From assembly GCA_024137785.1 (NCBI GenBank), contig JAHRHZ010000070.1, positions 1,501,296-1,565,295 on the forward strand: a stretch of DNA of 64,000 nt, given 5' to 3'. Shown in pieces: positions 1 to 64,000 of the stretch (positions within the stretch are counted from its first letter, which is position 1; every line of letters starts with the position of its first letter). The notes below the pieces were generated by a model. That model was given only the letters and a program-made list of their open reading frames with translations, made no database searches and was not told the DNA's origin. The stretch is from Ginglymostoma cirratum (Eukaryota). The position numbers were made by a program, and so were the translations under genes.

Positions 1-12100: not shown

Positions 12101-14019
12101 AAATTATCAGCTGTGATACCTTCCAGGAATGAATAGCTGGCCAATACTCACTGTCAAGGTTCAGACGTGAATAAAGGCCTCTCGAGCAAGGTATTGGAGG
12201 GCAGCTGGTTCCCAAAAGATCTGCAGCCCAGTGAGAGGAAATATCTGGTGGGAATGGGGAGACAAAATTGGGAAAATAAAAAGTTTTAAATAAAAAAGAA
12301 GTGTCTAATTTCAGACTGTACATTCACTCTCTGATAATAAAACTGGTTTGAGTCAATATTATTGCCTTCAAAGGGATGATCTGTTTTACTGTATGTAATG
12401 ATCCTTATAGGAATGTTAAAAGCAGCACAGTTCATAGAGGATCCGAAGTTCATAGATTAATAAATTTTTTCCCTTGATGCATACAGTAGTAAAGGCTCCA
12501 AAAGTCCTTCAGCACCCTATCCATGTAACCACATGTGTCTGTTAACCTTTTTCACCTTCATGCCTCTCTCAATGCACCAGCAAACTCATCAAGGATCAGA
12601 GGTTAAACCTGTGTCCGTGTGTGTTATGATCTGCCTGTACTGCATGCAAAACAAAACTTTTGACAGTACTTGGGTACATGTGACAACAATAAATCAAACC
12701 AACTTTGATTTAAGTTTCAACTGCAAGGGTTTTGCTTATGTTTATATCATGGAGTGTTATCACACTCAATGGCCATAAGTATGTCATGAAGCTGAGAAAA
12801 ATATAATTATAATATTTTTAATAATTAATTAAGAGCCAACAATTGTCTTGATCACAACTGGAGCATGGCAGTGAGTGCAAGTGCATTTCACTAAACTGGT
12901 TGAACACTATACAGTATCAGTCTCCCCCTCTCTCAGCACATCCATGTGCAGATATATATCACTTCTACAGTATTATTGTCTACTGACTATGTCCGATGCC
13001 CTTCAACAATCACTCCTAGCCAACATGCCTTGTAGACACCTCACCAAGAACATGGGCTGCTGACTGGCATTGAAGATAACTTTACGTGCCCAGTGCTAGC
13101 AGCAGGAAAGGGTGGGTGATAGCTCCATAGCTACCATTAGATAGCCATTTGTTTTACTCATTGTTGCTCCTGGCAAGGGACAAAACATGGGTCAGCTGGT
13201 GCCCTATGCCTCCTGGAGCAAGACTGCAATGCAATGGGACATCAGTGCAGGTCAGGACACTGCCCCTTCAGCTGATTACTTCTGAGGGTCCCCCCATCCC
13301 TGAATGATGCCAAAATGCTGCTGAGGCTGTTGACTGGCCTCAACCTCACTGGATTAGCTTACCCTTAAAATGTACAGTGCAAATCAAAAGTAAAACGGAT
13401 GGCCTCTCATTTCAGCAATAAACACACAAATGATGCTACTCCAGCACAGTTTTACAATGTGTTAATGCTTTAATTAAAAAGAAACATTCACTTACCATAG
13501 ATATGTTAAATTTGTGTTGTGTTTCTCTGCATGTTTGTACAACATACATATGTATGTGGATATATATATATGTGCAACTAAGTACTTACGTGTAACTCAT
13601 ATATATATCATGCATTATACATTGTGACTAGTAACAGCAGTGTGACTGACAGGGGAGACAATCGGCCCCCTGTCTACAATTTCAGGCCTGTACTGTTCAG
13701 CTAGATCTGTGTGATCTTGTCATCAGTAACTGCCCCATTTTGGGCATGCATATATGGTGTCTCGCTGTGTTGTACCTGTAAAATCACACGAATTACCCAA
13801 GCCAAGATACCTATAAATCTTCCTCACAGAGCACTTTCTGTGAAAAGAAATAGAAAACAGTTGGATCCCCAGCTTTAACTTTGACAGGTTCCTACCACAT
13901 CCATAGTAAATGTCTCCTCATCCAGACAATGAACTCCCATCTATACCTGGCTGCATTGGCCTTGAATTCCTCAATATACAAGCATCTGTCAAAGGCCTAC
14001 TGATTGAATTTTCTACCTA

Positions 14020-14345
14020 ATGCAAAGCTGGATCATTTGGATATAGTCTCAGTTTTGACTCCCGGTCTGTCCTGAGTTAACTGAACTCAAACAAGGCTGG
14101 TTGAATATCCCACAAACTATCCTCTCATTCTACGGCTGGAGGAGGAATGCAAAGTCAGGCTTTTTACGCTGTGCATTTTTGAACATTGGGTTAGATGGGT
14201 GCAGGTTTAGTTGTGGTGGCCTCCAATACTAGGATAGCCCACTGGAACAGCATTTAGGCTCATATTTGAGGAAAGTTTGATTGTTGAATGTACCTACTAC
14301 TTCTGCAGAGCCATGTTTGCAATGGGCTCTGTGGCAAGTGTCCTC
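14020..14345 (+). mobile_element. Ancient, very degenerate SINE-like family (related pieces at about 4140-4290, 9770-10030 and 11040-11270)
   Basis: Shared decayed motif ggtctgt.ctgagttaactga / ctgtctgcactaagttaacca after a B-box-like ttcaa. Family assignment is uncertain. Confidence 0.35.
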
Positions 14346-15099
14346 CTAGCTCTGAGGAACTAGAACAGAGTCTTTGCAGTCACTAGCTTTGTGAACTAAA
14401 ATCTGCTGCTCAAACAGATAGTTGCAATTAAGACAAACAGAAAGTGCTGGAGAAACTCAGCATCTGTAGAAAGAGAAGCCCTTTTCGTTTGTGTTTCAGA
14501 TTTCCAGCAGCTGCCCTTATTTCCTTACATTTCAGTGGTTGCTACTAATGTTACAATGTGGGAGTCTCAATGCATGGCTTTACAATCACTATGTACTATG
14601 TATCGATTATGTGACTAAATTATTTCAATCAAATCCATAGAAAAATCGACTTTTTTTTCAAAAACAAAGAAGGGGCATCTTTTCAGCCCTGGTTTCATGG
14701 GATATTTCATTGGAATCTATCCTGGGAAGAGTGTGTTAAAATTTAATAACTGTACAAAAAGGATACTGCTTCCGGATAACTGTAAATTTACACAGTAACC
14801 TCCCAAATGTTTCCCATGAATTAGAAATTTAAATCAAGAAGTCAGAAGATGTGAGAAATGGAAAATGCCCCATTGGTATGGAAGATTTGCTAGCTTAATG
14901 TACCTGGTGAAAATCTCTCTTCCTGGTTGCAGTGCGATGGACACAAGATCCACTTCAAAATGCAGCACATGCCCCAGTAATATTCATAGGAGTTCTCCCA
15001 GTGACCCCCAATTTACTCTTTCCAAACAATAAGCAGAGATACCAGAGAAGTTGTCTAAAAAGCTGCTTACACCAACCCACTAGGAATCCACTAGTTACA

Positions 15100-15805
15100 G
15101 TCAGAGTTAGAATCATACAGCATGGAAACAAACCATGCCGACCATATTCCCAAACTAAACTAGTCTCACTTGCCTCAGTTTGGCCAATATCCCTCTAAAC
15201 CTTTCCTATTCATGTACGTACCCAAATGTCTTTTAAATGTTGCAGCTGTACCTGAATCTACCACTTCCTCTGGCAGTTCATGCCACACTTGAATGACTCT
15301 CTGTGTATAAAAAGTTGCCCTTCATGTCCTTATTAAGACTTGTTCCTCTCACCTAAAAAATATGCTCGCTAGTTTTGAACTCCTACATGTGGGGAAAAGA
15401 CCCTTGCTTCATGTATGCCCATCATGATTTTATATAACATTATAAGCTCAGCCCTCAACCTATTACACTCCAGTGAAAAATGTCCCAGCTTATCCATCCT
15501 ACTTTTATAACTGAAATCCTCCATTCCTGGCAACATGCCGGTAAATATTTCTTGAGCTCCCTCAAATTTAATAATATCCTTTCTATAGCAGGGTGACCAG
15601 AACTACACAAAGTACTCCAGAAGATGCCTCATCAATGCCCTGTACAACCTCAACATGAAGTCCCAAAGCCTGTACTCAAATGTCTGAGTAATGAAGGCCA
15701 GCATGCCAAATGCCTTCTTAACCACCCTGTCTACCTGCGATGCAAATTTCAAAAAATTATGTACCTGAACCACTAGGTCTCCCTGTCCTACTGCTAAACC
15801 CTTGC
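15100..15805 (-). mobile_element. CR1 LINE 3' fragment
   Basis: ORF 15603..16022 contains VQVHNFLKFASQVDRVVKKAFGMLAFI...EYR...MLRLYRALMRHLLEY, typical of CR1 ORF2. The 3' UTR lies toward 15100. Confidence 0.9.
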
Positions 15806-16564
15806 AGTAATTCCATCCCATTGTCCAAAGTGATGATCCAGTGAAGTGAGGAAGGAAGTGCCACACTGTCAAAAGTGTCATCCTTTGACTGAGATGATAA
15901 ACCAGAGTACTACTTAAGATAATGCAGCAGTACCTAAGGGGCCCCAGGTATGGTTGTACATTCAACTGACTATGCCTGTCACTGGTGTTTGTTAGAGCTC
16001 CTACATGCATAATGACCTCCACATCCCCTTTTTGTTCTAATAGCTACAGAACTTCAAGATAAGCTGTTGAAAATGAAATGTTTTGAAACTGTGTTATAGG
16101 ATTACAAGTCTCTGATATTTCGGTGACCACAAAACAATAACAGATTAATTCTAATTTTAAAAATTAAACAGGTAAACCCATCTTTACAAGTACTTTACAA
16201 ACTGGAAACAATGTAGATTTGCAAGTTTTAATGCAAATTTAGCATCTTACACAGTACTTTTGCAGATTATATCAATGCATATTATGAAATACTCAGCATT
16301 GCTGGCCCTTGTTTAGTTTCCTGTCCAGTGTGTATGCCTTTTAAAAACATCCATTTTCATATCAATGTTGGTGGAGAATTACATTCAACAAAAAAGATAT
16401 AATTCAGCCCTTTTGAATGGATTACCTAATTTGTATTGTGCACCTGTTCTTTTTCCCCTTAGCTCCTATAAATTTTCCCCCTTTGGTATTTATCCAATCC
16501 TTTTAAAATTAACTCTTGAATCTGCTTCCTCTGGTTTTTTTTTCAGGTTGGCTGTCCCAAATTA

Positions 16565-16990
16565 GTTGTAGTTCACTTAGCAGCCCTCTTGTCTCAAACT
16601 CACAAGTTATAGGTTCAAGCCCCATTCCAGCACATTCATATAAAAAGTGACGCTGACACTCTGGTGCAGTACTAAGAGAGGCATGTACGGTCAGAGATGC
16701 TAAACTGAGGTCATGTCTGCCAACTCAGGTGAATGGACACAATGATGTAGCACTATTTTCAAGAAGCACAGGGGAGTTATCCCTCCCATCCTAATTAATA
16801 TTTATTCTTGAACACCATAAAAACTGCTCAGGTCATCACTGTCACATTGCGGTTTTGGATTCTTGCTGTGTAAAGGCTGACTGCCATGTTTCCTGACTTA
16901 GAACCGTGACTACAATTCTAAAATACTTCATTGGCTGTAACATGCCTTGCGATATTCTGTGCTAATGAAAGGTGCTATATAAAGTTAACC
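16565..16990 (+). mobile_element. Deu-domain SINE (SacSINE1/AmnSINE1-like) with an L2-type tail
   Basis: tRNA-like head (ggttcaagcccc), gctgacactctggtgcagtact, acaggggagttatcc and cacattgc..tggattcttgctgtg, with tail tgaaaggtgctatataaa. It is inserted in a degenerate minus-strand CR1 remnant (about 16400-17260). Partial copies lie at about 3040-3235 and 50740-50950. Confidence 0.7.
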
Positions 16991-17269
16991 CTTTTTTGTT
17001 TATGACAACTCTGAATAAACAGGTCTATCATTTGGTTCTTCTGCATACCAACTTATTCTGGAAGTAATCTCCCCTCGCAAACACAAACAAAGTCCTTCAT
17101 AGTTTGAGCACCTCAATTAAGTCACCCTTTAACCTTTCCAGCTCTGAGGAATACATTCCCATCTTCTCTGACCTTTCCAAGTAACTAATGGCCTGTACCC
17201 CGAATACCTGTCAAGCTAATCTCCTCTGCACCTTATCTGAAGTATTGATAGCCTTCTTTAGTTGGAGAA

Positions 17270-17480
17270 CATGGTAGTGTCATGGTTATGTCCCTGTGTA
17301 GCCAACCCAGAGGCTCAGGATCAATTCTCTGGGGACATGGGTTCAAATCCCACCAGGGCAGCTGTTGGAATTTGATTTCAAATGATAAATCTAGAGTGTG
17401 ATGATGATGATATCAATGGTCATAAAACCCTATCTGGTTCACTAATATCTTTTAGGCAAGATAAGCTGTCATCCTTATCT
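17270..17480 (+). mobile_element. Same tRNA-SINE family, 5' half; host of the Penelope-like hairpin
   Basis: ggggacatgggttcaaatcccaccagggcagctg...aaaaccctatctggttcactaat. Confidence 0.7.
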
Positions 17481-17702
17481 AGATAGCAAGGTGTAGAGCT
17501 GATGAACACAGCAGGCTAAGCAGCAACAGAGGAGCAGGAAGGCTGATGTTTCGGGCCTAGACCCAATTTTCTGAAGAAGGGTCTAGGCCTGAAACGTCAG
17601 CCTTCCTGCTCCTCTGATGCTGCTTGGCCTGCTGTGTTCATTCAGCTCTACACCTTGTTATCTCAGATTCTCCAGCATCTGCAGTTCCTACTATCTCTGA
17701 AA
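17481..17702 (+). mobile_element. Penelope-like fold-back insertion with a minimal hammerhead ribozyme core and a target-site duplication
   Basis: Inverted arms at 17481-17564 and 17579-17663. CTGAAGA-AGGGTCTAGGCCT-GAAA-CGTC at 17571-17598. Flanking duplication CATCC(T/G)TATCTAGAT at 17470-17484 and 17703-17717. Confidence 0.8.
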
Positions 17703-17814
17703 CATCCGTATCTAGATGTTCCTCTGCAAAGTGGTTCAGGTTTAGCTGTTCCAAGAAATGCCATGCACTTCATAACGGATGGACAACAAAAGAATAAAGA
17801 CAAGTTGTAGGAGC

Positions 17815-17927
17815 AAATTACTGAAATCTGTACTGAAAGCAACAAATGCTGGAGATCACAGCAGGTCGGACAGCATCAATTGAGAGTTAGCAAGCTACTG
17901 GTTTCTAGTCTAGATGACTCTTCATCC
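17815..17927 (-). mobile_element. Related Penelope-like terminal fragment with a degenerate hammerhead
   Basis: aatgctggagatcacagcaggtcggacagcatc family motif. Minus strand GATGA-AGAGTCATCTAGACTA-GAAA is a decayed core. Confidence 0.55.
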
Positions 17928-18090
17928 AATAGCTGTGTTGGCCTGAAAAAGATTCCACACCAACAACACATGCAGCCAACAGCAGCATGAACTGGAGAGC
18001 AGGCACTGCAGGTTAGTGATAGGGAAGTGTGTAGTATTGATAAGTGTGAAATGATTATCATTTACTTGCCAGCTCTGTGTTCTTTCTTAC

Positions 18091-18176
18091 CTATTGTGTG
18101 GCCTGGTGCAGCGACTGCTGTGGCGGGCCCATCCGGTGAGGGATGAAAAGGCTGTTGCACTTTGGTCCGAATGATC
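18091..18176 (-). CDS. PAX2: Pax2 exon 4 ([28 protein letters not shown])
   Basis: Acceptor tttgtttgcag|G and donor G|gtaaga; 86 nt. [14 protein letters not shown]......PGHTI is Pax2-type. Confidence 0.96.
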
Positions 18177-21100
18177 CTGCAAACAAACCATGAAATCACA
18201 TCAATTCACCTCAATGATCAGGGCGACTGACTCTACCTGGTCACGTCTAATCTAGCTGTCTCGCGTGTAAGGCAGCCCGGGCTCCCCAGGCAGAACTCCC
18301 AGAGTCAGAGCTGCGTGAGGTGCCTAGACCTGCTGAAAAAGGATGTGATTTAATTGATCTGCGGCTGCAGAAAAGTTGGGAATTAGTTGCAAGGCCAGTA
18401 ATGCAAATGGAAAGCCATAAATTATTTGTGACAGGAATGCAATAGTTCTGTAATGCTGCTTGCAAGCCGTTCTCCCATCGTCTGTACTAATGACACTTTG
18501 AAAGGGGCTCACTCCCGAGGCATTTTAAACTGGGTCTGCGCGTTCCGCGCTGAGCAAATGTTATCGTTTGAGCGAAGGCAAGGCGAGTAAAGGGGGAGAA
18601 AAGCTATATTTATGGAGAGATTTATTCCAACAACGAGATTTACAACAAAGGCTCTGTCTAAAAAAAAACGCTAACTTCTCGCAGATTTAAAACAGTTGCG
18701 GTTAATAGATTAAAAAGGCGAAAAAAATTAAAATGTTCGACGTGCCCCCTTAACGTCTCTCAGCTCAATTAAATAGTTTGGGGGTCTGCAAATTATTTAA
18801 CGCAGGAGGGATAAGGTTTTTTTAAAAATATATAATGTAGATGGTCTTTTTGCTTGTCTTTTCACCTCACTTCTTTCATTTGATATTTACTCTCCCCGTC
18901 CCCAACTGCCCCGGAGCTTAATCCTCACTTTAAGCCTCCCGCTGCAAGAATGATGAATGTCTTCCAGGTCTGGTCGACTATGGGAGGATTCACGGCTCTG
19001 TCCCTCTACTTCACAGGATCTGTGTGTGTGTGTTTTGGAAGAAAGGGGCAACTTTAACCTGATAACCCAACCCGGAGTCTTGCCTACACAAGTCATCCAA
19101 ACCTACTCTACCCTCAGCCTTAGCAGTTACCCTGGAGATGTGCAGAGCCATCACAACAGACTGTGGGATTTTCCCCTCTCTTGCGTCGAGCGTTTTAGCA
19201 GGCGAGTCTGCTTTAGGTAATTCTTAAGACTGCCTTTACCACCCAGCCCCCGCCTCCATGTTATTGCCTGACCTCTAACACTTGGGATCCCTGGTAGGAG
19301 TTCATATAAAAGAGTCGATATACATCACACACTCATTGATTTTAATGGCCACAAGATCGCCCACAATCTCCGTGGTAATGTCCTTGGGGTTACACGACAA
19401 AAGCTACAGGACTTATCAAAAAAAAACATGTATCAATATTTGATTTGGATTCCCAAATTCCACCATAACTGTTATTTGACCTATTGACTTGCGCCAGCCA
19501 CATAAATTCAGCGACTTTATTCGGAATCCATGTCCTGGATATTGAATAAGCAATTTAGGAGGGCGAATTAATGAGTTGGCCGTTGCGGAAAATTCCCTGA
19601 AGAAATATTAAAATTGCTTTGAGTCGGAATCAATAAGCATCGAAAGGAGGGCTTGGATTTTTTTTTAATGACCACCAGCCGTTTGCTTCTTATTCCTGAC
19701 TGCAATGTAACAACAGAGTAAAGCCTTGTCGAGTTGTAATCTTTAAAAATTCATGCAAGGACAGCGTTTAGCTACAAAGTGGACTTGCCAATGTAATGAT
19801 CTGAGATAATCGTTGTATATTGAATTAAAAGGCAACTCGGCAAAGCAACGCCCTTTTATTAAGACGGGAAAGGGGGAAAATTCATTTAATTGTTTCTTTT
19901 CTGGATTCGAATTTTTTTTTGTCACACCAGTTCTCGCAGCCAACACGATTTCTTCCCACTTCACCTCCGGTTTATTTGAAAATGAAAACTTTTACCAACA
20001 TGCTGTAATGCAATTAATCCACACAAATTGCCCTTGTGAGAGATCGTACTGCCATGCAATTTTTTTTTTTGAAAGACCCTGTTTTAATGTTAAACACGCT
20101 TCCTTTAAATACTGTGTGGAATAGCTACCAGCGATCGGGTAAAATGTGTCGCGGGTGGCAACAGTAGCGAACACAGACCGGGGAAAGCTCATATCCGTAG
20201 CCCAGCGTTCCAACACACTCACAAAATCCGCCTCTTCATCCCCCCACCCCGAATATCACAGGTTGTTATTTTCAACCAAGAACTATCTTTCATTTCTCAA
20301 CCTCTCTCTCTAATCAATGAATGCAATCTGACTCTGATCGTTTGGAAATTTAAAAAAAGAGAAGGGAGGAGAGCAGAATGCAATGTTTTGTAAATATTGC
20401 GGGGCTGGGCTACATGTTTGGCGGCCGATAGCGAGGTCAGTCCGGCGGAGAGGAAGAACGAACGTCCCACTCGGCCGGCAAAGGCGGGGGCACGTTTGGC
20501 TGGTAAATCTCACTCTCAAATCAGGAGAATCCCCTCCCTTTGAAATAACAGCGAACCGCTGTTTGAAACACCTGTTAGACATCGGAAAAGTGCTACTTCC
20601 AGAGGTAGCAAGGCAGCCTCTGCACACAAAATAAAAACTGACTTTAATCGAGTTACAGCCGAGTTATTATTGGTCACGGCATGAGATGGGTGCAGATAAA
20701 TAAACCCTTTCCAGATACTGGCATCGAAGTAATGCTGCCGTGTTCTCCCCACCAAGGATCTAAGATGTTGTAGAGGATGCATTTTTTAGTCTCCTCTCTA
20801 ATTTCTACCTGCACTCGCCCTGGATGTATCCATACAGAAGTACACCCCTCCCCCCAAAAAAAAATCAACATGCGCGCCTGATCCCGCTCCCTTCAAGATG
20901 GTTGTGTGGGGAGTTGATAAATTAGAGGCGTTACATAAATGCCATACAATTGCGTGGCTCAATTTTGTTTTAAAAGCAGAAAATTTAAAATGCTTGTTTT
21001 ATCTTTTGTTTTCCTCTTCGCGTATCTCTGAAATATAGAGTTTTTTCCCCACCATAAATTCTCATTCTAATGATACAAAATCAGAACACACCGAAGGGAA

Positions 21101-22885
21101 CACGGTCGGCTCAGCACCGGGAATTAATGATAACAGTGAGTGTTATTATCGGGGAAAGGTAACGGGCATTACATGTTGGCGGGAGTGGAACACAGAACAA
21201 TTCTGGGGAAGCTTTCTAAATACAGTTTGTCAGTGAGAGGCTCCTCTTAACTGTGCAGTCTCAACATTTTAGGGATTTGAGCGGCTGAAGCACACTGACA
21301 TACTGGGGCGAATTACGAGAGGCTGCGGAATAAGTTTAAGAAAATCTCATTTTTTTTTAGCAAAATGCATAAACAAGGGTTGTCAGTTTGTTCAGCGTTT
21401 CAGGGGAACAGTCCACTTCAGTACCGGCATGTGTGTGCCTGTGTGTTCAGGTAAGACTGCAGATGTAGAGGTGCGGTTTCATATAGCTGGACCTCAGTGA
21501 ACTTAGACAAAGTGCGCATTCACAGAGCCAGCCAGCTCCATTTACTTATAAAGAGCTTTTGCATTCCTCCCAGATTTCAGAACCGCTAACCTGGACTGAG
21601 CAAAACTTCATTAAGCGTCGGAAAATTAACAAGATAAAAGAAAGAGAGCATGAGCGAGAGAGAGTGAGAAGAGAGAAAATAAACAGAAGTCAAGCAGTGA
21701 AGAGAGTGGAAAGACGCACACCGAAAAAAAAACAATATAAAGGTCCAAGGGATCGTGTACAATGATTTTTTTTGTTTCTCTGTACAATAAGTTTTCAACT
21801 TGTCCAACTAATAACAATAATTAATCGACCTGACTTATATAGTGCGCCTTTGAGAAGCGTCTTCTGTGAATTCTAATTAAAATTCTCACTCTCCTTGCAA
21901 AGAAATCTGCCCTTGGCTCTGGCTGATTACAACGCTCCCCCTCACCCACGCCGATCGTCCAAACTCTCCTATTTTGTTGCGAAAAAAAATCTGCTCCCCC
22001 CCCAAAAAAAACACAGAACCTCCCCCACCCCGCCCCCGCCAGCCTCTGAGGATTTGAAATGGGCTCTCTCTCCCCACTTTCCGCTCTTCCCTCCAGCAAA
22101 ACTCAGGGGGTTTCAGTAGAAGCACCGCCCAGGCTGTAATCTTTAAATCAATGGCATTATAGAGCCTCCCTAATAGTTTACATTTCCACCAATTTGCAAT
22201 TACATTAAACAGCGAAAAAGGGCAGTGCATCCGGGTCTTGTTCACCTGCCCTTCATTGATATAGCCGCCTGTTTCATTATGATCCCAGGTGAGTTCAGAA
22301 GGGAGACCGCCGCCTCTGATATAGATTTACTATGTTCCCATTAGGAGCCCATGTTTCAGAGTGATACAAAAATGTGGTTAGCTGATTGTATGTATTTCCA
22401 GATTGGTATTTCTATATTGATATATTGTTTAAACAGATACTGTTCCTGAGCTCCTTTGAGTTAGGAACTGATATTTCTTTAACTCTCTGGACAGAACATT
22501 TCGTCCTTTCTGACTATATCAATGAGGCAGATTACTGCACCCCGTCTTATATCTTACAAAATTAAAGTTTAATTTTTCTTGATGTAGACAGCCTCCACTG
22601 TCTTTCTCTCGCCCCGTGCCCCCGCTTTTCCAAATGTCCTGCTCAGCCCGATCTACATTTATAGCGGCAAGCGCTTTAGTCAAATACTTCGTCACTTGCC
22701 TGAACTTATTGTGAGGTTAATAGTTGCGATTGAAAACGATTGTTACTCTCAGTGAAACAGACCTACTTTCAGACTTATCGTTCTAACTAGAGATAACGGC
22801 TGAGCGTTGAAACCTGGTTAGCTGTTCATTCTCTCTGTTTATTCCTGACCCTTTTCAGCATTATAAATGAAGACTTGCTATTTTA

Positions 22886-23194
<309 letters not shown>

Positions 23195-25763
23195 TCATTC
23201 CCGCACCGCTATGGAGTTCCCGCAATCAACAAGGATTTGCATTAGATTAAACACGGATATTAATTACACAATTGTTCTATCTCTTATTTAATTAAATTTA
23301 GGGAAACGACAACAAAACTCGACGTCACTCGTTATTTACAGCCCCATAAAAGGAATATGGCTATACTGAAACAAAATAAATCAGCGTATGTATGCAAAGG
23401 TATTAACCTGTCTGCGCTACAGTCCTCCCTCCTCTCTAACTACCCGTCAGCTCGCTTAAAGATTAGAAAGCTTTAATACAACCCTATGCGTCATTTTCTT
23501 CTCCTCAACGAGGGACACAGTTTTAGAAAGGTTACAATTAAAATTAAACATTGACGCTGACACTTTGCCTTTGGTGGCGGAGGGGACCGAAGTTTCTGGA
23601 TTGTTCTGCCGACTGTTTTTCCGCCCGAGGGAGCGGGACAGCGGGCAGAAGAGCTGGGAGTGGGAGCTATCTGAACGACTCTCCCAGGCTCTATGCATGT
23701 GTCTGTGTTAAAGCTTGTTTGCTTCTAAGTCGTTGTGTTTCTGTTCACATTATTTGCTTCTAAGTCGTTGTGTTCTGTTTAGGATTCTGAAGTAGGATGG
23801 ACAGTGTAGAAATTGAGAGCCACGATCTAGAGACGATCCCCCCTGCATTATCTGAGACTGAGATCCACAGCCCTCACAGTGAATAATTATTGTCCTTTCA
23901 CCAGTTTTATTTATCCTACTGTTACCTAGCCTAACCTCCTAGCCTCTGTCCGTTTTATGGTAAAGGGTTGTGCAAGCGAAGTAGGTTAGGTTATTAAAAA
24001 AACTGTATCGCATTGTTGGAGTGGGAAAAAATACCATTCGCCTCCCCCTGTTCGATTTGGGCTATAAATCGCAGCTCGATTTGGGCTATAAATTGGGGGG
24101 AGGCGGGTAGTATGGTGGCATGGGGAAGGTCGAATGTAAATAACAATGCAATGCAGATTGCAATTCTAGCGCGGGTTTAACTCAGGATAGATTCGTTCAG
24201 GAATCGGCTTAAACCAGGGAACATTCCAAGCCGACCTGTGCAGCGTGACTGAGATTCAGCACAGGTGGTATTCTCCTCATCAGTGGCCGCATAGTGGGGA
24301 TTCAAAACGTTTCAAGTTCTGAACACACTCCGGGTAAACAAATACCTGTCTTCGGAAAAATACAGAGTCTGGGCACTTATTAATCAGGGGCCACATAAGC
24401 AATGACGAGAGGGGTTAACTTTGTCCCCACCCGCTCCCAGCGCTGTGTATTCCCAAATGGCGCCATCGGATTAGAAATGGTTCCAACACCACAGTAATGT
24501 TTCCACTCCGGGTGTAATACAATCAGTGATTACTGGACACTAAATGCCCAGCGTGATACCAGTAATTTCTAACTTGTGTTTTCTTTATCTCTTCTCTTAT
24601 GTCTCAAAGACTTCTTAGGAAAATTTCAGCTTCCAAATGCAATAACTTTTAGAAAGCAAGTTAAAAAGAAAATTAAAGTGACGAGTCCAAAACAGGAGCT
24701 AGCGCAGTGATTTTTTTTAAAGATTTACACTTTTGAGACTCCTATTTCACCGTCACTCAGATTTCCAAGTCTGGCTTTGTCAAATGGCTCGTTTCACAGT
24801 GAAATATCAGTCGTCACGTATTATTCCGGGCCTAGATTTTAATTTCCAGTTTATTTCAGTGGTATCAAGACATTATTTATTTCAGCTTCTCTTGAATAGC
24901 TGACTTGTTCGGATAACTGCCTGTGAAATGGACATTTCTTAAGTTTCGAAAGAATCTGTTACCTTCTCTTCCACTCCTAAAATAATGGTCAGGGGTTAAA
25001 ATCGCAGGTAGTAGAGTCTTTAAAAAAAAACTCACAAAAAATACAGTCCACCCTCTATTTCCACCTGTTCTACTGAATCTGTGAATATTTGCATAAACCA
25101 CGTCAACCTCGCAGGCCCTGGCAACGAGCTACAAATCCTCCACAGACCGCCCCCTTCCCCCAACACTCTCGTTTTATTCCACTCCTGCTTTGTAAGTGAT
25201 TTCTTCCGTTAGAGGCGGATCAGATCTACTTAAAACTGGAGTGTGTTCGCAATGGGGCGTGCCAGCTCGAAAAATAACGTTCGATTTCGCGTTCAGCTCC
25301 GATTTGGCACATCTTAACTGATGTTTCATCTAGCTACCTTCTTGTCCAGGGAGTGCTTCTCTGTCTTTGTACCTTGTCTGCCTCCTGGATTACCCATATC
25401 ATTTACTCTGAACTGTTGGTAGTGTCGTTACTAGACCCAGTATGCTACTTTGATAAACATTGCCTATATTAGTGTTGTTAAAACAGTTTCTTTTTTGCAA
25501 ATTTCCGCTGCTAATTGATTCAACTTTCGTTGCCAACGGCATTGTAATTAGGGGTGGTGTGAATTTGATCAGTGTAAGTAGGTGGGAGCATAAATTGACT
25601 TTATTGTGTGGGTCCTTTCACCTCTGAGCGCCACTAACCAATTTCTCATACTAGTTCCGGGATCATGTGTTTGGGTAGGTTTATGAATAGTAGTAAACTT
25701 TGTTTCTTTCTTGGCTGCGTTAATTTCTGTTTGCCCCTTGTCTCTGGCAGTATCCCCCCTCAC

Positions 25764-25929
25764 CTGCCCAGTATCTTGCTGACACAGCCGTGGCTGACCC
25801 GCAGTTGCCGAGAGATGTCACAGGGTCTGACTCCCTGGTGTGCAAGTTCTACGATGCGTTGTCTCACCACGTCGGGAAGGGGCCTGCCGTTCACAAATAC
25901 TCCTCCCAGCTGATTCACACCCCCATGCC
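25764..25929 (-). CDS. PAX2: Pax2 exon 2, paired domain N-terminal part ([10 protein letters not shown]...[10 protein letters not shown])
   Basis: Acceptor ttttgcag|GG and donor AG|gtgag; 166 nt, in frame with exon 1. Lies within ORF 25760..26185 and is a canonical Pax2/5/8 paired box. Confidence 0.98.
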
Positions 25930-28683
25930 CTGCAAAACACACACAACTGAACTCATCCCAGGTAGAACTGCAACCTGAAAGAGAGCAAAAAAAGACAAGG
26001 GTGGGGGGAGAGAGAGAGAGAGAAAAGGGAGGAGTGGCGCAAAAGCAACAAAATAATGGAAGGAGAAAAAAGGGCGGGAGGAAATGGGAATAGAAAGAGA
26101 AAAGAGAACGAGAGGAAAAAAAATCGAAAGCATGGAATAAAGAAATTACATATATGTGGACACGTGTAGTAAAACAGCGATACATTTTTAAAGTTCACAC
26201 ATTAAATTATACATAAAGGCACATGAAATGCCTTATTTTAAAACTACATTACTTCCATTTATTGATTCGTTCTGCCTTCTTACGGAATACAAAGCCCGTA
26301 TATTTATACATTAAAATCTCTGATACCGGATTAAATTAATGTATCTCACACAATATGACGTGGCAGTTTTGACAAGCAGAAATATTCATTGCACTTTGAA
26401 AATTGAGGATCATCAGAATTTTTAAAAAAAACCCATGTTTACCACTTTTGAATTAGCTTCCATTTTCATTTGTCGAGCAAGTGTGGATTGTATTGTGAGT
26501 GTGTATGTGTGTATGTTTGACGGGGCGGTAAGATGATCTGTTTGTTAAACGGCACGCTGGTATCTGCGCGGTTAGAGTGTGGAAAACAGCGAATTACAAA
26601 TGTGTAGGGTTCCCTCGCTGCAGGGCTTCGGAGGAGGCGTCTGAAAATTCCTGTCTCGGTTTCTTCTGCTCTTGTAGTGTGTGTGTCTGTGTGTGTGTCT
26701 GTGATTTGGAGGGGTGTGGGGGTGTTGGTGAGATCTTTTTATCGGGGGTACAGTTTGCTTTGCTCGGGTGACAATCAGCAATTTCAGTGAGTGGAAAATT
26801 GTTTAAAAAAAGTAGACAATTTCAGCATGGGGCATTGTGAAGCTAAAAAGGGATCTATGGATTCATATGACTTATAAATGCATCTGCCAATCTGTTAATA
26901 TATATAGAACACATAAGTTACAATCTGTAATAGGGTGCATATGCTGGGCACCGATTAATTAAGTGGACCAATTGTTTACGTTTCAAAACTTGCACACACA
27001 GCTCATGCAGCTAGTCCTAAATAACGTGTCGCTTGCCTTGTGTTATTTTCTTTAACTCCAGACGTTGTGTTATTTATTGTGGCCATGCTGTTTAATAACG
27101 GACAGAAGGAATTATATCAAACGCCTCGCCTTATTTACAAGACTTGTGTGATTCACTGGAACAAGAAGGAGACAAGGGTGATCTCCTCGCACTCAGTGTA
27201 CTTGTCCGAAGTTTATTTACACTGGAGTGACCGCGGTTATTTCGACAACAACGCAATTCCTTCGCTTCAAACACTAACTCAATGATGTGACATCGTTCTA
27301 ATTCTGAATTGCCCCGAAATGAAGACAGACCGGAAGATTATAAATATGGATTTGTGCAGGACAATCTTGTACAGAATGGTTATTTAAAAACAAAACTCTT
27401 TAAAATCTTTCTCGATCTTCCCAACACATTTTAACTCGATTCCCACTGTAATTTGATTATGTTAAAAAGGAAACAAAGCATTTGCCAATCTGTCCTACAA
27501 AATACAACTGGGAGAGCGAGGTAAAGTGCTCTCTAATGATAGCTGTTTTGTTCGCGCTTTTCCTTTGCCGAGATGTGGTTTGAAGTTACTATCTGGCAAA
27601 ACTCCTATCTGATTCAGCATCAATAATTCAAACCAGCTTTGATATCTTAGATTCGGTATTATTTGAAAGCTGCATCATCAAGGGAAGATTAGAATAAATA
27701 ATTTAAAAACATTTTACGCTGTTATTTCTGTTAGCGTTATAAGTATGCGTTTACCTTTGCAAAGAAAATGGCAATACGTGAAACGAGTTATTTTCCTCTC
27801 AACCCGACGTTAATTTTCTATCGAGGTTGGTATGAATTACAAATTATTTTAATAATCCAATCCAGTGTAATAAAAGATATCTATTTGACTTCATATATAT
27901 ATGTTAGTGCAGTGAATCGGTTTATAGTGTTTGAGGGATTTCTAATACTATGGGGCCCTACACGTGGTGAATGCTGAAATCAGAAACGGGATGAGCCGGC
28001 ACTTGTCAAATCCGGGCTGTATGAAAAGATTATTTCATTGCCACCCGAACTCTCGGGGCTCCCTTGTAAATGTTATCTTTTACAAGCAGCTAGAAGCGAG
28101 AAGAAACAAATTCTCAAGAAGGACAGTGAGAGAGGAAGAAAGAAAAAGAGAGAATCTTCTACCTGAGAGTTACTGGTAAAAAAGAAAGCAACGTGACAAG
28201 CCGAATGTTAGAAGATATTTGTGAGCGAAGCTTGGTTAATATGTTTGGCGAGAAAACCACCCACTCTCCCTTTACAATCGAGCAGAGAGTGCGAGGGAGA
28301 GACTCGTTGAATGACCTTCTTAAAAGCTACACAACTCCCGTGAGCTTCAAGCATCCCCTTTTATTTTTCCAGTGCAATTACATTTGGTCTGCTTAATATT
28401 CCTCAAATTCTCATTTTAATATGTGCAGTGATCTTTCTGTTATCAACGTAAACAACCCGAACATGTATATTTAGATGTAAGTGACATTTTGTCAAGTAAA
28501 TAGTCCTTGCCTTTATTAATAAAATTGCCCTTTTATGAAATGTGCATCTCGTTACGTTTCTGCGCTAAATAAATATATTAGCAATTACAATTAGAAAGCT
28601 TTATTAATTTGCGCCTCGCAGCACTAATAGTTCATTTAAAACTGGCGTTAGAAAATACAAAGTACAATTAATCTCTTACTCAC

Positions 28684-28726
28684 TGTGCATAGCTGAGAAT
28701 GGATCTGCTTTACAATGTATATCCAT
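28684..28726 (-). CDS. PAX2: Pax2 exon 1, coding part (MDIHCKADPFSAMH plus first base of Arg)
   Basis: Reverse complement reads ATG GAT ATA CAT TGT AAA GCA GAT CCA TTC TCA GCT ATG CAC A|gtgagt: 43 nt with a consensus donor. The N-terminus matches the Pax2-type MD(M/I)HCKADPFSAMH. Confidence 0.96.
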
Positions 28727-29365
28727 GAGTGCCAACGCTACAGAAATGAAGGGGACTGAATCCGCCGTCTCGTCTTTTAATTAAACGCTTACGTTAATGC
28801 AGAAAAAAATAACATTGACTGTAAACAAAACAAAACAAAAACAACTTTTCTCTGTCTTTTTTTTCCTCCCCTTTTCAGCTGTGGCGTCGAGCGAAAATAC
28901 TAAAACTACTCCGGGAAAGAAAGTTGTGACTGGCGGCCGGCGTCCTCACTCGCTGTTCCCGGTGCACGGAGAGATGGGGAGAGATAGGTCGGCAGTCGCA
29001 CAGGTGAGACACATGTCCGTCCAGTTTTCTGCAATGTTTTTGGAGTAAATCAGTCGGAAACCAAGTCTCGGATTTATAGACTGTTTAGAGACCGAGGGAG
29101 AGAGAGAGAAGCGCACACGCAGTGACGGGGAATGAACGCGCGATGCGTCGTTTTGGCAATTTCACTGTCCCTCTGAAAATTTCTGTACACCTTCACTCAA
29201 ATCCTTTGCTTTCGCCCTGTCTCCTCAGATGCGACTGATGAGTGCCTGAGTTGCACCAGGGTAACAGGCCGGTCTGCAGGGCGGTAGTGCCCAATGGAGC
29301 CAGAGAGCGTGTCTCTGGTTAGTTTCTGCTGCTGGTTGCACGTTTTGAAGTACAGACTGGAGCCC
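28727..29365 (-). other. PAX2: Inferred Pax2 5' UTR (non-coding part of exon 1), CpG-rich
   Basis: Lies directly upstream of the ATG and is CpG-dense. GGCTCCAGTCT at 29364-29354 resembles the 5' end of the mammalian PAX2 mRNA as recalled; the TSS is not directly observable. Confidence 0.6.
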
Positions 29366-29500
29366 GGGTTCTGCGTGGCTCTCTCTAAAACCCTGCGCAG
29401 ATTCCAGCCACTCCAGTCCCCTTTAGAAAGATGGATGACTTGTCAGACAAAGCCAATAGATTACAACACATTGTGATTCGCCAGCGCAGATTGGACCCCA
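29350..29500 (-). promoter_or_regulatory. PAX2: Pax2 proximal promoter
   Basis: Minus strand reads CCAATCTGCGCTGGCGAATCACAATGTGTTGTAATCTATTGGCTTTGTCTGACAAGTCATCCATCT...TTTTAGAGAGA...GGCTCCAGTCT. It has two CCAAT boxes and a TGACA (TALE-type) site, and resembles the mammalian PAX2 promoter as recalled. Confidence 0.7.
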
Positions 29501-29544
29501 AATGAGGAGGTCCCGTGATCTGCCAGTGTTGAGAGTCACCATTC

Positions 29545-30310
29545 GCAAACACACATAAATAAATAGAGACACACACAGACACTGACATATACGCGCATAC
29601 ACACACACATACAGACACACATAGACAGACACACGCATACATGCACAAACATATACAGACTCACATATACAGACTCAAGGACACACATTCACTCATATGC
29701 AGAAACATAGATACACATTAGTGTACAGAGTCACACATTTATATTCAGACACATGCAAAAACATATACAGAGAACTACACATACAAGGAGAAACAGACAT
29801 ACATACACTGAGACACAGACACGCACTCAAATACAGACATACAGAGACAGGTACTCACAAACACATACACAGAGACACAAATATACAGACGAATACACGA
29901 ACATGTGCGACACGTATATACACAGGAACACATACATGCAGACGGAGAGAGAGAGACACTTACATAAATGCACTCTTATAGAGGCGCACACAAATACATT
30001 AATTTATATAGAGCCATGAAGTAACGTACAGAGACACGCATTCACACTTAACAGAGCCACAAACACTCCACCACACGCACACTCGCATATACGCACGTGC
30101 TCACATATACAGACATATATAGTCGCATATACGCGTAGAGACATACAGTTATACAAACACATACACTTGCAAATACATCGATGCATACCTCACACACGCT
30201 TTCCAGATACATTGACACACGCATACACACTTCATGTATACAGAGGCACGCACAAACTCAACGCACATAGACCTGGGCACATAGACACTCAATTCTCATT
30301 CATACGCATA
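29545..30310 (+). repeat. Degenerate (CA)n/(CATA)n/(CAGA)n tract directly upstream of the Pax2 promoter
   Basis: About 760 bp of alternating purine-pyrimidine low-complexity sequence; explains the His/Thr-rich and Cys/Val-rich spurious ORFs. Confidence 0.9.
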
Positions 30311-33300
30311 CCACTTAATCTTACACTTTAGCACAAATACAAAACCTAAATTCGGAATCTTGAGTTTAGATGTTATTTGGGGGAATTGAATTACGAAACA
30401 GCCCGTTTGACATGAACAAGACGATAGGATAAATGGAATAAGTAGACAGACCATAGTCAACTCCACACATTATCCGTATTTCGTTTAATCTGGGTCTCGC
30501 TGCACTTTCTTCTAACACATCATATGTATTCCTGTCTTATTTCCAAATTGAATTCTGCGGGAACAGTCTCTCCCTGTACATCTGTTTGTTTTAAACAGAT
30601 TGACTCTTTATTGCAATCAGCCGCTTCCAAAGAAGGATATATATCAAACGACAACTATGGTGCTTCCACTTCCTGAGATGTTGTTTATATATCTGATTAT
30701 ATTAACCGGTGTTTCTGTGCAATCAAGTTACTTAACCAGCCCCAGCCGCCGCACCCCTCCCCCATACAGACCCCGTTAGTTCACCTGAGCTGTCTATACG
30801 GGGCGGAAAGTGAAATTAGATTGACAGACTTTTGTTCAAAAAAAAACGTTTCTGGTATATCAATAGAGTTTACAAATCACACTTTGCCCTGTCTCTCTGA
30901 AGTTTTTTTTATTAATAATGTTTGCTCTTAACGTTTCACTGAGTCCATGTGTAGACGCATCAATTTAGTGACCCACAGCAATTTCAGTCACATAGCATGG
31001 GCCGACCATGCAAAAGTACTAAAGCCTCAAACTCATTCCTTCTTAATAGCTTTCAGAATTCGCCATAATCTTTCTGCAATGGGTAGTTAATGTGCGTTTC
31101 ATTTCTTCACTTGCCTGTTCGCCGACCAGAATCTTTCAGGTGCCTATTTGTTTTATTGTAAAGAAATGATTTGTGTATGTGCAAGGTTTTGAGCGATAAA
31201 TGGAGTGAGTTAGGCGTCGTGTCGCCCAGAGTTCTGCAGGTGGCGCTGGCTTCTAACTTCTCTGAAGTCAGATCACTTCGGTAAAAGGTTGTAGGTGAGT
31301 TCAAAGTTGGAAATATTCACAGTTCCTTGAGCTCAGCGCTCACTCTCCCGGGACACAATAGAAACCTTATTTTTGTAAATATACAATATATATAAAGAAT
31401 AACTCCCTGAAACACTGGCCAACATGACTTTTAAAAATTTCTTTCTAGGCATAAATTTGCAAGTGATTATGAATGGAATCTCTGTGTGATCTTTTCTCAA
31501 TCAGATTATTCGATACAAATATGGGTATAAAGGCTACTCGCTGTTTAGTTGTATTAATTTCGCTATTTACTACTGTAGCCCTTCTTGGAATGGAGTCAAC
31601 AGTCTGATTTCTCGGTGACAAATCATTTAATCTGTCATCAAGCCGCTTGTTTTCAAACGATTTTCTGTCATCGTGCGCTGCATATTGTAATTGAAATCTT
31701 TTCTTCGCGTATTGTCTCCCTCGCCACCCCCTCCTCACTCCAGACCCCCAGGTCCATTTCTGTAGTTGAAGTAATTTTAGTTTGCAAACAATTCCCGCTT
31801 TCACTGTTCAGGTTGAGAAGTGCCGGCGGTGACCCTGCACAATATCTATCCAAGCACAGTTCAGGTCCAAAACTAAAATTCATGTAATGCTAAGGAAAGC
31901 TTTCAACTCAACTCAACCCACATAATTCAGATTATACTTTAATATCTACTTAAATAGTGCAGGCAGCTATTAGCTGCTGATCAATGTTAATAAAATGCAA
32001 TTGATACAAAACAGTAAAACCCGGGATTAACTGTGGGCAGGGAGGGACAGTTAGGGAGCATTTCTGTAGCTAGGAATATTTCTGGGTCTTTCATTTATTT
32101 CTTTTTCTCGCTGGGGATGGATTCCGGGAGACAGTGTCACATTTAGATGTTTTACCCTCCCCAACTAAATGTGAGGATGGCACTGTCATCCCGTTCGAGA
32201 GAACATTCGAGAAGCACCCGTGGAAATTCATTTGACCGAGCGCAGGAGTTAGTTCAAGGCTCTAAATGTTAGTCGGACTGGGGCACAGGGAATGGTCACT
32301 GCGCTTCAGGAAGGGCTTGAAACTCGGAATTGCAACCGGGGGACAAGCATTTACAACTCAAAACGCTGAAGGGGAATAATAGCGCAATGGGGCGAGATTC
32401 TGTGTCACTTTTGCTGCAATCATTTCCCAACCCCATTGCCAACAAACTCTTTTGGTGTGTCCGGTTTAGCAGTTGTCGGAATTTTCACCGCGCGGTTGAC
32501 CTTATAACAAACCAAAAGTGATAGTCATTGGAAAGTAACATGCTTCCAAACTCGCTGGTTTAGGTTTTTTTTCGTTAAAATAGTGTTTTGCATCACCCGC
32601 GAGAGAAAAGTGACACTTTTTCTCCGCGGGATGGTCCCGACAACAAACATTTGATCAGTCCTTGTATTTATTTTTACAATGCCCTTTGAGACCGTAGCAA
32701 CGCACAGTGCTGGATTTATTTAGTCGTGAACAGGGGCACCAACGCATCTTGGATTATTAATCGGTGTATGATAGGCGGCAACAGTGGCCTTGTTCTGTTA
32801 AACTACAATGCAGGCTGATTTGGGTGTTGGGGCAGTCCGTTAGTCGGCATTTTAAGAAATAAATAAACGACATGACCAAAGGTGGACCGGAAATCAACTC
32901 TATTATCTGAGGCGCAACTTGCAAAACTTTGGATACCAGTCTGACAAGAGGGTGGGAGAGACTTGGAAGGGATTTGGGGGAGTGATGGTTGGGTGACCCC
33001 GCTGTACAGCCATTCATTAACCTATTTCACAGGAAGCCTCTCTCGCTTTATTTGCACTTCAAAGAAATGTGCCGTCTCGCCCAACGGAAATTAAAGAAAA
33101 ATAAACTTTTTTTTGTGTTGGGGGGGTGGTGGTAGTGTGGAGAAGAGGAGGAGGGAGGGTGAGGACAGGAGAGTGTGTAGCGGAGAGAGGAGGTTGTGTG
33201 TGGATTCTGGAAATTAGCCCTTGTCCGTTGCAGTCAATCTGCATTTCACTTGATACACTATGCGAGAGAGGCAAATCCCTTGATGCTATGTTGTATCCAG

Positions 33301-35059
33301 GCTGCTCTTGTCCGTTCACTTGTTTAACTCTATAATCGTGTTAGGTGTAAATAAACTGGCTCGATTTGACGCCTTTCGGTGTTTACACGCGGGATTATCC
33401 GTGACGGTGTGTTTGCCTTTGATGTGAAGCGTTTAAAAGTTAAATATAAAAGTGGACAGCACGGGAGGATAATGAATTGGAAATTACTCGGGCTGCAGTT
33501 GGATGTTCACGATATACATGTGTGTTTGCTCAAACAATGGTTTCCACTTGAAGTTCTCGGTGCAAAAAAAATGACTAATCTTTCATTTTAGGTGAATGAT
33601 TTTGAGCTTGTCACCAATTTATTTCCTCAAACACACAAGCACCGTTCCTTTCTGAAGCATCTTGTCAATGCAGTTAGCAGGTAACTGTAGTGGGATGTTG
33701 GGATCTGGTGGGATGTATTGCAAACTCTATACTGTTAATAGATAATACTGGGTGTTTCTGGGGTATATGTGTGGGGGGAGGGGTGGGATTTCACGGGACG
33801 GGGGGAGGTGAGACAGTGTCAGAGCCGTGTGGAAGTTGCACGCTCCCGATGGATAGGTATGATTTCCCTTACAGAGATGGACAATGAGAAAAGAAAGATG
33901 GCATTAACTAAGCTTCATTGAGTATTTACAGATAGATGGTCACACGCATCTACACAGTCCAAGATTGGGTCTATGTGTGCCTGCCGATCCATAAACATAC
34001 GCACACTCTCGGATTATTGTATATACAGTCCAACCACAATATATAGGCCCTAGTCAACCCCCAAAAAACGGGCAAGCGGATTTAGAAGTGCTTTAAGATG
34101 TGCTGGCGAGACACGAATGAGCGGATGGTTCCAGTTTGTGCCCTTGGCTAGGTTTGGGTTTGCTGGATATGCGCGTTTTAGAAAAGTTGAGGCATTCTGC
34201 TCGCAAATGTAGCGGCAATTTCACAGTCCGGAGAACATTTTGCCTAAAGCAACTTGTTTTTTTCCCTTCTCCTTAATCCCTCTTATTCCCCCCTCCTCAC
34301 TTGTCTCGAACCCCTCCCCAAGATTATTGCCCTCTTCCTTGCAGTGCTGGCTACATCGAAGAAACACGATGCAGGGATAAAATAAACGTTATACCCAATC
34401 TGGTCACGCTACATCGGTAATAGCCTATTTTCTCTTTTTTTTGCATCTGCCTGCTTTGAATGTTAATAGCACACGTGCAGAGGTACTTTGGAGCCACCTT
34501 ACAATTAACACTTTTTTTCCTTTCGGAATAAGGAGCAGAAAATGTTACATGTTTTATATCTGGCCGGCCTGGGCAAGGGATTACACGCCAAAATTCACAT
34601 TTCTATTGAAGTGTTAGCGAGGCGTAATATAACTGCAACCTTCAATATGTGATGTCCAGAGAAAGTTTGTTTTTTGGTTATCATTTGATAAAACACTCAC
34701 GCCCCCAAATTTTAAATGACCCTTTTCATTTAAAAAATAAATTAAGCTTGTTATAAAGATATGCACAAAAATGAATATTTGCAGAATTGGAGACTCTGTC
34801 CACGGAAGGCTTCTGTTATAGTTTCTTATCCATGGTTATAACATCAGCAATAAAAGAAAACCTAATAGGACAGATTTTGTTCTAAAGTATTATCTCCTTT
34901 TAATCACCTCAACAACAGCAACCCCTACCCTCAATATATTGGCAATGTGTTTCATCCTGGGCTTGTTCATTCTGTGGATGCACCATGCTCTACAGTTAGC
35001 CAGGCATGTGAATCTCACCTGCAAAACGCCGGTGCTAAAGACACCTGTAGCAAGACTAT

Positions 35060-35580
35060 GCAAGACACACACACACACACAGAAACAATATCAAACAGAC
35101 ATACAAACATCTAAACAAAAAAATAATATTGACATACATGTATAAACATGTAAGTACACAAATGACGCACATATACAGATTAATATGCAGACATTTCCAC
35201 TCACATTTATAAATACAGAAACAATATTGACACGTATATGCAGATATGTTTACGCACATAGACACAAACTATACACAGACGCATATAAATGAACAAAGAA
35301 TATTGACACACATGTATATGCACACAGACACAAATTTTACACAGGCATATATTAATACACGAAGAATATTGACACATAAATCTAGAAGTAAACCTAGAAT
35401 CGACACACATGCGCAAGTACATAAACACAAATACACAGACACAAGAAAATATTAGCAAGTACATATATCCAGTTAAACATATTTCATCATATTGAGAAAA
35501 TCATTTGCGGCACGTATACACAAATATGGATCGACATATACCTATGTACATATGTATATAAACACACATGTGCACACTGG
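35060..35580 (+). repeat. Degenerate CA/TA-rich minisatellite with recurring AATATTGACA
   Basis: Motif occurs near 35125, 35223, 35299 and 35365. Confidence 0.75.
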
Positions 35581-38500
35581 TAAATTGATAGATCAGGAAA
35601 ATGGGCTCAAAGTAAATACATCGATCTTCCTCATGCACATGTATGTTCTGAATACACGTAGCCACTCACTGATTAAGGAAGCCATGTATTCCACGCAGAA
35701 ATCACGCGGATCCCAGGCTCTCCATCTCCACAACACATGTTTGCAAATAGAAAGACAGAGATGCTCCGGGATGTGTAAGGATTTAAAACGCGCACCTTTA
35801 GTTTGTGAATTTGCTGATTTAGAGCGGACAGTTTTCCTGTGTGTCGAGCGGTGGCGAATAAATCAGGGGAAAAAATAAGATGAAAAATGGGGAGAGAGTC
35901 AGTTGAAGAGAATCTTATCCCTAACAAAATCTAAAAGTCAACACAACAGGATGAATTACATCAAATACGCTGAAGAAATCAGTGGTATCTGAATACTAAA
36001 CCAGGAACGGAAACCGGTGTAGGAAGGGGATGAGGTATTGAAATTATTAAGAAGCCGCAAAGAAGGATGAAATATATTTTTTCTCCGAGTCTGGCTGGAT
36101 TATATTTAAGATAGTAGAGCATATGCATAGGATTTGTATAACGCGCCACAGACTGACCTCACTGTTTTTCAGCAAAGTGGTAATCTGAGCAATTTCTGGA
36201 TGCAGTGGCTGTGTTTGAAACTCTTTGCATTATAATGTTTCTCCTCTCTCTTGATCAGAGAGTCCTCTTTTGGATAGTAGATGTTTAGTGGAGAAATGTA
36301 ATTTGGGAATAGTGGAGATTAGACAACAACCCCCACTCCCAATAACACCCCCCCCCACACACACGCACAAAATTGACCCCCTAATTAAAAGCCGCCTGAG
36401 CGAGTGACAGAAATCCATTCGTCTTTAGCATCAGCTGCTGGTTGACTGCGACCAAGCATCTCCAGTCGGAGACGGGACTGGATGGAGCGCCCACTCCTCT
36501 TCCAACCACCCTCAGCCCCCTCCCCTCAAAATCTGTGCGCTGGGGTTTTCCACCTTCTCCACCCCACTTCCCCAACACCCACGCCTCCCTCCACCCCTCC
36601 TCCAACAACACTCCCCTCCCCACTTCCCCCCTCCCCTTTCAGCCAGGTGCTGGTCAGTCACTGAAAACTCAGAATGCATCTGCCTTTAGCTCCGTTCAGC
36701 CCCCTGTGTCGGAGGCAACTTTAACGATCGATGTATGGGTCTTACACTGCCATAGGACCCGGTGCCAGTGGGTGTGAGTTTTAGCACATAACGTCTTAAC
36801 CATCTTGCTGACTTTTCTTATATTAAAAAAAGAACATTTGCATTGTGTGTAATTCGATATCTTGACGCGGCGGTAATCCATTAAACGGGATAAGGTGAAC
36901 GGTTTCTGAGATGGTGTTTACTTAACCCGAGAATTGAACAGTCAGGCAAACCATTAGAGATTATAAATTGATAATTTGGGAGTGAAATTTTATAATCGGC
37001 TAAATTTGTATGGTTGCACCTTGGATGGCTGGTTGAATTTGATAGTAAGGATTAGGATGGCAATACGAAGTTTTATACATTGGAGAGAGAGAGAGAGAGA
37101 GCGAATAAAATGCGGGTCTCTCGCCTTCATTGCTTTACCTTGGTGTAAAAAGAAAGTTGTTTCAGACGCCAGGAGAGCAGCCTAATAGGACAAACACCAT
37201 TCCTATTTGCAACTTGCCAATCAATCCGTCCTATCGATAGATCAATTAGTCTGTCAATTAATATATCATATGAGAAGTCGAACTTGCGAATTCGTCATTT
37301 ATTTTTGAGTTTCTAGGCGAAGCCAGCAATCAAATGAGAAGCAGTTGTTGAGAATATTTCTAAACACACTCGTTAGCGTTTAACCAGAACAATTGTTGCC
37401 ACGGTGTCCTTAGACTAAAAGGGTCGCGCCCATGCTCACCCAGCCTGGGTGCCGGAACCTGAGAACGAGTATTTGCCTTTGGAACTGAAATATTAGTTCC
37501 CCAACAATAGACATCGTTGTCTTACAGAGTGTCCTGTATACGCTAAGGTACTATTTCTCAGCTTTGCTGTTTGAGGCCGTGGCTTACACACACAGAGCAG
37601 CCAGAAATAAAGATTCGGAGTTACTCATCATTGAAAATAATTGCTACACAGCTGTGACTTCGTATTTATGTAAAATTAATTAGCGTCACGTAACATCAAC
37701 TCGCCCAGGCTTGCTTCGCTGCAACGCATTTGTTTTAAACGTTGCAGTATATGTTTAAAAGTAGAAGCATGCACCTTCCAAAATAAAACAGAGGACTTGA
37801 GGAAAAGTTTGTCGATTATGGCCCACATCACTGGCGGAGAGGCAATTGACAACTGGGGATTCTCGCCTCAATTTGGATGAAATTTCAAGAATTTAATTTT
37901 AAAAAATCGTCCTGTACTTTAAATATAACCGCTCAAAAGGCTTAACTTGCGCAGTGTCTGCAATATTGCATAGCTGCTAAGAATGCCACAAACCAATTTG
38001 TGCGCTATGTTATAATGCTCGGGTTGAGTCCAGGATCCTGCCCTGCGCTAATGACCACATGCACGTTTGCAAATGTAACGGGGTACCGATGCATTCACTC
38101 TTTTTTAAAAACCCTTCCCCCGTGTGCAGGGACTCTCGGGGAGGTAGGGGGCGGAGGGTGCTTGCAGTTTGTAGGAAAGTGAAGTTTGCATTTGCAGGAG
38201 TCCTCCCCGTAGCCGTTAAGTGGCCTCTCTTTCCGGGAGAATAGCCGTGGCAAGGCAAGCGCAACGGAAGGGAAGCGGATTGCCTGCAGAGTATCGATCG
38301 AGACATCCTTTGGCCGAAAGACAGAAATCTCATTCACAAAAATTCTATCTTCGCGGCTGGCGCTCTCTTACTGAAAGGAGATTGGGGGGGGATCTTTATT
38401 GTGAAAGAAACAATTTTTGCTCCTTCATCTCTGGAATTTTTTTTTGTTTTAAACCAAATCGTGCAGGTTAAATCGCAACAATCTAATTGGAAGTAAATAG

Positions 38501-40759
38501 ACGGTGCTGTTAATATTAATCCTGGGGGTCTCGGAATTGGCGACAGCACAGATTGCATATTCATAACGGGTGTAGAACGAAGCCAGATGGACAATCAATT
38601 TAATTGTACACTCGACATGATCGGAGATTGATTTTTCACTTGTTCTGTTTTAATTTTGTCATAATTAATTAGATCATTACAGCGGTTTTGTATTGGGCTC
38701 CTAATTTGACTTTAAGAAGGATCCGCCATTGACCATCCAATTGTTGGTGCAATTTCTACGGCTTCAATATGATAGTGTCCCCTTTCCTGATTCTTCCAAA
38801 GCCCGGAAAGGGAAGTCGGATTGTCAAGAGAGCGTATGTTGGACTGAACGTTCGAATGTTTTTCAAGCTAAACTTGGCCGAGGAAGAAATTACAACATTT
38901 TTGAGGTGTTTTATTTTTGCCTCTGGTTTCTTCTGAATTAATAAATCGAAGGCAGGCCGTGGGAGGGCTCCGCGAGTCAGTTACAATCTCATACAAAGCT
39001 GCAAACGTCTATTAACAAATGATCAGAGAATGCCAGCGACAGTTTAACATGAGGCACATTCAAAGCCTCAGAATATATATATATAAAAAGGAAGACAAAT
39101 ATTTAGGAGATGCGGCGAAATAATTCACGTGATGTATTTAATGTAATAGCTTAAAAGACACAGCCAAATTGACATGAGAATAATTATGCGAAATCTAAAA
39201 TAGCTAGGCAATGCTGGCACGACGTTAATAAAACCCGCAGCAGAACCGTGATAACATTCAGTGTTAATGCAAGAGTGGGAATTGGTTTATACTGCTCACT
39301 TTAAGAGACTTACCAACACAGTCTGCAGTGACTCAGAAACAGACCTGTCAAGTATCTAACCTTTGAAGTTGAGGGGACAGATATTGTTTCAAAATTAAGC
39401 CCGACACCATTTCAGGCAACATCAGCTATACCCTAAAGGTGTGATGAGCTGGTCAACGCAGGGCTGGGAGGAAGGGGGTGGTGAAGGGACTGACACTCCT
39501 GTTCCGTCTGTTGTGAAGTAAAAACAATGTTCCCGAGGGGAGGTCCAGCGCCCGACTGATCAGCCCCCACCCTCCATCACCCCTCACTGCACCGCCAAGT
39601 CCTCAGCTCCTTAGGAAAAAATAGGGGGTTACAGCTGACGGCATTAACCCCAGTTTATTACATGCTGAAATAGAGAGAGTAAAAAAAAACAGAGAAGCAA
39701 TCTCACTTTATGCGCCCCCCTCCACCCCAGATCAGATAATCAGTTTTGACAACATGGCTCATCGTACCTGCTCGCCCTGTCCTCTGAGCCATTGTTTTAA
39801 CGATCTGATTCCACAAAATCTTGCCGGCTTCCCGAACTTTCTCGCTGGTTTCTCCTCTTCCTCTCCCCTCACGGTCCTGTTCCCTGCTTCCTTAGCTGTA
39901 GTCGTATCGCTGGCGTTATAACCCCTCTCCGCCCCACCCAAACATTGGGTGTCTGTCCTTTTTTTCTCTCTCTCTGCACCCCCCGCCCCACCACCACCTT
40001 ATTCTCTCGTCGTGCCTGCAACTAACTGAAGTTACACAGTGATGGAAGCAAATCCTGAACTCGACTGAAACTCCGAGTAGATTAGGTTAAACAAAAACAA
40101 GAGGGGGAGAGATTAACGAACGTTAATCGAAATCAGAAAGGAATTTCCTTAATTGCAGGGTGAGGCCGATGACCAAAAGCAGAAACGGAATTGGAAATGT
40201 CTCTCACTTTCTGTCGGGACAGGTGAAGGGAAGGGGAGAGGTGGGTTTAGACACTGATTATTCTGAGATTTGGATTTTGGAAGTGCGCCTGTTTTAAACA
40301 ACTTCCTGAAAGTTGGAGATGGAGCTCTGTGTGTGTGTGTGTGTGTGTGTGTGATAAGGGGAAGGGGGTCATTGGTAGTTGGGATATGGTATGGGTTAAG
40401 GGAGGTTTTGCGGGGAACCAAATGCAACCTCCCCCTGCAATGTGGGAGCGGACAGAGGCGCAGTTAGTTTGACCAGATGAAGAGACTGGTTGGTTGCTTT
40501 CTGCGGTCAAACTGCATTTGAAAGGAGAGAGAGCGGCTGGTCGTATCTCGTAGTCTTACACACACTTTGTACAGTGAACTAGAACCGCAGCAAAACGCTG
40601 CAGGTCCCGAATGGTTAACCCGATAATCAATGTATTAATAAATGGAAACAGGGAAAACATGCTTATTTAAATATGAACGCAAAAATGTCATTCATTTTCG
40701 AAGGAAAGACAAGAATAAACAAAAGTGAATTAATTGTCTGGTATCATTCCTGAGGTTTG

Positions 40760-41790
40760 ACACCTGGGTCAGTATTAGAGTTAATACTGGAATTGGTGCT
40801 GAAATTGGAGATGGGAGGGGGGCGGTATGTTTCGGGTTTGCATGTGGTATGAGAGTTCGTGGTCCCGTTGAGGTGAGGGCTAGAATCAGGTTTGCTGTTT
40901 GGATAAAGATAAAGGCTGGGTTTAGAGTTGGAATCGGTTTGCAGTTTGTCAAGGTAGAATTAGAGTTAAGGTTGGTGTTAACATTACGTTTAGGGTTTCA
41001 GCTTGGTTTGTGACTGGTTTGCAGCTAGTACGGGAAGTTTAGGGTTAGCATTAAGTTTCGGCCTACACTTGGGGTTGGAGTCTCTTTGCAGTTAGGGGGA
41101 AATTAGTGTGAAGTTTGGGGATAGGATTAAGGTTAGGTTTGTGGCTAGCACTGGATTTGGTTTGCAGTTAGGGTAGAATTAGGGTTAAAATTTGAGATTA
41201 GGGTTGGGGCTGGAGTTGGATTGGCTTGCAGTTGGCTACGATAGGTTAGAGCTAAGGTTGGGGTTAGTTTTAGGTTAGGGTTACGGCTAGAATTGGGGTT
41301 GGTTTGCAGTTAGTTAGGGTAGGAGTAGTGTTATATTTAGGGGTGGATTAAGGCCAGGGCTACAGGTTGCAGTTAGGGTAGGAGTAGAGTTATATTTAGG
41401 GGCGGATTAAGGCCAGGGCTACAGGTTGCAATTAGTGTAGGACTAGAGTTAACTTTGGGGACAGGATTAAGTTTAGGATTGGGGTTGGTTTGCAGGTAGG
41501 GTAGAATTTTAAGGTTGGGGTTAGGGTCGGGGATACAGTTTGATTGGTTGCAGCTAGTTATGCTGGAACAGAGCTAAAGTTGCGTTTACAGATCGAGTTA
41601 GGGTCACAGCTAAAGTTGAGGTTGATTTAGATCAAGGTTTAATGTTGGGGTTAGCATTCGAACAGTTATTGTTCATAAAACAGAGTAGGACCATGTTCGA
41701 GCGGTTTCTCTGTTGGTGCCTGTTTTGGACTGGGTCAGAGTTGGAGGTTGGGGTCCAGACTGGTGTGACTGTTGAAGACTGGGTTGGTAG
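40760..41790 (+). repeat. Degenerate telomere-like (TTAGGG/TTGGGG) minisatellite with a 59-bp tandem unit
   Basis: Many TTAGGG, TTAGGT and TTGGGG hexamers, and a recurrent GGTTTGCAGTTAGGGTAG. The 59-bp unit starts at 41313, 41372 and (diverged) 41431. Confidence 0.85.
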
Positions 41791-44700
41791 TCCAGTCGGA
41801 GCTGGTCTTGGTTCCGCTACTGCAATGAGGAGGCCGGTGGGTGGGTCAAGCAAACTTCCAATCTCCAATCAACCTCACCTTCTTGCATTTTGAGCAAAGC
41901 TGAGCTGGGCCTGTCGAGGCACTTCTCTTACAGCTCCTCTCTGACCACCCACCCCGGGTATCCTGTGTCACAACTCTCCCTGTGAAATGAAAGGGATCAC
42001 CCACTTTGCCTTCCCATTCGATTCACGCGTGCCACTAGGTGTAAACGCAAAACGAATTTCAACCGGTGAACGGTTAAAGTCCAGAACTGACCCTCCCCTT
42101 CCTAGACCAAGTGACACAAGACAAACAGCCGAAAGGGTGTTCAAACAGCGAATGAACCGCGCATTTAATTGATGCAAAAGAGACAGAGGCGATGCGATTA
42201 GAGCTGGTTGACGAAAGAATAACAATAGACAAAACGGAAGTAAAATAGAAACAGAAATTTAGAAATAATTCTAAATAATTTCGGAAAGGTCAACTAAGGT
42301 TGTCAAACAGTACTCAACTGAACAAAAAAAGGGCTTGCTTCTCGGCGTGACAAGCATGCCAAGTTCGGGCGCAGTTCATGTTCAGTTTTCACCGTTCAGC
42401 CGCTTTCGATGTTAGCTCAGCCGGTAGATTCATTGATGTGTGCGTTTTGCCGGTGTCTATATCTCTGCGTGTATAATCTCTCCAGCAGAAAGGCTGCACA
42501 AACGGTGAACGAAACTGCCATCTAACAACTGAGACACTAACGTCTTGTGCAGCTAAAGTGCAGGGAAATGAATAACGTGCAGGTCAAAGTAACCGGATAG
42601 GCCCCGTCAACAGACTGTCCCAAATGGACATTTCGCGCATTCTTGAGAAATCGGATTTTGTTTTTCTCGCTCAGGTAGCAGGACCAGATAACAAAGATAG
42701 TATATAGGAAGTGGCACAGAACGTAGACGCTAACTTTAAAAAAAAATCACCGTCAGTGGTTTTAGGTCGCCTGATATATTTCCCCTGTTTAAGAACACTC
42801 GTTTTATTTACGTACTAGTTACAATAATCGCATACCATGGGCCTAATTATTGTCTGAAGACCAGGTCTGTGATGGATCAAACTTTGTGTAAACATAGACA
42901 GGAATTCAAACGAAGTGCCGTCCTAAAGTAACAAGAGAACTTCATTGAAAGTTGCTTAAGTGGTTTCTCTAACTACATGATTAAAGTTGAAATGATGGAC
43001 TGTGAAATGTGGATTTGCCACAGACCCCGCCGCTTATAATACAGGGCTGGAGTGAGATAGTTTAGTTTCCAGGGAGTTCAGGATAGCTGTGTGCGGTGAG
43101 CAGATTTTCCAATGGAAAAGATGTTCGAATTGCTACTTTTCGAGCATCACATTGGAAAGTTAGGCAGAATAAACAAAGAGCTGAACGCAGGCACTATAAT
43201 TCTGAGTGATACACGTGAAATTGCTACCTGGTATTCATTTAATACACCTTAAACTTATTTGGTAGAAAATTAAATGAAATCCAATATCTGAAAGTGGGAA
43301 GCCAGATGTGTAATTGATATGTTAGTCTACAGGTCCCAGATTTCTAAATATCATTACATCCCATCCCGCCTTCTGGCCTCTGCGCGATTGTGCCTGTGTG
43401 TTTGTAAATCAGGTAGAGTTTTAGAAGGGATATTAATCGGGAAATGTCTCTCCCTCACCACCCCAGACCCCTTGACTGTTTGCCTGAACGCAGTAGATAG
43501 TGGACACACTGATGGTGAAGCAAGGCCCGCAGGTAGCAGCAAATTATTAACGAAATCGTCTCATCTAATCTGCAATTTAAACAGGGATTATTGCCACGCG
43601 GGAAAACTGATTTCAGAAACATTTGCAAACTGATTTAATTCAACTGCGTAGAATTTCAGGAAAAAGGACGGAATAAATGCCAAGTCGAATCAATTTTGCC
43701 TGCTGAAATGGCTATTAAATACCGACGGTAATGTACCGAAAACGTCTATACAGGAAATCCTAGTGTGGTTTGTATTTGAAACAGTAGTTTGCTCAGCATT
43801 AAATTCTGCGCGGATTAGGTTATGAAGAATATGAAGGCATCATTCTTAGCATTGTCAATGGAATAAAATAATCCTGAAATTCAATGCATTAACAAGTTCC
43901 ATGTTACTTAATCGTTTAACCATTTCTAGCACATATTTTCTCGATGTGATGTTTTGTAACAATCTTTGTTCCAGCTTGTGTTTTATTTAATTTGTGCATG
44001 TGCAAAGAAAAGCATGTGAAACAGTTTGATATCTAAAGTGATGCTGGAAATTGCTACATGTTATTCAGCCTGTAGCCAGAAGGGGCAGCATTACAAAGTA
44101 AAGGGAGACCAGGAATCACGTTTGAAGTTACTGTAAATCTGTGTAATGCTGTCTGCTCCAGTTCCAGGTCCCCGCGCCCCCCGCCCCCCCCCCCCCCCCC
44201 CCCAACCCCGGACAGCACAGCGCTGTGAGCGGTTGCGGCCGCCCCGCTATCTTGACCAGCACAAACGGCGGGAGAAACGGTTCAGGTCCCGTCTCCATGA
44301 CACCCGTAACCCGACTCCCCTCAGAAATGACTGTGGACTTTGAAGCTTAACTTTTCTCTCTCTCTCTCTCTGTTGTAAGAGTGACGCGTTCCCGGAGTTT
44401 TCCAGTTCATTAACTCGGCGCTTGCACTGCACCAAGCTAACTTAGTTCTGCACGGCTTCACCTGGCCTCTTATAAGGTGGCACTGCAGGGCACTTAGAAA
44501 GCGACAAACACATACAAAGGCCCCAAGACTGGGACACCTGCTAATGCTGGTCAGCTTAGTGAGAAGAGAGACTTGAGAGAGAGAGGGAATAGTCAACAAT
44601 GTGCAACAGAAGGTGTAGAACACATTTGTACATTGTGTGTGCGTCTGCGTGTGCACAGGTCCAGTCCAACACATTTCCCCATCTCTTCATCTCACTGCCT

Positions 44701-46703
44701 TATTCCCTGCCATTTACTCTCTCTCTCTCTATTTGCCCTCAGCTTTTCACCGAGGATCTCTTCTCAGCGTAAAGCGTTCCAATTTAGTAGAGAGTTACTG
44801 ATTTAAGTTCACTGACACGGGGAGAGAATCCCATCTCGACGTGGCACCTTCGTTCTCTAGTGCGTGCTTGCCAGTCGCACGGGTAGTTAGCTGAGATTTG
44901 TAAGCTACATTTCGGGATAGTTTTAGGGAGAGAGGGAGAAAAAAAGTCAGTACAGTGCCACCGCCATTTAATACGCGCCCATCTCATACATGTTTCTCGG
45001 AAGCCAGCACACCGCCTGGAAAAAAATTCTTCCCCTTTTCAACAGTGAAAGTCGTGGAGGTTAGAAAAAAGACGTTGAAGAATGAAATAAAGACACTTTT
45101 GAGCTCACGAGAAATAAATTAATAGGACGCACGATTTTTCTTTACCTGTTTAAAACAAGAAAGACATCAAATTGGGGTTATAATCAATATTGAACCGTTA
45201 GAATGATCCCAAATATTGTCGCAATTAGTTATTCAGGCAGCAATGTCCCTTCCACTTAATATGTAAGATATATGGGCAAAACAGCCTTGTCCTGGCTTAA
45301 TTGATTACACTGCACCTTCCAAATTTGATTTGCTTACAGTTGTGCTAACGATGAAATAAGACCATTAATGATGTATTTCATTGCTTGATTCCAGTCAGTT
45401 ATTAGCAGTTCTGTATCACACTACAGACTGTACAAGGGTAACAAAACGCACCTACACTCAGGCATGCAAAATGTGTACATTCGCGAGTTATACAGATTGT
45501 AGGTTTGAATAAATAACCTCTCTGGCGCAAACATACTCCAGTCTACCTTCAAACATTTTGTGTCAGACTTGGCGTGTATGAACCTGGCCTATATCATTTG
45601 ATCGCACCGTTCAAACTCCAGTCTGTTCAGAGAGCATCACAGAGCTACATTTAACCGCTAATCTATTACAACACTATTCACATCATGGGGCAGCCCCGCT
45701 GGACTCGGTTAAGTGAATGAAACCCACGGGGACAGAAAAAAAGTGTGACCATTGATATTGACAGGGAGAGAGATGTGTGGTCTACATCAAATGTTTGAAA
45801 TGACTCAAGGCGGTGGAAATTATTCATTTCTTTTATAAACAAAATCCTTGATTTTTGTACTAACCCAATGCTGTTTATGAACTTCCAAAATTGCTCAAGG
45901 ATCATTAACACTATCCCTGCCGCTTACTCTGGGATCAGAAAGCGACAGAGGCAGAGAAGTGACCGGCTTTTCGATACATTTCTCGCTGATGAATCCGCGT
46001 CTACTTTTGATTCACCTCAGCCTACGGAGATTGATCGCTACAGCGTCAGATGTCAACACTTGAACTCATTTAACGGAATCTTGAAAATTAAGTAGTTTTA
46101 TTGCCCAGTGTCCACGTGATACCAACAGATTAAAAAACAATATTCTTTTGTCACCCTGTCGCAAAGCTCCAATACTTCACTCAGTTACATTTCACGGGTT
46201 GTTTTAATGCTTTATAGGGAGGATGAAATAAAATAATGAGAAATCTTATAACCGTGACAGAGAGGTCCATAAGAATTTCAAGTGAAGTGTCATTTGCAAA
46301 TAGCTTCTATTTTGTTTCCAAAAACTCTGTATTGGCGAACAATAATGTTGTTTCAGAAGTTTAGACTGAAATATGCAAACAGCTCCAAAAGATCAATGCT
46401 GCAAATAAATTTTTATCAGAACGAAGTTTCTGGTGTTCCAAATTAATTTTTTTATGTAAATATTCCTCCTTTAAAAAGTGCTCTTAACTCCCATCCAACG
46501 AAATGTTGTTTCTGCGTTCAAAGTTTTTTTTCCAAGATTCGTTAGTGAAAGCAACTTTTTGGAGACTTTTCAAGCGGTTTCTAATACATCTCACAAGTTT
46601 AACAGCAAACACGGTGCTGATATCGAAGGGGTGGTTTGGCCGCCTTGTCATAATCGTTTAAACTTAAATGAGAATTGAAGCTTTCGCGTATTTAATTCAA
46701 TAA

Positions 46704-46727
46704 TCTCTCTCTCTCTCTCTCTCTCTC

Positions 46728-46772
<45 letters not shown>
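46704..46772 (+). repeat. Compound (CT)n(GT)n microsatellite
   Basis: Read directly. Other simple repeats: (GT)n at 40328-40353, poly-C at about 44177-44202, (AG)n at 37083-37101. Confidence 0.95.
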
Positions 46773-46773
<1 letters not shown>

Positions 46774-48493
46774 TGTGGACTTCACGGCAGATCTCTGTTG
46801 CTCGCTAATTACATTGTCCTGCTTAGGTCATTGATTTCGTGTTACCGTACTGAAATTCTGCCTGACATGAAATATTAGCAGCAAAAACGCCACTCAGCTA
46901 TTTAAGCATGCAACACATTGTAGATTACTGCAGTTTTTATGGTCCAGAACCGAAGATGTCACACATGTAGCCTGTGTTACAGGAGAAAACGGCTCAGTCA
47001 AGCAGCTCTGTGCCAGTTCTGGTTAAATGAATATGCACAGCGGTACAGTTACAAGGAAAAATGAGATCAGTGCTGTTTACATCAAACCTGTATGAGTTTC
47101 AAACCCAAAATCGATAATAATATTAATTATTACTTCTATTAGTAATAACCATTGGGGCATTTTATTTCAAATATACCGTAATAATGTGTTTGACATGCAT
47201 GTGTGTAAGATTATATATTAGATTCGATAAAACAAATATTTAAATAGAAATATTATAGAGTTTAATACAGACAAATAAAAACCTGTATAAATATTTGCTA
47301 AAAGGAGTTTGTATTCATGTGCCATTCAGACAGTTTTAGATAATTTATTTCAAACTTTGATAAATCGGTTAGAACAACAATTAAACCGATTTAACAGTCA
47401 TCTATCTACAAGGCACATGCATTCATCACAATAGTCATCGTTCAAAAAAAACAAGGATCACTTCAAATTATTTATAAATTTGCCTTATTAATCATAGTTT
47501 GCAAAGGATGGCGTAAATAGTCATGAAATCTGTGTATCTTTGAAAACTCATCAATGATTTATATTCAGTGGAATCTGTTGAACATCTCACTAAATGCCGA
47601 GGTTCTTGTGGTTCTGAATGCTTGTAATTTAAAGTGTCGTGAACTACATTTTCTTGCATTTTATGCCCCATGTATTTTCTTACAGAAAGTCAGAGATGCA
47701 GATTAACTTCAGACTTTTCAACCGAATAGCACCTGAGAACTCCGCTCACCGTGTGAAAAGAAATAGTCCAAAGTAGTCCCAAGCGTGCTGGTGAAATATA
47801 CGGCGGCAATAAGCTTCTTTTATGTAGAATTTCATTGCGTTCGTTTTATTACTATGAGATTACTTATGTTTTATAAGTTATTGGGACTGTTAATGTTCCT
47901 TCATGTAGGTTTTACAGCCCCCTCTTTGAATTTTTGTATTCTTCCGCTTCGTTAATTTCAATGGGTTGCCTCGGCCTCAGCCCCCTTTTCTGAACAGATT
48001 GTCGTGAAACGTCCATCATTACTCACTGTAGCTTGAGAGTGGCATTTAGGTTCTCCACGCGGACTGAAGACCATTTCATTTCACCTGTACCTTCTGGGGG
48101 AGATATTGTCACAAACCTAAAACCACAGAAGTGCATGTAGCACGGAAAGTTTCCAGCACTCATTCTCCAGACGGACACCACTCGCACTTTCTACCTATCA
48201 TTAAATTGGACGCACATGGCATCTAACGATGTTAGATCGACGATCTGTTCCTTGCGCCATTTCGATAACATTATTCTGCTATGGCACACCTCGGATAGAT
48301 GGGACTTGAACTGGGATATCCGGCCTAGAGGTAGGGGCACTACCACTGAGCCACAAGCTAGTTTACTTGGGAACAGGGTTCTAATACGATTAATGTTGCT
48401 GGCCTAGCAATCCACAAACCACTTCATGCATCACCGAGCGGAGCACGTGAAGGCCAAGTGCAAACTGCAAGCCCGATGTCCAGGTTAATGATC

Positions 48494-48770
48494 TGGTGGC
48501 TCAGTGGTTAGCACTACTGCCTCGCAGCGCCAGAGACATGGGTTCAATTCCAGCTTTGGGTAACTGCCTGTGTGGAGTTTGCACGTTCTCCCTGTGTCTG
48601 CATGGGTTTCCTCCCATAGTCCAAAGATGTGCTGGTGAGGTGGATTGGCCGTGGTAAAAATAAACACATTGGGGATTACAGGGATGGGACAGGATGGGAT
48701 GCTCCTGGAAGGATCGGTGCAGACTTGATGGGTCGAATGGTCTCTTTCTGCACTGTAGGGATTCCGTGAC
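48494..48770 (+). mobile_element. HE1-type V-SINE (tRNA-derived)
   Basis: A box GGTGGCTCAGTGGTTAGCAC, B box GGTTCAATTCC, V-domain TGTGTGGAGTTTGCACGTTCTCCCTGTGTCTGCATGGGTTTCCTCC, and a CR1-like tail. Confidence 0.85.
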
Positions 48771-48774
48771 AAAG

Positions 48775-49190
48775 GTTCGGAAACCGGCAGAATTTAAATT
48801 CAGTTATGAAGTATAAAAGTTAATCTTTATAATGCTGCTGTGAAGCCACAATCGATTGTCATTAAAATAAAATCTGGTTCACGGAAATAAATAAAGAACT
48901 GTGGAGGCTGCAAATCTCAAACATAAATTACAGGACAAACTCAGCAGATCTGGCAACACCTGTGTAGAGAAAACAGAGTTAACGTTTGGAGTCCGGTGGC
49001 CCTAATGTTCTTCAGCGAAGGAAATCTGTTGTCCTTACTGGGTCTGCACTACACTTAACTCCAGGCCCGCGACATTGTTGTTGATTCCTAAATGCCCTTT
49101 GTGGTGGCCTAATAGTTAAACAGTTCAAGGGCATTTAAGGATGGACAGTAAATACAGGTCACGTCAGTGGCACTTACATCCCTTGAAAGA
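48775..49190 (+). mobile_element. Same tRNA-SINE family, interrupted by a Penelope-like fragment
   Basis: aatttaaattc...atctggttcac/taatg...gaaggaaatctg...caagggcatttaaggatggacagtaaat. Confidence 0.65.
48884..49000 (-). mobile_element. Penelope-like terminal fragment nested in a SINE
   Basis: aaactcagcagatctggcaacacctgtgtagagaaaacagagttaacgtttggagtcc interrupts the host motif atctggttcac|taatgttcttcagcgaaggaaatctg. Confidence 0.55.
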
Positions 49191-49289
49191 GTAAAGGAAA
49201 TAAAACAACAAAAAACATTATGAAACAAAGTCTTGGAGGAAGTCAAAATCCTTTGTCACAAAATAATATCCTTCTGATACACTAATGTA

Positions 49290-49460
49290 AAACTAAGAAC
49301 AGCAGGTGCTGGAAATCTGAAACAAAATCAGAAGTGGCTGGAGAAGCTCAACAGGTCTTACAGCATCCGTGGGGAGAGAAACAGAGTTAATGCTTAAAAT
49401 CCAAGGGGTTGAGTTTCTCCCCCATGTTCTGCACATTTCCAGCATCCATGAAATTTTACA
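49290..49460. mobile_element. Degenerate Penelope-like fold-back remnant (a similar remnant lies at about 14430-14530)
   Basis: gctggaaatctgaaacaaaa...cagcatccgtggggagagaaacagagttaa, followed by a partial inverted copy atttccagcatc. Confidence 0.5.
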
Positions 49461-51704
49461 TTTATTTCTATCAATAGCCACAATACTTTGAATCAAAAAC
49501 AAGCTGCCAGGACTCACCCATCCTCACTGTGACTCGAAGATTTTGATCTCATTACTAATTGACCTAACGATGCAGTTCATTGCTGGTCCTTTCAAAATCC
49601 TACGTATTTTAGGAATCCCGTTACATGTCCCATTCTACTCCTTTATTACTCTTTTAGTAAGTTTTACATTTTAAAGTATTTTGTATTAAAACAAAAGGCA
49701 CAATATAAAGTGGCAAAGTTACACTTCTCATGTCAAAGGAATATGTTGTTGAGGCCTGGTAAAGGGGATTCATATTGTATCACATGAGGAGAGTGTCAAG
49801 CTGCAAAATTCTGGCCTCGGGTAAGACAAGCAAAACCAGACTAAGTCTAATTGTTTCAATACAGTTCAAGGGGAGCTATTTAATCTCCAGTTTTATTTCT
49901 TCCCAGCAATTCTCAACATTGTCACATTCCTATGGAGGTTTTTCAGTTTTGCAGTACAAGTATTGTACTGCCCACATCGAGCAATAAACCATAAACAACA
50001 TCACAAAATGCAGTTTCATAGCATAGGTTATTGCGTTATGTGAAGTGATACATAAAAGCCTTAGCACTGGATGCTTTTTTTATGGGGATGGGTGGGGAGG
50101 GAGGGTGGGGGGCGGGGGTGCAGTTGGTGGAAGAGGGCGTACTACGCACTGGACACTTTGCCATTCATCTCCGGAAATAACATCCGAACCCATGAAACTG
50201 CCTGACTTGCCTGAAATCATTAACCAGCCACTGATACCAGCTCTCCGTTAAACAGGACATGTCGTATCAAATCTGTTTTCCTCCAAGTTAATTTTTAGTC
50301 GAGATTTTTAATGAGAACTTGTGCTCTTTTCAACACAGCACATAGACTGACGTTGTTCCGCGCGTTCACCTTTTGTTCTATAAGAATTTACGCGTAAGTG
50401 AGTGATGAATGAGAAGTTACGCCAAACCTGTGGCAGGTGGAGGAGAGGGCAACAGACTCTGAAAGGGGTAAATTGATACAGAGCCAACAGTTCAGTATTT
50501 GTGCATCTGATACTCCACGCATTAACACCACACAGTTTACATATACAGTAGTTATGGATCTCGGAGAGTGAATAATTGTATGGATTCCAATAAAGATGGA
50601 AGAGGTCTAAATGAATAATAAATAAGATAGGAAACCTGTAAAGAAAGACTTTGAACATCCAGGGCAATTTTCGCGTCCTCCAACTGCCCCGAAGTGCAGG
50701 ACAATTGACGCTTGATTTCAAAGTGTTGCAATGCAGATAAATTTGTCAGAAAGCTGCACGCACCAAGATTCCACCAGTCGCAAGTGAATGAGCGATCTGA
50801 TAGTCCGCTCTTTTTTGGGCGTTATTGGTTGAAAGGGAATGTTGTTCAAGACACCAGGAGGACTCTTTGTTCTGCTTTGAATCATTCCAAGTGACTTTTC
50901 GTGCCTACTTGAATAGTCAGATGCGGTCGTGGTGTAACTTCCTGTCTGAAGGAATCTTGAATTGCTGAATCTTAGACCAGTACAACGCAGAAAGGGGCCA
51001 TTTGGCCCATTGAACCTGTGCTTGCTCTTCCAAAAAGAAAAAAAAAGTCTGAGCTACAAGCCACAGTCAATTCATGCGGCCCAGACAGTTTATATTCTAA
51101 ATAATGAAGGTGGGGCACACACTACCATCCAGTCACTAGCATTCAGAACAACTCCATGTCGGATAAAAAATACAAGGTACTGGATTTACCCCAGAATCTA
51201 ATCGCATGGTTTTAACTGCTATATGCAAAGGGGTCAATTCTATAAATTCTGGTATTTAATTCAACTAATGAACCATTTTTCTGGGAAGTGTGAGTTCAAA
51301 ATTGGGACTATCCTGTTATAATATCTCTAAGCTGCACTCCCTTCAAACACAGTTACCCTGACAGAAGCAACTCATCATAGAATTAATCCTACAGAATACT
51401 GAATACCCAGGGCTGAGAACTATGTCGCAATCTAATCAAAGTATTCAAATGGTGTATTGAATAATAGGTACGGGAAGTTTGGATAATTTATATACAGCAA
51501 CTAGGAAGCTCCAAGTGAGTTATAATGTGTAAACAATGAAGGCTTGCAAATGATTGGCATATAATTATTTGAATGCAAATTTAGAAAAGCATACTTACTT
51601 CAAAGAGTCATATTTTCCCATTTTCTATATTAAATGCCTATGAGTGAGATTGGCATATTGGTGTCAAATTAGGAGGAATGATTTGGTGTATCATCTTTGT
51701 CTTG

Positions 51705-52125
51705 AAACATAGAGTCACAGAATGATTACAGTGCCCGAGGAAGCTATTTGCCTTGCTTGTGCTTACTGGACTCCTTTGAAATAAAAACTCACACTGTCCC
51801 ACAGCCTAAACCCCACCACATATGTCTCTAGAGCTCTGCACAATTGAATTGTCTTCAGGTGCTTATTCAATTTGCTTTTGAAAGGTGAGTGAATCATCTT
51901 TTACAACATCGGTAGGCCATGCATTGTGAATCCCAATTATTCACTGCATCCATTTGCTGTTTTGTGACTCACGTTAAATGGGTGCTGTCTATTTCTCAAC
52001 ACCTCTGGTGATATAAACTGTTTCTCTTCTATCTGCCCTATTTAGATACCTCACAGCTTTGAACACCTCTATCAAATTTCCTCTAGGCCTTCACTTCCCT
52101 ACAGAGAGTAACCTCAGCTTTGCCA
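51705..52125 (-). mobile_element. Highly degenerate CR1 3' fragment
   Basis: atagagtcacagaatgattacag-type tail, and tttgaacacctctatcaaatttcctct (reverse of a RGNLIEVFK-like segment). Confidence 0.55.
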
Positions 52126-53389
52126 ATAATAAAAGCAAACACTAAGGATGAATTAACCTAAACTTAATTTTGTCCTAGGTTATCATTTTGAAAAGTTTTC
52201 CCATCGCTGTCTCCATTAGCTATTTGACCGGCTTGCAGTTGATGGCTTTGAATGAAAATATACCATCTGCAACTCTCCAGTTCTCTGCACCTCACTGATA
52301 TCTAAACAGAATTGAAATATTATGGTCAGGAGCTTTGCAATCTCCATCCTTGCTTACTTAGCATCCTCAGATGCATCCAATTTAATTCTGGTGACTTAAC
52401 ATTCATATAATACAAATACAAACACTAGTGACTATATTAGATAGGTTTTCAATTACTGGCTGGTGCTTTTTGTTATAACATGTCCATAATAGGATACAAG
52501 GCATCCCAATTTGAAATAACATTCTCTGTTTCATTTGGCAAGGGCTCATTATCGAATTTGCACTCTGATCAGTGCCAAGGGCTGTTGAAGCATTACTTAT
52601 TGTGACCTGTACTCAACTGCTTTTGCTTTATGGATGAATCATGGTAAATGCTTTACTGTCTGAGTTTGACCTAAGTTGCATGTGATTTTGATGATTTTTT
52701 AATCATTCATGTAGCAGCTGTGACCTGTCCATCTATGATCATTTTTTTGGAGGGTAATCTCCATATATCCCAAGCATAATGAAGGATACTCTGTGTGTGA
52801 TTTGCCCTACCATTAAATTCTCCTAATGGACTTTCAAGTTTCTTCAAACCAGTTCCAATCCTTTGATGTGGTGCCAGTAGAAGATCCAGGGTTCTACATC
52901 GCATGGTGGAATGGCAAGTACAATGTTTGCTTTTAGTCTTTAGCTTAATTAATACCTTGTTGCTTCCAGACAGATTCATCTAGCTCAACATTGGATACAT
53001 TAAGCATCAAATGAACATATCATTCTTAGCCTAGTTAGCTTTTAATTTTATGCTCAGCTATTTCAGCGATATCTATTATATAGCCTATATTTTCTTCTCA
53101 CGCTCAAAGTGCAAGGTTTACCCAGTGGTCTAAACAATGGGAGTTTGAAGTGTGTTGACAACCAATAATTTGCATCCTGGACTCCCTTTTTCTTTGAGAA
53201 ACTACTGTCACCTGTATTTGACTTCTAGGCTCTGCGTACAAGTCTCTGAAATTTTAAACTTTTATGCACTTTTTGGTGCAACATCCTTGCCCTTAAATAT
53301 GGAAAGTGTGACCAAGGAGGAAACAGATGCATGATGCATTTACCTCTTATTTCTAGTAGGAAAGGCAGCGGACAAAGAAAAGAAATAAC

Positions 53390-53580
53390 GCCAGGCAGCA
53401 TCAGAGGAGCAGGAAAATTGTTGTTTCGGGTCAGGACTCTTCTTCAGACCCTTTTTTCTGAAGAAGGGTCCCAACCCGAAATGTCAACTTTCCTGCTCCT
53501 CTGATGCTGCCTGGCCTGCTGTGTACATCCAGCTCCACACTGTGTTGTCTCTGACTCCAGCATCTGCAGTTCTTACTATC
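53390..53580 (+). mobile_element. Second Penelope-like fold-back insertion with hammerhead cores
   Basis: Inverted arms at 53390-53448 and 53457-53515. CTGAAGA-AGGGTCCCAACCC-GAAA-TGTC at 53458-53485. Same tail as the 17481 element; ACAAAGAA occurs on both flanks. Confidence 0.75.
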
Positions 53581-54681
53581 ACAAAGAAGTAAGGAAATGG
53601 CATGAGTTTCTCCATCTCAAGTTTCTGCATGCTGGAGGCAGGAATGTTTAGTTTCCTCTACATAATGCTGCTGCACTGTACTGTAGATTTGTATCTACTT
53701 TATTTTACTTTCTCTCAATGTCTAGGATTAGAATGGTTAGGTGGTTGTTTTTGACTGGCGAAGGGCCTTCTTCTGTCTTGCCAATCTCAATGACTCAATG
53801 ACATTATGTCTGCCTGATGTGATAACTCTTTCCAATTGGTTAACATTTAATCATTCATTGACTTTGTTTAAAGTCTAATTTATTTTCCTTCTTCCTTCAA
53901 TAATATCAACATTGATCATCTTAATCAAGGAAAAGCTCCAATTAACACAATTTCATAAATGTCAGCTTTCCTCAGAAAAGTTACTTCATCAGGTTCATCC
54001 CTCCAGTCGACCAACTACTACCAGTGTCCACTATCACCACCATTCTGCCTCCACCACTTACCACACCCCCTCCCACTTTGATGCACAGCTACTCCTACCC
54101 TCACATCCAGCCCTTTCCTTCAGATGCTGCATGGCTTGCTGTGTTCTTCCAGCCTCCCGTTTGACTACTTCTAACCCCTAACTAGTGCCGAAGCTATCCT
54201 GTGGAGTCGAAGCTCCTATGGTTGAAATTTCTACTGAAATCAAGTGTTGTATTTGTGAAGCATCTTTTTGAACAACAGAATGTCTGAGAACAAGTTTAAC
54301 CAACAATTACTTCCAAAGTACAGACACAGTTCTAACATCGGTAAATAATCTATGGTAGAGTTACATTTTCTTGCAGGTACAATATTGAATAGTGCTGGAA
54401 ATGTTGGTGGTGCCCTAGAAAGCATGTCCCTGTAGGGATCAATGAGGAAAGGGAAGATGGTTTCGTAGGAAGTTGCATTTTTGACAGGAGGAGATAAAGA
54501 ACGCCAGGAGGTAAGTCGACTTGCATTGTTTGACTTGTCTGGGTCCAATGGGTGAGACAAGGAAGTGACTGACAGCAGAAACTGGGAGGTACATGTCAGG
54601 AAGGGCTGTGAGAGAGTGAGAATTGCAGAACATGTCCATAGGGTTATTGTCTAATGCAAAGAAACCTGAACACTGATATAT

Positions 54682-54800
54682 TGTTTCAGAGATAGTAGGA
54701 ACTGCAGATGCTGGAGAATCTGAGATAACAAGGTGTGGAGCTGGATGAACACAGCAAGCCAAGCAGCATCAGAGGAGCAGGAAGGCTGACGTTTCCGGCT
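54682..54800 (-). mobile_element. Truncated copy of the same Penelope-like terminal repeat
   Basis: Near-identical to the reverse complement of about 17590-17704. It ends in the hammerhead stem II region (gacgtttccggc). Confidence 0.8.
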
Positions 54801-55872
54801 AAATGGGTTAACTATCGTAAATATGGTGTTATGGGGATAGGTTGGGAGGGTCAGTACAGACTTGATGGGCCAAATAGCCTCTATATGCACTGTATGGATT
54901 CTATGTTTAATTTGTTCAATTCACTTACCAAGTAAGAAACCTGTATAAATTCATGGCCAAGCATATTTCAACTCCTGCTGGCCCACAATGATCCTTTGTA
55001 AATATATATAGTAACACTTCCCTGGGTATCTTCTGGCCTGGATCCTTGCTGTGAAGAAACCCTAGTAATGTAGTTGTTAAAATTGTATGTACATCCCAAT
55101 GACAGTTCCGGGCCAGACATTACCCTTTAACTGATGCCCATGTTCTGTTGGTTGGGTAGCATTGCCATGTTTGAAGTAAAATGGTCAAGACAGGAATATA
55201 TTGGGAATGTGGCAGAGAATTTCATCGGGGACCTACTGCCTTGCACCAACCCCAATACAATTTACTCCTGATTTCCTCTAGCATCAATTTGGTTGTAGCA
55301 TTTACTGTTCTAGGAGCTTTGTTGATTGTTATTTTGCATTGCTTGGATTTGATGAGCTTTGAGTCCTTAACCTGGAATCAAGGAGATTAGTTATAGTGCC
55401 CACTTGATCTGCTTTCCATCTTTGTCCCTGCTAAAAGACAAGACTCTTTCTTAGAGTAGTAGTCAGCCTTTAGTATCATGCTCAAGTGGTCATTATTCAT
55501 GTGTGAGTTTTGACAGTGCACTCTTAAGGTTACTGTCTTAAAAGATAACACACATTTTTCACCACCGATGTCTCTGGTTGAGTAAGGCTGTCTGCTCTGT
55601 AATGATGCTGAAAGCACAGTGTCTGTGCTGTGAGCGGCCAGCAGGAGTAAGTGACACTGCCACTCAAAGCTTAACAGGAAATCCAGTAGGCTATATATGT
55701 ATCTTTCTATACATATATATATTAAATGCCCTATCACTTCTTTGTGTTATTGGCTTATAGCAGATGGAATTAAGGATAAATTTTGATCAAAATTATAACT
55801 GGTTTTGATGAATAAATTAGGAGAAATTATTTCCACGGGTCAGAGAGTTGCTCATCAGTGGGTACAGCTTTG

Positions 55873-56176
55873 ACATAGAACATAGAACATAGAACAGTAC
55901 AGCACAGTTCAGGCCCTTTGGCCCACGATGTTGTGCCGAACTTTTATCTAAAGCCTAAGGTCTATCTAACCTCCACCGCTACCTTATCCTATCATCCATA
56001 TGCCTATCTAATAGCTGCTTAAGTGCCCCTGATGAGGCTGACTCCACTACCCTCTCCGGTAATGCATTCCACGCCTCTACCACTCTCTGAGTAAAGAACC
56101 TGCCTCTGACGTCTCCCCGACATCTACCTCTTTTCACTTTAAAACTATGTCCCCTCGTAAAATCTACCTCCACCCA
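55873..56176 (-). mobile_element. Young 5'-truncated CR1 LINE 3' end
   Basis: Uninterrupted ORF TRGHSFKVKRGRCRGDVRGRFFTQRVVEAWNALPERVVES, with a CATAGAA-repeat tail. Confidence 0.92.
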
Positions 56177-56227
56177 AATGATGGCAATAGATTCAGAATA
56201 GGGGTGAGAATCTATTTAACACAGTGA

Positions 56228-56513
56228 ATTATAGAATTCTTACAGTGTGGAATCAGGCCACTCAGCCCATCAAATCTACACTGACCCTCAAAAGAGCATC
56301 CCACCCAGTCATCTCATCTTTCCCATGGCTAATCCACCTAGGCTGCACATCCCTGGACCCTATGGGGCAATTTAGTGTAGCCAATCCATTTAATCTGCTC
56401 ATCCCTGGACTGTGGAAGGAAACTCCACACAGACAGTTACCTGAGGCTGGTATCAAACTTGCATCCCTGGTGCTGTGAGGCAGCAGTACTAAGCACTAGG
56501 CTACCAGGTCGCC
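56228..56513 (-). mobile_element. HE1-type V-SINE with an 8-bp target-site duplication
   Basis: Reverse complement of the 48494 family; CACAGTGA at 56220-56227 and 56514-56521. Confidence 0.8.
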
Positions 56514-56704
56514 CACAGTGAGCTGTTAAATTTTAACACACACTGCAAGAAATGTTGCCAGAAACAGATTCAATGACAACATCCGAAGGAAATTAGATTC
56601 AAACTTGAGAAAGCTATTTGCCAGGTTATTGGGAACAACTAAGTGAGTAGAATTAATGGAGTAGCTCTTTCAAAAAATGGAGTGAGATGATGGGCTGAAT
56701 GGTT

Positions 56705-57020
56705 AGAGGTTAGGAAGTGTACATATGCAAAGGGACTGAGGTGTTCTTGCCAGTAAGTCACTGAAGACGAACATGCAGGTGCAGCGAGCTAGTAGGAAGG
56801 TGAACAGAATGTTAGCCAACAGAATGTTAGCTTTTATCACAGAAGTATTTGAGCACAGGAGCAGTGAAGTCTTACTTCAATTGTTAAGAAGCTTGGTTAG
56901 TCTGTTCCTGGATTACTGTGTGGGGTTTTGGTCTCCTTATCTCATTGTCATAGAGCAACGAATATTCCCCAGGATGCTGAGATTGTCCTATGAAGAAAGA
57001 TTTGGCAAACTGGGCATAAA
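56705..57020 (+). mobile_element. CR1 ORF2 fragment
   Basis: ORF 56773..57078: QVQRASRKVNRMLAFI...EHRSSEVLLQLLRSLV..FLDYCVGFWSPYL...LSYEERFGKLG. Confidence 0.85.
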
Positions 57021-60000
57021 ATATGATGATCAGGCAATAACACCAGGTGATGACAAAAGAATAATTGTGGAAATCTAAAACATATAAACAAAACCTAGAA
57101 ACTGGATGGCAACTGGTTTTGCCCTCTTGAGGTAGTGTAAACTGGAGGGTAATATTCAGCATAAGTCCCTTACCTGAATGGTGAGACTTGTTCTTAGATC
57201 CTTGGACTCATTTCACGCTTCTAAACAAGGTGTCAAAAGCCCATTGATGAGACAGACTCCATGTTATGGACTAATGCTAACGTTGCAATGGCAATCACTT
57301 TTAGGGATTGGGGCCTGGATGAAAAAATTGTTATGGGATTGTGTGTTGCACACAAAGCCCGAGAGCTGGTATCTCTGAGTGCAGTACATAATGATGCTAG
57401 CTCCATAAGTGATATCCAATATTAGAGTCATAGACGTCTATAGCACAGAAAAAGGCACTTTGGCCCATCCAATCTGTACCAGCCAAAAACAACCACCTTA
57501 GTATACTAAATATTATATATTGTATCTCATATCTACAGCATTGGATAGCCTTTATCACTCACAAATAAAAGGACTGATATCTTTATGCATAAAGCTTAGA
57601 ATATCTTTTATCTGATACAAAAGGCTACCTTAGTCACAATATACACTCTATATGATAAGCAAAATAAAATAAATTGTGTCTGATATTCCTTTAGTAACAG
57701 CGTTTGATTTAACTAATACCATACACAGAGTTCCCTATCCAAGGTCTGATGTTATATATAGCAGGGTTTAGCATCCACCAAAGTACATGTAGGGTATAAT
57801 ATATTCTATAACATATAGAGAGTCTGATATTTACTCTAGTGAATAAAATATTGAATGCACAGAGCCCGGTAGCCCTTACAATACATAAAGTGCATAATAC
57901 ATAAAACGTCTGATATTCCTTCTAGTAAGTAAAATATCTGGTTGTCCTCCGGACAAATATCTCCGGTATTTACTGAAATATCTAGTGTTTGCTATTTCCA
58001 GCATCTAATGTTTCCAATAAAATGTACTGCAAAATATGCTGAGGCTACCGGTCCCTTTTAATATATGCAAGGCCTGATGATTAACATACAGAGCATGTTT
58101 TTACTTTACAAATGTATTCCTTAACAACCTAAGTTGTTATTTATTTCATGATGCAGCTTATTTTGTAGCATCAGACAAACTAAAGCCCCTGTCATGTTAA
58201 TTTGAGTTACGTGCTGCATTCCTTATTTCTATTTCAGCGCTATTTTAGTTTGTCAATGCAAGTTTATCTCTGACCTTCAATAGTTCTGGCTCTTCCAAGC
58301 CTTCAGACCGTTTCCCTTTAATATGTAAATATATTGCAGTTTAAAGTAACACATATCCATTGACTCAAGGCACTGCGACAACTTTGATTAAATTCCCAGG
58401 CTTTGCAGTCACTTATGAGATGTCATTTGAACCCTTCGACGTGTTACGACCTTGCAACACATTTTTTTTTCTTTTCTAGTGCTTTTTTTAACAAACATTA
58501 TTACTGGGGTTAGCAGCCTCATGCCGAGAGCACTGAGCAGTGTCTGAAGGACCGGAATATAACATCACCATTCTACACTGTGTCATTGTAACTCAATAGC
58601 TATGATAATGTTAAGTTGTCTCAAGAAACATTTATATATCGTGTTAACCTTTGCTGACAGCATGGTAGCCGGGGACAGATGTTTGAGGTTATGGAAAAAA
58701 CATGACATGAAGCCTACTTTGTATCCCAGTGGTGCCATTATGGAAACACTAACTTGCCCTAGGCCATGGTGCTGTGTAAACAAACGCAGGCACTCTGAAA
58801 GCACCACAGGTCTTTCAGGTTGCAAGTTCCAAGACCTGTAAATGCTTACTAAAGTTGAAAACAAGTTATTTGCATTTACTTAGCATTGACTTGTCTCATT
58901 TGTTGCATGAAATCAAATTCAGCTCATCACTGCAGCTAAGTAATTTAAACATGTCTTCCTGATAATTAAATGAAAATTCCTCTCCCTTTTTAGTTCCATC
59001 AATCTTCTGTCTCAAGGAAGGGAACAGAACTGACGTTTCCTATTGAGGCACTTAATTGATTTGAAAACACCGCTTGCCTCATTGTGCTGAGTTTAATATT
59101 CTTCAAGAGCCTTTTCTTTATCCCACTTTTTAGAGCGGAACTTGAGAGGTGAAAACAATGTCACATGTTGCTTGTCTTCTGTCGAGGTTGAGGAGTGGAT
59201 TCTTGGGTTAATGCCTGAGCCCCTACAGTGCCTAATCTACATTAATAACTTATACTGAAAACTTGATTGCAATTTGATTAAACTCTAGATGGTGCGTAAG
59301 TGGAATAGGAGCAGTGAAGTTCAAGGCAGAAGCCAAACACTTCAAAAAGTTAAATAAAATCTAATAATCAATGCGACTGTGCCAGGTTCAATCTAACACA
59401 AACAAATGAGACATATGCAATTTGAAAGAGAAATTTATGATCAGTAAGACGTGTGGAATTGGAGGAGAGTGACTTTGAGAAAGATCTGGGCTGCTGTACC
59501 CGATCATTGGATCATGAATAAACAAAGTAGAACAATATTGATTTATAATTATATTGAAAGATTGGAAGACAGAAAATGATATGAATGCCTAGATGTCAAT
59601 TTATGTCAAGTATCATGGCCAACTTCGATAGCCAAGACACTATGACTGCCATTGGAACACAGGGGAGATGAATCACAAAATAAATCTTTGATCTTGCAAA
59701 TTGAATTATCAGAAGACAGAACAGGAGGTTTAAGTTGTGAAAGGACAATTTGGTTCTAATATTAGGAAAAATTTTTGGGATACAATGGAATTGTCTCCCT
59801 AGTGAGATCATGGAGATAACTTTAGACTTATTTAAGATTCAGAAGTATTGCACTTCTTTGAAGCATGTTGACTTTACATTCAACCATCACCGCTGTCTGA
59901 GTCATTTGATGATGGACCCATCTCACTAGATAAAAAGACACAGAAGAAGTTAGAAAGAGTGTTTTCAAAGTACGGTATTTCAGTTTCACTGGGGCCTTCC

Positions 60001-60899
60001 AGAGAACCAATCTGTCCTTCATAGATTAGGTTGAGGAATTTGTTTATCCTAAAATCAGACTACACAAATGCATTTCATTCACCGTGCTACAAGTATGAGG
60101 TACATGATTAATATTTTAAAGGAGTTGTTTGTTGGTACAGCAACAGAGGCATCACATTGTGTCATAGAAAGAGCTGGGCCATATGTGAACGCCCGAGACA
60201 AGGATTGTTGTTTCTAAGTCACAATGAGATGGCTCCAAGCCTCTTGAAACCTAGAAAAATGTGATCAGCATCAAGTCATAAACCATTTTGATGAAACCTG
60301 ATGCTTTGATTCTAAGCTGAAAAGATGTGGCAATTGGAAATAATGAATTGCTATTTCTACTTAGATTAATACCTAGTGTATTTAGTATTGCTGCAGAGGG
60401 AAGGGTAAAAGAAGCTTTTTTGAAATCACCTTACAAGTTTTCCTAAAAATTCTCGAATCATTCAGAAAGAAAGGAGATTTGCATGGAGTTGAAAAGAGAG
60501 CAAAAGCTACAGGTGGAGCAGGCCTGCACCTTATGCAGAGAAAATCCTGAATTTACCATTCATAACATGAAATATGGATGTTTTATTTAGCTGAAGCTAC
60601 ATGGAAGGTCACCATGAAAGTGCTGGGAAAGGAAAATAACAGAAGTTAAAAACCATGGGAACTGTGGATTGGTTGGAAGACAAGGGAACGGCTACTTAAG
60701 AGACTGAGAAACATAACAAAATTGATCTTTCTGGTCGCCAGTAACAGTAGAAAAGGGTGACCTCTGTGTTGTTGTTTTAATTGTAAATTGCCTCTGAAAG
60801 GAAAATAATATTTAATAAATAGTGATCGGTTTTTAGTCAGTATTACAGTAAAACATCTTTTAAAATGTGAAGTCTTGACATGTTACCTTTTCACCGAAT

Positions 60900-61325
60900 A
60901 GAATGTTTGAGTTATAAAGAAAGGATGAATAGGTTGGAACTTTTTACACTGGAGGGTAAGAGGTTGAGGGGTGACCTTATAGATGTTATAAACCAATAGG
61001 GATATAGATAGAGTGAATGGTAAATGTCTTTTCCCTAGGATGGGGAATTTCAAAACTACGCATCATATTTTGAACCTGAAAGGAGAGCGATTTAAAAAAG
61101 ACATAAGGGGCAACTTTTTTTACACAGAGGGTGGTTCCTGAGGAAGTGATCGGTGTGGGTATAATTACAATGTTTAATAGTCATTTGGATGGATACATGA
61201 ATAGGAAAGGTTTGGAGTAATATGGACCAGGAGCAGACAAGTGGGACTTGCTTAGCCTGAGATTATGTTCAGCATGGACTGGTAGACCAAAAGGTCCGTT
61301 TCTGTGCTATATGACTCTATGACTC
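60900..61325 (+). mobile_element. CR1 LINE 3' fragment
   Basis: LSYKERMNRLELFTLEGKRLRGDLIDV-like coding remnant; tail ctatatgactctatgactc; similar to 3300-3598. Confidence 0.85.
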
Positions 61326-62004
61326 CAATACTGCAAGTTCAAATTTCTCTTTAAACTGTATTTGGACTCATAATAAGTGCCTGACAATTTCACGTTTGTG
61401 CTTTGGACACTTAATGCTGTGTCCAAATTGTCTGCCCAGCTGGTATATGTTTCCAAATTCACCATGAACGTAACACTCAATGACTGTCCAATAATACTGA
61501 AGATATTCTCTCTAAAATGTTAGTTTAAGTTATTAAGAGAACTATCTTTCAAGGGATCCAGAGCACTAGACTCCCAAATGGAAAATTTGTAACTGAGTAT
61601 AATCTGAGCAGATAGACTTATATCAGGTAATTGCTTGGGCGCTACAAATGGCCTCAGTGCACCATTTTATTGGGGGAAAAGTTGGTGGTACGATGACCCA
61701 CTGCTGGAGAATGTTGAATGTAAACTGTTGGGCTCAGCTGCAATGCCATTCAGGTCAAAGAGTTTGCCTACAACCTGTATACATATACATGACAGTGACC
61801 GGTTCAGTGTTGTATTTTGAATGAACGTTTTCTAACATGGTACAAATAGCCTGCAAATATGATTCTTAAACTCTGCTCAGTAAACCTGTTCAGTTATGGA
61901 AACGATTAATTCATATGGTGGAGGTTCCATCAACTTTCCACGGTGGTTGGCATTTCCCTTTCTGCTGCATCTCTCAATGAATTTATAGAAGTGCATCAGG
62001 GAAG

Positions 62005-62240
62005 ATGGTGATGTAATGGCACGGGTTCCTAGGCTCATATCCTGGATGCATCAATTCAAATCCCATTGTGGCTGATGATGAAATTTGAATTCAATAAAAA
62101 TCTGGAAAACTATTGATTGCCAATTAAAAACCCATCTGATTCACTAATGCCCTTCATTGAAGGAAATCTGCTGTCCTTGCCTGACCTTCATATGACTCCA
62201 AAGCTACAATTCTTAATTACCCTTCGGGCAGTTAGGGATT
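62005..62240 (+). mobile_element. Same tRNA-SINE family, internally deleted
   Basis: aattcaaatcccattgtggctgatgatg...aaaaacccatctgattcactaatgcccttcattgaaggaaatctgctgtccttgcctg. Confidence 0.65.
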
Positions 62241-62294
62241 AATAAGACATGCTAGCCTCAATTTAAACTCAACGGTAGCTGGGATATCTTCAAT

Positions 62295-62678
62295 TTTCAG
62301 AGATGGCCTTATCGAAACATACAAGATCTTGACAGGGTAAACATGGAGGCATCGCTTCCTTTTGTGAGACAGTCCAAAGCCAGAGGATACAATCTCAAAA
62401 TAAGGGGCTGCACATTTAAGATAGAGATGAGGAGGAATCTGTTTTTTGCAGGAGGTAGTGAATCTGTGGAATTCTTTACCACAGGGGTTTGTCGAGATTG
62501 GGTCATTGTATATATTCAAGGTTGAGATGGACTGCGTTTTGATCAGCAAGGAAATCAAGGGCTGTGAGGAAAAGGTAGGAAAGTGGAGTTGAAGATGATC
62601 AGATCAGATGAGATCTCACTGAATGGCAGAGCAGACTTAATTGAGCGAATGGCTTTCTTCTGCTCCTATGTCTTATTG
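62295..62678 (+). mobile_element. CR1 LINE 3' fragment
   Basis: ORF 62343..62525 SKARGYNLKIRGCTFKIEMRRNLFF; tail ttctgctcctatgtcttat. Confidence 0.85.
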
Positions 62679-64000
62679 TGAGGATAATTAGGTTCAGATT
62701 TAGTTTAACGTGTGATATTGAGTTCAGGATTGTCAGGGGTTAACACTGAGTGTTCAGCAATAGGAGGGAATAAAACTCTAAATTAGGGAAACTAGCAGCT
62801 AGCAAAAACACAAACATGTTTTTCAAGTGACACAATAACAATGCATGAGGAGTGAGCTGTTGCTACCTCAACTGCCACATCTTCTCCTTGGTCCCTATAA
62901 AAGTTACAGAGTCAGTAAGAAAGAGGACTGTAACTCAAGTTGCCCAGGTAAGAAGGATGATCCCCTCATCCACACCTTTCACACTAATGCAACAGAAGGG
63001 TTGTTGTCTGATGTATTTGAACACATGCTATTTCGGTAACCTTTAAAGGGATGCTACTGTATTCGTTCACAGGGTGCAGTGACTGATACTTAAGTACATT
63101 CTCAGCCTTCTGAATGTTGACACTGGGATATCCTTTCGTCCTTTCCATAAAACAGCTATCAGAAATTTCCTGCAAGAGTCGATGTTCCCCTGTTTTGAGG
63201 AATTGATGCAGCTTTTCTTCTGTAAGAGTCCACTACCTTGTGTTGCTGGGTTTGGGAATTCATCGAGCTGGGCTCAGCTTTATAGTTTGCAAAGAGGCCA
63301 CCTCAGGCATTAGGACCCAGCTGCTTTCCTGAGGTCAGATGGGAAGCAGCTTCCAGTCGTATGTCTGCAATATGGGAAAGGACTGCTCCTATTCAAACCA
63401 TCACAAATACTTGCCTTTGTTCCCTTTGGCATCTTGTAGAGAGTATAATCTGTTGTATGCTTACATATTGTTAATGGCACTGAGTCTTTGTTTAGTGCTT
63501 CCTTTCTGCCTCTGGGGGAAGATCACAAAGTCCGGTGGAAGACAGACCACAAGAAGCAATACAAGCTGCTGTCAATGTATTACACAAAAAAAATGTATCC
63601 ATCTCCTCTGTAACCTCTCATGGAATGATGTGTAACAAATTTGCAAACTTAGTCAGAAATGCCCGTCAATTTACTTTGTCAGCTCCATGGTGAGGAACAT
63701 CGCAGAAAAAAAAATAATGCTTGCAATTTATTTCATGTCTATTTCATATCATTTCAGAACTAGATATGGTGCATAACTTTAAAAAGACTTAGCCATTCAC
63801 AGTTGATCATCTAAGAAGGAGCTAAGTGCGGTGCGCTGATGGTCCATGTTAAAAAGATGTTAGCCAAACATTCTGTGGAGGGTGATTGGATAATGATCAG
63901 GGATAAAAATTCATTCTGATTTTTAATGCACAAGTTCGGGTCACTCTGAAGCTCTTCATGAAGGTTGGCAACACTGACACAAACGACTAGGAGAAGTTTG

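Follow-up and report, generated by a model that had tools for sequence, protein, structure and literature searches.

Results

A fold-back of two element ends lies in a Pax2 intron

The window analyzed here is a 64,000-nucleotide stretch of the Ginglymostoma cirratum genome (contig JAHRHZ010000070.1, positions 1,501,296 to 1,565,295). It contains, in the Pax2 intron following exon 18091-18176, an insertion with the features listed below, Pax2 being on the minus strand. Signed positions are counted from the hammerhead residue C3, and the last two entries are related copies elsewhere in the window.

17278..17484, plus strand: old tRNA-derived SINE (host sequence), ~70% identical to many loci and cut by the insertion
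17470..17484, plus strand: left target-site duplication, 15 bp, whose final 4 bases fit the left arm too
17481..17564, minus strand: inverted arm, a pLTR end without tail (~+8 to +92)
17565..17567, no strand: junction between the arm 5' ends, a gap of 3
17568..17702, plus strand: direct arm, a pLTR end with tail (-3 to ~+130)
17571..17598, plus strand: minimal type I hammerhead motif by direct reading, antisense to Pax2
17664..17702, plus strand: tail of ~39 bp, in the direct arm only
17703..17717, plus strand: right target-site duplication, one mismatch to the left copy
18091..18176, minus strand: Pax2 exon after both paired-box exons, 374 bp from the duplication
53390..53587: another fold-back, from a sister subfamily whose stem II reads GGGU/ACCC, with a one-arm tail, an 8-bp duplication and a decayed ACGU palindrome
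54682..54799, minus strand: lone arm with tail, from this family, which shares 97% identity with the direct arm and is cut short within stem II

The locus consists of two copies of an element's pLTR placed 5' end to 5' end, one of them tailed, between target duplications. The paired arms (17481-17564 and 17579-17663) were recovered where the original prediction had placed a near-perfect hairpin, and 5 substitutions and 1 gap separate them over 85 columns (94% alike). The hairpin has a fold energy of -185.8 kcal/mol (z -20.7), which 0/200 shuffles equal. The arms thus stand as first described, with one correction to the extent of the structure, since the right arm continues through the tail. 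The 15-bp duplication with one mismatch that had been noted around the insertion is likewise present, its copies being identical at 14/15 positions. The inverted arm has kept C11.1 and lacks CUGAnGA, as had been said of the copy on the Pax2 strand, and its ACGU palindrome has decayed to ACAU.

Three other candidates for the structure were rejected: an assembly artefact because the arms differ from each other and a target duplication is present, a MITE or DNA transposon because relatives carry RT and the arms are unequal, and a microRNA because the Rfam miRNA matches score under their gathering thresholds and are due to the long hairpin.

As for the host sequence, the Pax2 exon, which we take to be exon 4 by human PAX2 numbering, lies at the distance of ~370 bp originally given (374 bp when measured from the duplication). 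The insertion had also been placed inside a tRNA-SINE. This holds for the left flank, which is ~70% identical to copies of the SINE and has, over 17278-17356, a weak match in Rfam that is tRNA-like (E 0.013). It does not hold for the right flank, which matched 0 other loci and lacks the usual continuation of the SINE. About 100 bp from the insertion, at 17816-17927 (minus strand), another Penelope-type family has left a decayed end on the Pax2 strand. Its repeat depth is high and, when read by eye, it shows what remains of a hammerhead-like motif, in which stem II is longer and the first core bases are gone.

Contigs of two related organisms run along the left flank and into the left arm, to position 17494 in organism A (32 differences in 1,216 bases) and to position 17511 in organism B (68 differences in 1,120 bases). 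This weakly suggests that the insertion is shared with both. In the look-up for an empty site no contig spanned the insertion, and four runs did not yield the right junction. The right flank at 17718-17815 had no cover in the organism A and B runs while the neighbouring intron was covered, which may be a species difference or a filter gap. The insertion had been called recent. However, since the arms are 94% alike and the duplication is mismatched, a very recent insertion is unlikely, and the contigs that appear to enter the left arm point the same way.

The hammerhead motif of this copy is predicted to be sequestered

The motif is composed of CUGAAGA (17571-17577), a bulged A (17578), stem II (17579-17590), GAAA (17591-17594) and CGUC, with a predicted cut after 17598. 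The core letters, the cut position and the orientation antisense to Pax2 are those of the original prediction, two further statements of which have to be revised. The core is not fully intact, since a U at 17590 replaces C11.1, at a CpG, and stem II has a different register, its commonest form in the family being a bulged A followed by GGGU/GCCC. A search with the Rfam hammerhead models, which had been proposed as a check, found no such match: the scan at E<=10 returned 19 matches, none of them a hammerhead. The motif call therefore has its basis in the letters as read directly and in PMC4209133.

The G10.1-C11.1 pair, highly conserved according to PMC4209133, is missing from this copy, and so, by prediction, is a foldable stem II. 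In equilibrium predictions, the probability of stem II was ~0 in 5/5 folded contexts of this copy, including one without the left arm, and forcing the ribozyme fold in the full insertion cost 38.1 kcal/mol. The corresponding values for six intact relatives ranged from 0.02 to 0.86, varying with the flank. The hammerhead of this copy is therefore likely, by prediction, to be locked in the hairpin, leaving the copy inert and ordinary. A role for the ribozyme at this locus is not supported, the motif being antisense, deprived of C11.1 and, in the predicted folds, sequestered.

The family is very abundant and its hammerhead motif looks maintained

A genome-wide count of the arm, suggested with the original prediction, reveals a very common repeat. 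A 28-mer from the downstream part of the family has 99,352 copies in the 4.36-Gb genome, the exact core 31-mer has 9,782, and a fold-back apex pattern resembling this locus has 1,345 matches, the reversed-pattern control being 0 in each case. When forty 10-kb stretches at round coordinates on four contigs were sampled, 38 arms were found in 332,940 non-N bases (~114 per Mb), which scales up to a rough genome total of half a million arms. The locus is one decayed insertion among very many, and an ordinary one. It is a fair prediction that the hairpin would form long dsRNA in the Pax2 pre-mRNA, and this would be common to very many such insertions.

Copies of the family exhibit the core boxes, a bulged base before stem II, a palindromic 15.2-16.2 and an NUH site. 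In 396,940 bases, with G-U pairs counted, stem II was at least 4 bp long in 21/32 core motifs, against 1/9 in reversed sequence. In an informal comparison of copies, loop II varies freely, U-G/U-A exchange and a 5-bp form of stem II occur, and two-sided changes are few. Judging from these copies, the hammerhead motif looks maintained at the family level. A further abundant hammerhead family was noticed, in which stem II has 5 bp and CGUUA replaces CGUC (loci L137, L141, L142, L150, L155 and L156).

Long copies encode RT and GIY-YIG in a Neptune-type architecture

Long copies run for kilobases upstream of the same end, and in them we read RT (YIDD), the linker CNRRKCYTC and GIY-YIG. The linkage of the terminal sequence to an RT and GIY-YIG ORF, a mark of EN+ Penelope-like elements, strengthens the Penelope-like origin and minimal type I hammerhead originally proposed. 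Among four pieces of long copies, Pfam PF01541 (GIY-YIG) was matched above its cut-off in one (24.4 bits) and the Pfam RT family in none. A PDB search with the RT piece returned a single chance match (E 0.69). The RT call rests on the YIDD and DKG motifs together with a lead from the Atlas, whose nearest clusters are eukaryotic; in some of these, a minority of the members bear RVT_1 and GIY-YIG.

Past the tail, the element goes on into the beginning of an ORF and a DKG motif, and is arranged in tandem after an upstream copy. Loci L176 and L168 show this tandem pLTR arrangement: an upstream copy, then a pLTR, then the ORF start. The front of the ORF was seen behind a pLTR at ~1,591 places, many of which are short front pieces joined to another pLTR copy; L176 and L179 extend more than 1.5 kb into the ORF. 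At another locus (L022), the sequence just past the arm suggests that one Penelope family has inserted in another, since by eye it resembles what is presumably the end of a Poseidon-type endonuclease.

Neptune elements have a CX2-5CxxC linker between RT and the C-terminal endonuclease, which is found here as CNRRKCYTC before GIY-YIG; Nematis has the linker too. The succession of DKG, RT, Cys linker and GIY-YIG is the architecture of Neptune/Nematis (PMC8557442), and the vertebrate Penelope-like clades reported are Neptune and Poseidon (bioRxiv 10.64898/2026.07.22.740005). The assignment of the element as a Neptune-type Penelope-like element is supported by this architecture, which sets the putative clade in place of a tree. 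We found no description of a shark family of this kind in the papers searched; the supplements of PMC4209133 or bioRxiv 10.64898/2026.07.22.740005 may list one.

Most fold-backs combine one tailed and one untailed arm

We assembled a set of 36 complete fold-backs from 167 loci, many of them chosen by pattern, and the window. Arm 3' ends fall into two groups, ~+92 and ~+126 to +131 from C3, between which lies the tail (30-40 bp), and an arm ending at +112 or beyond was scored as tailed. A tailed arm is paired with a short one in 26 fold-backs and with a more truncated one in 8, leaving 1 short-short and 1 tail-tail pair. Mixed tailed/untailed arms are thus seen in 26/28 fold-backs (p 1.5e-6 against the ceiling of 0.5 under independent choice). 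A target duplication of 8-19 bp flanks 25/36 fold-backs, compared with 14/1,260 mismatched pairs. Short gaps or overlaps are found at the apices of most fold-backs, and the junctions differ from copy to copy. The combination known from EN+ Penelope-like elements, an inverted 5'-truncated copy with a tail at one end and a target duplication, is found at this locus and in the set of 36 fold-backs.

The 5' ends were scored in 83 arms unselected for their 5' part, with 27 arms left out for N or edge. They lie at -6..-1 in 23 of the 52 arms that reach -1, or ~0.074 per base versus 0.003 upstream, and around the cut site in 4/76 arms. Among 30 loci with the ORF front, 25 were scorable and 7 of these start at -2..-4; pieces from the element's front thus show the fixed start too. 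Taken at face value, genome-wide counts of 21-mers, 50,021 just upstream versus 55,771 in the core, do not fall sharply. However, the upstream 21-mer adjoins the core in only 30 of the first 100 core matches. Since different subfamilies are sampled, these counts neither confirm nor refute the 5' spike.

Discussion

We conclude, with a probability of about 0.82, that the insertion is a fold-back made up of two short terminal stretches from an abundant Neptune-type Penelope-like element, likely dead on arrival, with a passenger hammerhead that is predicted to be unfoldable. An inverted end, a one-sided tail and a target duplication form the published insertion signature of Penelope-like elements (PMC3846280, PMC8557442), the tail being described in PMC8557442, PMC3846280 and PMC11167929.

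Such an insertion could arise as follows. The RT-endonuclease of the element would make a staggered cut, 15 bp apart, and the 3'-OH on each cut strand would prime its own cDNA, starting at one of two internal sites (~+93 and ~+130) on uncut RNA. Both cDNAs would run to or near the front of the RNA (~-3) and would be joined by host repair. The copy has decayed since, with two CpG changes in the motif. The template would have been uncut, since both arms at this locus cross the scissile position. From the mixed arms in 26/28 fold-backs and the pile-up of 5' ends before the ribozyme, which fit two cDNAs made from both sides of one staggered cut, we infer this general course. The putative priming steps are carried over from the anole Poseidon protein, which belongs to a different clade. 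That protein cuts and extends both target strands, uses uncut RNA, starts reverse transcription at two internal sites bounding the tail and is a predicted dimer (PMC11167929). The probable RNA start at ~-3 is read from the ends of DNA copies.

We give a little under even odds to a more specific form of this scheme, coupled twin priming, of which the many short fold-backs would be a record and in which a dimer of the RT-endonuclease primes both strands in a coupled manner, always one per start site, on uncut RNA whose front lies 3-5 bases before the hammerhead. If true, the inverted pLTR and one-sided tail of all Penelope-like insertions would be explained in one step, and the ribozyme would not set the ends of the template.

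A single cDNA might instead fold back at the apex and prime its own second strand, the endonuclease then trimming one end to leave the tail. Palindromic inverted junctions have been read as self-priming in rotifer Penelope (PMC3846280), the tail has been ascribed to endonuclease resolution (PMC8557442), and the short gaps or overlaps at most apices fit. However, if a tailed first strand snapped back, the tailed arm should in every case extend furthest 5', whereas it does so in 16 fold-backs, the other arm in 11 and both equally in 7. Solo arms, moreover, terminate at either 3' site. We therefore find self-priming unlikely, at about one chance in four.

Much less probable is a non-autonomous, ribozyme-bearing mini-element, retrozyme- or MITE-like, spreading as a unit, which is close to what had been claimed at the outset. 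The 1,345 apex matches show a few recurring spacers and the 5' and 3' ends are uniform, as such a unit would have. Yet spacers range from 1 to 8 bases, arm lengths and junctions vary, and every copy has its own target duplication. Furthermore, 5' ends lie away from the cut site, unlike those expected of circles from self-cleavage, and the arms are head-to-head, whereas non-LTR retrozymes are tandem (bioRxiv 10.64898/2026.07.22.740005). Least probable, by a small step, is co-option of the hairpin or ribozyme for Pax2 regulation (dsRNA editing, splicing or cutting of antisense RNA): an 84-bp duplex does lie 374 bp from a splice donor and the insertion may be old, contigs of two related organisms entering the left arm from the left flank, but arms and motif have decayed in the ordinary way, an intronic insertion is unremarkable at ~114 arms per Mb, and the core is antisense and, in the predicted folds, sequestered.

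The locus is of little importance in itself, and the statistics of the family are more interesting. Little is understood so far of how Penelope elements insert, and the asymmetry of the tail and the fixed 5' end amount to two sharp predictions for the existing in vitro system. The abundance of the family implies a heavy genomic load of intronic hairpins and hammerhead motifs.

Compared with known systems, the insertion resembles non-LTR retrozymes in being non-coding and pLTR-derived with a type I hammerhead (bioRxiv 10.64898/2026.07.22.740005). It was rejected as one, since those consist of tandem units set head to tail, each unit carrying a hammerhead, whereas the locus is a single inverted pair with one core and ends off the cut site. 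Like the minimal hammerheads of metazoan Penelope-like elements (PMC4209133), the motif has CUGAnGA, an extra base before stem II, GAAA, a palindromic 15.2-16.2 and no stem III. In contrast to them, its stem II is 4 bp and its stem I 2-3 bp, and this copy lacks G10.1-C11.1 and a same-strand partner. EN+ insertions (Pen2a_Av, PMC3846280; scheme in PMC8557442) share the head-to-head pLTRs, a 30-40 bp one-arm tail, a target duplication and a palindromic junction. The shark locus differs from Pen2a_Av-type insertions in having two pLTR ends only, with no coding sequence, and target duplications are 8-19 bp in the shark family versus 8-10 bp there. As in Poseidon PAc of Anolis carolinensis (PMC11167929), two 3' ends bound the tail and lie within an RNA that continues into the ORF, and copies run across an uncut ribozyme site. 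PAc belongs to another clade, and its ORF starts in stem II, whereas the shark ORF starts past the tail; in the text consulted, PMC11167929 does not describe the start sites on the two strands as coupled. Finally, the long shark copies are like the Neptune clade (PMC8557442) in combining DKG, RT, a CX4CX2C linker and GIY-YIG at the C terminus with a pLTR hammerhead.
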